Shown: positions 1 to 64,000 of the stretch, in pieces
Layout: the number at the start of each line of letters is the position of its first letter
Numbering within the stretch: the first letter of the stretch is position 1
From: Candidatus Korobacteraceae bacterium
Lineage (GTDB): Bacteria; Acidobacteriota; Terriglobia; Terriglobales; Acidobacteriaceae
Assembly: GCA_049519595.1 (NCBI GenBank)
Contig: JBEKQP010000001.1
Coordinates: 3,399-67,398 of the forward strand
DNA length: 64,000 bases
Direction of reading: 5' to 3'
The notes under the pieces: model-generated
What the model saw: the letters and a program-made list of their open reading frames with translations, nothing else
Databases searched by the model: none
What the model was told of the DNA's origin: nothing
Program-made: the position numbers and the translations under genes

Positions 1-60
1 CATCGCAATGTGACCTAATGATGCCATCCCTATGGATTTCAAGGCATTAGACAAAGGCGT

Positions 61-75
61 TGTGACGATGTCACA
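61..75. promoter_or_regulatory. perfect 15-bp palindrome TGTGAC-GAT-GTCACA upstream of the FNR-like regulator gene (candidate operator)
   Basis: Read directly as tgtgacgatgtcaca. Extra TGTGA half-sites lie at 9..13 and 82..86. The TGA/TCA spacing is 5 rather than the canonical 6 of CRP/FNR boxes, so the assignment is tentative. Confidence 0.3.
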
Positions 76-321
76 CCGGAATGTGATGGATGTACTTGTT
101 CTTGGTACATGGATACGCGACTTTAACGATAAGGCGAGTTAGATCGTGGGCGGTTGATCTGTGTCCTGCCATGGCACGCTCAAACGAGTGCGGTCGGACC
201 CGTCGCAAACAGCCGGTCAACCTCGCGCGAAGTCCATCGCGGGGTCGCCCGCAAAGTTGCGGGAGCGATTTGCCGTTCATCCGGGCACGAAACATTCCCG
301 GATGGGGACTACAGGGGGTGC

Positions 322-1044
322 GTGGTGCTTTCACCGTACGGTTTAGACATCATCGAAAGCTGCCTGAGCTGCAAGATGAAGACGGATCGCTTATTCTGCG
401 ATCTGCCTGCATCGGCGCTCCAATCATTCGAAGCCATTAAATATGCTACCGCTTATCCGAAGGGTGCCGTGCTGTTTGTCGAAGGACAGGCTCCGCGCGG
501 TATTTTTGTTCTTTGTAAGGGACGCGTAAAGTTGTCCATTTGCTCAACCGACGGCAAGACGCTCATTCTCAAGATCGCCGAATCAGGCGAAGTGCTGGGT
601 CTGAGCGCCACAATCTCCGGAAAACCTTATGAGCTAACGGCGGAAACCGTCGATCCTTGCCAGATCAATTTCGTCAAGCGCGAAGATTTCTTGCGCTTCC
701 TGCGCGAACACAGTGAAGCCTGCCTGCGTGTCGCGGAACAATTGAGCGAGAAGTACAACACTGCCTGCCGCGAGATTCGCTCGCTCGGTTTGTCGCACTC
801 GGCTGCCGAAAAGTTGGCCCGGCTGTTGCTGGACTGGAGTGCTCGCAACGGCGAGGCTAACAAGCAGGAGCCGCGCGTGAAATTGGCGCTCACCCACGAA
901 GAAATCGCGCAGATGATCGGCACTTCGCGCGAGACCGTGACGCGCCTCTTTGCCGAATTGAAGAAGCGGCAGATCGTGCAGGCCAAAGGTTCAACGCTGG
1001 TGATCCGCAACAAGGCGGCGTTGAAATCCCTGGCTACGGTCTGA
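322..1044 (+). CDS. Crp/Fnr-family transcriptional regulator, FNR-like (N-terminal Cys cluster, cNMP-type effector fold, C-terminal HTH)
   Basis: ORF 154..1044. Effector domain (GQAPRGIFVLCKGRVKLS, GEVLGL) and C-terminal HTH (LTHEEIAQMIGTSRETVTRLFAELKK). Start placed at GTG 322/325 because the motif SCLSC-x7-C, upstream of ATG 376, is conserved in the paralogue at 1255. The exact start is uncertain. Confidence 0.85.
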   Translation: MVLSPYGLDIIESCLSCKMKTDRLFCDLPASALQSFEAIKYATAYPKGAVLFVEGQAPRGIFVLCKGRVKLSICSTDGKTLILKIAESGEVLGLSATISGKPYELTAETVDPCQINFVKREDFLRFLREHSEACLRVAEQLSEKYNTACREIRSLGLSHSAAEKLARLLLDWSARNGEANKQEPRVKLALTHEEIAQMIGTSRETVTRLFAELKKRQIVQAKGSTLVIRNKAALKSLATV

Positions 1045-1094
1045 GCCGTCTGGCGGAGCATTCACCGGGAGAGGTTCCGGCATTTTCCTAATTA

Positions 1095-1122
1095 GCCCCG
1101 CAAATCTGCGGGGCATTTTTTT
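1095..1122 (+). terminator. rho-independent terminator after the first FNR-like gene
   Basis: gccccgca-aatc-tgcggggc forms an 8-bp GC-rich stem, followed by a T7 run. Confidence 0.75.
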
Positions 1123-1204
1123 CTGAGGCAACCCATGCCGGCGGAGAAATGTCACGCCTTCCCCGCTATTTATGCGGGGTTTGTAACCGGGGTCACGGTA
1201 ACGG

Positions 1205-1218
1205 GTGATAGTTATCAC
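1205..1218. promoter_or_regulatory. CRP/FNR-type palindrome GTGATA-GT-TATCAC (TGA-N6-TCA core)
   Basis: Read directly. Sits about 40 bp upstream of ATG 1255 of the second FNR-like gene. Confidence 0.4.
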
Positions 1219-1254
1219 TGCGGGTCGAGTCTGACTCTTATAAACCAGAATGTC

Positions 1255-1749
1255 ATGGAGAGCGCCACTCAACCGAGCTGTTATTACTGTGAGTTCCGGC
1301 CCGACCGGCTCTTCTGCGACATGCCGGTCGACGCGTTGCAATTGCTGGATACGGTTAAGTCGCTGGCCATTCACCCGAAGGGCTCCGTATTATTTGCCGA
1401 AGGCCGGCCCGCGAGAGGGATCTTCGTCCTCTGTGACGGACGTGCCAAGCTCTCCATCTGCTCGGAGACAGGCAAGCGTCTTATGCTGCGCATCGCCGGG
1501 CCCGGTGAGGTTCTCGGCCTCGGCGCCGCAATGTCCGGAACGCCTTATGAAATTTCGGCCGAATTGCTGGATACGTCGCAAGTGATGTTCATCCGCCGCA
1601 AAGACCTGTTGAAGTTCCTGCGCGATCACAGCGATCTTTGCATCCGGGTGGTGCAAATGCTAAGCCAGGATTTGCATGCGGCTTACGAGCGCGTGCGCTC
1701 GATTGGCCTTGCCAGAACGCGGCGGCCGCGCGCAGCGCAGGCGGATTAG
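1255..1749 (+). CDS. FNR-like paralogue with effector domain only; the HTH domain is missing (truncated gene, possible pseudogene)
   Basis: Within ORF 1135..1749, ATG 1255 gives MESATQPSCYYCEFRPDRLFCDMP..., colinear with gene 1 up to ...RVRSIGL. It then diverges and stops after 164 aa. A REP hairpin starts 28 nt after the stop. Confidence 0.6.
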   Translation: MESATQPSCYYCEFRPDRLFCDMPVDALQLLDTVKSLAIHPKGSVLFAEGRPARGIFVLCDGRAKLSICSETGKRLMLRIAGPGEVLGLGAAMSGTPYEISAELLDTSQVMFIRRKDLLKFLRDHSDLCIRVVQMLSQDLHAAYERVRSIGLARTRRPRAAQAD

Positions 1750-1776
1750 ACCAGTTTCGTCCCAAGGTATTGATAA

Positions 1777-1820
1777 GGTGCCCCACGTTCCGCCCCGTTT
1801 TTGGGCTAATGTCGGGTACT
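1777..1820. repeat. REP-A hairpin element (degenerate copy)
   Basis: ggtgccccacgtt...aatgtcgggtac belongs to the same family as more than 20 other copies in this window. Confidence 0.6.
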
Positions 1821-1958
1821 TTTTGCCGCGAGTTTCGTCGCCACCCCCCGAAGCTGACGCACCTCTCGTTTTCCCCGCGACGCCCATTTCCGCCCGTACA
1901 CCCTCCGTGTGATCCCGGATACAGGAGGCTATGCGTTTCCCAAGGCAAACATTTTCAA

Positions 1959-1974
1959 AGTGATTAAGGTCACA
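1959..1974. promoter_or_regulatory. CRP/FNR-type box AGTGA-TTAAGG-TCACA upstream of the first cytochrome gene
   Basis: 9/10 match to TGTGA-N6-TCACA, about 90 bp upstream of GTG 2055. A second weaker box, TGTGC-TTATTC-TCACT, lies at 1981..1996 (22 bp centre to centre). Confidence 0.4.
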
Positions 1975-2054
1975 CCCGCATGTGCTTATTCTCACTGCGA
2001 GTGCGGGCATGTGAATGCGAAAAACAGAGAGTCCCTATTTGTAGTTGAGGTCCC

Positions 2055-4058
2055 GTGAATCGCCACGCCAAACTCTTACTGATATTCGTACTGCTGACCG
2101 GGTTAGCCGAAGCCAAGCAACCGCTGAAAGCGCAGAAGTTCACCAATGCGGATTGCCTCGCCTGCCATGCCGACGCATCGTTGACCAAAGACGAGAACGG
2201 CAAACAAGTGAGCCTGCAAGTGAAGGAGGAGCAATTCAAGAACTCCATTCACGGCAGCATGTTCAGTTGCACGGATTGCCACAAGGATGTCACTTCCGTT
2301 CCGCATGAATCCACGCCCGCCAAATTATCGTGCGCGCAGTGCCATGCCGACGAGCAGAAGGCGTACGATAACGGGCTGCATGCCAAGGCGCGTGCGGCCG
2401 GTGACCAGCAAGCCGCGCGTTGCGTTGACTGCCATGGCGATCTCCATGAGATTCTTCCCGCAAGCGATCCAGCCTCCAAGGTCAGCCACAAAAACATCGC
2501 GGCCACCTGTGGCAGTTGCCATGGCCGGCAATCGGTGATGCAGCAGGCGGGAGAGACCACGCGGCCTTTCAACTCCTACCAGGACAGCGTTCACGCCAAG
2601 CTGGTGGCTGCCGGCAACGAGAAGGCAGCGGTTTGCAGCGACTGCCACGGCACCCATGACATGCGCCGCGTTTCCGATCCGCAGTCGCCCGTTTACAAGA
2701 CCAACGTGCCCGCCACCTGCGCCAAGTGTCACGCGGCCCAGAGCGCGGAGTTCATGACGAGCATTCATGGGCAGGCGATCAGCAAGGGCAATTTACATGC
2801 GCCGGTCTGTACCGATTGTCACAGCTCGCACATGATCAAGGACGCCAAGGACCCGAGTTCGACCGTTTCGTCGGAAAATCTGGCAACCAACACCTGCGCG
2901 CAGTGTCACGAGAACGTGAAGATGTCGCAGGACTTCGGAATCGTAGGCGGTCGTGAGAGCAGCTACCTGGCCAGCTACCATGGATTAGCCACAGCCCGCG
3001 GATCGAAGGTTGCGGCCAACTGCGCCAGTTGTCACGGCGTGCACAACATCCTGCCTTCGATCGATCCCAACTCGACCATCAACCCGGCGCATATCGTGCA
3101 GACCTGCGGCAAGTGCCATCCTGGCGCGAACGCTAATTTCGCGGCCAGCAAGATGCACCTGGATGCGCACGCCGCCGATATCGGCAGCAAGGCCGTAGCT
3201 CTCATCCGCCGCTTCTACCTGTTGATGATCATGGCCACCATCGGCGGCATGCTTTTGCATAACGTTCTACTCATGCGGCGCAAGCTGGCCGACATTCGCA
3301 ATGGGCACGCGCACATCGCGGGTGGTCCCAGAATCGTGCTGCGCATGACCTTCAACCAGCGCATGCAACACATGACTTTGTTCGTCAGCTTCTTCGTATT
3401 GGTGGCTACGGGCTTTGCGCTGAAGTACCCTGAATCGTGGCTTGGAATGCTATTCCTGGGCGAGACCGTTCGCGGCGTGCTGCACCGGATCGCGGGCGTG
3501 GTCCTGATCATGGTTGGCATCTATCACGCCTGGTACGTCTCGGCGACAAGGGAAGGCCGCAAACTGGTCGTTGATTTCCTGCCCGAGTGGAAGGATGTCA
3601 CCGATGTCAAGGACGTGTTGTTCTACTACCTGCGCCTGAGCGCAAACAAACCTCAGTTCAAGCGCTTCAACTACGCCGAGAAGATGGAGTATTGGGCACT
3701 GGTGTGGGGAACGATTGTCATGGCTTTGACCGGCGTCATGATCTGGGCCAAGGTGGAGTTTGGCAATCACCTGCCGCGATGGGTCATCGATGCGGCCACG
3801 GCTATTCACTTCTATGAAGCCATCCTCGCCTCGTTGGCAATTCTGGTGTGGCACTTCTACATGATCATCTTCGATCCGGAGGTCTACCCCATGAATTGGG
3901 CGTGGTACGACGGCAAGGTGACCTACGAGCTCTATGAATCAGAGCATGCGCTCGATGTGGAAACGCTGAATCAGGCTGTGGAGGCCGATACCCGCGCCGA
4001 AGGCCAACCGGAAGGGCCCGTCGAGGAGGCCGAAGAAAATCTTCCGGATCGTAAATGA
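2055..4058 (+). CDS. multihaem cytochrome c (11 CXXCH) fused to a C-terminal FdnI/HydC-type dihaem cytochrome b membrane domain (CbcL-like quinol dehydrogenase)
   Basis: Signal peptide MNRHAKLLLIFVLLTGLAEA. Eleven CXXCH motifs: CLACH, CTDCH, CAQCH, CVDCH, CGSCH, CSDCH, CAKCH, CTDCH, CAQCH, CASCH, CGKCH. These are followed by about 5 TM helices with conserved His (QHMTLF, LHRIAG, YHAWY, IHFYEA, WHFY). Confidence 0.9.
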   Translation: MNRHAKLLLIFVLLTGLAEAKQPLKAQKFTNADCLACHADASLTKDENGKQVSLQVKEEQFKNSIHGSMFSCTDCHKDVTSVPHESTPAKLSCAQCHADEQKAYDNGLHAKARAAGDQQAARCVDCHGDLHEILPASDPASKVSHKNIAATCGSCHGRQSVMQQAGETTRPFNSYQDSVHAKLVAAGNEKAAVCSDCHGTHDMRRVSDPQSPVYKTNVPATCAKCHAAQSAEFMTSIHGQAISKGNLHAPVCTDCHSSHMIKDAKDPSSTVSSENLATNTCAQCHENVKMSQDFGIVGGRESSYLASYHGLATARGSKVAANCASCHGVHNILPSIDPNSTINPAHIVQTCGKCHPGANANFAASKMHLDAHAADIGSKAVALIRRFYLLMIMATIGGMLLHNVLLMRRKLADIRNGHAHIAGGPRIVLRMTFNQRMQHMTLFVSFFVLVATGFALKYPESWLGMLFLGETVRGVLHRIAGVVLIMVGIYHAWYVSATREGRKLVVDFLPEWKDVTDVKDVLFYYLRLSANKPQFKRFNYAEKMEYWALVWGTIVMALTGVMIWAKVEFGNHLPRWVIDAATAIHFYEAILASLAILVWHFYMIIFDPEVYPMNWAWYDGKVTYELYESEHALDVETLNQAVEADTRAEGQPEGPVEEAEENLPDRK

Positions 4059-4238
4059 TTTTGCCCGCTCCTAGAGAAAGCTCTGAGTTACTGGAAGAGC
4101 TCTGGTAAGATCCTGGAATGATGTGAGCTGATTCTCGTGGGGAGAATCACGTGGGGAATCAATAGTTGTGGATAGCACTAATGTTTTGATTTTGGATGGC
4201 ACTACAGCACGTATTCCTGGTTTTGCCGTAAGTTTTGG

Positions 4239-6338
4239 ATGGCATTCATGAAGAGCAAGTATCAGCATAGCCGCGCTTGTGGCTCAAGGATGGCGCGTGC
4301 AACGGAGTGGGCTTGCCGCTACCGCGCAGTGACGCGTGCGGTTGTCATGGCGGCAATTCTTCTGGCGCTCGGTGTGAGTCTGCCGGTTGGCCGCGCCCAG
4401 GCCGCCGAAGCCTCGGGCCAAAACGATCTCTGCTTCGGCTGCCACAGTGATAAGAGCATGAGCACCAAGCGGGCCGGCCGGACGGTCTCGCTTTTTGTGG
4501 ATGGGAAGAAGTTTTCCGCTTCGGTGCACGGCAGCCTGGCTTGCACCAACTGCCATGCCGATCTCGAAGGCGCCGATATTCCACACTCCACGCCCAAAAA
4601 GGTGCAGTGTGGCACCTGCCATGCAGAGCAGCAGGGACTGCTTGCCAAGTCGCTGCACGGCAAAGCCGCTGCGCGCGGCGATGCGCTGGCTCCACGCTGC
4701 GTCAGTTGCCACGGCAATCATGACATCCTGCCGGTAAAGGACAAGAATTCGGCTGTGGCGCCGATGAAGGTGCCATTCGTCTGCGGAAGCTGTCATCGCG
4801 AGGGCACGCCGGTTCAGACGCAACGTCACATTGATCAGCACAACATCATCGAGAATTACACCGAAAGCATCCACGGCGAAGGATTGCTGAAGAAGGGTTT
4901 GATCGTCGCGGCCAACTGTGCTTCGTGTCACACCGCGCACTCGATTCTGCCGCACACCGATCCCAACTCCTCCATCGCCCGGCGTAACATCGCGGCGACC
5001 TGTACCAAGTGCCATGCCGAGATCGAAGCGGTACACCGCAAGACCATCCGCGGCGAACTGTGGGAAAAGGAAGCGAACGTTCTGCCCGCCTGCGTGGACT
5101 GCCACCAACCGCACAAAGTGCGAAATATCTTCTACAGCCAGGGCATGGCCGATGCCGATTGCATGCGTTGCCACAACAACCAGGCTTTGAAGTCGGCGGA
5201 TGGCCGCTCCATGTTCGTCAAGGCGGCGGAGCTCTCCGGTTCGCGTCATGTCAAGGTCGCTTGCAGCCAGTGCCACTCGGAGGTAAACGCCTCGAAGGTT
5301 CGTCCCTGCGAGACCATTACCAAGCCGGTGGATTGCAGCAAATGTCACGAAGCCGTGGGGCAACAATACCAGCGGAGCACTCACGGGCAACTATTTGCGA
5401 AGCAGGACCGTAATGCTCCGACCTGTCGGGAGTGCCATGGCACGCACGGCATTCTTGGCAAGCAGGATTCGCAGTCGGCGACATTTCCGCCTAATGTTCC
5501 AAATCTTTGTGCACGGTGCCATCGCGAAGGCCAGCGCGCCGCCGTGCGCTACACCGGCACGCAGCATGACATCACCACGCACTACAGCGAAAGCATTCAC
5601 GGCAAGGGTCTGCTGAAGAGCGGCCTGACCGTGACTGCCACTTGCTCCAGTTGCCACACCGCGCACGGCGAATTGCCGGCCAGCGATCCCGAGTCGACGG
5701 TCAATAGTAAGAATCTTCCGGCAACCTGCGGCAAGTGCCATCACGGCATCGAAGAGCAGTTTGTGCAGAGCGTTCACTCCGCGACGGTCACCAAGACCGA
5801 CAAGCCATTGCCGGTTTGCAGCGATTGCCATACCGCACACTCCATTCGTCGAGCCGATGAAGATGGGTTCAAGCTCGAAATCATGGACAGGTGCGGCAAG
5901 TGCCATGCCGAAATTGCCAAAACCTACTTCGATACCTATCACGGAAAGGTATCGCGGCTCGGCTACACCAAGACCGCCAAGTGTTACGACTGCCACGGCG
6001 CCCACGATATCCAGAAGGTGACGGACCCGAGGTCGCACCTGAGCCGTGCCAACGTAGTCGCCACTTGCCAGAAGTGCCACGTCGCCGCCACACGTCGCTT
6101 TGCCGGATATTTGACGCACGCAACGCATCACGACCCTAAAAAGTATCCCTTCTTGTTCTGGGTGTTCTGGGGCATGACGTCGCTGCTGGTTGGAACCTTT
6201 ATCGTCGGTGGCGTGCATACGCTGTTGTGGCTGCCACGTGCCTTCGAGATGCGCCGCGAGTTGCTCGCGGAGGAAGCTGCGCTCGAAGACAAGCCGGAAA
6301 GTCCCGCCGCGGAGGATAAGCAGAATGGTGACAAGTAG
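4239..6338 (+). CDS. multihaem cytochrome c, 19 CXXCH motifs, with a C-terminal membrane anchor
   Basis: 19 CXXCH counted, from CFGCH to CQKCH. Signal-like N-terminus (AVVMAAILLALGVSLPVGRAQA) and a single C-terminal TM (YPFLFWVFWGMTSLLVGTFIVGGV). Alternative starts are ATG 4248 and 4290. Confidence 0.9.
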   Translation: MAFMKSKYQHSRACGSRMARATEWACRYRAVTRAVVMAAILLALGVSLPVGRAQAAEASGQNDLCFGCHSDKSMSTKRAGRTVSLFVDGKKFSASVHGSLACTNCHADLEGADIPHSTPKKVQCGTCHAEQQGLLAKSLHGKAAARGDALAPRCVSCHGNHDILPVKDKNSAVAPMKVPFVCGSCHREGTPVQTQRHIDQHNIIENYTESIHGEGLLKKGLIVAANCASCHTAHSILPHTDPNSSIARRNIAATCTKCHAEIEAVHRKTIRGELWEKEANVLPACVDCHQPHKVRNIFYSQGMADADCMRCHNNQALKSADGRSMFVKAAELSGSRHVKVACSQCHSEVNASKVRPCETITKPVDCSKCHEAVGQQYQRSTHGQLFAKQDRNAPTCRECHGTHGILGKQDSQSATFPPNVPNLCARCHREGQRAAVRYTGTQHDITTHYSESIHGKGLLKSGLTVTATCSSCHTAHGELPASDPESTVNSKNLPATCGKCHHGIEEQFVQSVHSATVTKTDKPLPVCSDCHTAHSIRRADEDGFKLEIMDRCGKCHAEIAKTYFDTYHGKVSRLGYTKTAKCYDCHGAHDIQKVTDPRSHLSRANVVATCQKCHVAATRRFAGYLTHATHHDPKKYPFLFWVFWGMTSLLVGTFIVGGVHTLLWLPRAFEMRRELLAEEAALEDKPESPAAEDKQNGDK

Positions 6339-6339
6339 T

Positions 6340-7263
6340 ATGGACAAGCGCACAGAAGAACCGCCCGCGCCTGACAATTCGCGCAACAGCCCAACCGCGA
6401 ATGAACTCGCCACGTATATGAAACCCGCCGGTGCGGTGCGGCGTGAATTCGTCCGCTTCACCCGCCTGCAGCGCACGCTTCATGGGTGCATGGTCATCAG
6501 CTTCCTCAGCCTGGCCACGACCGGCTTGACGCTGAAGTTTTCTTACACCAGGTGGGCCTCTTTCGTGTCGCGACTGCTGGGCGGATTCCAAACCGCCGGT
6601 TATATCCACCGCTTCGCCGCGCTGGTGATGTTTGCCGCTTTCGTGACGCATCTCGTGGATCTCTGCAAGCTGAAAAAGAGGAAGTACGGCTCATGGCGAT
6701 CGTTGTTGTTCGGGCCAAATTCGATGATCCCGATGAAGCGCGATCTGGATGAGTTCATCGTCACCCTGAAGTGGTTCCTGCACCTTGGTCCGAAGCCGGA
6801 GTACGGGCGCTGGACATACTGGGAAAAATTCGACTATTTCGCCGTGTTCTGGGGGGTCTTCATCATCGGCTCCACCGGCCTGACTCTCTGGTTTCCGGTT
6901 TTCTTCACTCGCTTCCTGCCGGGAGCATTCATCAACGTAGCCACCATCATTCACAGCGACGAAGCGCTGCTTGCCACCGGATTCATATTCACCGTGCACT
7001 TCTTCAATACACATTTGCGGCCGGAGAAGTTCCCGATGGATACCACGGTTTTCACCGGGCGCATGGCGCTCGCGGAATTGAAACGGGACAAGCGCAAGGA
7101 ATACGACGCGCTGGTTGCGAGCGGCGAACTGGAGCAGCATCTGGCTGAGCCGCACCCGGAAATCGTCGTCAAAACCATCCGGGCCTTTGCCTGGGTTGCG
7201 CTCGCCATCGGTTTCAGCATCGTGGTGTGGATCGTGTATGCCATGCTGTTCGCCTATCGCTAG
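6340..7263 (+). CDS. FdnI/HydC-type cytochrome b membrane subunit
   Basis: In frame within ORF 6190..7263. ATG 6340 lies 1 nt after the stop of the 19-haem gene. TM helices with His ([38 protein letters not shown]) are colinear with the C-terminal domain of the 2055..4058 product. Confidence 0.85.
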
Positions 7264-7291
7264 CAGGTTGCTGAAAAACTGTTCTCTGAGG

Positions 7292-7390
7292 GTGCCATCC
7301 TGAGCGTAGTGAAGGATCTGCTGTTTGTGCGTGCTGAAAGCAAAGCATGCTGGGTGGTCCATTCAAGCTTCTTTTGCTTGAGTGGGGCGG
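7292..7390. repeat. composite intergenic repeat: REP-B box plus REP-A hairpin
   Basis: gtgccatcctgagcgtagtgaaggatctgctg (7292..7323) followed by ggtggtccattcaagcttcttttgcttgagtggggcgg (7353..7390). Confidence 0.8.
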
Positions 7391-7454
7391 TTTGCGGCTT
7401 GGCTGCTGCTCGGGCCTCCGGCTCGGAATGACATTTCCATTGAGATATTCAGCT

Positions 7455-7470
7455 TGTGACGCACTACACT
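7455..7470. promoter_or_regulatory. CRP/FNR-like box TGTGA-CGCACT-ACACT upstream of the ImcH-like gene
   Basis: The left half and the first spacer bases (TGTGACGC) are identical to the box at 17059. The right half has one mismatch. It lies about 55 bp upstream of ATG 7520. Confidence 0.3.
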
Positions 7471-7519
7471 AGGTAGTCTCGTTTTCCGATATGATTAAGG
7501 TCGTGGGAGACAACGTACG

Positions 7520-9052
7520 ATGAGCGACGAGGGAACGCCTCTTCCGCCGACTCCACTGGCGGAGGACCTTTCGCTGAAGGGTCTACTTCGCAACTACATC
7601 AGCTTGATCGGACTCGCGTTGGCGGTCGTATCGCTGGCGAACATCATCTTCTTGTTTCTGATCGATGTCGTTTCCAGCCAGCCCAGTCCCTACATCGGCA
7701 TTTTTGCCTACATGGTGATGCCCGCATTCCTGGTGACGGGCTTGTTCCTGGTGCCTGTCGGGATGTGGATTGAGCGTCATCGGCACCGCCGCAGGATTGC
7801 AACTCTGCACCGCTTCCCGATCCTGGATCTGAATAGCGCCTCGCAGCGCGGTACGATCGCATTCTTTCTGTCCTCCGTGATCCTGTTCATTCTGCTCACG
7901 GCCGCTGGCAGTTATCGTGCCTACGAGTACACCGATTCCGTCCAGTTCTGCGGTCAACTCTGCCACACGGTGATGCATCCGGAATTCACCGCGCACCAAG
8001 CCTCGCCGCACGCTCGGGTTACGTGCGTCGACTGTCACGTGGGAGCTGGCGCGAACTGGTACGTCCGCTCCAAGCTGTCGGGCGCGCGGCAGGTCGTCAA
8101 GACCGTGTTGAACACCTATCCCCGTCCGATCGAAACGCCCGTGGCCAACCTGCGTCCGCCTCAGGAAACCTGCGAGCAGTGTCACTGGCCGAGAAAGTTC
8201 TGGGGAGCGCAATTAAAGGTCATCAATCATTTTTCCAGCGACGAGCAGAACACTCCCCGGCAGTTGCAGTTGCTGATCAAAACCGGTGGCGGCGATCCGA
8301 ATGCCGGCCAGGCAAGTGGAATCCACTGGCACATGAACATCGCCAACATCATCACCTACGCCTCCGATCCCAAGCGGCAGAACATTCCCTACGTGCGCAT
8401 TCAGGACATGAAAGGCAATGTCACCGAGTATTTCGCGCGCGATGCTAAATCCGAAGAGATCGCCAAGATGAGCAGCCGGCGCATGGATTGCGTCGATTGC
8501 CATAACCGCCCCACCCACATTTATCTCGCCCCCGATCGCTCGGTAGATGACTCGCTCGCAGCCAATCGGATTGATCCGAGTTTGCCATACGTGAAGCAGC
8601 AATCGGTCCAGGTGCTGACGGCGGCTTATAAGACGACACCCGAAGCGATGCAGGCTATTGCCGCTGCAATTCCGGCGTTCTATCGCGAAAAATATCCGCA
8701 GGTTGCCGCCGCCAAGCAGGCGCAGATACAAGCTGCGGTCGCCGAGCTACAGCGTGTTTTCCGCACCACCATCTTTCCGGAGATGAAGGTCGACTGGCGT
8801 ACTCACCCGAACAATGTCGGTCACTATTATTTCCAGGGATGCTTCCGTTGCCACGATGGCAACCATGTGAGCAAGGACGGCAAGACGATTAGCAAGGATT
8901 GCAACTCCTGCCATACCGTGCTGTCGCAGCAGGAAGGCGCGAAGTCGCTCATTGCCTCCACCACCGGAATCGTCTTCAAGCATCCGGTGGACTTGGGCGA
9001 TCTTACGGCCGTCAACTGCTCCGACTGTCACAACGGCGGCGTCGGCCCATAA
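7520..9052 (+). CDS. membrane-anchored multihaem cytochrome c, NapC/NirT-related and ImcH-like (3 TM; 6 CXXCH plus 1 CX3CH)
   Basis: Three N-terminal hydrophobic helices. Then FCGQLCH (CX3CH), followed by CVDCH, CEQCH, CVDCH, CFRCH, CNSCH and CSDCH. Confidence 0.85.
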   Translation: MSDEGTPLPPTPLAEDLSLKGLLRNYISLIGLALAVVSLANIIFLFLIDVVSSQPSPYIGIFAYMVMPAFLVTGLFLVPVGMWIERHRHRRRIATLHRFPILDLNSASQRGTIAFFLSSVILFILLTAAGSYRAYEYTDSVQFCGQLCHTVMHPEFTAHQASPHARVTCVDCHVGAGANWYVRSKLSGARQVVKTVLNTYPRPIETPVANLRPPQETCEQCHWPRKFWGAQLKVINHFSSDEQNTPRQLQLLIKTGGGDPNAGQASGIHWHMNIANIITYASDPKRQNIPYVRIQDMKGNVTEYFARDAKSEEIAKMSSRRMDCVDCHNRPTHIYLAPDRSVDDSLAANRIDPSLPYVKQQSVQVLTAAYKTTPEAMQAIAAAIPAFYREKYPQVAAAKQAQIQAAVAELQRVFRTTIFPEMKVDWRTHPNNVGHYYFQGCFRCHDGNHVSKDGKTISKDCNSCHTVLSQQEGAKSLIASTTGIVFKHPVDLGDLTAVNCSDCHNGGVGP

Positions 9053-9082
9053 CCTCAGTTTCGGAAGAAGTAACCTGAATGC

Positions 9083-9183
9083 GGGTGCCCCATTCAAGCG
9101 AAGCTTGGGTGGGGCTTTTATTTGTAATCGCAGCCAGAGCTGCTGGTGCCCCCCACATCTGCCGTAGTAAGCAAGGGTGGGGC
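9083..9183. repeat. two REP-A hairpin elements
   Basis: gggtgccccattcaagcgaagcttgggtggggc (9083..9115) and ggtgccccccacatctgccgtagtaagcaagggtggggc (9145..9183). Confidence 0.75.
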
Positions 9184-9256
9184 TTCATTTCTCCCCGCCC
9201 ACTACCCGTTTTCGCTTCCTCTTTACACCGTAGGGGTGATTCTGCGAAATTAGAAC

Positions 9257-10816
9257 GTGGAACATCCCCCGATTGAATCCATCGTCATCCTCGATTTCGG
9301 CTCGCAATATACCCAATTGATTGCGCGCCGCGTCCGTGAGCAGAACGTTTTCTCCGCCGTTCTGCCGTGTACCGCGGCACTGCCGGAAATCCAAAATTAC
9401 AACCCCGTCGGCATCATTCTTTCGGGCGGCCCATGCTCGGTTTACGACGCTGATGCGCCGCCGGCTGACGCTCGCGTCCTTGCCCTTGGTGTGCCCGTGC
9501 TCGGCATTTGCTATGGCTTGCAATTCATCGCTCACAAACTCGGCGGCAAAGTGAGTCCCGGCGTAAAGCGTGAATACGGCCACGCTGAGGTATCTCTCAT
9601 CGACAAGTCTCCATTGTTTGAGGGTTTGCCCTCGCAGATGAGCGTCTGGATGTCGCACGGCGACGAAGCCTTGGAGTTGCCGGCGGGCTTTCAACTTGTC
9701 GCCAGATCCGCCACTGCGGTGGCTGCCATCGAAGACCGTGCCAGGCGCATCTTTGCCGTACAGTTCCACCCTGAGGTCCACCACACCAGTCACGGCACCG
9801 ATATCCTGCGCAATTTTGTCTTTCGAATCTGCGGAGCCAAGCCGAACTGGACCGCGCAGCGTTTTATCGAATCCACGGTCGAAAGTGTGCGCCAGACAGT
9901 TGGGCCCTCCGGACGCGCCATCTGCGCCATTTCCGGCGGCGTAGACTCATCGGTGGCGGCCACGCTGGTTTCCCGTGCGCTGGGCGAGCGCCTGACCTGC
10001 ATTTTCGTCAACAATGGGGTGCTTCGCAAGCATGAGTTCGAAAAGGTGCAACGGAATCTGCGCAGCAATCTCGGACTCAACGTGGACGCCGTGGACGCCA
10101 GTGAGCGCTTTTTATCGAAACTTGCCGGTGTTTCGGACCCCGAGCGCAAGCGCAAGATTATCGGCAACGAGTTTATCGAGGTGTTCGAGCACGAAGCGCT
10201 CCGCCTCAAGCAGACTTCCGGTCACGTCGAGTGGTTGGTGCAAGGCACGCTTTACCCGGACGTAATCGAATCGCGCTCTGTGCGTGGCCCCTCGCAAACC
10301 ATCAAGAGCCATCACAACGTGGGCGGGCTTCCCGAAAAGATGAACCTCAAGCTCATCGAACCCTTGAAAGATCTTTTCAAGGATGAAGTGCGCCGCATTG
10401 GTCGCGATCTCGGCATGCCCGAGGAAATGGTGCAACGGCAGCCGTTCCCCGGCCCCGGCCTGGCCGTCCGCATCTTAGGCGAAGTTACTCCTGAACGCAT
10501 TGCCTTGTTGCAGGAGGCTGACGATATCGTTGTGTCCGAGATCAGGCGGGCGGGCCTGTACACGCAGATTTGGCAATCATTTGCCGTCCTGCTCCCAGTG
10601 ATGTCCGTCGGCGTGATGGGCGACCAGCGTACTTACGCTTATACCTGCGCCATCCGCGCCGTAAACTCCGAAGACGGCATGACCGCCGATTGGGTTCCGC
10701 TCCCATACGAGGTGCTGAAGACAATCTCCAGCCGCATCGTGAACGAAATCAGAGGCATCAATCGCGTCGTCTACGACGTGACCTCGAAGCCGCCCGGAAC
10801 CATCGAGTGGGAGTGA
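9257..10816 (+). CDS. guaA: GMP synthase (glutamine-hydrolysing)
   Basis: GATase-1 N-domain ([24 protein letters not shown]), PP-loop SGGVDSS, and the canonical C-terminus ...[12 protein letters not shown] start. Confidence 0.97.
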
Positions 10817-10850
10817 CTTCGGGCGCCAGTATAGTTGGCCCACATTTGCG

Positions 10851-11123
10851 GGTGCCCCACGCTCGCGCTCCGTTGGTTAACGTGGGGTGGTTGTCTTGAA
10901 AATATAGGCGGATCGGGTGGCCCATTCTAGCCCGCTGTTGGCTAGAGTGGGGTAGTTTCCTCGTGTGGGCCAGTGAGAAGCCTGTCTCGTGTGGGTCCGT
11001 TCTTTCGCAATTTGAACCGCTCCGTGAACAGTGCTGAAGGGAAAGCAAGATTTGCCCGGAGGAAACGACCTTGGCCGGGGTGCCCCACGTCCCGCCCGTC
11101 CTTCGGGCTGACGTGGGGGTAGC
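10851..11123. repeat. three REP-A hairpin elements in the guaA-SDR intergenic region
   Basis: Copies at 10851..10890, 10917..10955 and 11078..11123. Each has a GGTGSCCCA arm and a TGGGGTAG arm. Confidence 0.8.
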
Positions 11124-11166
11124 TTCCCGGTTTTTTGAGAATCAAGATTTGTCCGGAGGGACGACC

Positions 11167-11919
11167 GTGGGAAATCAAGGGACATTGATTGTAACTGGCG
11201 GCAGCAGAGGTATTGGCGCTGCCGTGGCCAAATTGGGTGCAGCCCGGGGGTATTCGGTTGCGGTGAATTACCAGAGCAACCAAGCCGCTGCGCTGGCGGT
11301 GGTCCGCGAGATCGAGGTGGCGGGAGGCCGCGCCATAGCCATTGGCGGCGATGTTGCCAAAGAGCAAGACGTGCTGCGCTTGTTCACCACGGCCACGCGC
11401 GATCTGGGGCCCATCACAGCGTTGGTGAACAATGCTGGCATCACGGGCAAGGCCGGTCGCGTGGAGGCACTTGAGCTTCAAGTTCTGGAACGCGTCCTTG
11501 CTGTGAATGTCGTGGGGGCGGTGCTGTGCGCGCGTGAGGCCGTGCGGTGCATGTCCACTCGTAAGGGCGGCCAGGGTGGCGCTATCGTGAATATCGGCTC
11601 CCGCGCCTCTGAACTGGGTGGCGCCGGCGAGTGGGTCCACTACGGCTTGAGCAAGGGCGCGATTGATACCTTCACCGTAGGCTTGGCCAGAGAAGTCGCT
11701 GCCGAGGGGATTCGGGTGAACGCAGTTTCTCCCGGCTTGATTGATACCGAGTTGCATGCTGCCGCTGGAGTCGCGGATCGTTTGCCCCGGCTTGCCGCTA
11801 CTGTCCCAATACCTCGAATCGGTGAGGCTGCTGAAGTTGCCGAGGGTGTGCTCTGGCTGCTCTCGCCGGCGGCTTCCTACATTACAGGCGCAATTATCCC
11901 CATCAGCGGCGGGCGGTGA
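11167..11919 (+). CDS. short-chain dehydrogenase/reductase (SDR) family oxidoreductase
   Basis: TGGSRGIGAAVA (TGxxxGxG) and the YGLSK catalytic motif. Start moved to GTG 11167, behind GGAGG at 11155, because the N-terminus of ORF 11071 is read through a REP element. Confidence 0.9.
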   Translation: MGNQGTLIVTGGSRGIGAAVAKLGAARGYSVAVNYQSNQAAALAVVREIEVAGGRAIAIGGDVAKEQDVLRLFTTATRDLGPITALVNNAGITGKAGRVEALELQVLERVLAVNVVGAVLCAREAVRCMSTRKGGQGGAIVNIGSRASELGGAGEWVHYGLSKGAIDTFTVGLAREVAAEGIRVNAVSPGLIDTELHAAAGVADRLPRLAATVPIPRIGEAAEVAEGVLWLLSPAASYITGAIIPISGGR

Positions 11920-11987
11920 GTAGTTTCCCGTACACGAAGGGCCATCGCACTTAGGGACATACCACTTAGGTTATCTCCTATATTTCC

Positions 11988-12395
11988 TTGCCTAACAGTA
12001 CTCTTCCGCGAACAGCAATGAACCGGGACATCAAAATCGTTCCGCCGGAAAATGGCTATCCGGCATTGCGCCGGTGGGCGCGCTATCAAGCACACTTGGT
12101 CACCTGCCTCATCGCCCAAAAGCCAAAGAAAGCGGTTATTGTTCCAGGCCGTGGCTCGGAGCTGAACCACGGCGGGATGACTGTTTATGCCGGCGTCGAG
12201 CTGGCGGTCAATGAGCATGTCAGGGTCTCATTCACCCCGCCTTACAGTGGAGAGTCGATGACACTCCAGTGTGTGATTCGCGATCGCAACGGCTATACCT
12301 ATGGCGTCGAATTCATCCACGACGAAATCGCCTGCGACCAAAGCAACCAGATGCAACGCATTCTGGACGCCATTGAAGAGTTGAAGCGCAAGTGA
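11988..12395 (+). CDS. small PilZ-like domain protein (tentative)
   Basis: RRWAR resembles the RxxxR motif and SELNHGGMTV resembles the DxSxxG region of PilZ. Alternative start is ATG 12018. Confidence 0.5.
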   Translation: MPNSTLPRTAMNRDIKIVPPENGYPALRRWARYQAHLVTCLIAQKPKKAVIVPGRGSELNHGGMTVYAGVELAVNEHVRVSFTPPYSGESMTLQCVIRDRNGYTYGVEFIHDEIACDQSNQMQRILDAIEELKRK

Positions 12396-12460
12396 GCGAC
12401 GGGCCCCCGCGCGGGTACACCTCAAAAATTCTCCAATATGCCAATGAATCAAGCGGGGTG

Positions 12461-12500
12461 GGTGGCCCATTCAAGCCGTCTGTTGGCTTGAGTGGGGCAG
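12461..12500. repeat. REP-A hairpin element
   Basis: ggtggcccattcaagccgtctgttggcttgagtggggcag. Confidence 0.85.
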
Positions 12501-12540
12501 TTACTTTCTGAGCGTTCCAGAAAAAGTCTTTCTGAACCAC

Positions 12541-13056
12541 TCAAGCCAATCTGGCCGCTAATCCTATCACTGCCGCGCCCAGGATCGCCCAAGCCGTCGA
12601 GCGTTTGGTGATCACCAGGAAGAGAAAGCTTCCAATGGCGATCACAATCGGAACGATCCCTGTCAGCGAATCGCGAGCGAGCGGGACGGTGGCGCTCACC
12701 AGCAAGCCTGCCGCGGCAAATGTCACGGCCCGTATCGCACTCCTCACGGCTGGCTTGTCGGCCTTGCGGCCCAGGTATTGCAGCAATGGGATGATCAGGA
12801 ACGCCGGCGTGATTACGGCCAGCAACCCGGCGAGGCCCCCTGGAACGCCGCCGACAAAATATCCCACGCTCACGACGAAAAGGCCATTGGGACCTGGTGC
12901 GGTTTGCCCGGCAGCCACCGCCGCGTTCAGTTGCCGGTCCGTCAGCACGTGACGCACCTCGATCAGGTCGTGCCGGATAACTGGAATCGAGGTCACTCCA
13001 CTGAAAGAAGTCAGCGTCGCCTTGGCAAGCAGCAGGTAAAGCACCAGTAGGCTCAT
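12541..13056 (-). CDS. chrA: chromate transporter (CHR family), second half-size subunit
   Basis: MSLLVLYLLLAKATLTSFSGVTSIPVIRHDL...GPNGLFVVSVGYF. The ATGA overlap with the upstream half-gene suggests translational coupling. Confidence 0.85.
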   Translation of the reverse strand: MSLLVLYLLLAKATLTSFSGVTSIPVIRHDLIEVRHVLTDRQLNAAVAAGQTAPGPNGLFVVSVGYFVGGVPGGLAGLLAVITPAFLIIPLLQYLGRKADKPAVRSAIRAVTFAAAGLLVSATVPLARDSLTGIVPIVIAIGSFLFLVITKRSTAWAILGAAVIGLAARLA

Positions 13057-13598
13057 TCCGGTACCCGCCAGACTGTACCAACTACGGCCGCCAGGCCGAG
13101 AACCGCGATCGGCGCCATGTCGAGTGTGAGTGTGAGCAATACCGCACCCCCGGCGAGCACCACAACGTGAATCCAACGCTTGCGGTCGAGGTATGGCTGA
13201 AGTAATTGCCAGGAAGCCATTGCCATGATTCCCACTGCCGCCGCCAGGGTACCGGCGACCGCGGCCATGGCGTTGGAATTCGATCGCACCACGTCATAGC
13301 TGCCGGTGAGCACCATCACAATGATGCCGGTCGGCACGCTCGCCGCCGCCACGCTCGCGATAGCCCCCGGCCAGCCGAGCAACTCCCAGGCGGTTCCCGC
13401 GCAGAAGGCCAGCATGTTCGTTCCCGGCGTAATCCGCGCCAGCGCATAAACCGTGGCGTACTGTTCCTGCGTCAGCCACTTGCGCAGCGACACCAGTTCC
13501 GTGTGCAGCGCCGCCATAGTGATGGTGCCGCCGCCAAACGTTAGATTCGTCACTCGCAGATACGACAAGAAAAGCTTCAGAAGAGACGGACGCTTCAC
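13053..13598 (-). CDS. chrA: chromate transporter (CHR family), first half-size subunit
   Basis: LKLFLSYLRVTNLTFGGGTITMAALHTELV...ARITPGTNMLAF is the typical ChrA signature. Confidence 0.88.
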   Translation of the reverse strand: MKRPSLLKLFLSYLRVTNLTFGGGTITMAALHTELVSLRKWLTQEQYATVYALARITPGTNMLAFCAGTAWELLGWPGAIASVAAASVPTGIIVMVLTGSYDVVRSNSNAMAAVAGTLAAAVGIMAMASWQLLQPYLDRKRWIHVVVLAGGAVLLTLTLDMAPIAVLGLAAVVGTVWRVPE

Positions 13599-13657
13599 AT
13601 TTGTAATGTAACACTAGCGCTTTAGCTTGCCCGCGATCTCAGCTTTCGTGGCTGCGC

Positions 13658-13754
13658 GAGCCCGCGCAGCGGGCATTAGACGATAGCCCCATGGCGCAAG
13701 CCTGGGGTAGGCATGGACGTTTGCAGTCCCAGCCCGCGCGGCGGGCGTAAGACG
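13658..13754. repeat. two copies of a short GC hairpin repeat (AGCCCGCGCRGCGGGCRTWAGACG, family C) flanking a mini REP hairpin
   Basis: Copies at 13658..13682 and 13730..13754, with a third related copy at 18710..18735. The mini hairpin ccccatggcgcaagcctgggg lies between the first two. Confidence 0.6.
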
Positions 13755-13935
13755 GCATGCAAGGTCGGGACAGCAGTTCCGTTTTGGGGCTAGATGTTGA
13801 GAACACCTGTTCACGCCAATATAGGAGCAGCTACAATGTGGCTGCTGGAGGCTGGCTACTGACTCTCAAAAGAAACAGTCTCAATGACCTCCGGCGAGTT
13901 AATTCCTCGGCTCTAATGCGAAAGCGAGTTGAGTT

Positions 13936-15282
13936 ATGACCTACCCTGATGAGCAGTCATCCTCGAAAGCTCTGTATCAGCGTGCAAGGCGCAGTTTACC
14001 GGGAGGGAACACCCGCAGCATCGTCTACATGAGCCCATATCCCATTTATGCCGTTCGCGGCTGCGGCTGCCGTGTCTGGGACCGGGATAACGTGTCGCGG
14101 ATCGACTGTCTTAATAACTTCACTTCCCTTATTCATGGTCACGCCCACCCTGAAGTGACCCGAGCCGTCTGCGAGCAGGTGAGCATGGGTTCGGCGTTTG
14201 GATTACCCACGGAATCCGAAGTCGAACTCGCGGAATTGCTATGCCAGCGCGTCGCATCCATCGAGAAACTTGTCTTCAATAACTCGGGCACAGAAGCCGT
14301 AATGATGGCCATCAGGGCAGCACGCGCCTTCACGGGCAGGCAAAAGATTGCAAAGGTCGAAGGCGCATATCACGGATCATACGATTATGCGGAGGTGAGC
14401 CTCGATCCCAGTCCAGAGACTTGGGGCGATCCGCCGTCCTCGTTGCCATACGCACGCGGCATACCCACGCCAGTACTGAACGATGTTGTCACGATCCCGT
14501 TTAACAACTGTGCCAAGAGCGAAGGGCTCATCAGAAAGCAAGGTTCAGAACTTGCGGCTGTGCTCATTGACCCAATGCCAAATCGCGTGGGTCTGATACC
14601 TGCCGATCAGGATTATTTGCGAATGCTTCGTCGCGTTACCACCGACATTGGTGCCGTGCTTGTTTTTGACGAAGTTATCAGCTTTCGACTCGGGTACAAC
14701 GGAACTCAAGCAATCTGGGGCACGCAGGCTGACATCACTGCCATGGGGAAAGTCATTGGCGGAGGATTTCCGGTTGGAGCAGTTGGCGGGCGTAGTGAGA
14801 TCATGGCCTTGTTCGACGCCAGTAAAGCAAAGCCGGCAATTCCCGTCGAGGGTACTTACTGTGGCAATCCCGTAACGATGCGGGCAGGGCTGGCCACGAT
14901 GCGCCTGCTGGATCAATCGGCATTCACAAAGCTCAATAAAATGGGTGATCAGGTCCGCAGCGGAATAGCCGAGGCGTTCCGCCATTTAGGTGTGGTTGGT
15001 CAGGTGGTTGGTGCTGGGTCACTGCTGAGGGTGCATTTTACCGATCGCTCACTGCGGGATTATCGTTCCGCTTTCCCGAGCAAAGAAGAAGCAGACATGC
15101 TTGCCACATTTCATCGCAATCTTCTGAACCGAGGCATCTTGGCTGCGCGATCTGGGATGATGGCGCTCTCAACAGCAATGACCGACGACGAGATTGCGGA
15201 GATCGTCGAAGCCGCCAGTGGTGCGATCCAAGCGGTTGCTGGACGGCATTTGACGAGGCACGTTACGGCGCAATCATCGTAG
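13936..15282 (+). CDS. class-III PLP aminotransferase, glutamate-1-semialdehyde aminomutase-like paralogue
   Basis: NSGTEAVMMAIRAARAFTGR, VFDEVISFRLGY, and the PLP-Lys region TAMGKVIGGGFPVGAVGG. LPGGNTRS replaces the HemL-type PGGVNSPVR, so I do not call it hemL. Confidence 0.85.
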   Translation: MTYPDEQSSSKALYQRARRSLPGGNTRSIVYMSPYPIYAVRGCGCRVWDRDNVSRIDCLNNFTSLIHGHAHPEVTRAVCEQVSMGSAFGLPTESEVELAELLCQRVASIEKLVFNNSGTEAVMMAIRAARAFTGRQKIAKVEGAYHGSYDYAEVSLDPSPETWGDPPSSLPYARGIPTPVLNDVVTIPFNNCAKSEGLIRKQGSELAAVLIDPMPNRVGLIPADQDYLRMLRRVTTDIGAVLVFDEVISFRLGYNGTQAIWGTQADITAMGKVIGGGFPVGAVGGRSEIMALFDASKAKPAIPVEGTYCGNPVTMRAGLATMRLLDQSAFTKLNKMGDQVRSGIAEAFRHLGVVGQVVGAGSLLRVHFTDRSLRDYRSAFPSKEEADMLATFHRNLLNRGILAARSGMMALSTAMTDDEIAEIVEAASGAIQAVAGRHLTRHVTAQSS

Positions 15283-15394
15283 TCGGGTGCCGCCCGGTGG
15301 AGATGGACTGTTGATAAATCGCCTTATCAACAGTTACGGTCGAGGCGGGTTGGCTAGTCCACCCCGCGAGCCTTTGCGCAGGGTGGGCGTCGAT

Positions 15395-16069
15395 CTACTC
15401 CGTATGTTTCTTTGCGTCTTCCAGGATGCGCTCAGCCCGCGCCGGATTGTAAATGCCGCAAGAGCAGAAGTGAGTCAGATACTTCGCCGCCTGTTCCGGT
15501 GTACGGCGGCCTTCCTTCACCCAATCGACCATCTTGTGCGCCAGATTAGCGCTGACCATGCCGTGACCGCACATAGTCGTCAGCATCAGCACCTGCGTAT
15601 TCGGCAGCTTCTCGGTCTGACCCTCGAAACCGAGTGAGTAGGAGAGACTATGCCGCGGTTGGCCGGCAGCGCAGGAACATGCCATCGCGTTTTCCAGCGA
15701 GGTCGACATGTTGACGCACAGCCCAAGGTCGGCTTCCTTGACCTCTTTGAGAAACTTCTCGGCTGCTTCCAGGTTATTGAGCACGACCACGGCATTGGTC
15801 GGAGCATCGATGCCGTCAATCACGGTGCGGTATTCCAGCTCCATGCCGCGACTCCAGTGCGCGCTGGGCGTCAGTTCTTTGGGCCGCAGCGCTCCGCCGT
15901 GCGCGGAATCGCCCAGGTTCACGGGATTGTATTTGAGCGCCATTTCCAGGAAGCGCTTTAGTTTGGGCACGCAGTTCTTGTCGTTCTTGCCCCGGCTCGT
16001 ACGGGCAAAGATCACGATATCGTCGCGGAAGCTTTCGCTGCTGCCAAAGCGATGAAGTGTATTAGTCAT
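15395..16069 (-). CDS. Cys-rich hypothetical protein (no family recognised)
   Basis: 224-aa ORF with ACSCAAG, TTMCGHGM and HFCSCG motifs. It overlaps the upstream ferredoxin-like gene by 8 nt. Confidence 0.7.
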   Translation of the reverse strand: MTNTLHRFGSSESFRDDIVIFARTSRGKNDKNCVPKLKRFLEMALKYNPVNLGDSAHGGALRPKELTPSAHWSRGMELEYRTVIDGIDAPTNAVVVLNNLEAAEKFLKEVKEADLGLCVNMSTSLENAMACSCAAGQPRHSLSYSLGFEGQTEKLPNTQVLMLTTMCGHGMVSANLAHKMVDWVKEGRRTPEQAAKYLTHFCSCGIYNPARAERILEDAKKHTE

Positions 16070-16898
16070 GGGCTGCTCCTGCCTTTAGTGCCTCGGGGTT
16101 CGTTATGCGGCCAAGTCCGAAGTTTGTCTTGGCGCGGATCAATTTGAAACCTAGTCGCTGCAGGATGGGTGCCACGTCATTCTCTTCGCCATTGTCGTCG
16201 CAGCGCACCCCGGTCGCGATTGCGACCACGGTCTTCACCTGCTTCTCGACCTCGCGAACCACCCCGAGAATCTCTTCCAGGCGGTCGATCTTAACCAGAA
16301 CTTCAATGATGGCCGAGAGTATCTTCTCATTGAGAATCTCCGGCTGAAGGGCGCCAGTCGAAGGGTCTGGCATGAGCGTGGTGACGGGATTGTTCTTCTC
16401 GAAAGCCACGCCAATCTTGGCCAGCGCCATCGTCATCTTCTGGATGTCGTACATGCGAACCCCAACGCCGGGGCGGCCGAGTTCGATGGTGAAGTTAACC
16501 TCACCGCGTTTCACCCGTCCGGTCAGGTCGTTGGTCTTGACTTCTTCTGTCCCGCGGCCGCGGACCCCGGTCGATTCGTGCGGCACCAGCGGGTCAGAGA
16601 ACGCGCGCCGTATCTGGCGCGGCCATGTCAGCTCGTCGGGCGTCAGCGCAGAAGTTGGACAAACGTCGGGTTCGGGATCGAAGCGCAGACGCGCCATCTT
16701 GAACAAGCGGCGCACCAGCCTCACTACCGTGGGGTTGAGGTGCTCCTTGCTCATGCCGTTGTAACAGCTATAGCATTCCACGCATTCGTCACTCTCCACG
16801 GTCGCCCGGTTAATCGCCTGGTCGACGTAGATCGCGCCCATTGGACACACATAAGTGCAGTTGCCGCAGGCCACGCATTTTTTCTGGTCTATGATCAC
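16062..16898 (-). CDS. 2x[4Fe-4S] ferredoxin-domain protein with an unrecognised 170-aa C-terminal domain
   Basis: CVACGNCTYVCP and CVECYSC...DVCP cluster motifs at the N-terminus. Confidence 0.8.
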   Translation of the reverse strand: MIIDQKKCVACGNCTYVCPMGAIYVDQAINRATVESDECVECYSCYNGMSKEHLNPTVVRLVRRLFKMARLRFDPEPDVCPTSALTPDELTWPRQIRRAFSDPLVPHESTGVRGRGTEEVKTNDLTGRVKRGEVNFTIELGRPGVGVRMYDIQKMTMALAKIGVAFEKNNPVTTLMPDPSTGALQPEILNEKILSAIIEVLVKIDRLEEILGVVREVEKQVKTVVAIATGVRCDDNGEENDVAPILQRLGFKLIRAKTNFGLGRITNPEALKAGAAHD

Positions 16899-17058
16899 AA
16901 TTGGACCTCACACACTACCAACCACTTGTTCCTTGACACTCCAGTATCGACGACAATCTAGCGGATGGAACTTTATAAAATTGTCGCAAATACCACACCA
17001 AAGTACAAGCTGAAACCGCCTTCGCAAGCCATCTCCGCAGCCATCGATCACGTCAAGG

Positions 17059-17074
17059 TGTGACGCCGATCACT
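17059..17074. promoter_or_regulatory. near-consensus CRP/FNR-family box TGTGA-CGCCGA-TCACT
   Basis: Read directly. Lies in the divergent region between the ferredoxin operon (start 16898, minus strand) and the Crp-family gene (start 17373, plus strand). Confidence 0.45.
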
Positions 17075-17123
17075 AGCGAATGTGTCATCCAGCCGGTCGC
17101 CCATCATGCGTCGAGGCTCGGAC

Positions 17124-17333
17124 GGGTGCCCCACTCTTTCGCCTGCTCTTGGCGAAGGGTGGGGTAGTCTTCTTTGGCGGAACAAATATGACCGCTCAGA
17201 ATTTCATGCGACCAATTCATGACTGTCATTCCGAGCGAGCGGCGCTTCGCCGCGAGTCGAGGAACCTTGTGTTTTCCGTTGTCATTCTGGCCCGGTGCTC
17301 CACGTTCGCCCGAGGTTCGCTAACGTGGGGTAG
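17124..17333. repeat. REP-A / REP-B / REP-A cluster
   Basis: REP-A at 17124..17166, REP-B variant ctgtcattccgagcgagcgg... at 17223..17266, and REP-A at 17294..17333. Confidence 0.75.
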
Positions 17334-17372
17334 CTTTTTCCGACGCAACCCCCGCCGCGCTACAATCGTTCC

Positions 17373-18074
17373 ATGCCGACCAGCACGCGCGATTTCGAAA
17401 AGACGCTAAGAGGCGCTCCGCTGTTTGCGGGGCTTACGGATGCGCAGTTCAATGTACTGGCATCGCGGCTCGTCGAGCGCAACTTCAACGCCGGAGAGAT
17501 GATCTTTCAAGAGGGCCAGCCTTGCGCCGGAATGTTTATCATCCAGTCGGGGAGCGTGAGAATCTTCAAGAATTCTTCTACTGGCCGCGAACAGGTACTC
17601 TCGATCGAAGGTGCGGGAGCATCAATTGCCGAACTCCCCGTGTTCGACGGCGGCGCCTATCCTGCCTCCTCGCAGACGCTCGTCAGGAGCAGCCTGCTCT
17701 TTCTCAGCAAGCAAGATTTTCACGCTCTTTGCATGCGACACCCGGAAGTCTCGCTCAAGGTTTTAGCCAAAGTCGGTGCAAGGCTGCGGCAGTTGGTTGG
17801 CATCATCGAGGATCTCTCGTTCACCACCGTGCGCCATCGTCTTGCCGCGCTGCTCTTGCGGATGGCGCGCGCGGAGGGCCGCCAGACGCCCGCCGGAACC
17901 GAAATCGTTCTTGCTGCCTCCAATCAGGATATCGCCGCGCAAATCGGAACCGTTCGCGAACTTGTCTCGCGCAATCTCAGCCGCTTCCAAAGTGAAGGCC
18001 TGCTTCACCTCGACGGAAGAACCGTGCTCATTCCCAACCTCGACCGCCTTGAACAGGAGATCGGCGAACCGTAG
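17373..18074 (+). CDS. Crp/Fnr-family transcriptional regulator (no N-terminal Cys cluster)
   Basis: cNMP-binding fold (GEMIFQEGQPCAGMFIIQSGSVRI) and HTH (SNQDIAAQIGTVRELVSRNLSRFQSEG). Confidence 0.9.
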   Translation: MPTSTRDFEKTLRGAPLFAGLTDAQFNVLASRLVERNFNAGEMIFQEGQPCAGMFIIQSGSVRIFKNSSTGREQVLSIEGAGASIAELPVFDGGAYPASSQTLVRSSLLFLSKQDFHALCMRHPEVSLKVLAKVGARLRQLVGIIEDLSFTTVRHRLAALLLRMARAEGRQTPAGTEIVLAASNQDIAAQIGTVRELVSRNLSRFQSEGLLHLDGRTVLIPNLDRLEQEIGEP

Positions 18075-18090
18075 AGCCAGTGTGCCCCAG

Positions 18091-18130
18091 GGTGGTCCAT
18101 TCAAGCCGTCTGTTGGCTTGAGTGGGGCGG
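18091..18130. repeat. REP-A hairpin element
   Basis: ggtggtccattcaagccgtctgttggcttgagtggggcgg. Confidence 0.85.
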
Positions 18131-18194
18131 CTCCGTTGCCGCTCGATGTCCCGCCATGTGGGGTGTACAATCCGGCTGTTGTGCTACCGCCTTT

Positions 18195-18701
18195 ATGAGC
18201 GACCTCTCCAGTTTGCCGCCCGACTTCACGCCGCCGCACGCAACTGAACCAACGCCGCCTCCCGTGCTTTTGCCGGAGCCTACGCGCGATGAGCGCACGC
18301 TGGGCATGCTGGCTCATGTGCTGCAGATTGTTTCCTGGCTGATCGCTCCGCTCATCATCTTTTTTCTGGTGCGCAAAGATTCTCGTTTTGTGCGCTATCA
18401 CGCGCTGCAGGCGGTGTTTTTCCAGTTGCTGGTGATGCTGGTCTGGGGCGCAACCTTGCTGGCTCTTTTCGCCGGATTCTTTGCCGCCCTCGCGCACCAC
18501 AGAGGAGCCGTTGGGCCGGCTGCCATCGCTTTCCCCATTCTTTTTTTTGTGATCTTCTGGGGCGGCGGCGCCCTCACTTGGTTCCTGAACCTGGTGCTCG
18601 GCATTGTCTATGGCTTGCGGGCAAACAATGGCGAGTGGGCAGGCTATCCCGGCATCAAGTATCTGGCGGCGAAGGTCGCCGGCGTGGAACTGCCTCACTA
18701 A
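18195..18701 (+). CDS. DUF4870-like small membrane protein
   Basis: ERTLGMLAHVLQIVSWLIAPLIIFFLVRKDSRFVRYHALQAVFFQL. Start taken as ATG 18195 (the ORF opens at 18156). Confidence 0.7.
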   Translation: MSDLSSLPPDFTPPHATEPTPPPVLLPEPTRDERTLGMLAHVLQIVSWLIAPLIIFFLVRKDSRFVRYHALQAVFFQLLVMLVWGATLLALFAGFFAALAHHRGAVGPAAIAFPILFFVIFWGGGALTWFLNLVLGIVYGLRANNGEWAGYPGIKYLAAKVAGVELPH

Positions 18702-18800
18702 CCTTCGCCCAGCCCGGGTTGCGGGCTTAAGACGGTCCGGCGACGCATCCCACGCCGTTGCCCAATAGGCCAGGGTATTGGATCGGCATCTGCCCGCAGC

Positions 18801-19865
18801 TCAATCGCCCGCCGCCTGAAACAGCGATAACTGAACCGCAGATACGTCCTGCATGTGCGTCACGCGTGGGCGCGGCTCCCGCTCAAAGGCGATTCCGTAT
18901 TTCTCCCGCAGCTTCGCCATGCGCTTCGAAATGTCGCGATGGTAGGCTTCGGAGACGAAAGCGCGGCTGGCATACCGCTCCTGATATTGCTTGACCAGGG
19001 CAGGGAACTCCTTTTCGAGAAAGGGCAGAAAGACCGCGGCCGAGCATGGCTTAAGGAACAGCGGGTTGGCGAATATGTTCTTTCCGCCCGCCGCTTTGGT
19101 GGCCGCGACCAGCGCTTCCAGCGATTCCTCTGAATCGGTTATGCCCGGCAACACCGGCGCGCAGATTACGCCTGCGTCAATCCCTGCCCGGTTCAGCTCC
19201 TTTACTGCATCCATGCGCAGATCAGGCCTCGGGGCGCGCGGCTCAAGCAGGCGGGCCAGCCTGGCATCCAGCGTCGTAATCGTCACGTTGACATAGAGGC
19301 GGTTCTGCTCCGCCACCCGCTGCAACACCTCGCAATCGCGCAGAATCAGGTCTGACTTGGTGACGATGCCGATCTCGAACCCCTTGTGCTGGGCCAGCTC
19401 CTCCAGTATCTCCCGCGTGACGCGTTGGTGGCGCTCGGCGGGCTGGTAGGGATCAGTCGCGGTGCCGATAGCGATGGCTTCGCCGCGTTTCACCCGTCGC
19501 AGCTCTCGGCGCAGCAACCACGCTGCCTGCTGCTTGATGTAAATCTTGCGTTCAAAGTCGAGGCCGTCGCGCATCTCCATGAACTCGTGCGTGTAGCGCG
19601 CATAGCAGTATTTGCAGGCGAATTCGCAGCCTCTATAGGGATTGATCGTCCACTTGAACGGCATGCGAGGCGCGTCGCAACGGTTCAGCAACGAGCGCGA
19701 CTCCAGCGTGAAATATTGCACGTTGTGCCCGGGACGCACGAACTCTCCCTGAGCGGCCAGCCGGGCAATTCCAACCAAGCCGCTGCCCGGCTGCAGGGTC
19801 TGTTCTTCCTCGTCAACCAAGTGGAAGAGGTACGAATTGTGGAGGGCGGGCATCGAGGGTTTCAT
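18801..19865 (-). CDS. radical SAM protein, SplB/COG1533-like (DNA photolyase-like family)
   Basis: The CEFACKYCYAR CxxxCxxC motif sits in the expected N-terminal position. Confidence 0.8.
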   Translation of the reverse strand: MKPSMPALHNSYLFHLVDEEEQTLQPGSGLVGIARLAAQGEFVRPGHNVQYFTLESRSLLNRCDAPRMPFKWTINPYRGCEFACKYCYARYTHEFMEMRDGLDFERKIYIKQQAAWLLRRELRRVKRGEAIAIGTATDPYQPAERHQRVTREILEELAQHKGFEIGIVTKSDLILRDCEVLQRVAEQNRLYVNVTITTLDARLARLLEPRAPRPDLRMDAVKELNRAGIDAGVICAPVLPGITDSEESLEALVAATKAAGGKNIFANPLFLKPCSAAVFLPFLEKEFPALVKQYQERYASRAFVSEAYHRDISKRMAKLREKYGIAFEREPRPRVTHMQDVSAVQLSLFQAAGD

Positions 19866-20007
19866 CTTCGCTTTTTATTCGCTATCAGAGCTTAGCCTCG
19901 GCGCATAGCCGTGTCAAGTGGCGGAAGGTAACCGGCAAGGTTCCGGACCTTATTTCTTTGCAGCACCAGCCACCTGCAAGCCCTTTAGAACTGCCTCAGT
20001 TTACGGT

Positions 20008-20226
20008 TGTCATCCTGAGCGCAGCGAAGGATCCCAGTGGGCTGTCCTAATTCGCGCCACGTCAGGCTTTCTGACCTGAACGCCGAACCCTCCCGAGTGT
20101 CATCCCGACGGCAGCGAAATCAAAAAACTTCGCGAGTGTCATCCTGAGCGCAGCGAAGGATCTGCTGTTCGGCCGATCCAGCGTGCTGGCCGGTGGCCCC
20201 TTCCGTTTTGTTGGCTGAGTGGGGCA
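20008..20226. repeat. REP-B x3 plus a REP-A array
   Basis: REP-B at 20008..20034, 20097..20121 and 20136..20167. REP-A at 20192..20226. Confidence 0.8.
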
Positions 20227-20578
20227 ATATTGCACCCCGGTCGCTCACCTGGGTGGGAAATGCGACGTCGCCGACTGCTGACGCACAGCTTCCAGAGCGG
20301 GACCGTGCAGGGTAGCAGATTGCATTTGGAGGTAAAGCGGTTGCGGTTGTTGGGGAGGGGTGTGGGGCAACACCCCTCGATGTTCGTTACCGCAGTTCCC
20401 CTGGCAACGGGAGTACACACCCAGCTCCTATGCCGAACTGATTATCGACCAAGCATGTTGCGGCCTGCACATTACTTTGGTGCCATAAGGTCCATCTCAA
20501 GTTGAGCCTGGTTCTGCAAGCGAAGATGCCCTTCTTCGACGCCACGCCGTCCCGCCCCACGCTTTTCATCTACTGGGG

Positions 20579-21595
20579 CTACTTCGCTCTGGGATGCGTC
20601 TTGTCGTAGACGTCCATCACCTTGCGCGTGGAGAGCTGCGTATAGCGTTGCGTGGTGGCCAGCCGTTCGTGTCCAAGCAACTCCTGGATCGAGCGCAGGT
20701 CCGCGCCTTCCTCCAGCAGATGCGTCCCAAACGCGTGCCGCAGTGTGTGCGGATGCACCTCGGGCGATAATCCATTGGCAACCGCGATGGACTTCACGAT
20801 GCGCCCGACGCTGCGCGTTGTCAGGCGCTTGCCCCGCAGATTGAGGATCAGTGCCGGCGTCTTTGTTGGCCACTCCTGCAGCACCCGTTGACGCGCGTGC
20901 AGATAATTGCGCAATACCCAATCGGCCTTGTCTCCGAACGGCACCAGGCGCTCTTTCTTGCCTTTGCCCCGCACCATGATCCCCTGCTGGCTCCAATAGA
21001 TGTGTTCGACGTTGATGCCGGTCAGCTCCGAGTTCCGGATTCCGCACCCGTAGAGCAGTTCGAGAATCAGTTTGTCGCGCTCGGGAAACGCTGCCTCTTC
21101 AGGCTGTGGCGTATCGAGCACGCGGTTCATCTCTTCGATGGTGGGCACGCGCGGCAATTTTTTCGGAAGCTTCGGCGTGGACACCAGCAGCGCCGGATTC
21201 TGCTTCACCAATTTTTCACGCGCCAGAAATTTGAACAGCGAACGCACTGCGGCAAGCGCCCGCGCCACCGAGGGCTTGGTCAGTCCGTGGTCATAAAGAT
21301 GAGAGAGAAAACCGCGAATCCGAACGTGGTCGACCGCCTCCCACGCGTTCCGGCCAGAATCAGGATCAAGATCACGATGAAGATAAGCCGAAAACTGGTC
21401 CAGATTCGTCTTGTACGCCTTGATCGTGTGCGGCGAGGCATTCTTCTCGCGCAGTGAACGCAGAAACTGAGCCACGTCGCGCGCCACCCTCGACTGCTTA
21501 CCCGCCTTCACCGGCGCGTTCTCGGCCGCCGCTGATCCTTTCACCGTAGCGCCCGCCTTTTTGGCCGTTGACTCTTTCCCCAAAACTTCCTTCAT
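20579..21595 (-). CDS. xerC: tyrosine site-specific recombinase, XerC-like
   Basis: SAM-like N-domain ([25 protein letters not shown]) and catalytic [37 protein letters not shown]. Confidence 0.8.
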
Positions 21596-21610
21596 CGATG
21601 CGCCTGCTTC

Positions 21611-21929
21611 CTGTCATTCCGAGCGTAACAAAATCAAAAACCTCCCGGCGGGTGCCCCATTCAAGCCTTCTGTTGGCTTGAGTGGGGTAGTTCCTTCTGC
21701 CGCCGTTACCATCCAGTTCGACACTCACCGCTCTGTTTACGGCTGTCATCGCTGAGCGTAATGAAATCAAAAAATCTCCCGACTGTCATCCCGAGCGCAG
21801 CGAAGGATCCCAGGGGGCTGTCCTAATCCGCGCCACGTCAGGCTTTCTGACCAACCGCCGAACCTTCGCGAGTGTCATCCTGAGCGGCGGGTGGCCCATT
21901 CAAGCCTTCTTTTGGCTTGAGTGGGGTAG
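21611..21929. repeat. REP-B x4 / REP-A x2 array between the two recombinase genes
   Basis: REP-B at 21611..21635, 21743..21768, 21783..21810 and 21871..21887. REP-A at 21651..21690 and 21890..21929. Confidence 0.8.
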
Positions 21930-22060
21930 TTTCACCGCTGGCATTCACGCAGCCACCCGCCCAATCAACATCTCAGTCTCATCGGATAATTGTCACTAAC
22001 AGGCCATATCCCAGTTCCAATCCCCATGCTCTGCTCAAATTTCTCTTGCGGTACTAGCCC

Positions 22061-23011
22061 TCACTTCACCACTGGCCCCTTCGCCCGCGGATGAAACTCG
22101 CGATACACATTCTTCAACCGATCTATCGCCAGGTGCGTGTATATCTGCGTGGTCGAGATGTCGGCGTGTCCCAGGATGGTCTGCACTGTACGCAGGTCCG
22201 CTCCATTCTCGACCATGTGGGTTGCGGCGCTGTGTCGCAGCATGTGCGGACTCGCATGCGGCCCGGTTTGCGCCGAGCTGGCTGAGACGATCTGCCAGAC
22301 GCGCTCCCGCGTCAGCCGTCGCGCACCGCGGCCAATGAACAGAAACGCTGATTGCTTCTCACCTGCCAGCGTCGAACGCGCGGTCAGATAGCTGGAAATC
22401 GCGCCCAATGCGGCCTGGCCAAGCGGCACGATGCGTTCCTTGTCTCCCTTGCCGCGCACCAGAACATAGCCAAGATCAAGTTTCACGTCTTCCATGCGCA
22501 GACCAACCACTTCGGAAGCGCGCAGGCCGCCTGCGTAGAGCACTTCCAGCATGGCGCGGTTGCGTAGATTCAGTTCGTGCCCGCACTTCGCCTTCGGAGC
22601 GGTGATGTCGCTCCGTTCCAGCAGATGCTCAACCTCCGCGCGGCCCAGCGACTTGGGCAGAACCTTCCACTGCCGGGGCGAATCGATATCGAGGGTCGGG
22701 TCGTGCTTGGTGTGCCGGTCCAGCAGCAGAAACCTGTAGCACTGCCGCAAGCTGGAAAGTTTGCGCGCAACCGTGCGTCCGTCGGCCCCTTCGGCAAACA
22801 GCCAGTCGAGAAAGTCCCTGACATCCTGGCGCTGCGCCTGAGCCAGCCCGCGCTTGCGGCTCTCGAGAAACGCAATCCACTTTTTCAGATCGCCGGCATA
22901 GGACTCAATCGACAGACGGGCGAGGCCGCGTTCAACTTTGAGGTATTCGCAGAATGACGAAAGCAGTTGCGTATCTTCCCGTGCGCGGCCCATGCAATCC
23001 AGTATGCGCAT
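22061..23011 (-). CDS. xerD: tyrosine site-specific recombinase, XerD-like
   Basis: FCEYLKVERGLARLSIESYAGDLKKW and HMLRHSAATHMVENGADLRTVQTILGHADISTTQIYTHL. Confidence 0.8.
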   Translation of the reverse strand: MRILDCMGRAREDTQLLSSFCEYLKVERGLARLSIESYAGDLKKWIAFLESRKRGLAQAQRQDVRDFLDWLFAEGADGRTVARKLSSLRQCYRFLLLDRHTKHDPTLDIDSPRQWKVLPKSLGRAEVEHLLERSDITAPKAKCGHELNLRNRAMLEVLYAGGLRASEVVGLRMEDVKLDLGYVLVRGKGDKERIVPLGQAALGAISSYLTARSTLAGEKQSAFLFIGRGARRLTRERVWQIVSASSAQTGPHASPHMLRHSAATHMVENGADLRTVQTILGHADISTTQIYTHLAIDRLKNVYREFHPRAKGPVVK

Positions 23012-23046
23012 TATCGGACATAGCTGCGATAACCAGAAGGGTGCTT

Positions 23047-23775
23047 TTAGCCCACCTTTTGAGCCACCAGGCTCAACTTGCGCAGCACATCCACCGCATG
23101 CAGCGGGCTCTCGGGACTCTCTAAATGCTTGAAAAAGCCGTAGATCTCGTCGGTGTGTCCGGAAATCCTTGCCAAGTCCGTGACGATCGACGCGCGCTCG
23201 CTGGAGTTGTAATCGGGTTTCCGGTAACGAAAGTAAACAAACTTCGCGGTGATCACTTCAGGTGTGGCGAGCGTCTCGCTTTCGGCAATGCAGAGGGCCG
23301 CGCGATACGCGCGCAAAACTTTGTAAACGCTGTCCTGAAACCACGACTCGTCGCGAAATTCGAAGGCGGCTTTCAAACTTCGCGGCAGCATCGCGAGAAA
23401 CGAACCGAGCCCCTCCGGGTCCGCCTTGAAGAGCCCGGGAAGCTGGAATAGCACCGGCCCGAGGCGGCGTGCGGCCGCCAGTGGTTGGATCGAAGAGAGA
23501 AAGCGCAGCAGCGGCTCATCTACGTTTCTAAGGCGATGAAAGTGTGTGATTGACTGGTGCGCCTTGAGAACGAAGCGGAAGCTTTCGGGAGTTTCGGCCA
23601 GCCAGTTCGCAATGGTCTTTTCCGAAAGCAGATGGCGAAAGGTGTAATTAACCTCAACCGCGTTGAGCTGCGTCGCGTAATAGTGCAAGAACTGCTTCTG
23701 AGGCAGCTTGGGAGGGAAGAAGTCGGGCTGCCAAGCCTTGTAGGCCCAACCGGAAGTACCGATGTAAATCTCCAT
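23047..23775 (-). CDS. DUF72 (YecE-like) family protein
   Basis: MEIYIGTSGWAYKAWQPDFFP...VEVNYTFRHL. Start moved to ATG 23775 (GGAGG upstream). The ORF opens at 23826. Confidence 0.85.
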   Translation of the reverse strand: MEIYIGTSGWAYKAWQPDFFPPKLPQKQFLHYYATQLNAVEVNYTFRHLLSEKTIANWLAETPESFRFVLKAHQSITHFHRLRNVDEPLLRFLSSIQPLAAARRLGPVLFQLPGLFKADPEGLGSFLAMLPRSLKAAFEFRDESWFQDSVYKVLRAYRAALCIAESETLATPEVITAKFVYFRYRKPDYNSSERASIVTDLARISGHTDEIYGFFKHLESPESPLHAVDVLRKLSLVAQKVG

Positions 23776-23822
23776 AGATTTGATTTGCCTCCGATTGAGA
23801 TTCGCCGCGTGACCCTGGGCGC

Positions 23823-24965
23823 TCACGCCGGACGACGCTTGCTTGTGGTCGAGCGGCCTCGCGGTTTAGCGCTCTTCACGCCCTTGCTCGCGAGCCGCAG
23901 CTTACCCGCAATGGGCGCGTCCCGCTTTGCTTGCGTTAGTTGCTCAGGAACGGCGCCGCGTCGCTCGCCTGCCGTCGCGCTTTTTTTCGATGCAGCTCGC
24001 GATCTTGGGATGAGCCCGGCGGCGTCGCCAGCGGCGGACAGTTTGCGCAACTCGTCGAGCGCGGGAAGCTTCTGCCGCAGCTTCAAGATCGGCGCAAATA
24101 AGTCCCCTAGTTTTTCGCTGCGTGAAAGAACCTGGCCAGAGTCAAAGACGAGCAGCTCCGGATCACGTTTTTGCAAGCAGCGTTCCACTTCATCCCATTT
24201 CACAGGGGCCGATACGGTAGGGCGCGCCTTGGCGCGCAAGGAGTAAACGCAAACCGTCGTCTTGTGGTCGTCGTTCTGACTCCAATCGACAAAGACCTTT
24301 CCACCCCTGAGGTTTTTCTTCATCTCGCTCACCACCAGGTCCGGGTGCTGCCGTTCAAGTGTGCGCGCCAACTCATGCGCCAGGGGCTTGGTCTCATCGT
24401 AAGTAACCGCGCTGTTCAGGGGAACGTAGACCTGCAATCCTTTGGAGCCGGAAGTCTTGGGGAAACTCTCGAGTCCAAGCCGGTCAAAAATCGCTCGCAC
24501 CCAAAGCGCGACTTGGCAGCACTGCACGATGTCGGCCGGCTCTCCCGGATCGAGATCGAACACAATCATGGTGGGGCGCAAGATGTCGGCGGCCCGTGAC
24601 AAGGACGTGTGCAGCTCGATGTCTGCCAAGTTCGCGCACCACACCAGCGTGGCGAGATCCTGGACCAAGCAGTACTTCATCCACGTGTTGTTTCCCTCGC
24701 TCCAAACGGGGGCCGTCTGCACCCACTCGGGACGATGACGAGGACAGTTCTTTTCGTAGAAGTACATTCCCGTAACGCCATTCGGGTAGCGTTTGAGCGT
24801 CAGCGGTCGCCCCTCCAGGTGCGGCAGAAGCACGGGCGCAATGCGCGCGTAATAGTCAATGATCTGCCCCTTCGTGAACCCGGCTTCGGGATAAAGTACC
24901 TTCCCGAGGTTTGAAAGGCGCACCGTTCGTCCTTCGATTTCGACTACTGTTTCGTCTTGTGCCAC
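23823..24965 (-). CDS. stand-alone LigD-type primase-polymerase (NHEJ polymerase domain) with a basic C-terminal tail
   Basis: VEIEGRTVRLSNLGKVLYPEAGFTKGQIIDYYARIAPVLLPHLEGRPLTLKRYPNGV...FYEKN. The last 90 or so aa are rich in K, R, A and S. No ligase or Ku gene is present in the window. Confidence 0.85.
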   Translation of the reverse strand: MAQDETVVEIEGRTVRLSNLGKVLYPEAGFTKGQIIDYYARIAPVLLPHLEGRPLTLKRYPNGVTGMYFYEKNCPRHRPEWVQTAPVWSEGNNTWMKYCLVQDLATLVWCANLADIELHTSLSRAADILRPTMIVFDLDPGEPADIVQCCQVALWVRAIFDRLGLESFPKTSGSKGLQVYVPLNSAVTYDETKPLAHELARTLERQHPDLVVSEMKKNLRGGKVFVDWSQNDDHKTTVCVYSLRAKARPTVSAPVKWDEVERCLQKRDPELLVFDSGQVLSRSEKLGDLFAPILKLRQKLPALDELRKLSAAGDAAGLIPRSRAASKKSATAGERRGAVPEQLTQAKRDAPIAGKLRLASKGVKSAKPRGRSTTSKRRPA

Positions 24966-25136
24966 GAAGACATTAGATGCGATCCAGATGTGCGCTTACC
25001 AGCTGGCGAGGCCAAAAACCAGAGATGGCCTGTTACTCTGCGATGCGGATACCAGGCGAAACCGACCTACTGTAGTGGCGTGCAATTACCCTGCGATTTT
25101 CGCAACTCGTCGTATCCGGTGGCCATCCAAGCGCTT

Positions 25137-25958
25137 GTGGCGAACGACCAGCAAAAACCGCTTCCGATCAGTTCATCGCAGCAGCCGCCGTTTCCCGATG
25201 AGCAGCGGCAACTGTTCCGCGAAGTGCTGGAACTGTTCAACCACCATCGCATTCCTTACGCAGTCTCCGGCGCCTTCGCCTTGCAAAAACATACGGGCAT
25301 ATGGCGCGACACCAAGGATCTCGATCTGTTTCTTCCTGCCGACGATGTGCCCTCGGCTTTGCGCGGCCTGCATAACGCGGGCTTCGAGACGACGATCTGC
25401 GATCCGGTCTGGCTGGCGAAGGCGCACCGCGGCGAGTACTTCGTGGACCTGATCACGGGGATGAGCAACGCCGTGATTACGGTTGATCGTTCCTGGATCT
25501 CGCAGGCCATTCCTTCTGAAGTGTTTGGCGTGCCCACCCGCGTTCTGGCGCCGGAGGAACTGATTGCGTCGAAGCTATTCGTAACCCGCCGCGAACGCTT
25601 CGACGGAGCCGACATTGTTCACGTCATCCATGGCACTCACGGTAGCCTCGACTGGAGCCGCATCCTGGCTCTGGCCGGCGAGCACTGGGGGGTCGTGTTC
25701 TGGGCGATCGTACTTTTTCAATACGTGTATCCCGCCCAAGCCGGCTACGTCCCATCAGCAGTCTGGAACGATTTGCTGACTCGTTTTCGCTCGGAAGTGG
25801 AGCGCCCCGACCGCAATGCACAATTTCGCGGCAGTCTCATTGATGAGAATATGTTCGCCATCGACGTCAGCGAATGGGGTCTCGACAATCTGGTGGAACA
25901 ATATCGCCTGATGCGCGAGAAGAGAATTCCGGTCGCTCGGGACGACAGCGCCGCCTGA
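25137..25958 (+). CDS. Pol-beta-superfamily nucleotidyltransferase family protein (NTP_transf_5-like)
   Basis: YAVSGAFALQKHTGIWRDTKDLDLFLPADD matches G[SA]-x(n)-DxD. The ORF opens at 24957. There is no ATG before residue 150, so the start is guessed at GTG 25137. Confidence 0.6.
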   Translation: MANDQQKPLPISSSQQPPFPDEQRQLFREVLELFNHHRIPYAVSGAFALQKHTGIWRDTKDLDLFLPADDVPSALRGLHNAGFETTICDPVWLAKAHRGEYFVDLITGMSNAVITVDRSWISQAIPSEVFGVPTRVLAPEELIASKLFVTRRERFDGADIVHVIHGTHGSLDWSRILALAGEHWGVVFWAIVLFQYVYPAQAGYVPSAVWNDLLTRFRSEVERPDRNAQFRGSLIDENMFAIDVSEWGLDNLVEQYRLMREKRIPVARDDSAA

Positions 25959-26010
25959 CCGCCGGCAACGCGGGCCAATGTTTATGATTGAGCAGTAAGA
26001 GGAACGCCGG

Positions 26011-26718
26011 ATGAGAATTGCCGCCACTGCGGACCTTCATTTCACGCCCCAGATGTATGACAAGATTCGAGACCAGATGAACCGCGTGCGCGATGATGCC
26101 GACGTGCTTGTGCTCGCCGGCGACCTGACGAATTACGGCCGGCCTCCGGAAATGGAGTCGCTGCTGACGGCGCTGGTGCGGTTGCGGATTCCGATTGTCG
26201 CGGTGTTGGGCAATCACGATTACGAAAGCGGCAAGCAGGAAGAATTGATCAACATGATGACGGCTGAAGGCGTCAAGGTCCTGGATGGTACAGCTTACGA
26301 GCGCGATGGGGTAGGCTTTGCCGGAACGAAGGGGTTTCTTGGTGGATTTGGCCGCGGAATTCTGACCGCTTTTGGCGAGCCCGAGGTGAAGACCTTTGTC
26401 CAGAGCTCCATCGACGAAGCTCTCAAACTGGAGCGCGCCCTCTCGCTGCTGCGCACGGAGAGGCGGGTTGTCGTCATTCATTACGCGCCGATTGGCGACA
26501 CCGTGAAGGGCGAACCGGTGGAGATTTATCCCTACCTCGGCAACTCACGTTTCGCCGAGGTGGTGGACCGGCATGGCGCGTCCCTTGTAGTTCATGGCCA
26601 TGCCCACCACGGGGCGTCCGATGGCAAAACGACGGCCGGCATTCCGGTCTACAACGTTGCACTGTCCATTTTGCAGCGTCGGGACCCACCGCTGCCTTAC
26701 CGCGTATTCGACGTCTGA
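26011..26718 (+). CDS. metallophosphoesterase (calcineurin-like)
   Basis: ADLH, LAGDLTNYG, LGNHDYE and VVHGHAHHG motifs appear in the canonical order. Confidence 0.9.
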   Translation: MRIAATADLHFTPQMYDKIRDQMNRVRDDADVLVLAGDLTNYGRPPEMESLLTALVRLRIPIVAVLGNHDYESGKQEELINMMTAEGVKVLDGTAYERDGVGFAGTKGFLGGFGRGILTAFGEPEVKTFVQSSIDEALKLERALSLLRTERRVVVIHYAPIGDTVKGEPVEIYPYLGNSRFAEVVDRHGASLVVHGHAHHGASDGKTTAGIPVYNVALSILQRRDPPLPYRVFDV

Positions 26719-26903
26719 CCGGTTGCGTGGAGAGTCGCAGAGGGCGATGTCTTCCTTTCGCCGCTAATTGTGAAAGCGACCCAGCCCTGGCGCATTTGAC
26801 AGCAGCTATTTCGCATCTGTAACTTCGAAAAGTTCGGGCGAATCGCCCGGGGATGCTGGGTATCGGCTATTCCCATGCTGATGAGGCGCCCGACGGAGGC
26901 AGG

Positions 26904-28424
26904 ATGAAGCGCCTAAAGACTGGCTTCCCCTTGTTGCTGCTCGTGCTCTGCTGGATTCCGGCGTTCGCCCAGGATCTGGCTTCATTCGAGAAGCGGGTAA
27001 CGGTAAACAAACTTCCCAACGGGCTGACGGTCGTTCTCTGCAGGCGGCCCGAGGCTCCCGTTTTTTCGTTCGCGACGTGGGTTGATTCAGGGTCGTCGCA
27101 AGACCCGCTGCACATGACAGGCCTGGCGCACATGATGGAGCACATGGCGTTCAAAGGTACGGACAAGATTGGTACAGCCGACTATTCAGCCGAGAAGGCG
27201 GCTTTGGCCGAGGTTGAAACCGCGTATGCTGCCTATCGTTCCGAGCGCATCAAGCCTGCCGGCGGCGATCCCAAGAAGGTCGCGGAGCTCGAAAAGGCGT
27301 GGAAGGATGCAATCGCCCGGGCAGACAAGTATGTCGTCAAGGGTGCTTTCGACGAGATTGTGCAGCGCGAGGGTGGTGTCGGGCTGAACGCGTTCACCAC
27401 CTACGACGAAACGGTTTACTTTTACTCGATGCCGGTCAATCGCCTTGAACTGTGGGCTTATCTGGAATCCGAACGCTTTACGCATCCCGTGATGCGCGAG
27501 TTTTACAAGGAGCGCGATGTGGTGATGGAAGAGCGCCGCATGCGGACGGATTCCGACCCAACCCAGCGGATGATCGAACAATTCCTGGGGATTGCGTTCG
27601 ACGCGAATCCCTACCATCGTCCGACGATTGGGTACATGAGTGATCTGCAGTATTTTTCGGCGACGGACGCGATGAACTTTTTCAAGTCGTATTATGTCCC
27701 GAGCAATCTTGTAGTGGCCGTCGTGGGTGACCTCGACCCTGCAACTGCCATGCCGATGATTTCGAGATACTTCGGCCGCATTCCCTCCGGCAGCAAGCCT
27801 GAGGAGTTTGTCAGCACGCAACCTCCACAGGATTCGGAGCGCTCGATCCTGGTGAAAGACCCGTCGCAGCCGATTTACATCGAGGGATATCACCGACCCA
27901 GCTATCGCGATCCCGATGACGCAGTCTACGACGCCATCAGCGATCTGCTTTCCACCGGGCGCACCTCGCGTCTGTACCGCTCCATGGTGCGCGACCAGAA
28001 GATTGCGGCTGCGGCCGGCGGTTTTTCACCCTTTCCCGGAAACAAATATCCGCACCTGTTTGCCTTTTATGCCGTGCCGCTGCCTGGACATACGCCCGAG
28101 GAAATGGAAAAGGCGATTCACGGCGAGATCGAACGCCTCAAGACGCAGGACGTCTCCGACGACGAATTAAAGATGGTCAAGACGCGATCCAAGGCTACTT
28201 TGATTCGTGGGCTGGCCAGCAATTCAGGCTTGGCGCAGCAACTGGCAGTTGCGCAGACCCGTTACGGAGACTGGCGCGAACTGTTCCGGCAGGTGGACCG
28301 CATCGACAAGGTGACAAAGCAAGACATCCGCCGGATTGCGAACAGCACCTTCGTAGAGGCTAACCGCACCGTCGGCTCCATTGAAACGATCGAGCCCGTA
28401 GAGGGTAGCAAGGAGAACAAATAA
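26904..28424 (+). CDS. M16-family zinc peptidase (active subunit, HxxEH)
   Basis: HMMEHMAFKGT motif. Signal peptide MKRLKTGFPLLLLVLCWIPAFA. GGAGG lies before ATG 26904. Confidence 0.9.
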   Translation: MKRLKTGFPLLLLVLCWIPAFAQDLASFEKRVTVNKLPNGLTVVLCRRPEAPVFSFATWVDSGSSQDPLHMTGLAHMMEHMAFKGTDKIGTADYSAEKAALAEVETAYAAYRSERIKPAGGDPKKVAELEKAWKDAIARADKYVVKGAFDEIVQREGGVGLNAFTTYDETVYFYSMPVNRLELWAYLESERFTHPVMREFYKERDVVMEERRMRTDSDPTQRMIEQFLGIAFDANPYHRPTIGYMSDLQYFSATDAMNFFKSYYVPSNLVVAVVGDLDPATAMPMISRYFGRIPSGSKPEEFVSTQPPQDSERSILVKDPSQPIYIEGYHRPSYRDPDDAVYDAISDLLSTGRTSRLYRSMVRDQKIAAAAGGFSPFPGNKYPHLFAFYAVPLPGHTPEEMEKAIHGEIERLKTQDVSDDELKMVKTRSKATLIRGLASNSGLAQQLAVAQTRYGDWRELFRQVDRIDKVTKQDIRRIANSTFVEANRTVGSIETIEPVEGSKENK

Positions 28425-29905
28425 TGAGCAGCATCAGGCGTTTGCTTATCTCGCTGACCTTGCTGTTCTTTATTTCCACCGTGGTTTCCACCGTGGTTGC
28501 TCAGCAACCCACAACAAGCGCCGCGGATGGAGTCCCTTCCAGTTGGCAGCAGATTCCCATTCCGCCATTGCCTAAATGGAGCGCCGCGCAGCCCAAGCGA
28601 ATCGAATTGGCCAACGGGATGATCCTCTTTTTGCAGGAAGATCACGAGCTTCCGTTGATCAGCGGCGAGGCAACCGTTCGCGGGGGTTCGCAATCGGAGC
28701 CGCCTAACAAGGTCGGGATGCTCGACATCTATGGCGACGTGTGGCGAACCGGCGGAACCGGCAAGATGACCGGCGACCAGATGGACGACTTCCTTGAAGC
28801 ACGCGCCGCCAAGCTTGAAACCGATGACAGCAAGGAGAGCACCACGGTCACGTTTGACTGTCTGAAGGGTGATTTCGACGACGTCTTTCGCCTGTTCCTC
28901 GATCTCTTACGCGACCCCGCATTCCGCGAAGATAAGATCGAACTCGCAAAAAATGAATTGAACACCACCATCGCGCGCCGCAATGACAGCAGCCAAGGCA
29001 TTGCTGATCGCGAAGCCGCGAAGCTTGTCTATGGCAAGGACAGTCCTTATGCCCGCAATCCCGAGTTTGCCACCGTGGCGGCAGTGACGCGCGACGACCT
29101 GGTCGCCTGGTTCAAACAGCACGTTGCTCCCAACAACATTATTCTCGGCATCGTTGGCGACTTTAATTCCGCCGAGATGGAGAAGCGGTTGCGGGCTGCT
29201 TTTGAAGGCTGGAGTCGCGGGCCGCAGGCTGCTAAGCCCGACATTTCGCTCATGCCCGCCAAGCCCGGCCTGTACGCCGTGGATAAGTCTGACGTCAACC
29301 AGAGCCAAATCCGCTTCGTTACGCTCGGGATCGAGCGTAGTAACCCGGATTATTTTGCCGTGCAGGTGATGAACCATGTATTGAGCGGCGGATTCGCGTC
29401 GCGGCTGATGGCCGACCTGCGCACCAAGCGCGGCTTGGCTTATTCGGTCGGCGGCGGCCTCGGCGCCGGATGGGATCATCGCGGAATGTTCTGGCTGACC
29501 ATCGCAACCAAAAGTGTCTCGACGGTCGACGCCATCGAGGGAATGCGCGAAGACCTGGCGAAGTTCAAAACCGATCCTCCCACGCAGGTTGAATTGAAAT
29601 TCGCCAAAGATTCGATTCTGAATTCATTCATCTTCCGTTTGGATACGCCGGAAAAAGTTCTGCACGAGCGCATGTCGTATGAGTTCCACGGGTTCCCGCT
29701 CGATTATCTGGAAAAATTCCGGGCAGGCATCGAAAAGGTCACCGCCGCCGACGTGAACCGCGTGGTTCAAAAATACGTTCACCCCGAAGAATTTGCGGTG
29801 CTGGTCGTGGGCAATACGGGCCAGTTCGGAAAACCGCTCACGGGGCTGGGACCGGTAACGAAGATCAACATCTCCATCCCAACTCCCGCCGCTGCGGCCC
29901 GGTGA
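28424..29905 (+). CDS. M16-family peptidase-like protein (no HxxEH; partner subunit)
   Basis: Overlaps the stop of the upstream M16 gene by 1 nt. M16 fold-like sequence lacking the zinc motif. Signal peptide present. Confidence 0.85.
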   Translation: MSSIRRLLISLTLLFFISTVVSTVVAQQPTTSAADGVPSSWQQIPIPPLPKWSAAQPKRIELANGMILFLQEDHELPLISGEATVRGGSQSEPPNKVGMLDIYGDVWRTGGTGKMTGDQMDDFLEARAAKLETDDSKESTTVTFDCLKGDFDDVFRLFLDLLRDPAFREDKIELAKNELNTTIARRNDSSQGIADREAAKLVYGKDSPYARNPEFATVAAVTRDDLVAWFKQHVAPNNIILGIVGDFNSAEMEKRLRAAFEGWSRGPQAAKPDISLMPAKPGLYAVDKSDVNQSQIRFVTLGIERSNPDYFAVQVMNHVLSGGFASRLMADLRTKRGLAYSVGGGLGAGWDHRGMFWLTIATKSVSTVDAIEGMREDLAKFKTDPPTQVELKFAKDSILNSFIFRLDTPEKVLHERMSYEFHGFPLDYLEKFRAGIEKVTAADVNRVVQKYVHPEEFAVLVVGNTGQFGKPLTGLGPVTKINISIPTPAAAAR

Positions 29906-29934
29906 TCGGGCGCGGCGAGTACGACGAATCAGCC

Positions 29935-29993
29935 ATTCCCAGGTTAGCGTTGCGAAAGCCAAAGGTCTCTCGGCAGCGCGAAACCTGGGGTAT
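29935..29993. repeat. REP-A variant hairpin (CCCAGGTTAGCG...CGCGAAACCTGGGG)
   Basis: Long inverted repeat read directly. Related copies lie at 45492..45537 and 55235..55272. Confidence 0.7.
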
Positions 29994-30162
29994 CCAGCTA
30001 TCTAGAGCTTGTTCATAAACCGATGCTGGAGGAAACAGCTAATCCCCTCAGAGGCTAAAGCCAAGCATTCTTATCGGTTCTGGACGGCGCGGCTGAAGCC
30101 GCGCCCCTTCAAAGAACCTTTTATGAAACATGCTCTAGTAATTTGTAGACCACCACGGTTCC

Positions 30163-32979
30163 TCAAGGGTGTGTGGCGTGATGCTTTTCTGCGGCGCTGT
30201 CCGAGGCAGGTGGTTTGGCCTGTGGTTGCGGAGAGTGCAGTTCTTCCCACATGGATACGATCCGCTGGCGCGCCTCAGCCGTGAGCCGATTGTAGGCCGC
30301 TTCGGGTGGCTCGGCGGGATCGGGATAAATGGGATCTCCGATTTGGATTCGCAGTGGCGCGAAACGCTGAAAGCTGCCGCCGCGCGGCCACGCCTCGAAA
30401 AAGCCATCCTGGGCGACAGGCACAATGGGCACGTTGAGATGACGCGAGAGGATTGCGGCTCCCTTCTTGAAACTCCTGGGAATACCGTCGATGCTGCGCT
30501 CGCCCTCGGGATAGAGAACCAGGATTTTGCCGTGCCGCAAGCCGTAGGCGCCTGCACGCATGGCGGGCACAAGGTTCGCGTCCGGGTCGACCGGGATGAG
30601 CCGCAGGAAGCGTGCGATGGTCCGCGCCGGACCGGTGCCGAATTTCTCGCTGTCTCCAACGTAGAACAGATCGCGGAAGATGTGCCATGGCATCGCCGCC
30701 GTGAGCACGGGAGCATCAAGATAACTCTGGTGATTGGCGCAGAGGATGAAAGGTCCGTTCGGAGGCAGTTTTTCGATTCCGCTGATCTTGAGATGAAACA
30801 CATCTTTGGCGAGCAGATTGACGGTTCTGCCGAACAGGTACCAGAGCCGGCCAGTGATGGGCCGTTCTTTTGCGATCGCCAAAACCTCGGGATCGGTCGA
30901 CTCAGTGGCGAGTAGCGTCTCCCATCCGACTGCCTGGGTCGCCCCCTTTCCCATGTTGCCGCGGACAAGGTCGATCAACTCGCGGACGGTGTAGACCTCG
31001 GATGCGGCGGAATCGTCAACATCGGCTGCGAGATGGTGCTCAAGTTGAACGAGCAGTTCGACCCGCTCCATGGAGTCGAGGCCAAGATCCAGTTCGAGAT
31101 TGTCGCGTGGATGCACCTTCACGACGGAGTTCTTCGCCGCCGCCCGAACGATGGCGACGGCCTGTTGGACCTCGGACTGAGACATCCAGTCGCTTTCTTC
31201 GTCGGTCAGTTCGCGGGCAAGTTGTCCCTCGGAATCGCGCGCGCCGCTGGCCTGCATCTGGCGAACCCGCGATTCGATCTCGAAGCGGCGTAGCTTGCGC
31301 GTAGTGGTGCGCGGCAGGTCTTCCTGCCAGATGTCGTAGCTCAGGATGCGCTTGGTGGCCGGCAGGTGCGACGAGATGTTTTCCACGTCGTAGCGGATGA
31401 CCTCGCGCATGTTCACGACCTTCTTCTGCCGCAGCACGTCGAGATTCGGCACGATGACCGCGTGCAGGCGCTCGGAAACCGGATCGCCCGGTGCGCCCTC
31501 CAGCCCCATGACGCAGGCTTCTTTGATCCACGGACTTTTAAGGTAGTAGCTCTCGATCTCCTCGGGGTAAATGTTCTTGCCGGAGCTAAGGACAATAATT
31601 TCCTTCTGGCGCCCGGCGATGAAGATATTGCCGCCCGGGTCGGAGTAGCCAAGATCTCCCGTGTGCAACCAGCCGTTGCGAATGACCTCCGCGGTTGCTT
31701 CGGGGCGGTTGTAATAGCCCTTCATGACAATCGGCCCTCGAATCGCGATCTCGCCGACCATGTGACCGGAGCCGTCTTCCGCAGGTTTGGCGTCGACAAT
31801 CTTGGCTTCATTCCCGGGGAGCGGCTTGCCGACCGAGCCGATCACGTTCGACTCCGGCGGCGTGACCAAGGCTCCGCCTGTAGTCTCGGTCAGCCCATAG
31901 GCCTGCAAGATATCGAAGCCAAGGGCGTGGAAATCGCGACCTATGGCCACGTCGAAGCGCGAGCCGCCGGTGACCAGATAGCGCATCTTGGGGCCGAGCA
32001 GGGTGTGAACCTGTTTGAAGAAGATCTTGCCCGGGTTCAGCCCTATTGTGCGGCCTATGCGCGAGAGCGCCAACATCATCCGGAACGCGGTCCAGACGAT
32101 GGTCCCGCGCTTGCGTGCTTCCTGAAACACACGTTCGTGGATGAGGTAGAAGAACTGCGGCACGCAGCAGAATAGCGTTATGTTGCGCTCCGTCAGGGCG
32201 CGGAGAAGTTCGGTGGTGTTCAACGCCTCAAGAAAAACCACGCGAGCGCCGCACGCCAGCGGGATCATCAGGTTTGCCATCTGCGCCAACGCGTGAAACA
32301 GCGGCAGCACGCCAAGAATCGCGTCCGTGTAGTCGAAGCGTACGAAGCGAAAGACCGATTCCATCTCGCCACGCAGGTTGGCGTGCGAGAGCATTACGCC
32401 CTTCGGATCGCTGGTGGTTCCGGAGGTGTAGAGGATGCAGGCAACATCATCAGGCCGTGCCGAACTGGGGGTGAATCCACCGGCTCCCGCCTGGTACATC
32501 TCCCGCAGGCCAGGCAACTCGGGCTGCGGCGGGACATCAGGGCCGTCGATCAATGCAACTTTTAATTGCTGGCTGGTGTTTGCGTGCCGCGCGATGGGGA
32601 GGTGCTTGGCGTCGGCAAAGATCAGGCTTGCGCCGCAATCGTGCAGCAGCTTCTCGACCTGCTCGCAGTTAAAGGCGGTGTCCAGAGGTACGGCCGTGTG
32701 TCCGGCGGCTACTATGCCCAGGTAAACCGCAACCCAATCGGGACTATTGTTGGCAAGTATCGCGCAACGGGCGCCTGGCTGGAGTCCAGAGCGTTGCAAC
32801 CAAGCACCAACCGACTCGGCCCGCTGTCGAAGCTGCCGGTAGGTGTAGCTGTCACGCGAATCCTCGGAACAGCAGGCAGCGCCCGGAGTCTGGCCGGAGA
32901 CTACAGGCTGGCGCTGAATCTCCACGGCGACAGCGTCCGGCCACAGCTCCACTGATTGCAGGAATCGGCTATAGAACAT
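30163..32979 (-). CDS. tri-domain acyl-AMP ligase / carrier protein / 1-acyl-glycerol-3-phosphate acyltransferase (PlsC-like) fusion
   Basis: ILYTSGTTSDPKGVMLSH, AYGLTETTGG, HTGDLGY and GRQKEII are adenylation cores. LGLDSMERVELL is the phosphopantetheine Ser site. CANHQSYLDAP (HX4D) and YPEGERS are acyltransferase motifs. Confidence 0.9.
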   Translation of the reverse strand: MFYSRFLQSVELWPDAVAVEIQRQPVVSGQTPGAACCSEDSRDSYTYRQLRQRAESVGAWLQRSGLQPGARCAILANNSPDWVAVYLGIVAAGHTAVPLDTAFNCEQVEKLLHDCGASLIFADAKHLPIARHANTSQQLKVALIDGPDVPPQPELPGLREMYQAGAGGFTPSSARPDDVACILYTSGTTSDPKGVMLSHANLRGEMESVFRFVRFDYTDAILGVLPLFHALAQMANLMIPLACGARVVFLEALNTTELLRALTERNITLFCCVPQFFYLIHERVFQEARKRGTIVWTAFRMMLALSRIGRTIGLNPGKIFFKQVHTLLGPKMRYLVTGGSRFDVAIGRDFHALGFDILQAYGLTETTGGALVTPPESNVIGSVGKPLPGNEAKIVDAKPAEDGSGHMVGEIAIRGPIVMKGYYNRPEATAEVIRNGWLHTGDLGYSDPGGNIFIAGRQKEIIVLSSGKNIYPEEIESYYLKSPWIKEACVMGLEGAPGDPVSERLHAVIVPNLDVLRQKKVVNMREVIRYDVENISSHLPATKRILSYDIWQEDLPRTTTRKLRRFEIESRVRQMQASGARDSEGQLARELTDEESDWMSQSEVQQAVAIVRAAAKNSVVKVHPRDNLELDLGLDSMERVELLVQLEHHLAADVDDSAASEVYTVRELIDLVRGNMGKGATQAVGWETLLATESTDPEVLAIAKERPITGRLWYLFGRTVNLLAKDVFHLKISGIEKLPPNGPFILCANHQSYLDAPVLTAAMPWHIFRDLFYVGDSEKFGTGPARTIARFLRLIPVDPDANLVPAMRAGAYGLRHGKILVLYPEGERSIDGIPRSFKKGAAILSRHLNVPIVPVAQDGFFEAWPRGGSFQRFAPLRIQIGDPIYPDPAEPPEAAYNRLTAEARQRIVSMWEELHSPQPQAKPPASDSAAEKHHATHP

Positions 32980-33212
32980 AACTGACCAGTCGCCTTGTTT
33001 GTATGCCCGGAGCGATCGATGCGGGGCTGACCCTCACGCCCACAAACGCCAAAGCGTTTGCGCGGGACCCCGTGGACCGGCCCGTTTTCCGGGATGTACC
33101 TTCCGCGAAACCGGTCACTCGCGATGATACAAGGCCGACGGCGGATTCGCATCTGGTTTTCCTGAAGCAAATTGTGCAGAGCCGTCCCACGCTGGGGCTC
33201 TGCGGTCCCGGT

Positions 33213-33977
33213 CTAGAAGTTCGCCGGCCTGAAGCAAGAAAATAATAGGGCCGGCACGGCGACAGCAGCCAGAGTGGCGAAGACGAAGCAAAGGCCCGTG
33301 GCTGTACTTCCCAGGGCGGATGCCACAATGAGAAAGAAAACCGCGGCTCCGAATGCCCCGGTAATCACTCCCTTCAGCACCGCGCGCGCCAGAATGCTGC
33401 TCTTCGTGTGGTTGAAGACCGCCAAAATGCTGGTGTAGACAGGAAAAATTGAGACCAGACCGCTGGACATCGGACCGATCAGGCTGGCGAAGGAAGTCAG
33501 TAGAAACACAATGGCTGCCGCCATTGCCATCCTCAGGCTGATTTCGCGCGCGCTGGATATCTTGAATTCCGGCGTAAGCGACGGCTCGCGAGGAAGACAC
33601 AACAGCACCAGTGAGAGCGCGCCGCATGCAATCGGGAAGGCCCAGCCCATCGACAGGGAAGGCAGTTTCATCAACAGAATCGAGGTGACAATGTAGGCTC
33701 CCGTGGCGGCAAGCAGGCTAGGTTGCCAGCCATGCGCCTGGGAAATGCGGGCATAGACCATTGCGAAGGCGGATAACGCCACCAGTCCCATCATGCTGCC
33801 GACGGAAGTTCTGGCGGAGAATGATTTGCCTTGCTCCAAAGTAACGAAAAAGAGAACCGGGCCGCCGGTCAGCGGCAAGCCAACCAGCAGACCGGAGACG
33901 CTGGCGCCCCATTTGCGTTCGGCCATGGAAACCAGCCCGATCAGCACGGGTGCCATGGTGAGCTTCAGAAGGATCAT
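33213..33977 (-). CDS. polytopic membrane protein, family not recognised
   Basis: Highly hydrophobic throughout. Start taken at MILLKLTMAPVLIGL (ATG 33977), while the ORF opens at 34079. Confidence 0.6.
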   Translation of the reverse strand: MILLKLTMAPVLIGLVSMAERKWGASVSGLLVGLPLTGGPVLFFVTLEQGKSFSARTSVGSMMGLVALSAFAMVYARISQAHGWQPSLLAATGAYIVTSILLMKLPSLSMGWAFPIACGALSLVLLCLPREPSLTPEFKISSAREISLRMAMAAAIVFLLTSFASLIGPMSSGLVSIFPVYTSILAVFNHTKSSILARAVLKGVITGAFGAAVFFLIVASALGSTATGLCFVFATLAAVAVPALLFSCFRPANF

Positions 33978-34331
33978 GATGTCGTGACTAGATGTTACAA
34001 GGTTTTTTGCCGCTGGCGGCGAGAATGTTCCTCGCCAGCAGCCCGGGGCATCCAGGGTACTTACGCAGTCGATATGCACTAAATGTCATCGCCGGGCTTG
34101 GATGGCGCCCACTAAACGCCGGGGCTCGTATGGCTGGCTTTCTCGCAGGCTAATGCCTTGCGCCAATCGGGTCTAAAATAGATAGGACAGGTTCGCAGGC
34201 GAGATTCGCCCTGGCGGTGCCGCGAATGAATACATCGCCCTGCCTGGTCGGGAAAAATGCTTCCGGGCTGCGCAAAGACGCCCGAGTCTTTCGACCTGGT
34301 AAGTTACAGCTTGTCATAAAGGAATACTGGT

Positions 34332-37300
34332 TTGATCAATAAGCTGATGGCCAAAGTGTTTGGGACTGCCAACGAGCGCGAAATTAAGCGCATGCAGCCA
34401 AGAGTGGAGCGCATCAATGCGCTCGAACCGGAAATACGCAAGCTGAGTGACGCAGAGCTGGCTGCCAAGTCGGTAGAATTTCGCGCTCGTATCCAGGAGA
34501 GGCTGGCCAAAGTTGACGACGAGAACGCCAACGGCGGCAGCGAGCCCGCCAAAAGCGAGCCCGCCAAGAGCGAGCCCGCCAAGGATGAAGTTGCCGTTCG
34601 CGACCGCGTCAAGGAGGCGGAGGGCGTTCGCGATCGCGCGCTGGCCGAAGCACTGGACGAGATTCTGGAAGAGGCTTTCGCCGTAGTCCGCGAAGCGAGC
34701 CGGCGCGTGCTCGACATGCGGCATTTCGACGTGCAATTGATCGGTGGAATGGTGCTGCATCAGGGCAGAATCGCCGAGATGAAAACCGGTGAGGGCAAAA
34801 CTCTGGTGGCGACTTTGCCGGTGTATCTGAATGCGCTCTCCGGCCGCGGCGTGCATGTGGTCACGGTGAACGACTACCTGGCCAAGCGCGACTCCGAGTG
34901 GATGGGGAAACTTTACAGTTTCCTGGGCCTGTCGGTAGGCGTAATCGTTCACGACCTCGATGACGAGCAGCGTCGTGCGGCCTACGCGTCCGACGTCACC
35001 TACGGCACGAACAACGAGTTCGGATTCGACTATTTGCGCGACAACATGAAGTTCGACGTGCGCGACTGCGTGCAGCGTTCACACAACTACGCGATTGTCG
35101 ACGAGGTGGATTCGATTCTCATCGACGAAGCGCGGACGCCGCTGATCATCAGCGGTTCCAGCGAGGAATCGACCGACAAATATTACAAGGTGAACGGAAT
35201 CATTCCCAAGCTGAAGAGAGGCGAAGAGCTGCCTGGACCGGAGCCGGGAATCAAGATCTACACGGGCGACTACACCATCGACGAAAAGCACAAGACGATT
35301 ACCGTCACCGAAGATGGCTGGGAAAAAGTTGAAAAGATGCTTGGGATAGGTAACATCGCCGATCCCGAGAATTGGGAACTCAAGCACCACGTCGAGACCG
35401 CGCTCAAGGCGCACAACCATTACCGGCGAGACGTGGAATACGTGGTGAAAGACGGCGAGGTGCTGATCGTCGACGAGTTCACCGGACGACTCATGCCGGG
35501 ACGCCGCTGGTCTGATGGTTTGCACCAGGCGGTAGAGGCCAAAGAAGGGGTGAAGATCGAGCGTGAAAACCAGACGCTGGCGACCATCACCTTCCAGAAT
35601 TACTTTCGCATGTTCAAGAAGCTGGCCGGCATGACCGGCACGGCGGAGACGGAAGCGGCCGAGTTCGACAAGATTTATCGGCTGGACGTGGTCGTCATCC
35701 CGACGAACCGGGATTTGATCAGGGTCGAGAATGCCGACACCGTCTACCGTACCGAAAAGGAAAAGTACTTTGCCGCTGCCGACGAAGTGCAGCGTCTGCA
35801 CGAGACGGGGCAGCCGGTGCTGGTGGGTACGACTTCCATCGAGAAATCCGAGCGGCTTTCCGATCTGCTGAAGAAGAAGGGCATCAAGCATGTCGTCCTG
35901 AACGCCAAGCATCACGAGCAGGAAGCCGAGATTGTGGCGCAGGCTGGACGTTTTGGAAGGGTGACGATTGCCACCAATATGGCAGGCCGCGGTACGGACA
36001 TCCTGTTGGGTGGCAATGCCGAGTTTATAGCCAAGCAGGAATGCCTCAAGAAAGGCTTGGCCCAACCGGTCCAGATCACCGCGGGTGCCGTGCAGGCGAG
36101 GCCGGACGATCCAACGACAACCTACTGGTATTACCAGGGCGCCGAGTATCGCGTGCCTACCGAGCAGTGGCAGGAACTGGTTAGCCGGTACAAGTCCGAG
36201 ACCGAGGCTGAGCACAAACAAGTGATTGCCAGCGGAGGGCTGTTCATCCTGGGCACGGAGCGGCACGAAGCGCGGCGTATCGATAACCAGCTTCGCGGAC
36301 GCGCCGGCCGTCAGGGTGATCCGGGTGCTTCACGTTTCTATCTTTCGCTGGAAGACGACTTGATGCGGATCTTTGCGAAGGAGTGGGTGAGCACGCTGCT
36401 GCAACGCCTGGGCATGGAAGAGGGCGTTCCCATCGAGTCGCGAATGATTACGCGGCGGATTGAAGCGGCGCAGAAGGCGGTGGAAGCCCAGCATTTCGAG
36501 GCCCGCAAACACCTGCTGGAATACGACGACGTAATGAACAAGCAGCGCGAGGCGGTCTACGGATTGCGCCGCCAACTGCTTGAAGGGCTGGAACAGAAAG
36601 AAATGATCCAGCAGGACTACGTGCGCGACATTCTCGGCGGCTTGCTCGAAAAGTATGCGGGAGAGCACGTACACCTCGAGGATTGGGACATCGGCGGGCT
36701 GAAGAACGAAGTGTTTACCCGTTTTGGAGTGGACATCCTCGCCGAAGGGGTGCAACCGGAGAAGCTGAACCGTCAGGAATTGGGCGATGCCATTTTCGCC
36801 AAGCTGCTGGAGCGCTACGACGCTAAAGAGCAGCTGATCGGCCCGGATGCCATGCGCCATCACGAGCGCATCGTCATGCTCAGCGTACTCGACCAGCTTT
36901 GGAAGGATCATCTGCTGGGAATGGATCACCTGAAAGAGGGCATTGGTCTTCGCGGCTACGGGCAGAAAGATCCCTTGGTCGAGTACAAGCGCGAGTCATT
37001 CGATATGTTCGAGGCGATGATGGAGCGCTTCGAGGAAGAGACCATCCGTTTTCTCTACTTGATGCAGGTAGTCGATGCCGCCGAAGCGGATCGCGTGCGC
37101 CAGCAGCAGGAAGCGGCGGATGAGCAGGCACAGTTTGCGGTTGCGGCCGATTCGCGCGGCGGAAACGGCGATCATCCCAGGAAGCGCCGGGCGCAAACTT
37201 CGATTGACGATATGGAAGAAGCCTTCCAGCGCAAGAAGAAGCGCGAACTGGAACAGGCGCGAATGGCCGGCTCCGGCGACGCGCAGCAGGTACAGCAGGT

Positions 37301-37385
37301 GGTGCGCTCGGGAGAGAAAATCGGGCGCAACGACCCCTGTCCCTGCGGCTCAGGCAAGAAATATAAGAAGTGCTGCGGGGCGTAG
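34332..37385 (+). CDS. secA: preprotein translocase ATPase SecA
   Basis: [43 protein letters not shown], and the C-terminal zinc motif [14 protein letters not shown]. Start is TTG 34332, or possibly ATG 34347. Confidence 0.97.
34539..34583 (+). repeat. 15-bp tandem repeat x3 inside secA (encodes SEPAK x3)
   Basis: agcgagcccgccaaa / agcgagcccgccaag / agcgagcccgccaag. Confidence 0.95.
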
Positions 37386-38044
37386 CTGCTCCCATAGGGA
37401 CCAGCCCAACCGAAGGAAACTACCCAGGTTACCCAATCCCGACGAGCGTTGCTCGCCGGAGGCCCGATGCGGCGAACTTTGGGACGCCCCGCCGGAAAAC
37501 TCTCTGATTCAACATCTTACGGCTACACTAGGTTGGGCACTCATCCAAAAGATAAAGGCACGGCGAGCCGTATCTTTTCGTTTTACACTCTACGGAAGAA
37601 TTTACGGATTCGATGGCTTTTGCCTTAACGGAGTTCTTTTTTAAGGCTGCGAAACGGGCTTGTGGAAGCAGGGTTAATGAAGATTCGAAGGCTAGAGTGC
37701 AGGTGGGCTGTAACGACAGGAAATTCGTCGAGCTACGGCGACCGGGTGAATGCGTCTGCCGGGTCTGTTCCAGCGCGTTTCGGCGGACAGAGTTCTCATG
37801 GCGGCTCGGGCGTCCACGCTGGGGGACCTAGAGGATAGGGCCAAATCGGATTCAAAGGAGAGATTCGGGATTCAAAAAGTCAGGGGCGGCGATGCTGCCC
37901 CTTTGCCGTTCTGCCGGAATCGAGAGCGTAATTCGTAGAGGCGTTCCTGATGCGGCTGGTGCACTTAGCGCTTTGCAGGCCAGGCACTCAAAACTTCTGA
38001 ATAGATATCCGCATCTTGTTGTTCAGGATGGGAGGGAGGCAGGT

Positions 38045-38491
38045 ATGCTGGGAATCAAATTCGCGCGGCTGGTCGAAAAGCATAGTGAAGCGCTGGGCAA
38101 ATCCCTGGTTGACAAACTCAGGAATTCAGGCCGGACGGATTCTTTCCGCGCCATCTCAGAGCACGAACTGCTGCACGACGTCCAAGTGCTCTACCGCAAC
38201 CTGAGCGATTGGCTGATGACCAGGACGGAACTCGACGTCCAGCAGTATTACACCAAAATTGGGATGCGCCGGGCCGGACAGGGGGTTCCGATCAACCAGT
38301 TTGTCTGGGCGCTGGTGCTCGCCAAGGAGCAGTTATGGCTGTTCATGCAGCGCGAGGCTATGGCTGAAGGCGCTCTGGAACTCGTGAGCGAACTGGAGTT
38401 CGTGCTGGCGCTGGAACAATTCTTCGATCGCGCCATGTACTACGCCTTGATGGGCTACACCGAAGGCAAGAAGAGCATCATCGCGGCGTGA
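38045..38491 (+). CDS. hypothetical all-alpha protein (possibly RsbR-N / sensor-globin-like; weak)
   Basis: Strong RBS gggagggagg before ATG 38045. The ORF opens at 37892. Confidence 0.6.
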   Translation: MLGIKFARLVEKHSEALGKSLVDKLRNSGRTDSFRAISEHELLHDVQVLYRNLSDWLMTRTELDVQQYYTKIGMRRAGQGVPINQFVWALVLAKEQLWLFMQREAMAEGALELVSELEFVLALEQFFDRAMYYALMGYTEGKKSIIAA

Positions 38492-38547
38492 GCATTTGCC
38501 CTCGTTTCGGCACGCGTTAGAGGCTGCTGAAGAACTCTTCTCCGAGA

Positions 38548-38642
38548 GCGTCATCCTGAGCGCAGTGAAGGATCTGCTGCGCGGGTTAAAAGTGAAGCAA
38601 ATTCTTCGGCCTCGCAAAACCGGCGCGGCCTCAGGATGACAC
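38548..38642. repeat. REP-B box with an inverted partial partner
   Basis: gcgtcatcctgagcgcagtgaaggatctgctg (38548..38579) and cctcaggatgacac (38629..38642). Confidence 0.75.
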
Positions 38643-38670
38643 TCAGGTTCAGATGGCACACGTGCCAGGT

Positions 38671-39303
38671 TCAGAAACGCGGCTTTCTGCGGCCGCATTC
38701 GCGGAAGGTCATATTGTTGGCAGGGCTTCCGGTTGCCTTTTTCCACTCCAGAAAGAGTTCGCCGTACGACTTGGTGATGTAGTCGCTGGGATCGACGTCG
38801 AGAGCGCGGGCGGTGCGATCGATCCAGCGGGGCGCGCCCTCGATTTCGGCGACAACCCCGATCGGCGTATGGTCTACCACTACCTCACCCTTGCCGTCGC
38901 TCCATTCGGAACGGAATTTTTCGTAGACAAAGACCGGCGCGTGGCCGAGTGCGCGCAAAATGGCGTCGAGTTCAGGGCCGTTCTCGACGGCGGTCTCGTG
39001 CTCCTCGCGAGTTTTATATTTCCCAGGCGTGCCTTTTGCCTTATGGGTGAGCCGCCAGCGTTCGCCGTACTTGCGCAGACGCAAAATGGCACCCTGGCGG
39101 CGCAAGGGATTGCCCGGGCGGTCGTAAAGCGAATTAACCTCATGCGTTGGAGGAGTCTTTAGCTGAAAACCGGCATCCGTCAGGGATTGCTCAAGCCGGC
39201 GGACGTCCGCCACGCGAAATTTGATTTCGACTTCCGAGTTCTTAGGCAACGTCTTCTCCTTGCCATCCTGCAGTGTACTCTGCGCGATTTCGGCCGTCTC
39301 CAC
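38671..39303 (-). CDS. CYTH-domain protein (class IV adenylate cyclase / triphosphatase family)
   Basis: The EVEIKFRV ExExK motif, then LRLRKYG...RLTHK and EEHET. Confidence 0.85.
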   Translation of the reverse strand: METAEIAQSTLQDGKEKTLPKNSEVEIKFRVADVRRLEQSLTDAGFQLKTPPTHEVNSLYDRPGNPLRRQGAILRLRKYGERWRLTHKAKGTPGKYKTREEHETAVENGPELDAILRALGHAPVFVYEKFRSEWSDGKGEVVVDHTPIGVVAEIEGAPRWIDRTARALDVDPSDYITKSYGELFLEWKKATGSPANNMTFRECGRRKPRF

Positions 39304-39317
39304 GTTAGAATAAACTT

Positions 39318-40193
39318 GTGTCCCTCTCTCGTAACATAGGAACTACGCTGGAAATGATCAAGTGGGAGCACTCCGTGCTGACGCTTCCGTTTGGCCTTAC
39401 CGGCGCGGTGCTGGCGGCGCGCGGCCTTCCCAGCGTGCGACAGGCGGTCTGGCTGGTGGTGGCGCTGGTCTCCGCCCGGTCAGCGGCCATGGCCTTCAAC
39501 CGCCTGGCAGACGCGGCCATCGATGCCGAAAACCCGCGAACAGCATCGCGCGCCATTCCCGCCGGACTTCTCTCGCGGCAATTCGTCTTCTGGTTTGTCG
39601 TGGTGTTCTCGCTGATCCTGATTTTCGCAGCGAGGATGCTGAGCCAGCTTGCATTCTATCTCTCGCCCGTGGCGCTGGTCATCCTCTTCGGCTACTCATA
39701 CACCAAACGCTTCACGCGCTGGGCGCATGTGTTCCTGGGTCTGGCCATGGGGATCGCCCCAGCCGCCGCGTGGGTGGCGATCCGGGGCACGCTGGACCCG
39801 AAAATCTTCATCGTGACCGGCGCGGTCATGTTCTGGGGGGGCGGCTTCGATATTTTGTATAGCTGCCAGGACTACGAGCATGATTGCCGCGCCGGATTGT
39901 ACTCCGTCCCCCGGGCCTTTGGCATCGCGAGGGCGCTGGTGCTGGCGCGCATCTTCCACGTCGTCGCCTTTGGACTGTTTCTGTGGATGGTGTTCGCGTT
40001 TGCGCTAGGTCCGGTGGCACTGGTGGGAGTGCTGCTGGTGGGAGCGCTGCTGATTTATGAGCACTCGCTGGTGCGGGCGAACGACCTGAGCAGACTCAAC
40101 GCGGCGTTTTTCACCACCAACGGCTTTATTTCCATGCTGCTGCTGGGCTTTATTGCCGCCGATCTGCTGATCCGGCACGGCTCCAGCCTTTAG
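39318..40193 (+). CDS. UbiA-family aromatic prenyltransferase (likely menaquinone/futalosine-pathway prenyltransferase)
   Basis: NRLADAAIDAENPRT (NxxxDxxxD motif), a polytopic membrane profile, and adjacency to an Mqn-type radical SAM gene. Confidence 0.85.
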   Translation: MSLSRNIGTTLEMIKWEHSVLTLPFGLTGAVLAARGLPSVRQAVWLVVALVSARSAAMAFNRLADAAIDAENPRTASRAIPAGLLSRQFVFWFVVVFSLILIFAARMLSQLAFYLSPVALVILFGYSYTKRFTRWAHVFLGLAMGIAPAAAWVAIRGTLDPKIFIVTGAVMFWGGGFDILYSCQDYEHDCRAGLYSVPRAFGIARALVLARIFHVVAFGLFLWMVFAFALGPVALVGVLLVGALLIYEHSLVRANDLSRLNAAFFTTNGFISMLLLGFIAADLLIRHGSSL

Positions 40194-40224
40194 AAATGGT
40201 TCTTTGTGCGTTATCATCGAAAAG

Positions 40225-41367
40225 ATGTTTGGCTCGGAGAATAAACACCGCCCATTTCAAACAGACGATCCCAGGCTGCTGCCAATCGCCGACAAGGTGG
40301 CGCGGCAGGAACGTCTGACGTCTGAAGATGGCCTCGCCCTCTACCAGACGAGCGATATCCTCGCTGTCGGCTGGCTGGCTAACCAGGTGCGCGAACGCAT
40401 GCATGGCGATGTCGCGTACTTCAATGTCAACCGTCACATCAACCCAACCAACGTCTGCGTAGCGGCTTGCCGGCTGTGTGCCTTTGGCCGCAGAAAAGAC
40501 GTCCCCGGGGCCTACACAATGGCTTTGGAGGAGGCTTGGCGCGCGGCGGCTTCGGGCTACACGGAAGCGGTGACGGAGTTTCACATCGTCGGTGGCCTGC
40601 ACCCTGACTTGCCGCTAGAATATTTCTTAGATCTGTTTCGCGGTCTCAGGGAGCGGTTTCCGAAGGTGCACCTCAAGGCGTTCACCATGGTGGAGGTTGC
40701 GTTCTTCGCCAAGCGTGCCAAGCTCTCGATACGCGAGACGCTGCTGAAAATGAAAGAGGCAGGCGTGCAATCGATGCCCGGTGGAGGAGCGGAAATCTTC
40801 GCCGAACGGGTGCGCTCAATCATCTGCGACCACAAGATCGATGGAAACGAGTGGCTGGAAACGGCGCGTATCGCTCACGAGGTCGGGCTGAAGTCGAACG
40901 CCACCATGCTCTACGGGCACATCGAGAACGACGAGGACAGGGTGGATCATCTGGTGAAGCTGCGAGCCCTGCAGGACGAGACCCATGGGTTCCAGTGTTT
41001 TATTCCGCTCTCGTTCCATCCCGCCAATACCATGCTCGAACACCTGCCTACCACCACCGGCATGCAGGACATCAAGCAAATAGCGGTCTCGCGGTTGGTG
41101 CTGGACAACTTCCCGCACATCAAGTCCTACTGGCAAATGATGACTCCTAAGGTGGCACAGATTTCGCTGTGCTTTGGAGCTGACGATATCGATGGCACGG
41201 TGGTGGAAGAAAAGATCTACCACGACGCGGGAGCGACGACGCCCCAGGGTCTTCGCCGCCATGACTTGATCAGGTTGATCAAGGAAGCTGGGCGGGAGCC
41301 GTTGGAGCGAGACACGCTGTATCGGCGGGTGACTCGGGACGAAACTTCGTTCACGGTTGCCGTCTAG
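40225..41367 (+). CDS. futalosine-pathway radical SAM enzyme (MqnE/MqnC family; MqnE-like by eye)
   Basis: NVNRHINPTNVCVAACRLCAF (CxxxCxxC), HIVGGLHPD, and GGGAEIF. The ORF opens at TTG 40204. Confidence 0.8.
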   Translation: MFGSENKHRPFQTDDPRLLPIADKVARQERLTSEDGLALYQTSDILAVGWLANQVRERMHGDVAYFNVNRHINPTNVCVAACRLCAFGRRKDVPGAYTMALEEAWRAAASGYTEAVTEFHIVGGLHPDLPLEYFLDLFRGLRERFPKVHLKAFTMVEVAFFAKRAKLSIRETLLKMKEAGVQSMPGGGAEIFAERVRSIICDHKIDGNEWLETARIAHEVGLKSNATMLYGHIENDEDRVDHLVKLRALQDETHGFQCFIPLSFHPANTMLEHLPTTTGMQDIKQIAVSRLVLDNFPHIKSYWQMMTPKVAQISLCFGADDIDGTVVEEKIYHDAGATTPQGLRRHDLIRLIKEAGREPLERDTLYRRVTRDETSFTVAV

Positions 41368-41766
41368 GCGGGCTGCGGAAGGTAGTCTGTAGGGCCCAAC
41401 TCGAAGCTTCGCCATATCCGCTTCGCCTGCAGCTCCGCAAATATAGCCGCCAGCGAGAATGCATGCTCCCCACTCCGCAGGGGCTCTTTTGTGCCCTGGA
41501 AACGTTCCTAGGGGCGCGCTGATGGGGCGGTGGAGTAACGGGCCCTAGTTCGATCATACTTTCACCCCGAATGCTTGCAATTCTGATTGGCATTGCCGTC
41601 CGCAGGTCAGATTCCTGAGTGGCAGGCCCCGTGCAAGTCCGCGCCTGTTAGAGGGTTTCATTCATTGGTGAAGCAACTGTCTTTTGTCTGCACGCTTCAG
41701 TAACAGCAGGTGTACAATTCCCGGACACAGGGACTTTGGGAGCCACTCCTGTAACGGAGCCCATGA

Positions 41767-42813
41767 ATGAACGTCCATTTCACGTACAAACTTTCAAAAA
41801 CTGCCGATCTCGAAAATCTGATCACACAACGAATTGAAAAACTACAAAAGCGCCTTCAGGTGTTTCGGCCCGACATGATTTCGCTGTATGGTTCGGTCGA
41901 TGAGCATCCGAAGATGGGCTTCAACGTAGCGCTGAATCTGCGCTTGCCGTCCGGGCAACTGGCTGCGCGCGAAGTCGGCGACACGGCACCGAGCGCGATT
42001 AAGAGTTGCTTTGAGAGCCTGAAGGAGCAACTCGCGAAGCACATGGATCACCTGCGGGCCGCGTACAAGTGGCCACGCAGAAGGCGCCCGGCGGGACGTA
42101 CCCGCGCGGAAACGCAGGTGCCCTTCGAAGAGACACTTGCGTCCGTGCAGGCCGACGTCGTTTCCGCCCAGGATGTTAATGGCTGGCTGAATGCGAATCT
42201 CGACAAATTGCAGCGATTCGTCGAGCGGGAACTTCGCTACCGCAGCAACAGCGGGCAGCTGCGTGCGCAACAGATAACACCAGAGGAGGTAATCAGCGAG
42301 GCCATCGCGAACGCGCTGGACGGCCGCACGGAAAAACCCGAGAAATTTACGCTGGAGCCCTGGCTGTACTTTCTTTCACGGGCCGCCATCGATCGTCTGG
42401 CGGAGCAAGCTCGCGGCGCAGAGGGTGAAGTCGGATTGGACTCTAGCGTGCGGGCAGAGGAGGCCACCGGAAGCGACGAGGCCATGCTCCAGTTCCATCA
42501 TCCCGACGAAATGCTTACCAACGAGAATGTCATTCCCGATGGTGCAACCGCGACGCCGGAGGAGATCGCCGCTAGCGACGAAGTGATGGGAATGATCGAG
42601 ACGGTTTTGCGCAACGCGCATCACGAAGACCGGGAGGCTTTCATCCTGTTCACGATGGAAGGGTTCACCGTGCAGGAAATAGCCGTGATTACCGAGCGCA
42701 AGCCGGAAGAGGTCCGAACGTCGATTGCAAAAGCACGCGAACAACTGCGGAAAGCACTGCCGGTTGCCGAGCAGTTGAGGAACAAGCTGATCGAGCATTC
42801 CAAATCCGCCTAA
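41767..42813 (+). CDS. fusion protein: N-terminal RaiA/HPF (S30AE) ribosome-hibernation-factor domain plus C-terminal ECF-like sigma-70 regions 2 and 4
   Basis: The N-terminal 100 or so aa are colinear with HPF/YfiA (MNVHFTYK...ITQRIEKLQKRL...AIKSCFESLKEQLAKHMDHL). A basic linker KWPRRRRPAGRTR follows. Then come the region-2-like EEVISEAIANAL...PWLYFLSRAAIDRL and the region-4-like DREAFILFTMEGFTVQEIAVITERKPEEVRTSIAKAREQLRKAL. Confidence 0.8.
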   Translation: MNVHFTYKLSKTADLENLITQRIEKLQKRLQVFRPDMISLYGSVDEHPKMGFNVALNLRLPSGQLAAREVGDTAPSAIKSCFESLKEQLAKHMDHLRAAYKWPRRRRPAGRTRAETQVPFEETLASVQADVVSAQDVNGWLNANLDKLQRFVERELRYRSNSGQLRAQQITPEEVISEAIANALDGRTEKPEKFTLEPWLYFLSRAAIDRLAEQARGAEGEVGLDSSVRAEEATGSDEAMLQFHHPDEMLTNENVIPDGATATPEEIAASDEVMGMIETVLRNAHHEDREAFILFTMEGFTVQEIAVITERKPEEVRTSIAKAREQLRKALPVAEQLRNKLIEHSKSA

Positions 42814-42853
42814 ACAACCAGAACGAGTCCAAGAGTATTGAGGAGAGGTGTCG

Positions 42854-44014
42854 ATGATTACGCGAAGAGAAATCCGCGCTCTGGCCGAATTTCAATCGGC
42901 CCGAGGATGTGCAGTCACGTTTTACTATCAGCCCGACACACCGGCGAACCAGTCTCATCGGGAGGAAGCAATCCTGGTGAAGGATTTGGGGCGTGCGGCG
43001 CTTCGCGAAGCCGAGAAAGAGGGTCGCAACGATTATGCGCGCGCCGACCTGAGCCGAATTCTCGAGCTGGCGGAGCGTCTCCACGGGAATGCCGGGAAGG
43101 CGAAGGCGGTCTTTGCCGACTCGTCACAGAACGTCTGGCGTGAGTTTGACATTCCGGCATGGCTGGACAAGACGCGGGTGTTGATCGATCGTCGGTTTCA
43201 TCTCAGACCGCTGGCGCCGCTGCTGGAGGTGAATCCGCGGGTATGCGTTTGCGTCGTGGATCGCAGCAAAGCGCGACTTTTCGACTACCAGAATGAAATC
43301 TGCAAGGAGGTTATCGGATTTTTCACCGAGTCGCCGCGAGTGGGCGAGAGCACGGGAGGGGGAGGCTACGATGCCGGACACATCTCCCGGCGCGTTTCCG
43401 AATTTGCCAAGCAGCACTATAAAAAGGTGGCGGATACGATTCTGAAATTCTTTGAACGCGGCAGTTGCGAGAGTCTGGCGGTGGGAATCCGCGACGAGAA
43501 TTGGCTCGAATTCGAATCTGTGCTGCACCCTTACCTCAAAAAGAATCTGGTCGGCCGCTTCCATGCCGATCCCGATACAGCGACTCCTCAGCAACTGAAA
43601 GGAAAGCTCGAACGGCTGCTGGATGAGTACGAACTGAATCGGCACCGAGGGCTCGTCCGCGAGGTGCTGGGGGAAGCGCAGCGGAAGGCTCGCGGGGCAG
43701 TCGGCTTGCGGCGCGTGCTGCGCTCGCTGGAAACCGGAGAGATTCAGACACTGCTGCTGGGAGAGCACTTTCAGGCCCCTGGCGTCGAGTGCCGCCATTG
43801 TGGGCATGTAGACCTGAAAGTCTATCCCAACTGCGCAATCTGCTCGCATCCTGTCGCTGCCGTAGAGGATATCAGCGACGCGATCCTGGGAGCGGCACTG
43901 CGTGGCGGCATAGAGGTGGTCTACGTGAGAGACGATTCCGAATTGGAAGCGGCAGGAAATATCGCCGCGCTGCTACGCTTCCGGGCGGACCAACGGAGAG
44001 CGGTTGCCTCATAG
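42854..44014 (+). CDS. bacterial eRF1/Pelota-fold (archaeo-eukaryotic release-factor-like) protein with a Zn-ribbon insert
   Basis: Central domain VCVCVVDRSKARLF...ESTGGGGYDAGHISRRV. C-domain GAVGLRRVLRSLETGEIQTLLL...IEVVYVRDDSE...GNIAALLRF. CRHC-x10-CAIC is inserted in the C-domain. ATG 42854 follows GGAG (the ORF opens at GTG 42848). Confidence 0.8.
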   Translation: MITRREIRALAEFQSARGCAVTFYYQPDTPANQSHREEAILVKDLGRAALREAEKEGRNDYARADLSRILELAERLHGNAGKAKAVFADSSQNVWREFDIPAWLDKTRVLIDRRFHLRPLAPLLEVNPRVCVCVVDRSKARLFDYQNEICKEVIGFFTESPRVGESTGGGGYDAGHISRRVSEFAKQHYKKVADTILKFFERGSCESLAVGIRDENWLEFESVLHPYLKKNLVGRFHADPDTATPQQLKGKLERLLDEYELNRHRGLVREVLGEAQRKARGAVGLRRVLRSLETGEIQTLLLGEHFQAPGVECRHCGHVDLKVYPNCAICSHPVAAVEDISDAILGAALRGGIEVVYVRDDSELEAAGNIAALLRFRADQRRAVAS

Positions 44015-44045
44015 ACTTGTAGGGTGCGAAACATGGGCGTGGCCT

Positions 44046-44083
44046 TTTGGCTGCGCCTTTTTTGTTGTTTTTTACGGTTGCGC
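44046..44083 (+). terminator. strong rho-independent terminator after the eRF1-like gene
   Basis: ggcgtggcc-tttt-ggctgcgcc forms a 9-bp stem with two G-U pairs, followed by ttttttgttgtttttt. Confidence 0.8.
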
Positions 44084-44140
44084 TACGATACGTTGGGTCG
44101 GTTAGCAACCTATGAGCAGCGTTGGGTCGGAGGCTGATCC

Positions 44141-44818
44141 ATGTCATTGCCGCAAGCATCACAGATACACTCCTTTTTCTCTTCCTTTGGCACTTTTTCG
44201 GTTGTGGCATTGAGTTCGGTGTTCTTTCTCGTCGATCCATTCGCCGCCATCCCGGCATTCCTGGCGATGACCGCGAACCATGAAGCTACGGTCAGACGCC
44301 GAATGGCGAAGCGCGCTGCCTGGACGTGTTTCGGAGTGCTGTCGGTGTTTGCATTGTCGGGCGGGATGATCTTCCGCATGTTTGGCATCACGCTGGCAGC
44401 TTTTGAAATCGCAGGTGGGTTGATTCTGTTGTTGATAGGGCTTGAGATGATTCAGGCGCGTCGCTCCGCCACCCAGGAACACACCAGTGAAACCCTGGAA
44501 GGAGCCATGAAGGAAGACATAGGAATTACACCGCTCGGCGTGCCGATGTTGGCCGGGCCGGGGGCAATTTCAACCGTGATGGTGCTGACCGGAGCTTCTC
44601 CGCGTTGGCTTCACATCTCGGTGGTGTGGTTGGCCATCGTGGTGACGTCCTTCGCCTCTTACGTGATCCTGGCGGGTGCGGACCGCATTCGCCGACGGCT
44701 TGGCGAAACGGGAATCCGCATCATGATGCGCATGATGGGCTTGCTGCTGACCGCCATCGCAGTCCAGTTCGTGATCAACGGGTTGGTTTTGATTGGCGTG
44801 ATTCAGGGTGGTGGGTAA
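44141..44818 (+). CDS. MarC-family (UPF0056) membrane protein
   Basis: FFLVDPFAAIPAFLAMT...FGITLAAFEIAGGLILLLIGLEMI. Confidence 0.85.
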   Translation: MSLPQASQIHSFFSSFGTFSVVALSSVFFLVDPFAAIPAFLAMTANHEATVRRRMAKRAAWTCFGVLSVFALSGGMIFRMFGITLAAFEIAGGLILLLIGLEMIQARRSATQEHTSETLEGAMKEDIGITPLGVPMLAGPGAISTVMVLTGASPRWLHISVVWLAIVVTSFASYVILAGADRIRRRLGETGIRIMMRMMGLLLTAIAVQFVINGLVLIGVIQGGG

Positions 44819-44940
44819 GGCCGCGACGCTGAGAGCTGACGGCGGGAACCTGGCTTTTTTTCAGGCGCGATGGTTCCGTTTGGGGCGAGGTGGTTTTTGG
44901 GCGTAAGTTACGATAAACCTGTTTACAACAATGAACTGGA

Positions 44941-45396
44941 ATGTTCGCGCCATTTCAGCGTAAATTGCTGCAAGTGAAACGCCTTCAGCAGGACAAACCG
45001 AGCCTCCTAGAAGGACAGCTAAGCAAGCGTGGGACAGCTATCCTTGTCGTGATATTCCTCGCGATTGCCATCGCAGCCGACCAATTACGACCGGGGTGGG
45101 GGCGTTCCGCAGGAACAACCGCTGGCGTCTTTGCCGCCGCTTCAGTCATGTGGCCACAGTTCCGAAGAGAATGGTGGTTTTGGTTCACACTGTTGCCGCT
45201 GTTCGCTCTGCAAGTGATCGTCTTTGTGCGCTTTCAGGGATTCCGATTGTTTGTCGAGCAGGCAGCCCCCGCTGTGTGGTTCCTGCTCGGCCTAGCAGAC
45301 TTCGTGTGCGTTGCAACGGCAGTGGTTCTTATAGCTCAATTTGCAAGACGAAGGAAGGGCACTGGATGCGAGAAGAACGAACACAGTTCATCGTAA
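44941..45396 (+). CDS. hypothetical membrane protein
   Basis: Four hydrophobic segments and no recognised family. Confidence 0.45.
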   Translation: MFAPFQRKLLQVKRLQQDKPSLLEGQLSKRGTAILVVIFLAIAIAADQLRPGWGRSAGTTAGVFAAASVMWPQFRREWWFWFTLLPLFALQVIVFVRFQGFRLFVEQAAPAVWFLLGLADFVCVATAVVLIAQFARRRKGTGCEKNEHSSS

Positions 45397-45491
45397 TTGT
45401 TGTGAAATCGTCTTCTCAACAATTAGGGGCGAGATGAGCGCGAGTGGGAGATAAAGCGCAAATTGGGTCAACCGGCGACACCAGAAGAAAT

Positions 45492-45643
45492 TACCCCAGG
45501 TTAGCGTCGAAGAGCGCGGCGCGGAACCTGGGGCACCTGGCTGGTGGCCCACTCAACGCGTTGTTCGTTGAGTGGGGTAGTTAAGGAGTATGTTCAATGA
45601 TCACTACCCCACTCAAGCCAACAGAAGGCTTGAATGGGGCACC
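45492..45643. repeat. three REP-A hairpins (one variant, one forward, one reverse)
   Basis: Copies at 45492..45537, 45543..45580 and 45604..45643. Confidence 0.8.
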
Positions 45644-45671
45644 CAAACCTGCACACTCCTACACAAACAGC

Positions 45672-46850
45672 TCAGAAGGCGTCAATCCCGGTGATGGCCG
45701 TGCCCAGGATAAGGGTGTGGACATCGTGGGTTCCTTCATAGGTCTTGACCGACTCCAGATTCGCCATGTGGCGGAAGACCGGGTATTCGTCGGCGATGCC
45801 GTTGGCGCCCAGAATATCGCGCGCCAAACGTGCGCACTCCAGCGCCATCCAGACGTTATTCCGCTTGGCCATGGAGATGTGCTGGTGTCCAGCTTTTCCC
45901 TCATCCTTAAGACGGCCGACTTGCAGGACGAGGAGTTGTCCCTTGGTGATCTCGCTCAACATCCAAACCAGCTTCTCCTGCACCAGTTGATGCGATGCGA
46001 TCGGCTTGTCATGGAACTGCTTGCGGAATAACGCATACTGAAGCGCCGTGTCGTAGCACGCCATAGCGGCGCCGAGCGCTCCCCACGCAATCCCGTACCG
46101 GGCCTGGTTCAAACACATGAGCGCCGACTTAAGCCCATCGGATTTCGGCAGGATGTTCTGACAGGGAATGCGGACGTCCTGCAACGAGAGGGAAGAGGTG
46201 ACCGAGGCGCGCAGCGACCATTTCCCGTGCACGTCCTGTGCACTGAAGCCGGGCCGATCGGTCTCGACCAGAAAACCGCGGACTTTGCCGTCTTGTTCCT
46301 CGTTCTTTGCCCAGATCACGGCAACGTCGGCAATGGAGCCAGAGGTGATCCACATTTTCTCGCCGCTCAGCACGTACTCGTGGCCCTCGCGGCGCGCACG
46401 CGTGCGCATGGCCCCGGGATTGGAGCCCGCATCGGGTTCGGTGAGGCCGAAGCAGCCGAGTTTATCTCCCGCAGCCATCGGTGGAAGCCACTGTTCTTTC
46501 TGTTCTTCGCTGCCGAAGGCGTGAATGGGATACATGCAGAGCGCCGATTGTACGCTGACGAAGGAGCGCACGCCGCTATCTCCGCGTTCCATCTCCTGCA
46601 TGATGAGGCCGTACTCGACGTTGTTCATCTCGGCGCAGCCATAACCCCGCAAGGTGGCGCCGAAGAATCCGAGTTCGGCCATGGGTTGCACCAGTTCCCG
46701 CGGGAAGCGGCCGTCCCGGTTGCACTCTTCGATGATGGGAATCAGATTGTCTTCGATGAACTGGCGCGAAGTGTCACGCACCATGATTTCTTCGTCGGAA
46801 AGTAGCGAATCGAATTGGATGAAATCGAAGCCCTTAAATTTGATTGCCAT
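45672..46850 (-). CDS. acyl-CoA dehydrogenase, glutaryl-CoA dehydrogenase-like
   Basis: GCFGLTEPDAGSNPGAM, EKMWITSG, and the C-terminal YEGTHDVHTLILG. Confidence 0.88.
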   Translation of the reverse strand: MAIKFKGFDFIQFDSLLSDEEIMVRDTSRQFIEDNLIPIIEECNRDGRFPRELVQPMAELGFFGATLRGYGCAEMNNVEYGLIMQEMERGDSGVRSFVSVQSALCMYPIHAFGSEEQKEQWLPPMAAGDKLGCFGLTEPDAGSNPGAMRTRARREGHEYVLSGEKMWITSGSIADVAVIWAKNEEQDGKVRGFLVETDRPGFSAQDVHGKWSLRASVTSSLSLQDVRIPCQNILPKSDGLKSALMCLNQARYGIAWGALGAAMACYDTALQYALFRKQFHDKPIASHQLVQEKLVWMLSEITKGQLLVLQVGRLKDEGKAGHQHISMAKRNNVWMALECARLARDILGANGIADEYPVFRHMANLESVKTYEGTHDVHTLILGTAITGIDAF

Positions 46851-47071
46851 AAGCCCTCAGGGCAGACGCCTGTTCGGCCCTGCCGCATATGAATTGAATT
46901 TGTAAAGCGAACCTAGCCAACCTTAGCACAACAGCCGGGAAAATGAAGGGGCATGGGCAATCCTGAGGGCTGAGAACCCCGGGAGAATGAACCTTGGGGC
47001 AAGCAATGAGCGATAATCTGACAAGAGCGGCACAGGCGATTTTTCCACCGCGCAAGCACCTGCGATGGCGC

Positions 47072-47100
47072 AAAAAATAGGGGAGTCGATGAGACTCCCC
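47072..47100 (-). terminator. orphan intrinsic-terminator-like hairpin on the minus strand
   Basis: The minus strand reads ggggagtc-tcatc-gactcccc-ta-tttttt, with a perfect 8-bp stem. It lies in the divergent intergenic region upstream of the acyl-CoA dehydrogenase gene. Confidence 0.4.
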
Positions 47101-47155
47101 ACAGAAGCGACAGAGGCGATATCAGTTGGTGAGATTCAGGTAGGGAGCGCTCTGG

Positions 47156-48244
47156 TTGCATCCTGTCCAGGCGAAAAGGGTGAAAGTATTGGCAGCGATT
47201 CAATCGCAGCGGTGGTCTCTGGGTGAGGAGCTATGGCACTCGTTCGGCGGTCATCGCATGCGGTATCTGCGGCTTACACCCCAGCAAGCCAGCAGGATTC
47301 CAGCCCAGCGCTTCAAAAGCCAAAGCGCCGGGGACCCCAGGCTTGCCTGGGATCCGGGGCTGGGGCCGTGCCTTCATTCTTCGCTTTCACCGTTGGTTCT
47401 GATTCATGGACTTTTGGGCTATTCGTTTTCCTGGCGCCACAATCTTGAAGCTTTGGCGCATGCGCGTGAGGTATACGCGGTTGATCTGCTCGGCATCGGT
47501 TACTCGGACCGCCTGCGTCCAGGCACTGTGGACTTCGGTTTGCACGCGACGGCCGTGCGCATGCTCGAATGGCTTAAGGCGCTTGGGCTGAGAAATGTGG
47601 ATCTGCTGGGCACATCGCACGGAGGCGCCGTGGCGATGATGATGGCCGCGCTGGAGCGCGAGCAGCAGGGTAGCGGCATGGCTGTTGGAAAGCTTGTGCT
47701 GGCCGCGCCGGCGAATCCGTGGTCGCACTTGGGAGCAATGCGTCTTGCTTTTTTGGGTTCCAACGTCGGACGGTGGACGGCCGGAGTGGCGACGCGGACC
47801 TTTGAGAGGCAGCTTCGGGCCGTACGCTCGCTGGGGCTGAGGCGCATGTACGGCGATGCAACGAAAATCACGCTCGATACCCTGGATGGCTATGGCCGGA
47901 TGATGGATTTGCCGGGGACGATCGAATATGCGCTGGAGATCGTGGGCTCGTGGAAACAAGACATGCGCGAGCTGAAATCGCGAGTTGATGCTCTGGCCAA
48001 TGTGCCCACTTTGCTGCTGTGGGGTAGCCTGGATGGCGCTGTTGCCCCGGAAAGCGCTTGCGTACTGGCGGCCAATCTGAAGAATGCGCGGTTGATCGTC
48101 ATGAACGGCATCGGCCATATGCCTTATGAGGAGGCACCGGAGCAGTTCAACAGTCTGGTGCTGGATTTTCTTGATTGTGGTGATTCTCTTGCCGAACAGG
48201 GTGAACGTTCGAGTTCGCCGGATTCGGGCGATCTGCTAATGTAG
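47156..48244 (+). CDS. alpha/beta-fold hydrolase
   Basis: LVLIHGLLGYSFSW, the nucleophile elbow LLGTSHGGAVA, and GIGHMPYEE. The start (TTG 47156) is uncertain. Confidence 0.8.
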   Translation: MHPVQAKRVKVLAAIQSQRWSLGEELWHSFGGHRMRYLRLTPQQASRIPAQRFKSQSAGDPRLAWDPGLGPCLHSSLSPLVLIHGLLGYSFSWRHNLEALAHAREVYAVDLLGIGYSDRLRPGTVDFGLHATAVRMLEWLKALGLRNVDLLGTSHGGAVAMMMAALEREQQGSGMAVGKLVLAAPANPWSHLGAMRLAFLGSNVGRWTAGVATRTFERQLRAVRSLGLRRMYGDATKITLDTLDGYGRMMDLPGTIEYALEIVGSWKQDMRELKSRVDALANVPTLLLWGSLDGAVAPESACVLAANLKNARLIVMNGIGHMPYEEAPEQFNSLVLDFLDCGDSLAEQGERSSSPDSGDLLM

Positions 48245-48272
48245 GGAGTTCACCCGACACACGAAATTCCGA

Positions 48273-49040
48273 TTGACGAACGCGCGGAGTTTTGCGGTGA
48301 TACTTGATTGGGCTCACCAAGCCCAGGCGGCGGTGCGCTTGCACGGATTAGGCAGTCACATTTTCGAGATTCTCCGCGGGTACTTTGCCGCCTACGGATA
48401 CTGGACGTTGTTTTTCGCCCTGTTGCTCGAAAATGCCGGTCTTCCGTTGCCGGGCGAAACGATACTGCTGTTTGCAAGTTTTCTTGCTTTTTCTGAGCAG
48501 CAGCTCCAGTTGCCGTGGATCATTCTGGCCGGAACTTTAGCCGCAACCATTGGCGACAACCTAGGCTACTCGATTGGACGGCGGGGCGGGCGTCTTTTGC
48601 TTGACCGCTATCTGCATGTGCTTCGGATTCGCCGGCAAACCATCGAGCACGGTATCAAGAAGGGTGAAGAATTGTTCCGGCGGCATGGCGATCTGACCAT
48701 CTTCTTTGCCCGCTTCATTTTTGGAATGCGCATTATTGCCGGGCCGCTGGCCGGCATCTTGAGGATGCCGTGGGGCAAGTTCGTGCTGTTTAACTTTCTT
48801 GGCGCCGTTACATGGGTTACTGTTATCGCAGTTGCAGGCTATCAGTTCGGGGAGCACTGGACAGAGCTCATCAAGATGATGGGCAGGGTGCATCTGGCGA
48901 TTACAGTGCTCGCGGGATATGTCGCTTTGTTGATGTGGCGCCGCTACCGAGCCGCACGGCAAAAAACGAAGGGCGTCGCTGGCGAAAGTGTCGAGAAGCA
49001 ATCGGGGGAGGAGATTGAGACTGGCTCGCGTCCGCGATGA
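48273..49040 (+). CDS. DedA-family membrane protein
   Basis: YGYWTLFFALLLENAGLPLPGETILLFASFLA and FIFGMRIIAGPLAG. Confidence 0.85.
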   Translation: MTNARSFAVILDWAHQAQAAVRLHGLGSHIFEILRGYFAAYGYWTLFFALLLENAGLPLPGETILLFASFLAFSEQQLQLPWIILAGTLAATIGDNLGYSIGRRGGRLLLDRYLHVLRIRRQTIEHGIKKGEELFRRHGDLTIFFARFIFGMRIIAGPLAGILRMPWGKFVLFNFLGAVTWVTVIAVAGYQFGEHWTELIKMMGRVHLAITVLAGYVALLMWRRYRAARQKTKGVAGESVEKQSGEEIETGSRPR

Positions 49041-49089
49041 TCGGCGCGGATGCGGGCGGGGAACGCCTCGAACCAGTTCTTACAGGTGA

Positions 49090-50457
49090 ATGCAATCATT
49101 CAGCGTACATAGAGAAACGATTATCCGCTCGGTGATCGCGGTGTTTGGACTCGCCATGGCGTTTGCGGCGGCGGTCCTTTCGTCGGCGGCCCGCGAGACG
49201 GGAAACCTGGTGGCTACAGCTGTTCTCGCCTCTGCTGCACTGCTGCTCTCAGCCGTGGTTGCCATTGCCACCGTGCCTTACCTGACAAAGCGCATTGTTG
49301 CCGAACGCGTGCGTGATGCGCTCGATTACCAGATCACGAAAGAGGGGATGGTCTATCTCGGCTTTGTGCTGGTGATTGCCATTGCGGCCCTGAACACCGG
49401 GAACAATCTGCTGTTCCTGATCGTGTCCGCGCTGTTGGCCGCAATTGCGGTCAGCGGAGCGGCTTCGGCCGCGGAACTGCGCGCCCTCGACCTGACGGCC
49501 AATTTCCCCGAACATGCATTTGCGAAGAAGGCGTGTCCGGCCCACATCACGGTCAGGAACCACAGCCGCTGGTTGCCCGCATTATCCATCGCCGTCGTCT
49601 CGCCTCGCCAAAAAGGGTCCAAGACGGTCTGGCATTGGCAGCCAACCAAGTTTGAGTTTCCCAAACCCTCCACTGGACGCCAGCCGTGGCTGCGCTTGCG
49701 AGATTTGAAGCTGGAACGCACTCAGAAAATTGAGCCGCCTTCCATTCTGCGGCAACCGATGTACTTTCCCTACATCGGCCCGAGAGGCTCGGCCGGAGCT
49801 GAGTTAGCGCTGTTCTTTGACCGCCGCGGACGGTATGTGCAGAACGCGTTCGGCATTTCGACTCGATTTCCTTTTTCGTTTCTGCTTAAGACTCGCAAGG
49901 TGGTTCTGAACCGCGAGTTGATCGTTTATCCAAAGGTCGAACAGACTGAAGAATTTTATGAGATGTTGCCGCTGATTACAGGAGAGTTTGAGAACCACAT
50001 CCGGGGCCGCGGGCACGACCTCTATCGCATTCGTGATTACGAACCGGAGGACTCAGCCCGCCATGTGGATTGGAAATCGAGCGCAAAAACGGGTGTTCTG
50101 AAGATTCGAGAATTTGCCAGGGAAGATGAGCACCGGCTTCGAATCGTATTCGACAACGCCTCTCCCGGAATGGCTTCGGCTGAGCGCTATGAACGCGGCG
50201 TGAGCCTGTGCGCTTCGCTTGCCTTCTACCTGGCGGAGCAGAGCGCGTCGCTGACCTTTGCGGCACAAAGTCTTGGCGAGCCCACGCTTTGGGGCTTTTT
50301 ACATCATTTGGCGCTGGTTGAGCCCGCAGCCGATCCTTCGATCCTCGATTCGCTACCGCTTGGGGCCGACTTCAACCTGGTACTCACCTGGAGACCACGC
50401 GGGACGGTAGTCACTTCAGTGTGGCAGTCCTCCTATGTGGTGTTTCTCAATTCATAA
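49090..50457 (+). CDS. DUF58-domain protein with an N-terminal membrane region
   Basis: IRDYEPEDSARHVDWKSSAKTGVLKIREF is the DUF58 signature. No MoxR-type ATPase gene is adjacent. Confidence 0.8.
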   Translation: MQSFSVHRETIIRSVIAVFGLAMAFAAAVLSSAARETGNLVATAVLASAALLLSAVVAIATVPYLTKRIVAERVRDALDYQITKEGMVYLGFVLVIAIAALNTGNNLLFLIVSALLAAIAVSGAASAAELRALDLTANFPEHAFAKKACPAHITVRNHSRWLPALSIAVVSPRQKGSKTVWHWQPTKFEFPKPSTGRQPWLRLRDLKLERTQKIEPPSILRQPMYFPYIGPRGSAGAELALFFDRRGRYVQNAFGISTRFPFSFLLKTRKVVLNRELIVYPKVEQTEEFYEMLPLITGEFENHIRGRGHDLYRIRDYEPEDSARHVDWKSSAKTGVLKIREFAREDEHRLRIVFDNASPGMASAERYERGVSLCASLAFYLAEQSASLTFAAQSLGEPTLWGFLHHLALVEPAADPSILDSLPLGADFNLVLTWRPRGTVVTSVWQSSYVVFLNS

Positions 50458-50602
50458 AAAATTTCGAAAAATTTAGTTGTGATCCAGAGCCGGATTGCGA
50501 CATATACTGTGCCTCTTCAGGCTGCGTGGGGCAGCCACACACAATCAGCTATTTGTGATTTGCGTTTGAGATGGGCGCAGCAGCGTTCACGGAGGCCGTT
50601 CC

Positions 50603-51028
50603 ATGAGCACCATTCGTGATCTGATTCAAGGTCGCAAAGTCCACAGCTTGCAGGCAACCGAGTCCGTCATGAGCGCCGCGCTCTACATGACACAGTGCAA
50701 TATCGGCGCCATCCCGGTAATGGACGGGGAGCGATTGGCCGGCGTGTTCTCCGAGCGTGACATCCTGATGCGGGTGGTGGCCGCAAAGCGCAGCCCGGAG
50801 ACGACGCTTTTGCATGAAGTGATGACCACGGAGCCGTTCATCGTCGGCCCCGATGACCCGGTCGAGCGCTGCATGATCGCCATGAAGCAGCATGGCTTCC
50901 GCCACCTTCCCGTATGTGAAGGCGAAAGACTCGTGGGTTTCATCTCGCTGCGAGATTTGCTGCTGCACGATCTGGACGAAAAAGAAGTGGACCTTCGGAT
51001 GATGCGCGCTTATCTCAATGCGAGTTGA
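50603..51028 (+). CDS. CBS-pair domain protein
   Basis: Two CBS repeats (IGAIPVMDGERLAGVFSERDIL and FRHLPVCEGERLVGFISLRDLL). Confidence 0.88.
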   Translation: MSTIRDLIQGRKVHSLQATESVMSAALYMTQCNIGAIPVMDGERLAGVFSERDILMRVVAAKRSPETTLLHEVMTTEPFIVGPDDPVERCMIAMKQHGFRHLPVCEGERLVGFISLRDLLLHDLDEKEVDLRMMRAYLNAS

Positions 51029-51080
51029 AAGCTAGACTTCTGGCTGGGTACGAATCTCGAAAGCGCACATCATATCCAAT

Positions 51081-51141
51081 TGTCATGGCGAGCGAAGTCG
51101 AGCCACCTTTTGTTCCTGCCGCCGAAAACATAGGGTGGCTC
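51081..51141. repeat. REP-B variant plus hairpin
   Basis: tgtcatggcgagcgaagtcgagccacc, then the gagccacc...ggtggctc inverted repeat. Confidence 0.6.
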
Positions 51142-51280
51142 CGCGCCGCGCCTGAATAGCTTTTTGCTGATCGAGTGCAATGTGCGGGTAAGCAGCATCG
51201 CTGCTCCGGCCACAGGCGTTCGGCGCTTTGGTCACCATGACATTCCCTGACAATTCTTGAAGGCATCAATAAGGGACTGC

Positions 51281-51775
51281 CTATTCGCGGGATTTCAACT
51301 TCAATGAGCCGATCACTTGGGCTCCGGTTCGAGCTTCTCTCGAAACCAGAGGCGCGCTGGTGTTGCAGGTTGCCAGCAGCAGCGTCTTTCCATTGCTGAG
51401 AAACGTGACGAGCCAGTGGTCGCCTTCAGGGTCACGAAATCTTGCACACGCTTTTTGCCGGGTTCCTTTCTCTGGCTTGCCGCGTCCAACGCTGGGCGCT
51501 GTCTGCATAAACCTTTTGAGAAAGTCGCGCGCATCGAGTGCCCCGGTTGTTTTGTCCTGCTTGAAAGCAGTCACGATCACCGATGTAGTTTCCGAGGGAG
51601 CTTCAATCTCGAGATCGTCGTTGGTTTGCCGCAGCGTCCAGAACGGAGGTACGGCGATGCTGACGTGTCCTCGGGGAACGGTGTAGATTCCAGGCTTGCT
51701 TTGACCATTACGGCTGTGCTTGGCGATCTTTTTGGAAGTTTTTTTCGATGTTGCCATGGGGTCCTCGTGATTCAA
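51281..51775 (-). CDS. hypothetical protein
   Basis: 164-aa ORF with a lysine-rich N-terminus and no recognised family. Confidence 0.5.
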   Translation of the reverse strand: MNHEDPMATSKKTSKKIAKHSRNGQSKPGIYTVPRGHVSIAVPPFWTLRQTNDDLEIEAPSETTSVIVTAFKQDKTTGALDARDFLKRFMQTAPSVGRGKPEKGTRQKACARFRDPEGDHWLVTFLSNGKTLLLATCNTSAPLVSREARTGAQVIGSLKLKSRE

Positions 51776-51891
51776 CTTGGGAAAGAATCTGGGCTGCGCC
51801 GGCGTAGTGTTTTCCCAGAAGTTCTACAGAATGAACTTATCGGAGCCATATTAGCGTCATGCGCCCAGTCCTACGCGTGGACATGGGGAAT

Positions 51892-54081
51892 TCACTTCTG
51901 TCGAATGGAGCCATAGATCAATCGCGTAAGCTCTTCTGGATCGCTGACCGGAGGTTGACAGGTGAAGCCGCTGCACACGATCGCCACGGCCCGTCCCTTT
52001 GCCAAGTCAGCCAGATGCGGCACGGAATCGGCGAGAGCTGGCGGAAGATAGGCGGCAACGGCTTCCTCCTCAGTGACGTGAATGAGCGTCTTGTTGACCG
52101 CAAACGGTCTGGCTGCAGCGGCATGCAGGGCATCGGGCGCAGGCCCGTCGCCTACCAGCACGACCTGCGTGTAGGGGCGCGCCAGCCAGATCGCGGCAAG
52201 GCCATAGGTGCCGGCATAAATGCCGAACTGCTCGGCCACGCCGGCGAATATCTCCAGCGTTTTCGTCGCGAGTTCACGGTAATGATTCTCGTTGGTCAGT
52301 GAGTAAAGCCGGAGCATCACAATCGCGGCGGCGGAATCCCCGGCCGGAGTTGGCGAATCCTGAAATGGCTTGCGTCGGGCGGTGAGTGCGCCGATAGCGG
52401 TCGCGTTGCTGTCGCTGGCCGTATCGAAGAAGCCGCCATCCTGCTGGTCGTAGAAATGAGCAACCATAAAGTCGGCGATCGATTTACCAAAGCGGAAATA
52501 GCTGAGGTCAGCGGTGCTTTCATACGCCTCGAAGCAGGCGAGTGCGGTGAAGGCGTAGTCGTCGAGCAGACCCGCAACCGGACGCCTCCGAGCGCCGGTG
52601 GGCTCCGCGCCAGGAGCATTGTCAGACCTCTCGGCCGGGGAGCCCTGCTCGGAGTAGGCGATCACGTGAAGCAAGCCGCGCTCGGGGTTCCACGCTTCAC
52701 TCAGTATGCGGTCCAGAGAGCGCAGGGCGAAGCTACGCGCTTCCGTCATGCCGGTTTCAGGACCAAGCACCCTCGCCGCCTGCAAATAAGCGGAAATGCA
52801 GAGCGCGTTCCAGCTTACGTAGACAGTCTTGTCAATGTAGGGAATGGGACGGCGAAGGCGAGCTGCGTACATTTTCTTTTTTGCCGAGTTGATCAGCGCA
52901 TCGATCTGTTGGCGCGAACGGCCGGTGCGGGATGCAATCTCCTCGGCCTGGGTCTTTACCCAAAGTACATTCTTGGCGTGGTTGTGGTGCATCTCGCCAA
53001 CTTCTTCAATGTCATAGTGGAGGCTGGCAACTTCAAATTCGTCGTCATCGAGAATCGCGCGCGCCTCGTCACGGGTCCATGTGAAGTGATCGCCATCGTC
53101 ATCCATGTCGATGTCGGCATCTTGCGAAGCATAAAATCCGCCGCGTTCACGGTCGCTCAGGCACTCATCCATCCAGCGCATGATGTCGCGGGCAACGCTG
53201 GCGAAGAACAGATTGCCTGTCGCCTGATAGCCATGGACGTAATTCTTCAGCAGCTCCGAATTGTCATAGGCCATCTTCTCGAAATGTGGAACGCACCAGC
53301 GCTCATCGACCGAATAGCGATGAAAGCCGCCCGCAAGCTGATCGTAGACGCCGCCGCGCGCCATCTTTTCCAGCGTTGTCGTAACGACGGTTCCTACTTG
53401 CTCTTCTCCGGTGCGTACATACCAGTCGATGAGCAAATCGAGCGCGGACGGATGAGGAAACTTAGGAGCAGCGCCGAAGCCGCCATTTTGTTTATCAAAA
53501 ATGCCGAGCCCGGACTGTACCATCTGCTCGACAATGCGCGGCGAAAATGCGCCTGAACGTCCCAACAGGCCCTCGGCGTGAGAGAGTGCGTGCATGAGTT
53601 TGCCGGCTTCCTCTTCCACGTCGTTGCGGCGCTCGCGAAAAGCCTCGGCAATGGCCAGCAGAATCTTGCGGAAGCTCGGACGGCCCATGGCATCCTGAGG
53701 AGGGAAGTAGGTTCCGCCGTAGAAAGGCTTGCCCTCGGGCGTCAGGAATGCCGTTAGCGGCCAGCCGCCCTGTCCGCTGATGGCCGCCACCGCCGTCTGG
53801 TAGCGTGAATCCACGTCGGGGCGCTCGTCGCGATCAACCTTAACCGGCACGAAGTGCGTGTTGATGATCTCGGCCACCTCGGGCGACTCATAGGATTCGC
53901 GATCCATGACGTGGCACCAGTGGCACCAGACAGCCCCTATGTCGAGCAGGATGGGCTTGTTTTCGCGCTGCGCTTCGGCAAAGGCTTCGTCGCTCCACTC
54001 CCGCCAGCGTACGGGCTGATGCATGGCGGAGCGAAGGTAGGGAGAAGATGACTGCGCCAACAGATTTTGGCTCGTGCTCAT
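51892..54081 (-). CDS. thioredoxin-domain protein, YyaL/DUF255 family (thioredoxin-like N-domain plus alpha/alpha-toroid)
   Basis: PVRWREWSDEAFAEAQRENKPILLDIGAVWCHWCHVMDRESY. Confidence 0.9.
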   Translation of the reverse strand: MSTSQNLLAQSSSPYLRSAMHQPVRWREWSDEAFAEAQRENKPILLDIGAVWCHWCHVMDRESYESPEVAEIINTHFVPVKVDRDERPDVDSRYQTAVAAISGQGGWPLTAFLTPEGKPFYGGTYFPPQDAMGRPSFRKILLAIAEAFRERRNDVEEEAGKLMHALSHAEGLLGRSGAFSPRIVEQMVQSGLGIFDKQNGGFGAAPKFPHPSALDLLIDWYVRTGEEQVGTVVTTTLEKMARGGVYDQLAGGFHRYSVDERWCVPHFEKMAYDNSELLKNYVHGYQATGNLFFASVARDIMRWMDECLSDRERGGFYASQDADIDMDDDGDHFTWTRDEARAILDDDEFEVASLHYDIEEVGEMHHNHAKNVLWVKTQAEEIASRTGRSRQQIDALINSAKKKMYAARLRRPIPYIDKTVYVSWNALCISAYLQAARVLGPETGMTEARSFALRSLDRILSEAWNPERGLLHVIAYSEQGSPAERSDNAPGAEPTGARRRPVAGLLDDYAFTALACFEAYESTADLSYFRFGKSIADFMVAHFYDQQDGGFFDTASDSNATAIGALTARRKPFQDSPTPAGDSAAAIVMLRLYSLTNENHYRELATKTLEIFAGVAEQFGIYAGTYGLAAIWLARPYTQVVLVGDGPAPDALHAAAARPFAVNKTLIHVTEEEAVAAYLPPALADSVPHLADLAKGRAVAIVCSGFTCQPPVSDPEELTRLIYGSIRQK

Positions 54082-54180
54082 GGCAGTTAAAGTGTACCGC
54101 TAGAGGGAGGTCCTGTGTTCAGTTTGAACATATGCGTCCGAGCGTGGCGTGTGCGCCTTTTCGGCCATCCGGACCTGGGC

Positions 54181-55215
54181 TCAGCGCAACAGCTCGTGTG
54201 CAATCAGCATGTATCGCTCTACGGCTTCCAGCAGCTCGCGCTTTTCAAGGTACTCGCGTTCGGTGTGGGCCACCAGAATGTCCCCCGGCCCCAGCAGCAC
54301 CGGTTCACCCCAGTTCGAGAGAGCCGGAATGTCAGTGGTGAACGAGGCGGTCATGGTCGGTATCTTGGGAATGGTGCGGAATCGCATGTAGGGAATATCA
54401 AGCACGAAATCGACCTGCGCGCGCTCGCCAACGGCGGCGACGATCTGCTCGCGAAGAGGTTGCGACGGAGTCACCAGGCGAAACAGCAGCTGTGCCTTGG
54501 CGAAGTCGGCGATCACGTTGGTTGCCCGTCCACCCTCGATGATTCCGATATTCATCGTAGTCGGGCCAATCTCCGAATTGGTGGGCAGGGGCAGGGAACG
54601 AAGCGCTTGCAGCGCATCGAGCAGCTTGTCAATGGCGGATGCACCAAGTTCGGGATAGGCCGAGTGAGCCATCTTGCCGCTGGCGACGACTTCCACGCGC
54701 AACGCGCCCTTAGCGGCGAGCGCAATGCGGTTGCCCGTCGGTTCTCCGTTGACCAGGAAGCGTGAGCCGCGCGCGTTCTGGTTGGCAACCTTGGCCCCAA
54801 GCGAGTCGCGCTCCTCGCCCACCAAAAAAAGCAATCCGACACAGGTGCCCTCATGATGCAGGCGCAGCGCGGCCTCAACCTGGGCGGCAAGAATGCCCTT
54901 GGCGTCGCACGAACCGCGTCCGGAAATGCGCGTCGAATCCTCGCTGGAGGGAATGAAAGGTGGCACGCAGTCGGTGTGCGTTGAAAACACCAGGGCGGGC
55001 GAGGGATCTTCCGGCCAATTGGCAAAGAGGTTGAAACGATTACGCTCGACCGGCATGCGCTCGACCGTCAAGCCCGTGGTGGACAGGTAATCTCCGAGGA
55101 ACTCAACGACCGCAGCTTCGTTGCCGGTAGTGCTTTCGATATCGACCAGTTGCCGGGTCAGAGCGACGGGGTCCATGGGGGAGAGAATACCAGAAGGGAA
55201 TGTTTCGAGTTTCAA
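54181..55215 (-). CDS. M20-family metallopeptidase (ArgE/DapE-like deacylase)
   Basis: FSTHTDCVPP and GRGSCDAKG motifs. Start is either TTG 55215 or ATG 55176. Confidence 0.85.
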   Translation of the reverse strand: MKLETFPSGILSPMDPVALTRQLVDIESTTGNEAAVVEFLGDYLSTTGLTVERMPVERNRFNLFANWPEDPSPALVFSTHTDCVPPFIPSSEDSTRISGRGSCDAKGILAAQVEAALRLHHEGTCVGLLFLVGEERDSLGAKVANQNARGSRFLVNGEPTGNRIALAAKGALRVEVVASGKMAHSAYPELGASAIDKLLDALQALRSLPLPTNSEIGPTTMNIGIIEGGRATNVIADFAKAQLLFRLVTPSQPLREQIVAAVGERAQVDFVLDIPYMRFRTIPKIPTMTASFTTDIPALSNWGEPVLLGPGDILVAHTEREYLEKRELLEAVERYMLIAHELLR

Positions 55216-55229
55216 GTTTCAAGTTTCAA
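55208..55229. repeat. 7-bp tandem repeat (agtttca x3)
   Basis: Read directly. Overlaps the putative TTG start of the M20 gene. Confidence 0.9.
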
Positions 55230-55234
55230 GAAAA

Positions 55235-55272
55235 TACCCCACGTTAGCCAAAAGCGGCGAACGTGGGGCACC
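55235..55272. repeat. REP-A hairpin (reverse orientation)
   Basis: taccccacgttagccaaaagcggcgaacgtggggcacc. Confidence 0.8.
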
Positions 55273-55300
55273 ATCGAACTTACTATTTATACGAACAGCT

Positions 55301-57853
55301 CTAATCGGCAGCACCTTGTTTGGCAGCCTTCTCACTTGTGAGCGTGCCGATCCTCATGCCATAGAACGAGCGGTACACGAAGCTCATGGAGATCAGCAGG
55401 AAGATCGCCGCCAGCACGTGGGTCAGCATCGCGCTATGGGCGGTGAGTGAAACCGCAAGTTCCACTGCCAGCAACCCGAACAGGGTGGTGAACTTGATGA
55501 CCGGGTTCATGGCGACCGAAGAAGTGTCCTTGTAGGGATCGCCTACCGTGTCGCCGACCACACAGGCCGCGTGCAGGTCAGTGCCCTTGGCCTTCAGTTC
55601 CACTTCAACGACCTTTTTCGCGTTATCCCAGGCTCCGCCGGCGTTGGCCATGAAGATGGCTTGGTAGAGTCCGAAAATGGCGATTGAGATCAGGTAGCCG
55701 ATAAAGAAAAACGGCTCGGTGAAGGCGAAAGCAAGGGTTCCGAAGAAGACGGCGAGGAAGATGTTGAACATGCCCTTCTGCGCGTACTTTGTGCAGATTT
55801 CGACCACGTTCTTGCTGTCCGTAACCGAAGCTTTTTCGGAGCCTTCCAACTTGATGTTCGCCTTGATGTACTCCACTGCGCGGTAGGCCCCGGTGCTGAC
55901 CGCCTGAATTGAAGCCCCGGTAAACCAGTAAATCATCGCGCCGCCAGTGATAAGACCCAGAAGGAATGGCGCGTGCAGGAGGGAGAGTTTGTCAATGTTT
56001 TCGGTCAGCCGGTTCGTAAGAGCCATGATGATCGAGAAGATCATCGTGGTGGAACCCACAACGGCGGTACCGATAAGCACGGGTTTAGCTGACGCCTTGA
56101 AGGTGTTGCCGGCGCCATCGTTGGCCTCCAGCAGATCCTTGGCGCGATCAAAGTTGACGTCGAAGCCGAAGTCTCGCTTGATTTCAGCCTTGACGTTGGG
56201 GACTTGCTCGATCAACGAAAGCTCATATACCGATTGGGCATTATCGGTGACCGGGCCGTAGGAATCGACCGCAATCGTGACCGGGCCCATGCCGAGAAAT
56301 CCAAAAGCCACCAGCCCGAAAGCGAACACCGGGGCGGCGATCATCAGGTTCGATAACCCGTACAAGGAAAACTGGTAGGCAATGGACATGAGGACGACCA
56401 TGGAGCCACCCAGCCAGTAGCACGAGAAATTGCCCGCGACCAGACCCGAGAGAATGTTGAGCGAAGCGCCGCCCTCCTCGGAGGAGGTCACGATTTCCTT
56501 GACGTGGCGCGATTCAACCGAGGTGAAGACCTTGACGAATTCGGGGATGACCGCTCCGGCCAAAGTGCCGCAAGAAATAATCGAGGCCAGTTTCCACCAC
56601 AGAGTGTCGTCGCCTCCGAGCGTCGGAACAATCAGGTACGAGGAAATGTAAGTGAGGATAATGGAGACAAACGAAGTGATCCAGACCAGAGAGGTCAAGG
56701 GCGCTTCGAAGTTCATCTCATCGGCGTCGCGGTACTTGGCCCGCGCGATCGCGCCATTCAGGAAGTAAGCTCCCGAGCTGGCAACCAGCATCATGATACG
56801 CATGATGAAGATCCAGACGAGAAGCTGAACTTGTACTGCGGGATTTTTTACTCCGAGCAGGATGAAAGTGATGAGCGCAACGCCGGTCACGCCGTAGGTT
56901 TCAAAGCCGTCGGCACTGGGTCCCACGGAATCGCCCGCATTGTCACCGGTGCAATCTGCGATGACACCCGGATTACGCGCATCGTCTTCCTTGATCTTGA
57001 AGACGATCTTCATCAGGTCAGACCCAATGTCGGCAATCTTGGTAAAAATTCCGCCGGCAATACGTAGAGCTGCCGCGCCAAGCGATTCGCCGATTGCGAA
57101 GCCGATAAAGCAAGGGCCAGCGTAGTCACCGGGAATGAACAGAAGAATGAGGAGCATGATCAACAGCTCGACGCTGATCAGCATCATGCCGATGCTCATT
57201 CCGGCCCGGAGCGGGATGTCATAGATCTCATACGGCTTGCCTTTTAATCCGGCAAACGCCGTACGGGAGTTGGCAAAGGTGTTGACGCGGATTCCAAACC
57301 ACGCCACGCCGTAGCTGCCGGCAATGCCAACCAGGCTGAAGAACAGAATAATGGGAAGCGTCACGCCGACCGGTTTATCCGGTACGGGCGATAGCCAGCC
57401 AAAATACATCGCGATGATCACCGCGATGAACGCCCATAGCACCAGGATGAACTTGCCCTGGGTAATCAGATAAGTTTTGCACGTCTCGTAAATCAGCTCG
57501 GAAATCTCGAGCATGGCGCGATGCACCGGCAGATTCTTGAGCTGCATGTAAATGACAAGCCCAAACAGCAGCCCGAGGAGACAGAAGAGTAGCCCAATCA
57601 TCAGGATGTTGTGGCCACTCATTCCCAGGAAGTTGACACTGGACAGGTCGGGAAGCTTCAAACTCGCTTCACCGCCTTCCCTGCGTTGCGCCATGGCTGA
57701 AGCGGTAGCCAAAAGCAGGACCGAGACAATCGAGCCAAGCCGCTTACCACTGGCGAAAGCAAAAGCTCGATGAAGGATGTTTAACGAACGGAATTGCTGG
57801 GCCGCAATCATCGCACAAGTGGCGATGAGGCTCAGGAAGAGCCAAGTTTGCAT
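55301..57853 (-). CDS. hppA: membrane-bound proton/sodium-translocating pyrophosphatase
   Basis: SELIYETCKTYL, GDNAGDSVGPSADGFETY, DNAKK and GDTVGDPYKDT motifs. Start at ATG 57853 behind GGAGG (the ORF opens at 57973). Confidence 0.95.
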   Translation of the reverse strand: MQTWLFLSLIATCAMIAAQQFRSLNILHRAFAFASGKRLGSIVSVLLLATASAMAQRREGGEASLKLPDLSSVNFLGMSGHNILMIGLLFCLLGLLFGLVIYMQLKNLPVHRAMLEISELIYETCKTYLITQGKFILVLWAFIAVIIAMYFGWLSPVPDKPVGVTLPIILFFSLVGIAGSYGVAWFGIRVNTFANSRTAFAGLKGKPYEIYDIPLRAGMSIGMMLISVELLIMLLILLFIPGDYAGPCFIGFAIGESLGAAALRIAGGIFTKIADIGSDLMKIVFKIKEDDARNPGVIADCTGDNAGDSVGPSADGFETYGVTGVALITFILLGVKNPAVQVQLLVWIFIMRIMMLVASSGAYFLNGAIARAKYRDADEMNFEAPLTSLVWITSFVSIILTYISSYLIVPTLGGDDTLWWKLASIISCGTLAGAVIPEFVKVFTSVESRHVKEIVTSSEEGGASLNILSGLVAGNFSCYWLGGSMVVLMSIAYQFSLYGLSNLMIAAPVFAFGLVAFGFLGMGPVTIAVDSYGPVTDNAQSVYELSLIEQVPNVKAEIKRDFGFDVNFDRAKDLLEANDGAGNTFKASAKPVLIGTAVVGSTTMIFSIIMALTNRLTENIDKLSLLHAPFLLGLITGGAMIYWFTGASIQAVSTGAYRAVEYIKANIKLEGSEKASVTDSKNVVEICTKYAQKGMFNIFLAVFFGTLAFAFTEPFFFIGYLISIAIFGLYQAIFMANAGGAWDNAKKVVEVELKAKGTDLHAACVVGDTVGDPYKDTSSVAMNPVIKFTTLFGLLAVELAVSLTAHSAMLTHVLAAIFLLISMSFVYRSFYGMRIGTLTSEKAAKQGAAD

Positions 57854-58388
57854 GAGTTCCTCCGAAGTTCCAAATTGTCGTGGCGGAGGTTCGGCTGAAT
57901 CAGGAAGCCAAACCGAGCCAACCAATCCGGTCAAACACACAGGCGCACGGCACCGGACAGCGTGCCCGCGCAAATCACCGGAAACCCGGAACGCGCTTCC
58001 ACATCACGAAATGTTGAGCTTGGCCGCGTTGGGACCTGTGCAGCCAGCCTTGCATTTCTCCAGAGCAGCTGCACACGAAGGCGAACCATGCTACCACGCT
58101 GACCGACCTCGGTTCAACGGCGGTAGTCTCTCTGGAATGGGTTCAGGTGCCGGTCTGAAATTCTGCCCCGACACGCGCAAACACACCCGTGCCGGGAGAC
58201 CCAACTATAAAATTCCACTTCCAGACTAATCCTTACGTGGAGCAGATTTCCAGAAGATAATCTTCTACATTCATGCCATTCCGTTCTATTCAGGAAGAGC
58301 AAAGCTCCGTCCCGAATGCGTATTGCACGGAAGTGCCGCATAAACGTGCTTCGCCCACATTGCCGACGCTGCATGACGCCGTGGGTTT

Positions 58389-59720
58389 TTACTTACCCAC
58401 GTAGTGAATGCGCCAGATGGACTTCGAGGCGTCGTCGCTGACGAACAGCGACCCATCTTTAGCGACCGCAACGCCAACGGGGCGTCCCCAGACTTGCCCC
58501 TCGGGCGTTGTGAAGCCGGTCAGGAAATCCTGGTACTCACCCGAGGCTCTACCCGAATGGTGCATGGGAACGCGAATGACTTCATAGCCCGTGCGCGCGC
58601 TTCGGTTCCAGGAGCCATGCTCGGCGGCGAAAATGTCTCCGCGATATTCCTGGGGGAACTGCTGTCCCTCGTAGAACGTCATTTCCAGTGAAGCATCGTG
58701 GGGTTGGATGAGTACGTCGGGAGTGATCACCTTTGACTCCAGCTCCGGATGCTTGCCTTTGTGGCGCGGATCCTGATGTCCCCCCATGTACCACCAGGGC
58801 CAGCCGTAGAAACCGTCTTCGGTGACATGGGTGATGTAGTCAGGGACCAGATTGTCGCCGAGGCGGTCGCGCTCGTTCGTAGAGCACCACAGTTCGCCAG
58901 TGTTGGGATGAATGGCAATACCCACGGCGTTCCGAATACCCGAGGCATATACGCGCGGTGCGGAGCCGTCAGGGTTAAATTCCAGAATGTCAGCGCGATG
59001 ATATTCCGCAGGGTTGCCGTCCGTGTCGTCATCGTTTGAGTGTGAGCCGACGGAGACAAACATCCTGCTGCCATCGTTGGCAAAAGCTATATCGCGAGTC
59101 CAGTGGCCTCCGCCGCGTAAGAGTCCGCCTCCGGGAAGTTCTTTTACCACTGTCTCCGCACTGGCACGTGCCTTCAAATCGCCATTCTGATACGGGAAGC
59201 GTACTACCGAATTAGTGTTCGCCACGTAAACCCATTTCGGGTCCGCGCCAGGTGGATAGAAATTAATCCCGAAAGGTTGGTGAAGTCCTACGGCGAAAAC
59301 TTGTGTCTGCTGCGCGCGGCCATCCGGAGTGACGCCACGGAAGACCTTGATCTTACCGGCACGGCTTTCGGCCAGGAATAGATCGCCATTTGGCGCCGTC
59401 CGTATCAGCCGCGGAAAGTCGAGGCCGCCGGCATAAAGTTCCACTTTGAATCCCGCTGGGGCCTGCGGCCACGCGTTCGGCGGGCGCGTTACGATGTGCG
59501 GACCATTATCAGCCGAATCGGTGGCATAGGGCTCAGGCAGGTCGGAGATGGTGATCTTATGCACTACTCCGGGCTGTTCCGATCGGTAGTCCATAAAGAC
59601 GGAGTTCCGTGCAGTTGGCGCGGCTTTCAAGACCGGTGTTGCCGAGCCGCGAGATTGATAAATCCACGCCAACGCAATAGCGGCTACCAGCACGATAGCG
59701 GTGACGATTCCACGCTTCAT
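58389..59720 (-). CDS. PQQ-dependent sugar (glucose/sorbosone) dehydrogenase family beta-propeller protein
   Basis: N-terminal anchor or signal, then GLDFPRLIRTAPNGDLFLAE and later GWPWWY. Confidence 0.8.
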   Translation of the reverse strand: MKRGIVTAIVLVAAIALAWIYQSRGSATPVLKAAPTARNSVFMDYRSEQPGVVHKITISDLPEPYATDSADNGPHIVTRPPNAWPQAPAGFKVELYAGGLDFPRLIRTAPNGDLFLAESRAGKIKVFRGVTPDGRAQQTQVFAVGLHQPFGINFYPPGADPKWVYVANTNSVVRFPYQNGDLKARASAETVVKELPGGGLLRGGGHWTRDIAFANDGSRMFVSVGSHSNDDDTDGNPAEYHRADILEFNPDGSAPRVYASGIRNAVGIAIHPNTGELWCSTNERDRLGDNLVPDYITHVTEDGFYGWPWWYMGGHQDPRHKGKHPELESKVITPDVLIQPHDASLEMTFYEGQQFPQEYRGDIFAAEHGSWNRSARTGYEVIRVPMHHSGRASGEYQDFLTGFTTPEGQVWGRPVGVAVAKDGSLFVSDDASKSIWRIHYVGK

Positions 59721-59838
59721 TGGTCTACTCCACTGCTCGACTCCATCATGAGACCCCCACAGGGTTTCGATGCGTCATCTGGCTGTTGCAGCAAGGCAGT
59801 TCGCGCTTGAGATCTGCTTTGCTTTCAGCCCGCACAGA

Positions 59839-59870
59839 CAGCAGATCCTTCGTTTCGCTCAGGATGACAC
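59839..59870. repeat. REP-B box (reverse orientation)
   Basis: cagcagatccttcgtttcgctcaggatgacac. Confidence 0.8.
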
Positions 59871-60400
59871 CCTCAGAAGATCGTTTTCAGCAGCCTGACG
59901 AATTCGCTTGCGGGCGAACAGCGCTTAGCGATTCAGAAGAAATTAAGAAAAGAAATTATCGGCATATCGGGTGGCAAATAGCGGCGACATTGTGCCATGA
60001 CAATGGGTTGCCACAGGCAAACATCAATAGTGCGCAACTTAGAAAAAGAAATTTCGCGAAAAGTTTTTGAAAAAGCTTAGGTGGCAATTTTTGTGCCGGA
60101 TAGTTAATCGTTACGTTTTCCTTGCGAAACGCCAGATATTTTTACAACTTGTTTACAAATGCAGAGATAGGCAGAACCCCAATAAACATAGCCGCAACAA
60201 CTACGGATGATTGATAGCAGTGAGAAGAATTTTTTATTGATGGTGACGTCCCGATCGGCATCGTCGCTTGGACCAGCGCATCCAATACGAATGACGATCA
60301 CCTTTGAAAAGATTCGGGGCGGTGTCATGAGGGTCGACCTTGAAAGGCAATTTCAGCTAAAGGAAACCTGGAAAAAGGAAATAGGAGGAACGCTACACCG

Positions 60401-60754
60401 ATGAAGGATTTTCGAATTCTCGCGCTGGTTACATTCTTGGCGCTTGCTCTTACCGTGAGTTTGCAGGCGCAAACCGATACCCAAACCGACACAACGACGA
60501 CTTCGACGCAATCCGCTGAGACGCAGTCGACTGATCAAACTGCTCCGACTGTGGATCAGCAGGCACCGACCGTTTCGCCTGATACGTCGATGGAGGATCA
60601 GAGCACTACATCGAACACCGACACGAATATGAGTTCGGATCCCAACCAGTTCTCGGACCCTGGAGTACAGTCGAACCAACAGGATGACTACAGTCAGAAT
60701 CCGTACTGGATCCAGCGAGACCAGGTCGACATCAACGATTCTGGCGCCAATTAA
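60401..60754 (+). CDS. small secreted acidic T/S/Q/D-rich low-complexity protein
   Basis: AGGAGG RBS at 60384. Signal peptide MKDFRILALVTFLALALTVSLQA. The mature part is largely T, S, Q and D. Confidence 0.6.
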   Translation: MKDFRILALVTFLALALTVSLQAQTDTQTDTTTTSTQSAETQSTDQTAPTVDQQAPTVSPDTSMEDQSTTSNTDTNMSSDPNQFSDPGVQSNQQDDYSQNPYWIQRDQVDINDSGAN

Positions 60755-60781
60755 GCGATTAACAAGTGAAAGTACGCTTTG

Positions 60782-60816
60782 GGGGCAGGCCGCTGAAGGC
60801 CTGCTCCAAATTTTTT
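60782..60816. terminator. hairpin terminator between convergent genes
   Basis: ggggcaggcc-gctgaa-ggcctgctcc forms a 10-bp stem, followed by aaatttttt. Confidence 0.7.
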
Positions 60817-60855
60817 GGGTGCTTTTTTCTTGTCGCTTCGTTCGCTGTGCGGTTC

Positions 60856-61491
60856 TTATCCCGCAACTTGCTTTGACTGGTGAAGGTTGGCGCTGCGAGT
60901 GTACTCCATGCCGCCGGCGATTTGAGCGGACCGTTGCGCACCCCAGATTCGCTCGACCAGCCAGAGCGCAAGATCAATAGAAGAAGTCACGCCTCCGCAA
61001 GTTACTATGTCGCCGTCATCGACGACTCGTGCATCCACAATCTGCGCGCCGGTCGAACGGAGTTCCTGAAGAGCGGAATGGTGAGTCACGGCGGGGCGGT
61101 TCTTCAGCAGTCCAGCAGCGGCCAGGGCCATGGCTCCGGTGCAAACTGCCGCCAGAATCGTGCACCGCGGACGCAAGGCGGCAAGTTTTTGCGGCAGCAG
61201 GCCGCGTTGCACCTCTGCGTACACACTGCGTGGAGAGCGGTCAGCCCATCCGCCTCCGGGGACGACGATCAGGTCGGCTGAATCTTCGATTACTCCGTCC
61301 GCGAGGAAGCGCAAGCCATTCGCGGCTATGACCTGCTCTTGCGGTTCCAGGGTGACAAGGCGAACGTCCACCTCGGTGGAGTCGCCTGCGGAGTTCAATC
61401 GGGCCAATTTAGCAGCGCGACGGAAAACCTCATAAGGCCCGATAAAATCAATTTCGTCGACTCCATCAAAGACAATAATGTGGATCTTCAT
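60856..61491 (-). CDS. DJ-1/PfpI-family protein
   Basis: MKIHIIVFDGVDEIDFIGPYEVF and the nucleophile-elbow region AAVCTGAMALAAAGLL. Confidence 0.88.
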   Translation of the reverse strand: MKIHIIVFDGVDEIDFIGPYEVFRRAAKLARLNSAGDSTEVDVRLVTLEPQEQVIAANGLRFLADGVIEDSADLIVVPGGGWADRSPRSVYAEVQRGLLPQKLAALRPRCTILAAVCTGAMALAAAGLLKNRPAVTHHSALQELRSTGAQIVDARVVDDGDIVTCGGVTSSIDLALWLVERIWGAQRSAQIAGGMEYTRSANLHQSKQVAG

Positions 61492-61674
61492 GTGGCTCTC
61501 CCGAGCATCGAGACTACGGCCAAGATCGATTTAGCACACGCCTGAATACCGCAGGTCTCTGCGGTGCAAAGCAATTCCAAAAGACAGTAACTGTTTAATA
61601 GTATGACTTTCTTCCCGCACGAGTTGATTGTAGGATTACTATTTCACATTGCGCAGCCACTGGAGGTGTTTGTG

Positions 61675-63351
61675 ATGGATGCAGCTCTCATGAGTTCCAT
61701 AGCTGTTGGTTCAGCTCCGCCCAAGCCGGGGCGTTCGGTGATCGCTACTCGATTCGGCATTGTCGCCAGCAGTCAACCCTTGGCATCGATGGCTGGAGTG
61801 CAAATTTTGCAGCGTGGCGGAAACGCCGTCGACGCGGCCATTGGAGCGAACGCAGTGGTTGGCGTGATGGAGCCGACAGGTAATGGCATCGGCGGAGATC
61901 TGTTCGCGATCATCCATGAATCGAAGTCGGGCAAGCTCCACGGGCTGAATTCGAGCGGATGGGCGCCGGAGCGGATGACGCCCGAATTTCTGAAGGCTAA
62001 GGGGATCGAGAAGCTGCCGGTACGCGGCGTGTATAGCGTGACAGTGCCGGGCGTCGTTGCCGGCTGGGCAGCGCTCCGCGAGCGCTTTGGGAGCCTGCCA
62101 TTTTCCACTTTGCTGGCGCCGGCCATTTACTATGCGGACAAGGGGTATCCGGTGAACGAGGTGACCGCCGGGCTATGGAACAATGCGTTGGAGTTGCTGC
62201 AATCGGAGCCAAACGCGACCGCGACGTACCTGATCGACGGCCGCACGCCGAAAGCGGGTGAAGTGTTTCGCAATCCCGATCTGGCGGCGAGTCTCCGCCT
62301 GATCACGAATTACGGCCGCGATGGCTACTACAAAGGGCGCACGGCCGAAGCCATCGTTGCCATCTCGCGCGAAAAGGGCGGGGCCATGGCGATGGAAGAC
62401 CTCGCCGGGTTCGAACCCGAGTGGGTCACTCCGATTGCGACCGATTATCGCGGCTGGACTGTCTATGAGATACCACCTAACACCCAGGGAATTGCCGCGC
62501 TGATGATGCTGAATCTCATGGAACAATTCCCGATGAGCGACTACGGCTTCCACAGCGCACGGGCATTGCACGTGATGATAGAGGCGAAGAAGCTCGCCTA
62601 TGCAGACATGCTGCGCTATACGGGCGATATGCGCATGGCGAAGGTGCCGGTCGAGCAGATGCTGAGCAAGAGGAATGCTGCCGAGCGGGCTGGGCTTATC
62701 GGCGAACGTGCCCTTGCCTCCGTGCAGCCCTCGCGTCTTGCGGGGGTGACCGACGGCAAGGGAAACGACACGATCTACTTGACCGTGATTGACACAGCCG
62801 GCGACATCGTCTCGCTGATTCAGAGCAACTACATGGGCTTCGGTTCCGGGCTGGTTCCGCGTGGGGCGGGCTTCATGCTGCAAAACCGCGGTTCGCTATT
62901 CTCGCTCGACAAAAGCAGTCCAAATCTGCTGGCCGGGCACAAGCGTCCGCTGCACACGATTATTCCCGGCTTTATGCAGAAGGGCGATGTACGCATCGGG
63001 TTCGGCATCATGGGCGGCTGGAACCAAGCGCAGGCGCACGCACAGTTCGTGGCCAACATCGTCGATTACGGCATGAGCCTTCAGCAGGCCCTGGAGGCCG
63101 GTCGTTTTACCAAGTCGACTTTTGAAGGCTGCGACGTGCAGATCGAAGAACTCGTGCCGCAAGCAGTTCGCGACGAGCTTACGCGGATGGGACACGAACT
63201 CGAGGTCAAGCCCGTCCGCACCAATACGTTTGGCTTCGGCCAGGCGGTGATGAGCAACGGCACTGGCGTACATTTTGGCGCGAGCGATCCGCGCCACGAC
63301 GGCGCGGCGATCCCAGAGCCGGGCCCGGTATTCTCCGATGCCAAGCCGTGA
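61675..63351 (+). CDS. ggt: gamma-glutamyltransferase family protein
   Basis: GGNAVDAAI, DTIYLTVIDTAGDIVSLIQSN (autoprocessing Thr region), and GSGLVP...GFMLQNR. Start ATG 61675 or GTG 61672 behind GGAGG (the ORF opens at 61603). Confidence 0.9.
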   Translation: MDAALMSSIAVGSAPPKPGRSVIATRFGIVASSQPLASMAGVQILQRGGNAVDAAIGANAVVGVMEPTGNGIGGDLFAIIHESKSGKLHGLNSSGWAPERMTPEFLKAKGIEKLPVRGVYSVTVPGVVAGWAALRERFGSLPFSTLLAPAIYYADKGYPVNEVTAGLWNNALELLQSEPNATATYLIDGRTPKAGEVFRNPDLAASLRLITNYGRDGYYKGRTAEAIVAISREKGGAMAMEDLAGFEPEWVTPIATDYRGWTVYEIPPNTQGIAALMMLNLMEQFPMSDYGFHSARALHVMIEAKKLAYADMLRYTGDMRMAKVPVEQMLSKRNAAERAGLIGERALASVQPSRLAGVTDGKGNDTIYLTVIDTAGDIVSLIQSNYMGFGSGLVPRGAGFMLQNRGSLFSLDKSSPNLLAGHKRPLHTIIPGFMQKGDVRIGFGIMGGWNQAQAHAQFVANIVDYGMSLQQALEAGRFTKSTFEGCDVQIEELVPQAVRDELTRMGHELEVKPVRTNTFGFGQAVMSNGTGVHFGASDPRHDGAAIPEPGPVFSDAKP

Positions 63352-63648
63352 TCGGCTAGCGAGCTCATTTCATGTTCATCCGCGGGCGATGCGGCGAAAC
63401 ACGCTTGCACCGCCAACCGGCCTAGAAGAGTGTCTTGTTGCACGGACCTGATTGCAGCAGGGCGGTGCAATCGGACCCCCGGCTACCGGATTGGAACTTT
63501 CATTCGCGTGGCATTTCCCGTGCGAGGGTTTCTTTGTTACAATTCTCGGGCCGTTTGCATCCTGAGGTTTTCTTCTCAAACAGCAACCCTGCCTAAGATT
63601 CGCCACTGTCTTCCCAGCGAGAACGGCAGATTCATCAGCGAGGATAAA

Positions 63649-64000
63649 GTGAAAAACATCTACGTAGGCAATTTGAAGTTCGACGCCAATGAAGAACAAG
63701 TGCGCGCACTGTTCGAGCCTTACGGACAGGTTGACAGGGTAAGTATCGTGACCGACCGCGATACCGGGCAGCCGCGAGGATTTGCCTTCGTCGAGATGTC
63801 TGACGATGACGCAGCAGCCAAGGCCATGGAAGCCTTGAACGGAATGAGCATGGGCGGCCGTAACCTGACGGTGAATGAGGCGCGCCCGAAAGAAGATCGT
63901 CCCCGACGCGGCGGAAGTGGTGGTGGTGGTGGCGGCAGAGGCGGACACGGCGGAGGCGGAGGCTTCGGGCGCGGCGGCGGTGGTGGCCGTTCCGGCGGCG
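63649..64000 (+). CDS. RRM-type RNA-binding protein with a glycine-rich tail (partial; runs off the window end)
   Basis: Absent from the ORF track because it has no stop in the window. GTG 63649 behind GAGGA. Translates as VKNIYVGNLKFDANEEQVRALFEPYGQVDRVSIVTDRDTGQPRGFAFVEM...GRNLTVNEARPKEDRPRRGGSGGGGGG, containing the RNP2 motif IYVGNL and the RNP1 motif RGFAFVEM. Confidence 0.85.
   Translation, partial: MKNIYVGNLKFDANEEQVRALFEPYGQVDRVSIVTDRDTGQPRGFAFVEMSDDDAAAKAMEALNGMSMGGRNLTVNEARPKEDRPRRGGSGGGGGGRGGHGGGGGFGRGGGGGRSGG

Follow-up and report, generated by a model that had tools for sequence, protein, structure and literature searches.

A ribosome hibernation factor domain joined to a divergent sigma-factor-like module and encoded next to a Balon-like gene in Terriglobia

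Locus Architecture

The window analysed here (the whole stretch of acidobacterial DNA under study, 64 kb long) contains a two-gene operon composed of a promoter-like block, a 5'UTR hairpin, a fusion gene, a Balon-like gene and a terminator, whose coordinates are collected in Table 1. The fusion gene encodes one protein uniting an HPF/RaiA domain with a divergent sigma-factor-like module, in the order HPF/RaiA domain, conserved basic linker, ECF-sigma-like sigma2, acidic linker and sigma4. The first-pass annotation of this DNA had already proposed an HPF domain, a basic linker, a sigma region-2-like segment and a region-4 helix-turn-helix. All of these were recovered by the combination of domain HMMs and structure prediction that it had suggested as a check, the S30AE and sigma4 models scoring above their cut-offs and both the HPF and the ECF folds being found (see below).

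Table 1. Features of the fusion locus, in nucleotide positions of the window and residues of the encoded proteins.
Feature	Position (nt)	Strand	Residues	Details
Conserved promoter-like block	41673–41718	+		GCAAC (41673–41677), 16 nt, GCTTC (41694–41698), 10 nt, GGTGTACAAT (41709–41718)
5'UTR hairpin	41730–41762	+		Ends at or overlaps the Shine-Dalgarno GGAG (41756–41759); weak evidence
Fusion ORF	41767–42813	+	348 aa	ATG start; HPF/RaiA domain plus sigma-like module
HPF/RaiA (S30AE) domain	41767–42066	+	1–100	beta-alpha-beta-beta-beta-alpha
Linker	42067–42165	+	101–133	Basic run KWPRRRR..GRTR, then motif QVPFEETLA(A/S)V (aa 117–127, nt 42115–42147)
Divergent sigma2-like helical domain	42166–42426	+	134–220	Helices 134–161, 172–184, 193–219
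Acidic sigma2-sigma4 linker	42427–42570	+	221–268	Motif L.F[HY]QPDE.L..E[ND].I.D....PE (aa 241–265, nt 42487–42561)
Sigma4 helix-turn-helix	42571–42759	+	269–331	REAF.L...EGFT..EIA....R..E.VR.SI..AR..LRK
Extra C-terminal helix and stop codon	42760–42813	+		Helix aa 335–347 in both models; end ...SKSA
baeRF family-10 (aeRF1/Balon-like) gene	42848–44014	+	388 aa	PF18854, 61.2 bits (cut-off 27.1)
baeRF10 site aligned to eRF1 GGQ	43355–43381	+	170–178	G..GYDAGH
Intrinsic terminator-like hairpin and T-run	44035–44068	+		10-pair stem (7 G-C), then TTTTTTGTTGT

The same Pfam combination is found in more than 100 full-length proteins with 52–94% identity to the fusion. Each of the 80 orthologues fetched is intact, opens with ATG and is equally long, and conservation extends over the entire protein. 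Hundreds of independent metagenome contigs and no fewer than 512 species genomes carry the architecture at 345–352 aa with intact frames. Given these intact full-length relatives, the fusion is no assembly artefact, and a sequencing or assembly frameshift joining two genes, raised earlier as what might explain it away, is refuted (nothing speaks in its favour and its likelihood is negligible). AlphaFold2 reached a mean pLDDT of 70.7 with 28 sequences and of 84.6 (pTM 0.57) with 56 sequences, and laid the protein out as a beta-alpha-beta-beta-beta-alpha fold (aa 2–101), a disordered basic linker (aa 105–117), a sigma2-like helical bundle (aa 134–219), an acidic stretch predicted at low confidence in both models, and a sigma4 helix-turn-helix (aa 264–330).

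The HPF/RaiA Domain and the Linker

Pfam Ribosomal_S30AE (PF02482) matches the N-terminal part at aa 9–96 with 32.0 bits (cut-off 23.7), and matches 50 of the 56 family members at E ≤ 0.01. The domain was modelled at a pLDDT of 95–98, with DSSP strands at residues 2–7, 39–47, 51–59 and 64–71 and helices at 13–29 and 74–101, and a Foldseek search against the PDB returned HPF/YfiA/RaiA structures, including 2rql, 4hei and 6h4n_x, at TM 0.79–0.87 and rmsd 1.9–3 Å. It also superposes on the RaiA of the RaiA plus Balon complex (8rd8_D, TM 0.73–0.79 by Foldseek). The family signature AF..L..Q..KHK..LR is borne by helix 2, and K25, L58, R59, L60, H92 and L96 are invariant in all 80 orthologues. Judging from homology and from the basic helix-2 signature Q..KHK..LR, the domain would bind the decoding region of the 30S subunit and block tRNA and mRNA. 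In the searches with full-length sequence, profile and model, no match to the C-terminal dimerisation domain of long HPF was evident, all hits being to the HPF N-domain or to ECF-sigma parts.

Within the linker, W102, R104 and R106 are largely conserved among the 80 orthologues and P119, F120, T123 and A125 are invariant or nearly so. Its basic part is predicted to be disordered, and aa 120–125 form a short helix in the second model.

The Sigma-Like Half

The C-terminal half of the protein is a folded ECF-like unit that diverges from working sigma factors. The NCBIfam sigma70-ECF model (TIGR02937) aligns to aa 145–331 over model positions 11–165 of 165, at 38.9 bits and just below its cut-off of 42.9. 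Pfam Sigma70_r2 (PF04542) gave no match in the fusion protein at E ≤ 10 and matches only 2 of the 56 family members at E ≤ 0.01, and in a PDB profile search the sigma2 segment contributed only ~1 bit against AlgU/RpoE. By fold, Foldseek aligned the half over ~200 columns to SigH (5zx2_F), SigE (9m9e_F), RpoE (1or7_A and 6jbq_F) and AlgU (8z6g_B), and the TM-score against an EcfG-type sigma (5uxx_C) was 0.61, the common fold being sigma2 plus sigma4 without sigma3.

The sigma2-like domain is characterised by an EV.DE helix resembling region 2.2, an E[KR]PE..LEPW loop and the invariant W199. The D..QE motif of region 2.2 is not kept, its aligned form being E/D174-V-x-[D/G/N/S]177-E178. At position 177, the site of the region-2.2 Gln, 46 of 56 members have Asp and none has Gln; position 174 is Glu or Asp in every one of the 80 orthologues, and E178 is invariant among the same 80 (family-wide, Glu in 39/56). 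The motif of the acidic linker persists at 23–28% identity and in E. coli tLST orf11 (FEFYQHDDTLKLADIF), and P246 in this linker is at least 90% conserved (A2).

As for sigma4, Pfam Sigma70_r4_2 (PF08281) matches aa 288–327 at 30.1 bits (cut-off 25.7) together with 51 of 56 family members, and PhyR_sigma-like (PF22233) matches the same stretch at 31.4 bits (cut-off 27) together with 44 of 56. Searched against the PDB, the family profile found the sigma4 of AlgU, SigH and RpoE at E values of about 1e-6 to 1e-5 and PhyR (9by5) at 1.7e-6. The first-pass annotation had asked for a check on the -10/-35 recognition residues of ECF sigmas. The -35 specificity positions vary, those equivalent to RpoE S172, F175 and R176 being among the most variable of sigma4 (entropy 2.4–3.0 bits in 80 orthologues). 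According to the family HMMs the 64-kb window carries no second HPF, sigma4 or ECF gene, hence no same-genome ECF calibrator for this variability. The Terriglobia clade conserves W199, R317, R324, R328/K329 and the L3-like loop, and its recognition helix is net basic; the RAR motif of that helix is gone in the proteobacterial and tLST relatives. The protein ends in Ala (as SA, IA or TA) in 59 of the 80 orthologues. Of the earlier designation as an ECF-type sigma factor, the sigma4 match and the sigma2/sigma4 fold stand, but as a claim of membership it is too strong, with Sigma70_r2 failing, TIGR02937 below its cut-off and the region-2.2 Gln replaced.

The Operon Partner and Its Surroundings

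A same-strand baeRF family-10 gene comes straight after the fusion gene in 78 of 80 loci, and one also lies immediately downstream in P0134, a relative of 37% identity. This conserved Balon-like partner ties the locus to ribosome hibernation. Among solved structures it is closest to Balon Rv2629 (8v9k_z, E 6.5e-4, at very low identity). The loop aligned to the eRF1 GGQ has the consensus G-[FWY]-[AG]-G-Y-D-A-G-H, with Y174 in 71 of 75 orthologues. Family 10 is said to retain a conserved Gln (Burroughs & Aravind, PMC6514570); none was seen at the GGQ-aligned position in the 75 orthologues. The C-terminal domain of the partner bears a CxxC...CxxC zinc ribbon. The first-pass annotation had overlooked this gene.

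The terminator-like hairpin starts 21 nt past the baeRF10 stop codon and closes the operon, and the gene after the pair is MarC. Typical neighbours of Balon genes are RaiA, "alternative sigma70 factors" and MarC (PMC10901736), and for baeRF-1 genes a persistent linkage with HPF genes is described (PMC6514570). Neither an anti-sigma nor a NepR-like gene was present in the neighbourhoods examined (this locus, the 80 loci and the distant members).

Promoter-Like Block and 5'UTR

The family consensus of the upstream block is cAAct-N16-cTTGCTTCT-N13-RGGWGTAnAAT. In 76 of 80 orthologous upstream regions G[TA]GTAnAAT precedes the ATG by 54–66 nt, and TTGCTTCT-like and cAAC blocks accompany it at constant distances. 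As judged by sequence, the block would function as a promoter. Its best-conserved part resembles a TAnAAT -10 and a TTGCTT -35, not an AAC/CGT ECF promoter. GGWGTANAAT occurs 80 times in 1.04 Mb of loci, spread over 76 sequences with more than one copy in only 3; taken together with the upstream-region result, this places nearly all copies at the operon promoter. Neither GGWGTANAAT nor GCAAC-N15-18-GCTTC is enriched elsewhere in the 64-kb window, where one further exact copy of the motif (at 18162) is at chance level. Neither the window nor ~1 Mb of flanks, a small search space, yielded a second regulon target through the motif. Among the distant members and proteobacterial islands it appears only upstream of P0134 (L087) and of a stand-alone variant (L092, see below). 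A metagenome scan with TTGCTTCT-N11-15-GGWGTAAAAT returned at least 80 loci on unrelated AT-rich contigs, with no fusion encoded among the matches listed.

A hairpin is predicted at the same place in 8 of 8 diverse orthologous UTRs, its stem sequence differing per clade, with z-scores of only -0.3 to -3.2 and one of +0.4. RNAalifold gave no consensus structure for the MAFFT-aligned 5'UTRs because the hairpins are misaligned, and there were no Rfam families in 41000–44500.

Family Distribution and the tLST orf11 Relative

The best 80 of the full-length relatives are all Terriglobia, and the wider family, at 23–30% identity, extends into proteobacterial heat-resistance islands. The distant members have no Balon-like neighbour, so the hibernation pairing is clade-specific, while the acidic motif, E174 and E178 are retained even in relatives without that neighbour. 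L092 is a natural stand-alone sigma-like variant in which the HPF domain and baeRF10 are both missing and the promoter is kept. P0152 was rejected as a sigma-only member, the gene being cut by a contig end. Family members carry dual or alternating names in the JGI and NCBI annotations.

The orf11 of the tLST/LHR, a clinically relevant heat-resistance island, is located between hdeD-GI and trx-GI and is a full-length homologue (hhalign probability 99.8%, E 6.5e-29, 333 aligned columns) with ~21% identity to the family profile and no Balon-like neighbour. It shares with the family an HPF-like N-domain, the RELxY...EV.DE helix and the F.FYQ.D..L.L.D motif, and no Pfam domains, sigma models included, were detected in it. 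The link to E. coli was made solely by tblastn and hhalign, and a blastn comparison of the Brucella (Ochrobactrum) anthropi gene with E. coli genomes gave no DNA-level match. In published work (PMC8290217, PMC8407380) an orf11 deletion did not affect lipid oxidation after chlorine.

Possible Roles of the Fusion

We read the fusion as a chimeric hibernation factor that works with a Balon-like protein and is probably connected to RNA polymerase through its sigma-derived module, and give this reading a probability of roughly 0.38. The locus would then be a two-gene dormancy or stress operon. The N-terminal HPF/RaiA domain would plug the tRNA/mRNA channel of the 30S subunit and the co-transcribed GGQ-less aeRF1-like protein would take the A site of the same ribosome, as RaiA and Balon do in Psychrobacter. 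The ~33-residue linker would connect the HPF domain to the sigma2-acidic linker-sigma4 unit, in place of the long-HPF dimerisation domain, and this unit would still dock on the RNA polymerase core, coupling the ribosome pool to transcription in one polypeptide. The fusion may tether core RNA polymerase or compete for it and not be an autonomous promoter-specific sigma. That it sits together with baeRF10 on the ribosome is suggested by analogy with 8rd8. Contact of the sigma-like module with RNA polymerase is plausible: the acidic motif, E174 and E178 are well conserved, so a universal partner is suspected, and for a sigma fold RNA polymerase is the obvious candidate.

The hibernation side of this reading is favoured by the PF02482 match, an N-domain folded like HPF with KHK in its helix signature, by the adjacency of baeRF10 (78/80 loci plus P0134) with Balon Rv2629 as its nearest solved relative, no Gln at its GGQ-aligned position and the terminator directly after it, by MarC as the following gene, and by the published linkage of baeRF-1 and Balon genes with HPF, which in a recent preprint includes HPF-SigE chimeras beside Balon genes (see below). 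The archaeal HPF-CBS chimeras (see below) likewise count in its favour. The departures from a sigma factor point the same way, namely the absent Sigma70_r2, Asp for Gln, the variable recognition helix, the loss of RAR and the lack of a second promoter copy in the window and ~1 Mb of flanks. However, the complete retention of sigma2, linker and sigma4 suits a real sigma factor at least equally, and the specificity-type E[KR]PE..LEPW loop, W199, R317, R324 and a basic recognition helix are kept in Terriglobia. The stand-alone module of L092 keeps the promoter without HPF domain or baeRF10, which shows the module at work by itself. ECF sigmas that carry their own regulator would be expected to have no anti-sigma gene in the vicinity, and there is none here; the compact packing predicted for sigma2 and sigma4 resembles a switched-off sigma bound by an anti-sigma (5uxx_C, TM 0.61), and the Balon-like neighbour is missing in distant members. 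Almost as likely as our main reading, and equally tentative, is a real ECF-type sigma gated by ribosomes, whose C-terminal half would drive a small stress regulon, possibly its own operon, with the HPF domain as a built-in anti-sigma tether or sensor; sigma activity would then follow the number of vacant decoding sites in the ribosome pool. The first-pass annotation had proposed both such a sequestration of the sigma on ribosomes and a region 4 reused to bind nucleic acid; on the computed evidence both are candidate mechanisms. It would also account for the ECF-model homology over aa 145–331, the ECF fold matches, the L3-like loop and R328/K329 conserved in Terriglobia, and an upstream motif that is operon-specific, strongly conserved and accompanied by a cAAC block, and there are known cases of ECF sigmas under the control of fused extensions (PMC7826278). 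It is weakened by the failure of Sigma70_r2 and the sub-cut-off TIGR02937 score, by Asp or Ser at the region-2.2 Gln site and variable -35 specificity positions, by a promoter core that is TAnAAT/TTGCTT-like and not AAC/CGT, by the lack of the motif upstream of distant members and of a second target (in a small search space), and by a tLST orf11 that has diverged past any Pfam sigma match.

The module could also merely replace a lost C-terminal domain of long HPF and have no link to RNA polymerase or DNA, its role being to dimerise into 100S-like particles or to contact the 30S platform or the Balon-like partner. The preprint presents the chimeras as repairs of truncated long HPF, the module is placed as that domain would be, after a linker of ~33 residues, the coupling to baeRF10 in Terriglobia is strict, and the HPF domain and baeRF10 are jointly absent in L092. 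We nevertheless hold such a pure hibernation factor to be unlikely, with the whole sigma2-linker-sigma4 unit and acidic motif conserved down to 23% identity, also in lineages without a Balon neighbour, and the sigma-like module surviving alone in L092. Moreover, we know of no ECF sigma domains that dimerise, which also counts against it. Far less probable still is a PhyR-like sigma mimic, in which the module would titrate an anti-sigma encoded elsewhere, without binding RNA polymerase, and ribosome state would feed a partner-switching cascade. PF22233 does outscore Sigma70_r4_2 and matches 44 of 56 members, the family profile also finds PhyR 9by5, a degenerate sigma2 is shared with PhyR, and the modelled sigma2/sigma4 packing is closest to a NepR-bound EcfG-type sigma; but the gap between the Pfam scores (31.4 vs 30.1 bits) is trivial, the PhyR family model NF006623, with its cut-off of 240 bits, scores just 32 and on sigma4 only, a receiver domain is lacking, and the neighbourhoods examined contain neither NepR-like nor anti-sigma genes.

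Links between hibernation and transcription are usually explained via (p)ppGpp or by gene neighbourhood only. If the sigma-like half binds RNA polymerase, the fusion would be a hard-wired protein link from ribosome hibernation to transcription. In a broader version, which we regard as speculative and rather doubtful, it would physically couple both central gene-expression machines in dormancy, either as a sigma set by vacant decoding sites or as a factor parking core RNA polymerase on hibernating ribosomes with the Balon-like A-site factor, the acidic motif F[HY]QPDE..L..ED would serve as a sigma finger in the RNA polymerase cleft, and the same would apply to tLST/LHR orf11. Sigma availability set by vacant decoding sites would, if true, be a direct ribosome-to-RNA-polymerase signal without a small molecule, and in the parking version ribosome and core RNA polymerase would be co-stored in dormancy. 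If the module only replaces the long-HPF C-terminal domain, this would be an ordinary lineage-specific variant of a hibernation factor. A dominant soil-bacterial group carries the family as a fixed trait (at least 512 species genomes; 80/80 fetched loci from Terriglobia), and distant homologues, tLST/LHR orf11 among them, occur in islands for heat and stress tolerance in clinical and food-borne Proteobacteria. The mechanism would bear on dormancy in soil bacteria as well as on tolerance of heat and chlorine.

Comparison With Known Systems

The first-pass annotation knew of no described HPF-sigma fusion. This has been overtaken by a bioRxiv preprint of November 2025 (10.1101/2025.11.04.686544), which reports chimeric HPFs fused to "SigE", often adjoining Balon genes, and names a plasmid-borne "SigE-HPF fusion"; the architecture is therefore not new. 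The protein described here resembles that class in having an HPF N-domain without the long-HPF dimerisation domain, a sigma-type module and an adjacent Balon-like gene, and chimeras of this kind also occur on plasmids carrying stress-tolerance islands. The preprint devotes two sentences and a figure to HPF-"SigE", with no residue-level sigma analysis and no experiment on the chimera, and its available text describes neither the obligate baeRF10 operon of Terriglobia nor the acidic linker motif or the conserved promoter.

Balon and RaiA share one ribosome in Psychrobacter urativorans (PDB 8rd8; PMC10901736), and our locus likewise encodes an HPF-family protein and a GGQ-less aeRF1-like protein side by side. 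RaiA, however, is single-domain, whereas the HPF domain of the fusion bears a 215-aa sigma-like extension, and the partner is a baeRF family-10 protein with the G..GYDAGH loop, a zinc ribbon and very low identity to Rv2629. With long HPF the fusion shares the HPF N-domain, a flexible basic linker of ~30 residues and a C-terminal module, which in the 100S-forming long HPF is a dimerisation domain and here an ECF-sigma fold.

Among ECF sigmas, regulation by fused extensions is described (PMC7826278) for ECF41/42 (C-terminal) and for BldN/ECF121 and SigC (N-terminal), and the fusion is similar in having a sigma2 plus sigma4 core without sigma3, an extra domain and no adjacent anti-sigma gene. It differs from the ECF (group 4) sigmas in a sigma2 that fails the Pfam region-2 model and in the replaced glutamine of DxxQE. 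The first-pass annotation had proposed looking in the ECF classification for an N-terminally extended group to which the fusion might belong; its main text (PMC7826278) contains no ribosome-related extension and no mention of ribosome, S30 or hibernation, and a full-text literature search linking ECF with S30AE found nothing. PhyR, an anti-anti-sigma acting in the general stress response of Alphaproteobacteria, offers a parallel in its ECF-derived module, with the fold retained, functional positions diverged and PF22233 above its cut-off, but the fusion has no receiver domain, no NepR/EcfG context and a match confined to sigma4, and its host is acidobacterial.

Finally, the archaeal HPF-CBS chimeras (HibA/AHA) are described as structurally validated hibernation factors. 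Their module is a nucleotide-sensing CBS pair and not a sigma fold, and like the fusion they join a bacterial-type HPF/RaiA domain to an unrelated regulatory module.

Domain Organization and Distribution of the Fusion

The fusion gene encodes an HPF/RaiA domain followed by a sigma-like half. In the Pfam scan of the single window protein, Ribosomal_S30AE scored 32.0 bits against a gathering score of 23.7 (aa 9-96), and aa 288-327 matched both Sigma70_r4_2 (30.1 bits vs 25.7) and PhyR_sigma-like (31.4 bits vs 27). The NCBIfam model of the sigma70-ECF superfamily, TIGR02937, gave 38.9 bits, slightly below its cut-off of 42.9, with aa 145-331 aligned to positions 11-165 of 165. Two AlphaFold2 models, model 1 from a 28-sequence alignment (mean pLDDT 70.7) and model 2 from a 56-sequence alignment (mean pLDDT 84.6, pTM 0.57), predict an identical domain layout. 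Foldseek comparisons with PDB matched the N-terminal domain to HPF/YfiA/RaiA (TM 0.79-0.87, rmsd 1.9-3 Å) and the C-terminal half to ECF sigma factors over ca. 200 columns. Domain scans, models and fold matches therefore bear out the anatomy proposed by the first-pass annotation, namely an HPF N-terminal domain, a basic linker, a sigma2-like segment and a sigma4 helix-turn-helix. The protein ends in SKSA (window 42802-42810) and 59 of 80 orthologues likewise have a terminal Ala (as SA, IA, or TA) after [HY]-[ST]-[KR], a tail that may, judging from these sequences, serve as a signal for degradation or recognition at the C-terminus.

The window gene is a real and widely conserved HPF-sigma-like fusion. 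A word-indexed protein search retrieved over 100 full-length proteins (345-352 aa) with 52-94% identity, the majority with identical Pfam domains, and a scan of one genome per species found a relative encoded by at least 512 species, the best 80 of these matches all belonging to the class Terriglobia of the Acidobacteriota. An exhaustive search of representatives yielded 372 clusters at E<=1e-10, with full-length members down to 25-30% identity, and the fusion layout is retained in full-length members at 23-37% identity.

An assembly error or frameshift joining two genes, one of the cases named beforehand as refuting the fusion, is ruled out by this range of species, by the many full-length relatives and by the ATG start and collinearity of all 80 fetched orthologues.

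Coordinates of the features discussed in the text (window positions unless a locus handle, L, or aa is given)
Feature	Location	Strand	Details
Fusion ORF	41767..42813	+	348 aa, ATG start, GGAG 8 bases 5'
Beta-alpha-beta-beta-beta-alpha domain	aa 2-101		pLDDT 95-98; both AlphaFold2 models
Disordered basic linker	after aa 2-101 domain		both AlphaFold2 models
Sigma2-like three-helix bundle	aa 134-161, 172-184, 193-219		both AlphaFold2 models
Acidic stretch, low-confidence	between sigma2-like bundle and sigma4		both AlphaFold2 models
Sigma4 helix-turn-helix	aa 264-330		both AlphaFold2 models
Single additional C-terminal helix	after sigma4		both AlphaFold2 models
Promoter-like motif	41673-41718
5'UTR hairpin	41730-41762; about 5955-6000 in L010, L015, L018, L026, L030, L059, L067
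baeRF family-10 gene	42848..44014	+	34 nt 3' of fusion; PF18854 61.2 bits vs 27.1
Strong terminator-like hairpin	44035-44068		3' of baeRF10
UbiA prenyltransferase and radical-SAM MqnC/CofH-like genes	39318-41367		upstream, often so across loci
MarC-family membrane protein gene	44141-44818		after operon terminator
P0144, natural stand-alone sigma-like variant	L092:209-1018, L093:210-1019		269 aa
Proteobacterial chaperone/protease island loci	L089:1-12936, L091:1-12942, L090:1-12936
orf11	L096:5001-6143		E. coli plasmid p1585m1_C
orf11	L095:7001-8146		Enterobacter hormaechei plasmid

Operon Structure and Promoter

In Terriglobia the fusion leads a two-gene operon whose second gene encodes a Balon-like A-site factor. 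The baeRF10 gene lies immediately downstream in 78 of the 80 loci (in one of the remaining two the contig ends inside the fusion gene), and it also follows a relative of 37% identity. Among solved structures, its product is closest to the mycobacterial Balon Rv2629 (8v9k_z; E 6.5e-4, aa 119-383). Among 75 orthologues, the loop aligned with the GGQ of eRF1 reads R-R-G-[RK]-S-D-G-[FWY]-[AG]-G-Y-D-A-G-H-x-E-R (aa 164-181, window 43337-43390), none of them having a glutamine at the aligned position, and a zinc ribbon CxxCGH...CxxCG is kept in the C-terminal domain (aa 315-333). The remaining neighbors of the operon vary among loci. The UbiA and MqnC/CofH-like genes probably belong to the menaquinone/futalosine pathway; the MqnC-like gene appears within the fetched flanks of 58 of 80 loci with no fixed side or orientation, which marks it as syntenic and not as a member of the operon. 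MarC is kept only in the 5 closest loci of 80.

The motif cAAct-N16-cTTGCTTCT-N13-RGGWGTAnAAT, in short form cAAC-N16-TTGCTTCT-N13-GGWGTAnAAT, is common to 76 of the 80 orthologous upstream regions, ending 54-66 nt 5' of the ATG, and it also precedes the 37% relative and the stand-alone variant; it was not found 5' of the more distant members, nor in the proteobacterial islands. In 1.04 Mb of loci there are 80 copies of GGWGTANAAT, distributed over 76 sequences with more than one copy in only three, and these counts, together with the 76 upstream regions, suggest that nearly all copies are situated at the operon promoter. This promoter looks like a TTGCTT/TAnAAT type with extra specific blocks, not the classical AAC/CGT ECF promoter. 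There was no enrichment within the window, where three exact matches against ca. one expected are not significant. A second exact GGTGTACAAT is found at 18162-18171, intergenic and ca. 25 nt 5' of a possible ATG at 18196 (ORF 18156..18701), lacking a TTGCTT block at the spacing seen in the family.

Between promoter and start codon, all eight folded 5'UTRs contain a hairpin located at the Shine-Dalgarno sequence or overlapping it, with modest z-scores (+0.4 to -3.2) and a clade-specific inner stem (CGGGU/ACCCG, GGACGG/CCGUCC, GGAUGGG/CCCUCC, or GGGAG/CUCC). According to these foldings, the hairpin may sequester the Shine-Dalgarno sequence and control translation.

Stand-Alone, Distant and Plasmid-Borne Members

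The HPF domain is missing from the variant P0144, since there are just 208 nt upstream and these are occupied by the end of the MqnC-like gene. It retains the basic tail, sigma2, the FHQPDE motif and sigma4, and its upstream region keeps the promoter block GGGGTGTAGAAT, i.e., the same promoter as the fusion operon. No baeRF10 follows it, the product of the next gene carrying a twin-arginine-type signal. This variant seems to have lost its HPF domain and Balon-like gene jointly, and the sigma-like module is therefore viable alone.

Some distant members have a different partner, an SLT/LysM gene or an aminotransferase, or none. At ca. 30% identity (relatives P0186 and P0174), an SLT/LysM lytic transglycosylase gene lies 13-17 nt 3' and replaces the Balon-like gene (L084:5584-6969, L085:2414-3799, L086:6037-8157). 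A DSPc phosphatase gene is found close by, and L084 and L085 also contain a HipA-like kinase gene.

The family extends to proteobacterial stress islands, including orf11 of the tLST heat-resistance island. Relatives were detected by tblastn on 34 proteobacterial plasmids, with carriers including Brucella anthropi pOANT01, Paracoccus yeei pYEE3, the Methylorubrum extorquens AM1 megaplasmid, Paraburkholderia and Cupriavidus. B. anthropi and P. yeei show a heat-resistance-island-like order (Hsp20, MarR, FtsH, ClpK/G-type AAA ATPase, the fusion, HdeD, then YfdX1/2 or ClpP-TrxC-KefB), the fusion stop codon and hdeD start overlapping by 4 nt in B. anthropi, and the Paraburkholderia homologue is flanked by three Hsp20 genes and GroES-GroEL-DnaK. 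S30AE is above its Pfam cut-off in the proteins of both B. anthropi and Paraburkholderia, along with Sigma70_r4 in the former and Sigma70_r4_2 in the latter, and the B. anthropi protein aligns to aa 18-331 of the window protein (28% identity, E 4e-26). Used as a tblastn query, it matched 288 plasmids, mostly from Klebsiella, Enterobacter, Acinetobacter and E. coli, and in the two loci inspected the sequence matched is orf11 of tLST/LHR, a "hypothetical protein" encoded between hdeD-GI and trx-GI. When the family alignment was compared profile to profile (hhalign) with E. coli orf11, in which no Pfam domain was detected, the probability was 99.8% (E 6.5e-29, 333 columns), and by this measure orf11 is a full-length homologue. 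In a delta-orf11 strain lipid oxidation after chlorine was unchanged (PMC8407380).

Function of the Sigma-Like Half

We tentatively favor, with a probability of roughly 0.38, a hibernation factor of chimeric type, connected to RNA polymerase through a sigma-derived module that is not a sigma factor of the conventional, autonomous sort. Alongside the Balon-like partner, the HPF domain would bind the 30S decoding channel, and the sigma-derived module would contact RNA polymerase. Outside the domains, conservation is strongest in the acidic inter-domain motif L.F[HY]QPDE.L..E[DN].I.D....PE; it is kept down to orf11, which argues for a partner shared by all lineages. In model 2, the packing of sigma2 against sigma4 is closest to an EcfG-type sigma with the anti-sigma NepR (5uxx_C, TM 0.61, rmsd 7.7 Å), compared with an rmsd of 27-29 Å for ECF sigmas bound to RNA polymerase, a weak hint that the predicted packing resembles that of an anti-sigma-bound sigma.

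A ribosome-gated true sigma factor, as the first-pass annotation had suggested, is doubtful in itself, even if almost as likely as the best explanation. Homology to the ECF model spans sigma2 and sigma4 and the fold matches ECF sigmas, there is no anti-sigma gene close by, and P0144 keeps its sigma-like module in the absence of both HPF domain and baeRF10. Against this, Pfam Sigma70_r2 is undetected in the window protein and present in only 2 of 56 family members, the family profile scores ca. 1 bit when matched to AlgU and RpoE sigma2, and the Gln of the core-binding motif D..QE in region 2.2 is replaced by Asp in 46 of 56 members and kept in none. Retention of the -10/-35 recognition residues had been proposed as a check. 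In favor of a true sigma factor, the 80 Terriglobia orthologues all have W199, high conservation is seen in the loop E[KR]PE..LEPW at the position of the ECF -10 specificity loop, and the recognition helix, net basic in the Terriglobia clade, keeps R317 (74/80) and R324 (71/80). Against it, positions 318, 321 and 322 are among the most variable in sigma4 (entropy 2.4-3.0 bits, 80 orthologues); by HMM alignment they correspond to S172, F175 and R176 of RpoE, which we take to be its base-specific -35 contacts. The RAR motif of the helix is also lost in proteobacterial and tLST members. That the module is a purely structural replacement of the C-terminal domain of long HPF appears rather improbable, and a PhyR-like sigma mimic is the least probable of these readings, at long odds.

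Comparison with Known Systems

The first-pass annotation knew of no described fusion of HPF with the sigma70 family, a point overtaken by a bioRxiv preprint from November 2025 (10.1101/2025.11.04.686544), which reports some "long HPF" homologues without dimerisation domain that are fused instead to Csp, SigE or CBS. According to it, these chimeric HPFs coexist with canonical HPF and frequently adjoin Balon genes; SigE is named just twice in it and the HPF-SigE chimera comes without experiment. The architecture is therefore already described, both there and in database annotations, and the mechanism is not. N-terminally extended groups of the ECF classification had also been suggested as a place to look, and the main text of that work (PMC7826278) mentions no ribosome-related extension. 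The family has many members, and among its homologues are ones amenable to experiment. For baeRF-1 families a persistent operonic linkage with HPF has been described by Burroughs and Aravind (PMC6514570), who also report a conserved Gln in family 10. Balon and RaiA have been found on one ribosome, and typical Balon neighbors include RaiA, "alternative sigma70 factors" and MarC (PMC10901736). The pairing of the fusion with baeRF10 is consistent with both of these accounts.

What the first reader, a model, noticed from the sequence alone, without database searches (positions are those of the whole stretch)
42854..44014. eRF1-like protein lacking GGQ (GGGG loop instead) and carrying a CxxC-x10-CxxC zinc ribbon in its C-domain
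By eye, VCVCVVDRSKARLF...PRVGESTGGGGYDAGHISRRVSEFAKQHYKKVA aligns with the eRF1 M-domain around [17 protein letters not shown]. The catalytic Gln position is therefore occupied by Gly/Tyr. The C-domain (GAVGLRRVLRSLETGEIQTLLL...GNIAALLRF) is interrupted by CRHCGHVDLKVYPNCAICSH. Absence of GGQ argues against peptidyl-tRNA hydrolysis and for a Pelota/Dom34-like role in stall recognition or subunit splitting, or for a purely regulatory role.
Basis: partly seen in the sequence, partly recalled or inferred. Interest (0 to 1): 0.65.

Follow-up and report, generated by a model that had tools for sequence, protein, structure and literature searches.

The report
Balon-type ribosome hibernation factor gene
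This gene encodes a bacterial copy of the archaeal/eukaryotic release factor eRF1 that has lost the catalytic glutamine and most likely parks ribosomes in a dormant state (a Balon-type hibernation factor), so it is a new member of an already described family rather than a new kind of protein.

Summary
ORF 42854..44014 (+) encodes a 386-aa, three-domain eRF1-like protein with no GGQ and no NIKS. It has a GGGG loop at aa 168-171 and a CxxC-x10-CxxC zinc ribbon at aa 313-330.

It is not a new kind of protein. It scores above threshold for Pfam baeRF_family10. Its nearest solved relatives, by sequence profile and by predicted fold, are the mycobacterial Balon ribosome hibernation factors (TM 0.74-0.77), followed by archaeal aRF1.

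The GGGG run occurs only in relatives at 86% identity or more. The wider clade has DGWxGYDAGH, and Rv2629 Balon also carries GWxGY. Three independent alignment registers each put Gly or Tyr where a catalytic Gln would sit.

The zinc ribbon is almost universal in the family. It sits at the ZnR insertion site already described for aeRF-1, where Balon has a Cys-free stretch instead.

The gene lies 40 nt downstream of an HPF/RaiA–ECF-sigma chimera. This pairing is kept down to 36% identity, and stand-alone HPF takes that position at 31-32%. A terminator-like hairpin follows the gene.

The HPF linkage, the loss of the Gln in most baeRF-1 families and SigE-HPF chimeras next to Balon are all published.

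Best reading: a non-catalytic A-site hibernation factor working with HPF. A Pelota-like splitting role is less supported.

The parts
41709..41720 (+). Conserved -10-like promoter element GGTGTACAATTC (TACAAT at 41713-41718), about 49 nt upstream of the HPF-sigma start codon
   Evidence: G.GTA.AAT is invariant in an alignment of 8 upstream regions whose downstream baeRF proteins are 36-92% identical to the window's. It occurs once in the window. The consensus scan tool did not report it. Promoter function is inferred.
41767..42813 (+). Partner gene: chimera of an HPF/RaiA ribosome-binding domain (aa 1-99), a disordered basic linker, an ECF sigma region-2-like domain (aa 134-220) and a sigma region 4 (aa 264-343)
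   Evidence: Pfam hits Ribosomal_S30AE, PhyR_sigma-like and Sigma70_r4_2 are all above cutoff. TIGR02937 scores 38.9 bits, just below its cutoff. The profile hits HPF and ECF sigma chains in the PDB. The AF2 model shows this domain layout. Foldseek matches HPF/YfiA/RaiA at TMt 0.8-0.88, and also SigE, SigW and RpoE. The chimera lies directly upstream of the baeRF gene in 12 related loci.
42840..42848 (+). Shine-Dalgarno sequence GAGGAGAGG, 5 nt before the ATG at 42854
   Evidence: Read directly from the sequence.
42854..44014 (+). baeRF family 10 / Balon-type eRF1-like protein, 386 aa. Approximate domains: N aa 1-125, M aa 130-245, C aa 250-378
   Evidence: PF18854 scores 61.2 bits against a cutoff of 27.1. 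The family profile matches Balon MSMEG_1130 at 3.9e-35, aRF1 at 1.1e-31 and Rv2629 at 2.7e-24. The AF2 model has pLDDT 81. Foldseek's best hit is 8v9l_z Balon at TM 0.74/0.77.
42929..42958 (+). N-domain loop QPDTPANQSH (aa 26-35), the positional counterpart of the Balon loop that contains the only 'HP' dipeptide in its aligned N-domain (THREHPANDQDP)
   Evidence: Q, two P, S and H are invariant or nearly so in the 29-sequence alignment. The N-domain profile aligns this loop with P. urativorans Balon ...THREHPANDQDP.... A decoding-centre contact is inferred from PMC10901736.
43334..43381 (+). M-domain tip loop PRVGESTGGGGYDAGH (aa 161-176), homologous to the GGQ loop; GGGG is at 43355-43366
   Evidence: Alignments to eRF1, to aRF1 and Rv2629 and to the GGxSQ sister group. 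Model residues 166-174 (GTG-start numbering; aa 164-172 from the ATG) have pLDDT below 50, so the loop is flexible. Loop variants across the family are listed.
43790..43843 (+). Zinc ribbon CRHC-x10-CAIC inserted in the C-domain
   Evidence: Cys conservation. It aligns with the C...CxxC segment of H. salinarum aRF1 and with Cys-free segments of MSMEG_1130 and Rv2629. The profile also picks up rubredoxin, Nop10, Spt4 and bL32 zinc ribbons weakly. pLDDT here is about 85-89. Zinc binding itself is inferred.
44035..44068 (+). Terminator-like hairpin (10 pairs, 7 G-C) followed by TTTTTGTTGT, 21 nt after the stop codon
   Evidence: Found by the terminator scan. The total count in the region does not exceed the shuffled expectation, so its position is the only argument. 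It would separate the two-gene unit from marC.
44141..44818 (+). MarC-family membrane protein gene, a neighbour that is probably a separate transcription unit
   Evidence: PF01914 at 185.6 bits. It is retained only in close relatives. MarC is named among common Balon neighbours in PMC10901736.

Best explanation
The gene encodes a non-catalytic bacterial aeRF1 homologue of the baeRF-1 clade. By Pfam it belongs to baeRF_family10, and its closest solved relatives are the Balon ribosome hibernation factors.

Proposed mechanism, inferred by homology:
- Under starvation or stress, the two-gene unit (HPF-sigma chimera plus this gene) is transcribed.
- The protein enters the ribosomal A site independently of mRNA.
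- Its conserved N-domain loop (QPxTPxNQSH) contacts the decoding centre in place of a NIKS-type codon reader.
- Its flexible, Gln-less M-domain loop (GGGGYDAGH here, DGWxGYDAGH in the clade) sits at the peptidyl-transferase centre without hydrolysing peptidyl-tRNA.
- Its C-domain faces the GTPase-associated centre. The intact zinc ribbon there occupies the site where Balon has a Cys-free stretch.
- The HPF domain of the co-expressed chimera occupies the 30S tRNA/mRNA sites at the same time, so the ribosome is kept inactive and protected.

Shown here: family membership, fold, absence of Gln and NIKS, conservation of the zinc ribbon, and the conserved linkage to HPF. Inferred: ribosome binding, EF-Tu involvement, zinc binding, and the physiological trigger.
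For: Family assignment:
- PF18854 scores 61 bits against a cutoff of 27.
- There are weak full-length hits to all three NCBIfam Balon 'ribosome hibernation factor' models and to aRF1_eRF1.
- The 102-sequence family profile matches Balon MSMEG_1130 (3.9e-35), aRF1 4af1 (1.1e-31), Rv2629 (2.7e-24), P. urativorans Balon (7e-18), eRF1 (about 1e-18) and Pelota (6e-14).

Fold and N-domain:
- The AF2 model's best Foldseek hits are ribosome-bound Msmeg1130 Balon (E 3e-22, TM 0.74/0.77). The aRF1 and eRF1 matches listed alongside it have TM about 0.3-0.5.
- An N-domain-only profile hits the two Balon sequences and nothing else related at E<1.

Catalytic loop:
- No Gln in three registers and no GGQ or NIKS anywhere.
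- The GWxGY motif of the clade also occurs in Rv2629 (AGWNGY). PMC10901736 reports that Rv2629 binds the A site.

Genomic context:
- An HPF-domain gene lies immediately upstream in 14 of the 19 related loci that include upstream sequence, across 31-96% identity. In the window the gap is 40 nt.
- A conserved -10-like element precedes the pair and a terminator-like hairpin follows it.
- One distant relative sits in a ClpB-DnaK-DnaJ cluster.

Literature:
- Balon genes are most often next to raiA, and also near sigma70 factors and MarC (PMC10901736).
- baeRF-1 linkage to HPF, and a proposed non-catalytic A-site inhibitor role (PMC6514570).
- SigE-HPF chimeras are frequently adjacent to Balon (bioRxiv 10.1101/2025.11.04.686544).
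Against: - There are no experimental data for this clade.
- Scores against the three curated Balon equivalogs are far below cutoff (51, 42 and 42 bits against 330, 320 and 480).
- In a rough NJ tree the mycobacterial Balons fall outside the family-10 group. The function is therefore transferred across a long distance.
- aRF1 scores nearly as well as Balon in the full-length profile search.
- The literal 'HP' dipeptide found in the aligned Balon loop is absent here. The Pro is kept, but the preceding residue is T, A or P.
- The bL27 trap and the lasso geometry could not be assessed.
- Balon's EF-Tu contact uses a Cys-free beta-loop. An intact zinc ribbon at what appears to be that site might change or abolish the contact.
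- Burroughs and Aravind singled out family 10 as possibly catalytic.
- Five of the 19 related loci have no HPF neighbour.
Confidence: 0.7

Rival explanations
1. It is a Pelota/Dom34-like rescue factor. It would recognise stalled or empty-A-site ribosomes and promote subunit splitting or recycling rather than storage.
For: It lacks the catalytic Gln, as Dom34 does. Pelota chains are matched by the profile (6e-14) and by fold. Burroughs and Aravind list a Dom34-like non-catalytic rescue role as one option for baeRF-1.
Against: Pelota matches mainly the M and C domains (profile positions 128-307 for the best chain). The N-domain resembles Balon, with no Pelota or aRF1 hit at E<1. Bacteria have no known ABCE1-type splitting partner (general knowledge), and none was seen among the neighbouring genes examined. 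The conserved neighbour is a hibernation factor domain, not a rescue or RNA-repair gene. The closest solved relatives are reported to stabilise ribosomes rather than split them (PMC10901736).
Confidence: 0.12
2. It is an alternative peptidyl-tRNA hydrolase or release factor used under special conditions, as proposed for baeRF family 10 because of a conserved glutamine.
For: It belongs to Pfam baeRF_family10. Sister members carry an invariant Gln in QGGW(S/A)Q. These also hit the acVLRF1 and eRF1_2 models. Burroughs and Aravind suggested family 10 could be catalytic.
Against: In this protein and its whole clade the Gln position is Gly, and the loop is 3 residues longer. No GGQ, GGxSQ or other conserved loop Gln is present. 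There is no NIKS-like codon-reading motif, and the tip of the N-domain hairpin tolerates a 14-aa insertion in P0008.
Confidence: 0.04
3. It acts mainly as a regulatory partner of the sigma-like domain encoded upstream, for example as an anti-sigma-like binder. It sits where ECF sigma operons usually carry their anti-sigma gene, and zinc may take part in sensing.
For: The gene lies directly downstream of an ECF-sigma-like domain gene, and this arrangement is conserved to 36% identity. A Cys4 zinc site is present. Many anti-sigma factors bind zinc (general knowledge).
Against: The zinc ribbon and the rest of the protein are equally conserved in relatives that have a stand-alone HPF neighbour or none at all. 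The ribbon is an ancestral aeRF-1 feature. No anti-sigma (ZAS HxxxCxxC) motif or domain was found. The full three-domain ribosome-binding architecture is retained.
Confidence: 0.08

Closest known systems
Balon ribosome hibernation factors (P. urativorans Balon, M. smegmatis Msmeg1130, M. tuberculosis Rv2629; Helena-Bueno et al. 2024, PMC10901736)
   Same: Both are three-domain aeRF1-like proteins. Balon gives the best sequence-profile match and the best whole-chain structural match. Neither has NIKS or GGQ. The N-domain is Balon-like. The GWxGY loop motif also occurs in Rv2629. Both lie next to an HPF/RaiA gene, with sigma and MarC genes nearby.
   Different: Identity is only about 17-20%. The protein falls below all three NCBIfam equivalog cutoffs. 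The mycobacterial Balons fall outside its family in a rough tree. It has an intact Cys4 zinc ribbon where Balon sequences have a Cys-free segment. The HP dipeptide is not conserved. The HPF partner is fused to an ECF sigma domain.
baeRF-1 clade, Pfam baeRF_family10 PF18854 (Burroughs and Aravind 2019, PMC6514570)
   Same: It scores above the gathering cutoff. It has the full N-M-C architecture, and the HPF neighbourhood matches what was described for several baeRF-1 families.
   Different: The paper highlights family 10 for a well-conserved Gln. Here only a subgroup (QGGW[SA]Q; 106-129 bits on PF18854) has it. This clade scores lower (61 bits) and has Gly at that position plus a 3-residue insertion. 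It also keeps a true ZnR rather than the 2-beta-strand insert found in many baeRF-1 families.
Archaeal aRF1 / eukaryotic eRF1
   Same: The fold and domain order are the same. The M-domain helix after the loop and the C-terminal ...G.IAALLRF motif align. The zinc ribbon is at the same C-domain site as the Cys-bearing insert of H. salinarum aRF1.
   Different: There is no GGQ, no NIKS, and TIGR03676 scores 39 bits against a cutoff of 234.7. The host is a bacterium.
Pelota/Dom34
   Same: Both are non-catalytic members of the same superfamily. The M and C domains align.
   Different: The N-domain is not matched. No splitting partner was seen, and the genomic context points to hibernation.
SigE-HPF chimeric hibernation factors (bioRxiv 10.1101/2025.11.04.686544)
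   Same: The upstream gene is an HPF domain that lacks the long-HPF dimerisation domain and is fused to an ECF (SigE-like) sigma region. It sits next to a Balon-type gene, as that preprint describes.
   Different: The preprint's worked example is the E. coli plasmid pEc78. No plasmid homologue of the window's baeRF protein was found, and the HPF-sigma protein itself was not searched against plasmids. The Terriglobales version is chromosomal, very abundant in soil metagenomes and uncharacterised.

Membership tests
Pfam baeRF_family10 (PF18854) | Score above the curated gathering cutoff of the family HMM (M domain) | tested here: met
   61.2 bits against a cutoff of 27.1, aa 118-249 (GTG-start numbering), covering profile positions 2-133 of 143.
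Pfam baeRF_family10 as characterised by Burroughs and Aravind 2019 | A well-conserved glutamine in the catalytic loop | tested here: not met
   hhalign places the invariant Gln of the QGGW[SA]Q subgroup opposite Gly171 (numbered from the ATG) of this protein. No loop Gln is present in the 29 close homologues.
Balon (Helena-Bueno 2024) | aeRF1-like three-domain fold | tested here: met
   AF2 model with pLDDT 81. Foldseek matches Msmeg1130 at TM 0.74/0.77, Rv2629 at 0.67/0.70 and P. urativorans Balon at 0.65-0.71.
Balon (Helena-Bueno 2024) | Absence of both the NIKS and the GGQ motifs | tested here: met
   Neither motif occurs in the sequence. Loop registers are given. The region that aligns with aRF1 NIKS is variable and tolerates an insertion.
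Balon (Helena-Bueno 2024) | HP motif in the N-domain that binds the decoding centre | tested here: inconclusive
   The paper's text gives no residue numbers for the motif. The only HP dipeptide in the aligned Balon N-domain lies in the loop THREHPANDQDP, which aligns with the window loop QPDTPANQSHREE. The Pro is invariant, the residue before it is T, A or P, and an invariant S-H follows 4-5 residues later.
Balon (Helena-Bueno 2024) | Lasso loop around A2602 and the bL27 trap in the M domain | not testable with these tools
   This needs a ribosome complex structure. All that can be said is that the loop is flexible (pLDDT below 50) and that the same GWxGY motif occurs in Rv2629.
Balon (Helena-Bueno 2024) | C-domain beta-loop insertion that contacts EF-Tu(GDP) | tested here: inconclusive
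   An insertion exists in the C-domain, but here it is an intact Cys4 zinc ribbon aligned with Cys-free segments of MSMEG_1130 and Rv2629. That this segment is the paper's EF-Tu-binding beta-loop is my inference, drawn from Burroughs and Aravind's '2-beta-strand insert at the ZnR site'. EF-Tu binding was not testable.
Balon (Helena-Bueno 2024) | Gene located in a stress-response operon, most often next to raiA/hpf | tested here: met
   An HPF-domain gene lies 40 nt upstream in the window. The same holds in 14 of 19 related loci. MarC lies downstream.
Balon (Helena-Bueno 2024) | Binds the A site of vacant and translating ribosomes and inhibits translation | not testable with these tools
   Requires biochemistry or cryo-EM.
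NCBIfam Balon equivalogs (AOC03_06830, Rv2629, MSMEG_1130 families) | Score above the equivalog cutoff | tested here: not met
   50.9, 41.8 and 41.7 bits against cutoffs of 330, 320 and 480. It is a separate family within the same superfamily.
Classical aRF1/eRF1 | GGQ catalytic motif, NIKS-type codon recognition and the TIGR03676 cutoff | tested here: not met
   No GGQ or NIKS. TIGR03676 scores 39.1 bits against a cutoff of 234.7.
Classical aeRF-1 architecture | Zinc ribbon inserted in the C-terminal (Pelota-type) domain | tested here: met
   CxxC-x10-CxxC at aa 313-330 aligns with the C...CxxC insert of H. salinarum aRF1 4af1. The feature is described in PMC6514570.
Pelota/Dom34 | Pelota-type N-domain (with loop A) together with the M and C domains | tested here: not met
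   The best-scoring stretches of Pelota chains cover only profile positions 128-308. The N-domain profile finds no Pelota chain at E<1.

The most novel reading that the evidence does not exclude
In Terriglobales the module would be more than two independent hibernation factors. The HPF domain would tether a functional ECF sigma factor to ribosomes locked by the zinc-ribbon Balon-type protein. Sigma availability, and so a stress or wake-up transcription programme, would then be gated by ribosome occupancy. The Cys4 ribbon could serve as a zinc or redox-sensitive release switch at the EF-Tu-facing side. The conserved 40-nt-spaced gene pair, the intact sigma2/sigma4 domains and the invariant Cys4 are compatible with this, but nothing here tests it.
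Probability: 0.08. Interest if true: 0.75.

Novelty: new member of a known kind. Interest (0 to 1): 0.3.

Why it matters
The finding extends the Balon/baeRF-1 hibernation system to Terriglobales (Acidobacteriota), a dominant and slow-growing group of soil bacteria. There the gene is very common: more than 3,700 database clusters match at E<=1e-3.

It also refines a published generalisation. Proteins matching Pfam baeRF_family10 fall into several loop classes. One class keeps a GGxSQ-type Gln. The others, including this HPF-linked clade, have lost it.

The clade keeps the ancestral zinc ribbon at what appears to be the site Balon uses for EF-Tu. That makes it a useful natural variant for asking how these factors are recruited.

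None of this overturns current understanding. It is a well-supported annotation with modest follow-up value.

Tried and rejected
I used exact-protein contig look-ups instead.
- The first tree script timed out. A simpler NJ tree was used. It is rough and was used only for orientation.
- The consensus promoter scan found nothing on the + strand upstream of the operon. Aligning the upstream regions revealed a conserved -10-like element instead.
- Rfam and tRNA scans of the whole window found nothing. No riboswitch or leader RNA was found for the 399-nt upstream gap.
- No plasmid homologue of the baeRF protein was found.
- Phrase searches for baeRF1/Zn-ribbon and for HPF-ECF fusions returned nothing. 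The relevant papers were reached through other terms.
- A GGQ 'elsewhere' was considered. GGQ strings at about aa 193-251 in a few distant homologues lie outside the tip loop aligned. The query has ERGS at the corresponding place, and the strings are not conserved. I rejected them as catalytic motifs.
- The weak hits to Host_attach, baeRF family 3 and family 12 are below cutoff and reflect superfamily similarity only.
Full report
**1. The observation**

The region holds one long ORF on the + strand, 42848(GTG)/42854(ATG)..44014. All homologues begin MITR. A Shine-Dalgarno sequence, GAGGAGAGG at 42840-42848, lies 5 nt before the ATG and overlaps the GTG.

Numbered from that Met:
- GGGG is aa 168-171 (nt 43355-43366).
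- The cysteine motif CRHC-GHVDLKVYPN-CAIC is aa 313-330 (nt 43790-43843), exactly CxxC-x10-CxxC.
- The protein contains no GGQ and no NIKS.

**2. Conservation**

The family is large. It has more than 3,700 database clusters at E<=1e-3, and the best 120 are 54-91% identical, full-length proteins. A search of 50%-identity cluster representatives finds 2,069 at E<=1e-3.

In 29 close homologues the four Cys are invariant. In 102 sequences at 22-69% identity, two Cys are invariant and two are at least 90% conserved. A CxxC-x(5-25)-CxxC motif lies at aa 281-352 (mostly 299-327) in 90 of 101 full-length representatives.

The GGGG run is a different matter. It is present only in relatives at 86% identity or more. 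The clade consensus is PRRGxSDGWxGYDAGH, in which the window has replaced D-G-W-x-G by T-G-G-G-G. So the zinc ribbon is a family character, and 'GGGG' is a recent local variant of a conserved, Gln-less loop.

**3. What the protein is**

- *Family models.* Pfam gives baeRF_family10 (PF18854) at 61.2 bits against a cutoff of 27.1. NCBIfam gives weak, sub-cutoff, full-length matches to the three curated 'ribosome hibernation factor' (Balon) equivalogs and to aRF1_eRF1.
- *Full-length profile against the PDB.* A profile of the 102 diverse homologues ranks Balon MSMEG_1130 first (3.9e-35). Next come H. salinarum aRF1 (1.1e-31), Rv2629 Balon (2.7e-24), A. pernix aRF1 (4.8e-24), eRF1 (about 1e-18), P. 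urativorans Balon (7e-18) and Pelota (6e-14, with the best stretch covering M and C domains only).
- *Predicted fold.* An AlphaFold2 model (pLDDT 81, with the tip loop below 50) is most similar to ribosome-bound Msmeg1130 Balon (Foldseek E 3e-22, TM 0.74/0.77). The other Balon structures give TM 0.65-0.71. The aRF1 and eRF1 chains listed alongside them match with probability 1.00 but TM about 0.3-0.5, because the domain arrangement differs.
- *N-domain alone.* A profile of the N-domain hits the two Balon sequences (4e-7 and 7.6e-5). The four other hits, at E 0.4-0.9, are unrelated proteins.

The closest characterised relatives are the Balon hibernation factors.

**4. Register of the catalytic loop**

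Three independent alignments were examined:
- phmmer to eRF1 places the GGQ Gln opposite Tyr172.
- The family profile to aRF1 places it opposite the family Trp/Phe, which is Gly169 in the window. The family loop is 3 residues longer.
- hhalign between the close family (A1) and a sister group with an invariant QGGW(S/A)Q motif (A6) scores E 1.8e-68 over the full length. It places that Gln opposite the nearly invariant Gly, which is Gly171 in the window.

No register gives a Gln, and no conserved GGQ exists elsewhere. A few distant homologues have a GGQ string at about aa 193-251. These lie outside the tip loop aligned, the query has ERGS at the corresponding place, and the strings are not conserved.

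**5. A refinement of the literature**

Burroughs and Aravind (PMC6514570) defined the baeRF-1 clade. They noted that most of its families lack the Gln, and they singled out family 10 as having a well-conserved Gln and therefore as possibly catalytic.

In my sample, proteins matching PF18854 fall into several loop classes:
- A Gln class, QGGW[SA]Q, resembling the GGxSQ motif of VLRF-1. It scores 106-129 bits on PF18854 and also hits acVLRF1 and eRF1_2.
- A G(W/F/Y)xG(Y/F) class, which includes the window.
- Others.

A rough NJ tree puts the Gln class mostly in one cluster and the window's clade among the GY class. The mycobacterial Balons lie outside family 10. The GWxGY motif also occurs in Rv2629 (AGWNGY), which binds the ribosomal A site (PMC10901736).

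**6. The zinc ribbon**

In the profile alignments the ribbon aligns with the Cys-bearing insert of H. salinarum aRF1 (ECPNDH...CSDCG). It aligns with Cys-free segments of MSMEG_1130 and Rv2629.

Burroughs and Aravind describe exactly this. Classical aeRF-1 carries a ZnR inserted in the C-terminal (Pelota-type) domain. Many baeRF-1 families carry a two-beta-strand insert at the same site, which may be a degenerate ZnR.

Helena-Bueno et al. report that Balon contacts EF-Tu(GDP) through a distinct C-domain surface that includes a unique beta-loop. Equating that loop with this insertion site is my inference, not a tested result. The ribbon is therefore an ancestral feature retained here, not an innovation. 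Its interest is that a Balon-type protein keeps it intact.

**7. Genomic context**

The gene immediately upstream, 41767..42813 (+), ends 40 nt before the ATG.

*What it encodes.* It is a chimera:
- an HPF/RaiA (Ribosomal_S30AE) domain, aa 1-99;
- a disordered basic linker;
- an ECF sigma region-2-like domain, aa 134-220;
- a sigma region 4, aa 264-343.

Foldseek matches HPF/YfiA/RaiA structures at TMt 0.8-0.88. These include the RaiA that co-binds with Balon in 8rd8. It also matches ECF sigmas. The chimera is very abundant in Terriglobales metagenome-assembled genomes.

*How well the pairing is conserved.* The window comes from an acidobacterial lineage close to Ca. Korobacteraceae MAGs. Nineteen related loci include sequence upstream of the baeRF gene:
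- The chimera sits directly upstream in 12 loci, with baeRF identity 36-96%.
- A stand-alone HPF sits there in 2 loci, at 31-32%.
- Five have no HPF. One of these lies between clpB and dnaK-dnaJ.

*Signals around the pair.* A -10-like element, G.GTA.AAT at window 41709-41720, is invariant across 8 upstream regions. A terminator-like hairpin with a T run (44035-44068) follows the stop codon, ahead of marC.

*What is already published.* All of this matches existing descriptions:
- Balon genes are most often adjacent to raiA, with sigma70 factors and MarC among recurrent neighbours (PMC10901736).
- HPF linkage is reported across baeRF-1 families (PMC6514570).
- SigE-HPF chimeras are 'frequently found adjacent to' Balon (bioRxiv 10.1101/2025.11.04.686544).

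**8. Mechanism**

Best-supported reading (confidence about 0.7): a non-catalytic A-site ligand that, together with the HPF domain of the co-expressed chimera, holds ribosomes in a protected, inactive state.

*Shown here:*
- homology and fold;
- loss of the Gln and of NIKS;
- a conserved N-domain loop (QPxTPxNQSH) at the position of the Balon loop that carries its only HP dipeptide (THREHPANDQDP);
- a conserved zinc ribbon;
- conserved linkage to HPF.

*Inferred by homology:* A-site binding, mRNA independence, contact with the peptidyl-transferase centre without hydrolysis, EF-Tu(GDP) involvement, zinc binding, and induction by stress.

*Rivals:*
- Pelota-like rescue or splitting (about 0.12). 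Disfavoured by the N-domain, the context and the lack of a splitting partner.
- Alternative peptidyl hydrolase (about 0.04). Disfavoured by the missing Gln.
- Anti-sigma-like regulator of the upstream sigma domain (about 0.08). Disfavoured because the protein and its ribbon are equally conserved where no sigma is nearby.

**9. Membership**

- It meets the Pfam baeRF_family10 threshold.
- It fails the 'conserved Gln' trait attributed to that family.
- It fails all three NCBIfam Balon equivalog cutoffs and the aRF1 cutoff.
- It meets the sequence- and context-level Balon traits: fold, no NIKS or GGQ, and an HPF neighbour.
- It is inconclusive for the HP motif and the EF-Tu loop.
- The lasso loop, the bL27 trap and ribosome binding could not be tested.

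It is best filed as a distinct Terriglobales family of the baeRF-1/Balon superfamily that probably works like Balon.

**10. Verdict**

Novelty: a new member of a known kind. Interest is modest (0.3). It is a solid annotation and a useful natural variant, with an intact zinc ribbon, a Gln-less branch of family 10 and an HPF-sigma partner, in an ecologically dominant soil phylum. Each of its headline features has already been described.

Noticed in passing
window 41767-42813 (+): The upstream gene encodes an HPF/RaiA domain fused through disordered linkers to a complete ECF-sigma-like sigma2 + sigma4. It is very abundant in Terriglobales MAGs, and sources name it inconsistently (HPF/RaiA, sigma-70 family, or sigma factor-like HTH protein). 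A 2025 preprint mentions SigE-HPF chimeras next to Balon. Whether the sigma part binds RNA polymerase is unknown.
   Followed up: yes
window 41709-41720 (+), within the 399-nt gap 41368-41766: A -10-like element, G.GTA.AAT (GGTGTACAATTC here), is invariant in 8 upstream regions from loci whose baeRF proteins are 36-92% identical. A TTGC-containing stretch lies about 15-17 nt upstream. It looks like a housekeeping-type promoter rather than an ECF-type one. The consensus scan tool missed it.
   Followed up: partly
window 44035-44068 (+): A terminator-like hairpin (10 bp, 7 G-C) with a T run lies 21 nt after the baeRF stop. It suggests that marC (44141-44818) is transcribed separately.
   Followed up: partly
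proteins P0182, P0193, P0196, P0203, P0205, P0213, P0217, P0221, P0236, P0244, P0250, P0252, P0270 and others; locus L008: A sister group within Pfam baeRF_family10 has an invariant QGGW(S/A)Q loop, which is GGxSQ-like as in VLRF-1. It also matches the acVLRF1 and eRF1_2 models and mostly keeps the zinc ribbon. The one locus examined (L008) has no HPF neighbour; it lies between MerR and DAG-kinase-like genes. These proteins could be true peptidyl hydrolases.
   Followed up: partly
L021 1-6118: A 30%-identical GWSGY-type homologue lies between clpB and dnaK-dnaJ. This heat-shock context resembles the one reported for some Balon genes.
   Followed up: no
L016 1-324 and L017 3-209: In relatives at 31-32% identity, the ORF directly upstream matches only the HPF part of the chimera. 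In L016 it ends about 57 nt before the baeRF start, and in L017 about 65 nt before. This suggests the sigma fusion arose within the acidobacterial clade, after the HPF-baeRF pairing was already in place.
   Followed up: partly
P0008 (79% identical homologue), alignment A1 columns 65-78: A 14-residue insertion (PPQQWQKQPSPATS) sits at the tip of the N-domain helical hairpin, the place that aligns with the NIKS loop of aRF1. That tip is therefore not under tight constraint.
   Followed up: no
window 39318-41367 (+): A UbiA-family prenyltransferase (39318-40193) and a radical-SAM CofH/MqnC-like gene (40204-41367) precede the operon. The radical-SAM gene stays upstream of the HPF-sigma/baeRF pair in loci down to 36% baeRF identity. 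This is probably lineage synteny (menaquinone or a related cofactor pathway) rather than a functional link.
   Followed up: no
L007 4912-7162: In one related MAG, both the HPF-sigma and the baeRF reading frames are broken into several tblastn segments. The locus was reported at 96% for its best-matching segment; the individual segments are 82-96% identical. These look like frameshifts from assembly or sequencing errors rather than real pseudogenes.
   Followed up: no
window 44941-45396 (+): A 151-aa ORF with hydrophobic stretches has no Pfam match. It lies between marC and a minus-strand acyl-CoA dehydrogenase gene (45672-46850). It was not seen in the tblastn comparison with related loci.
   Followed up: no
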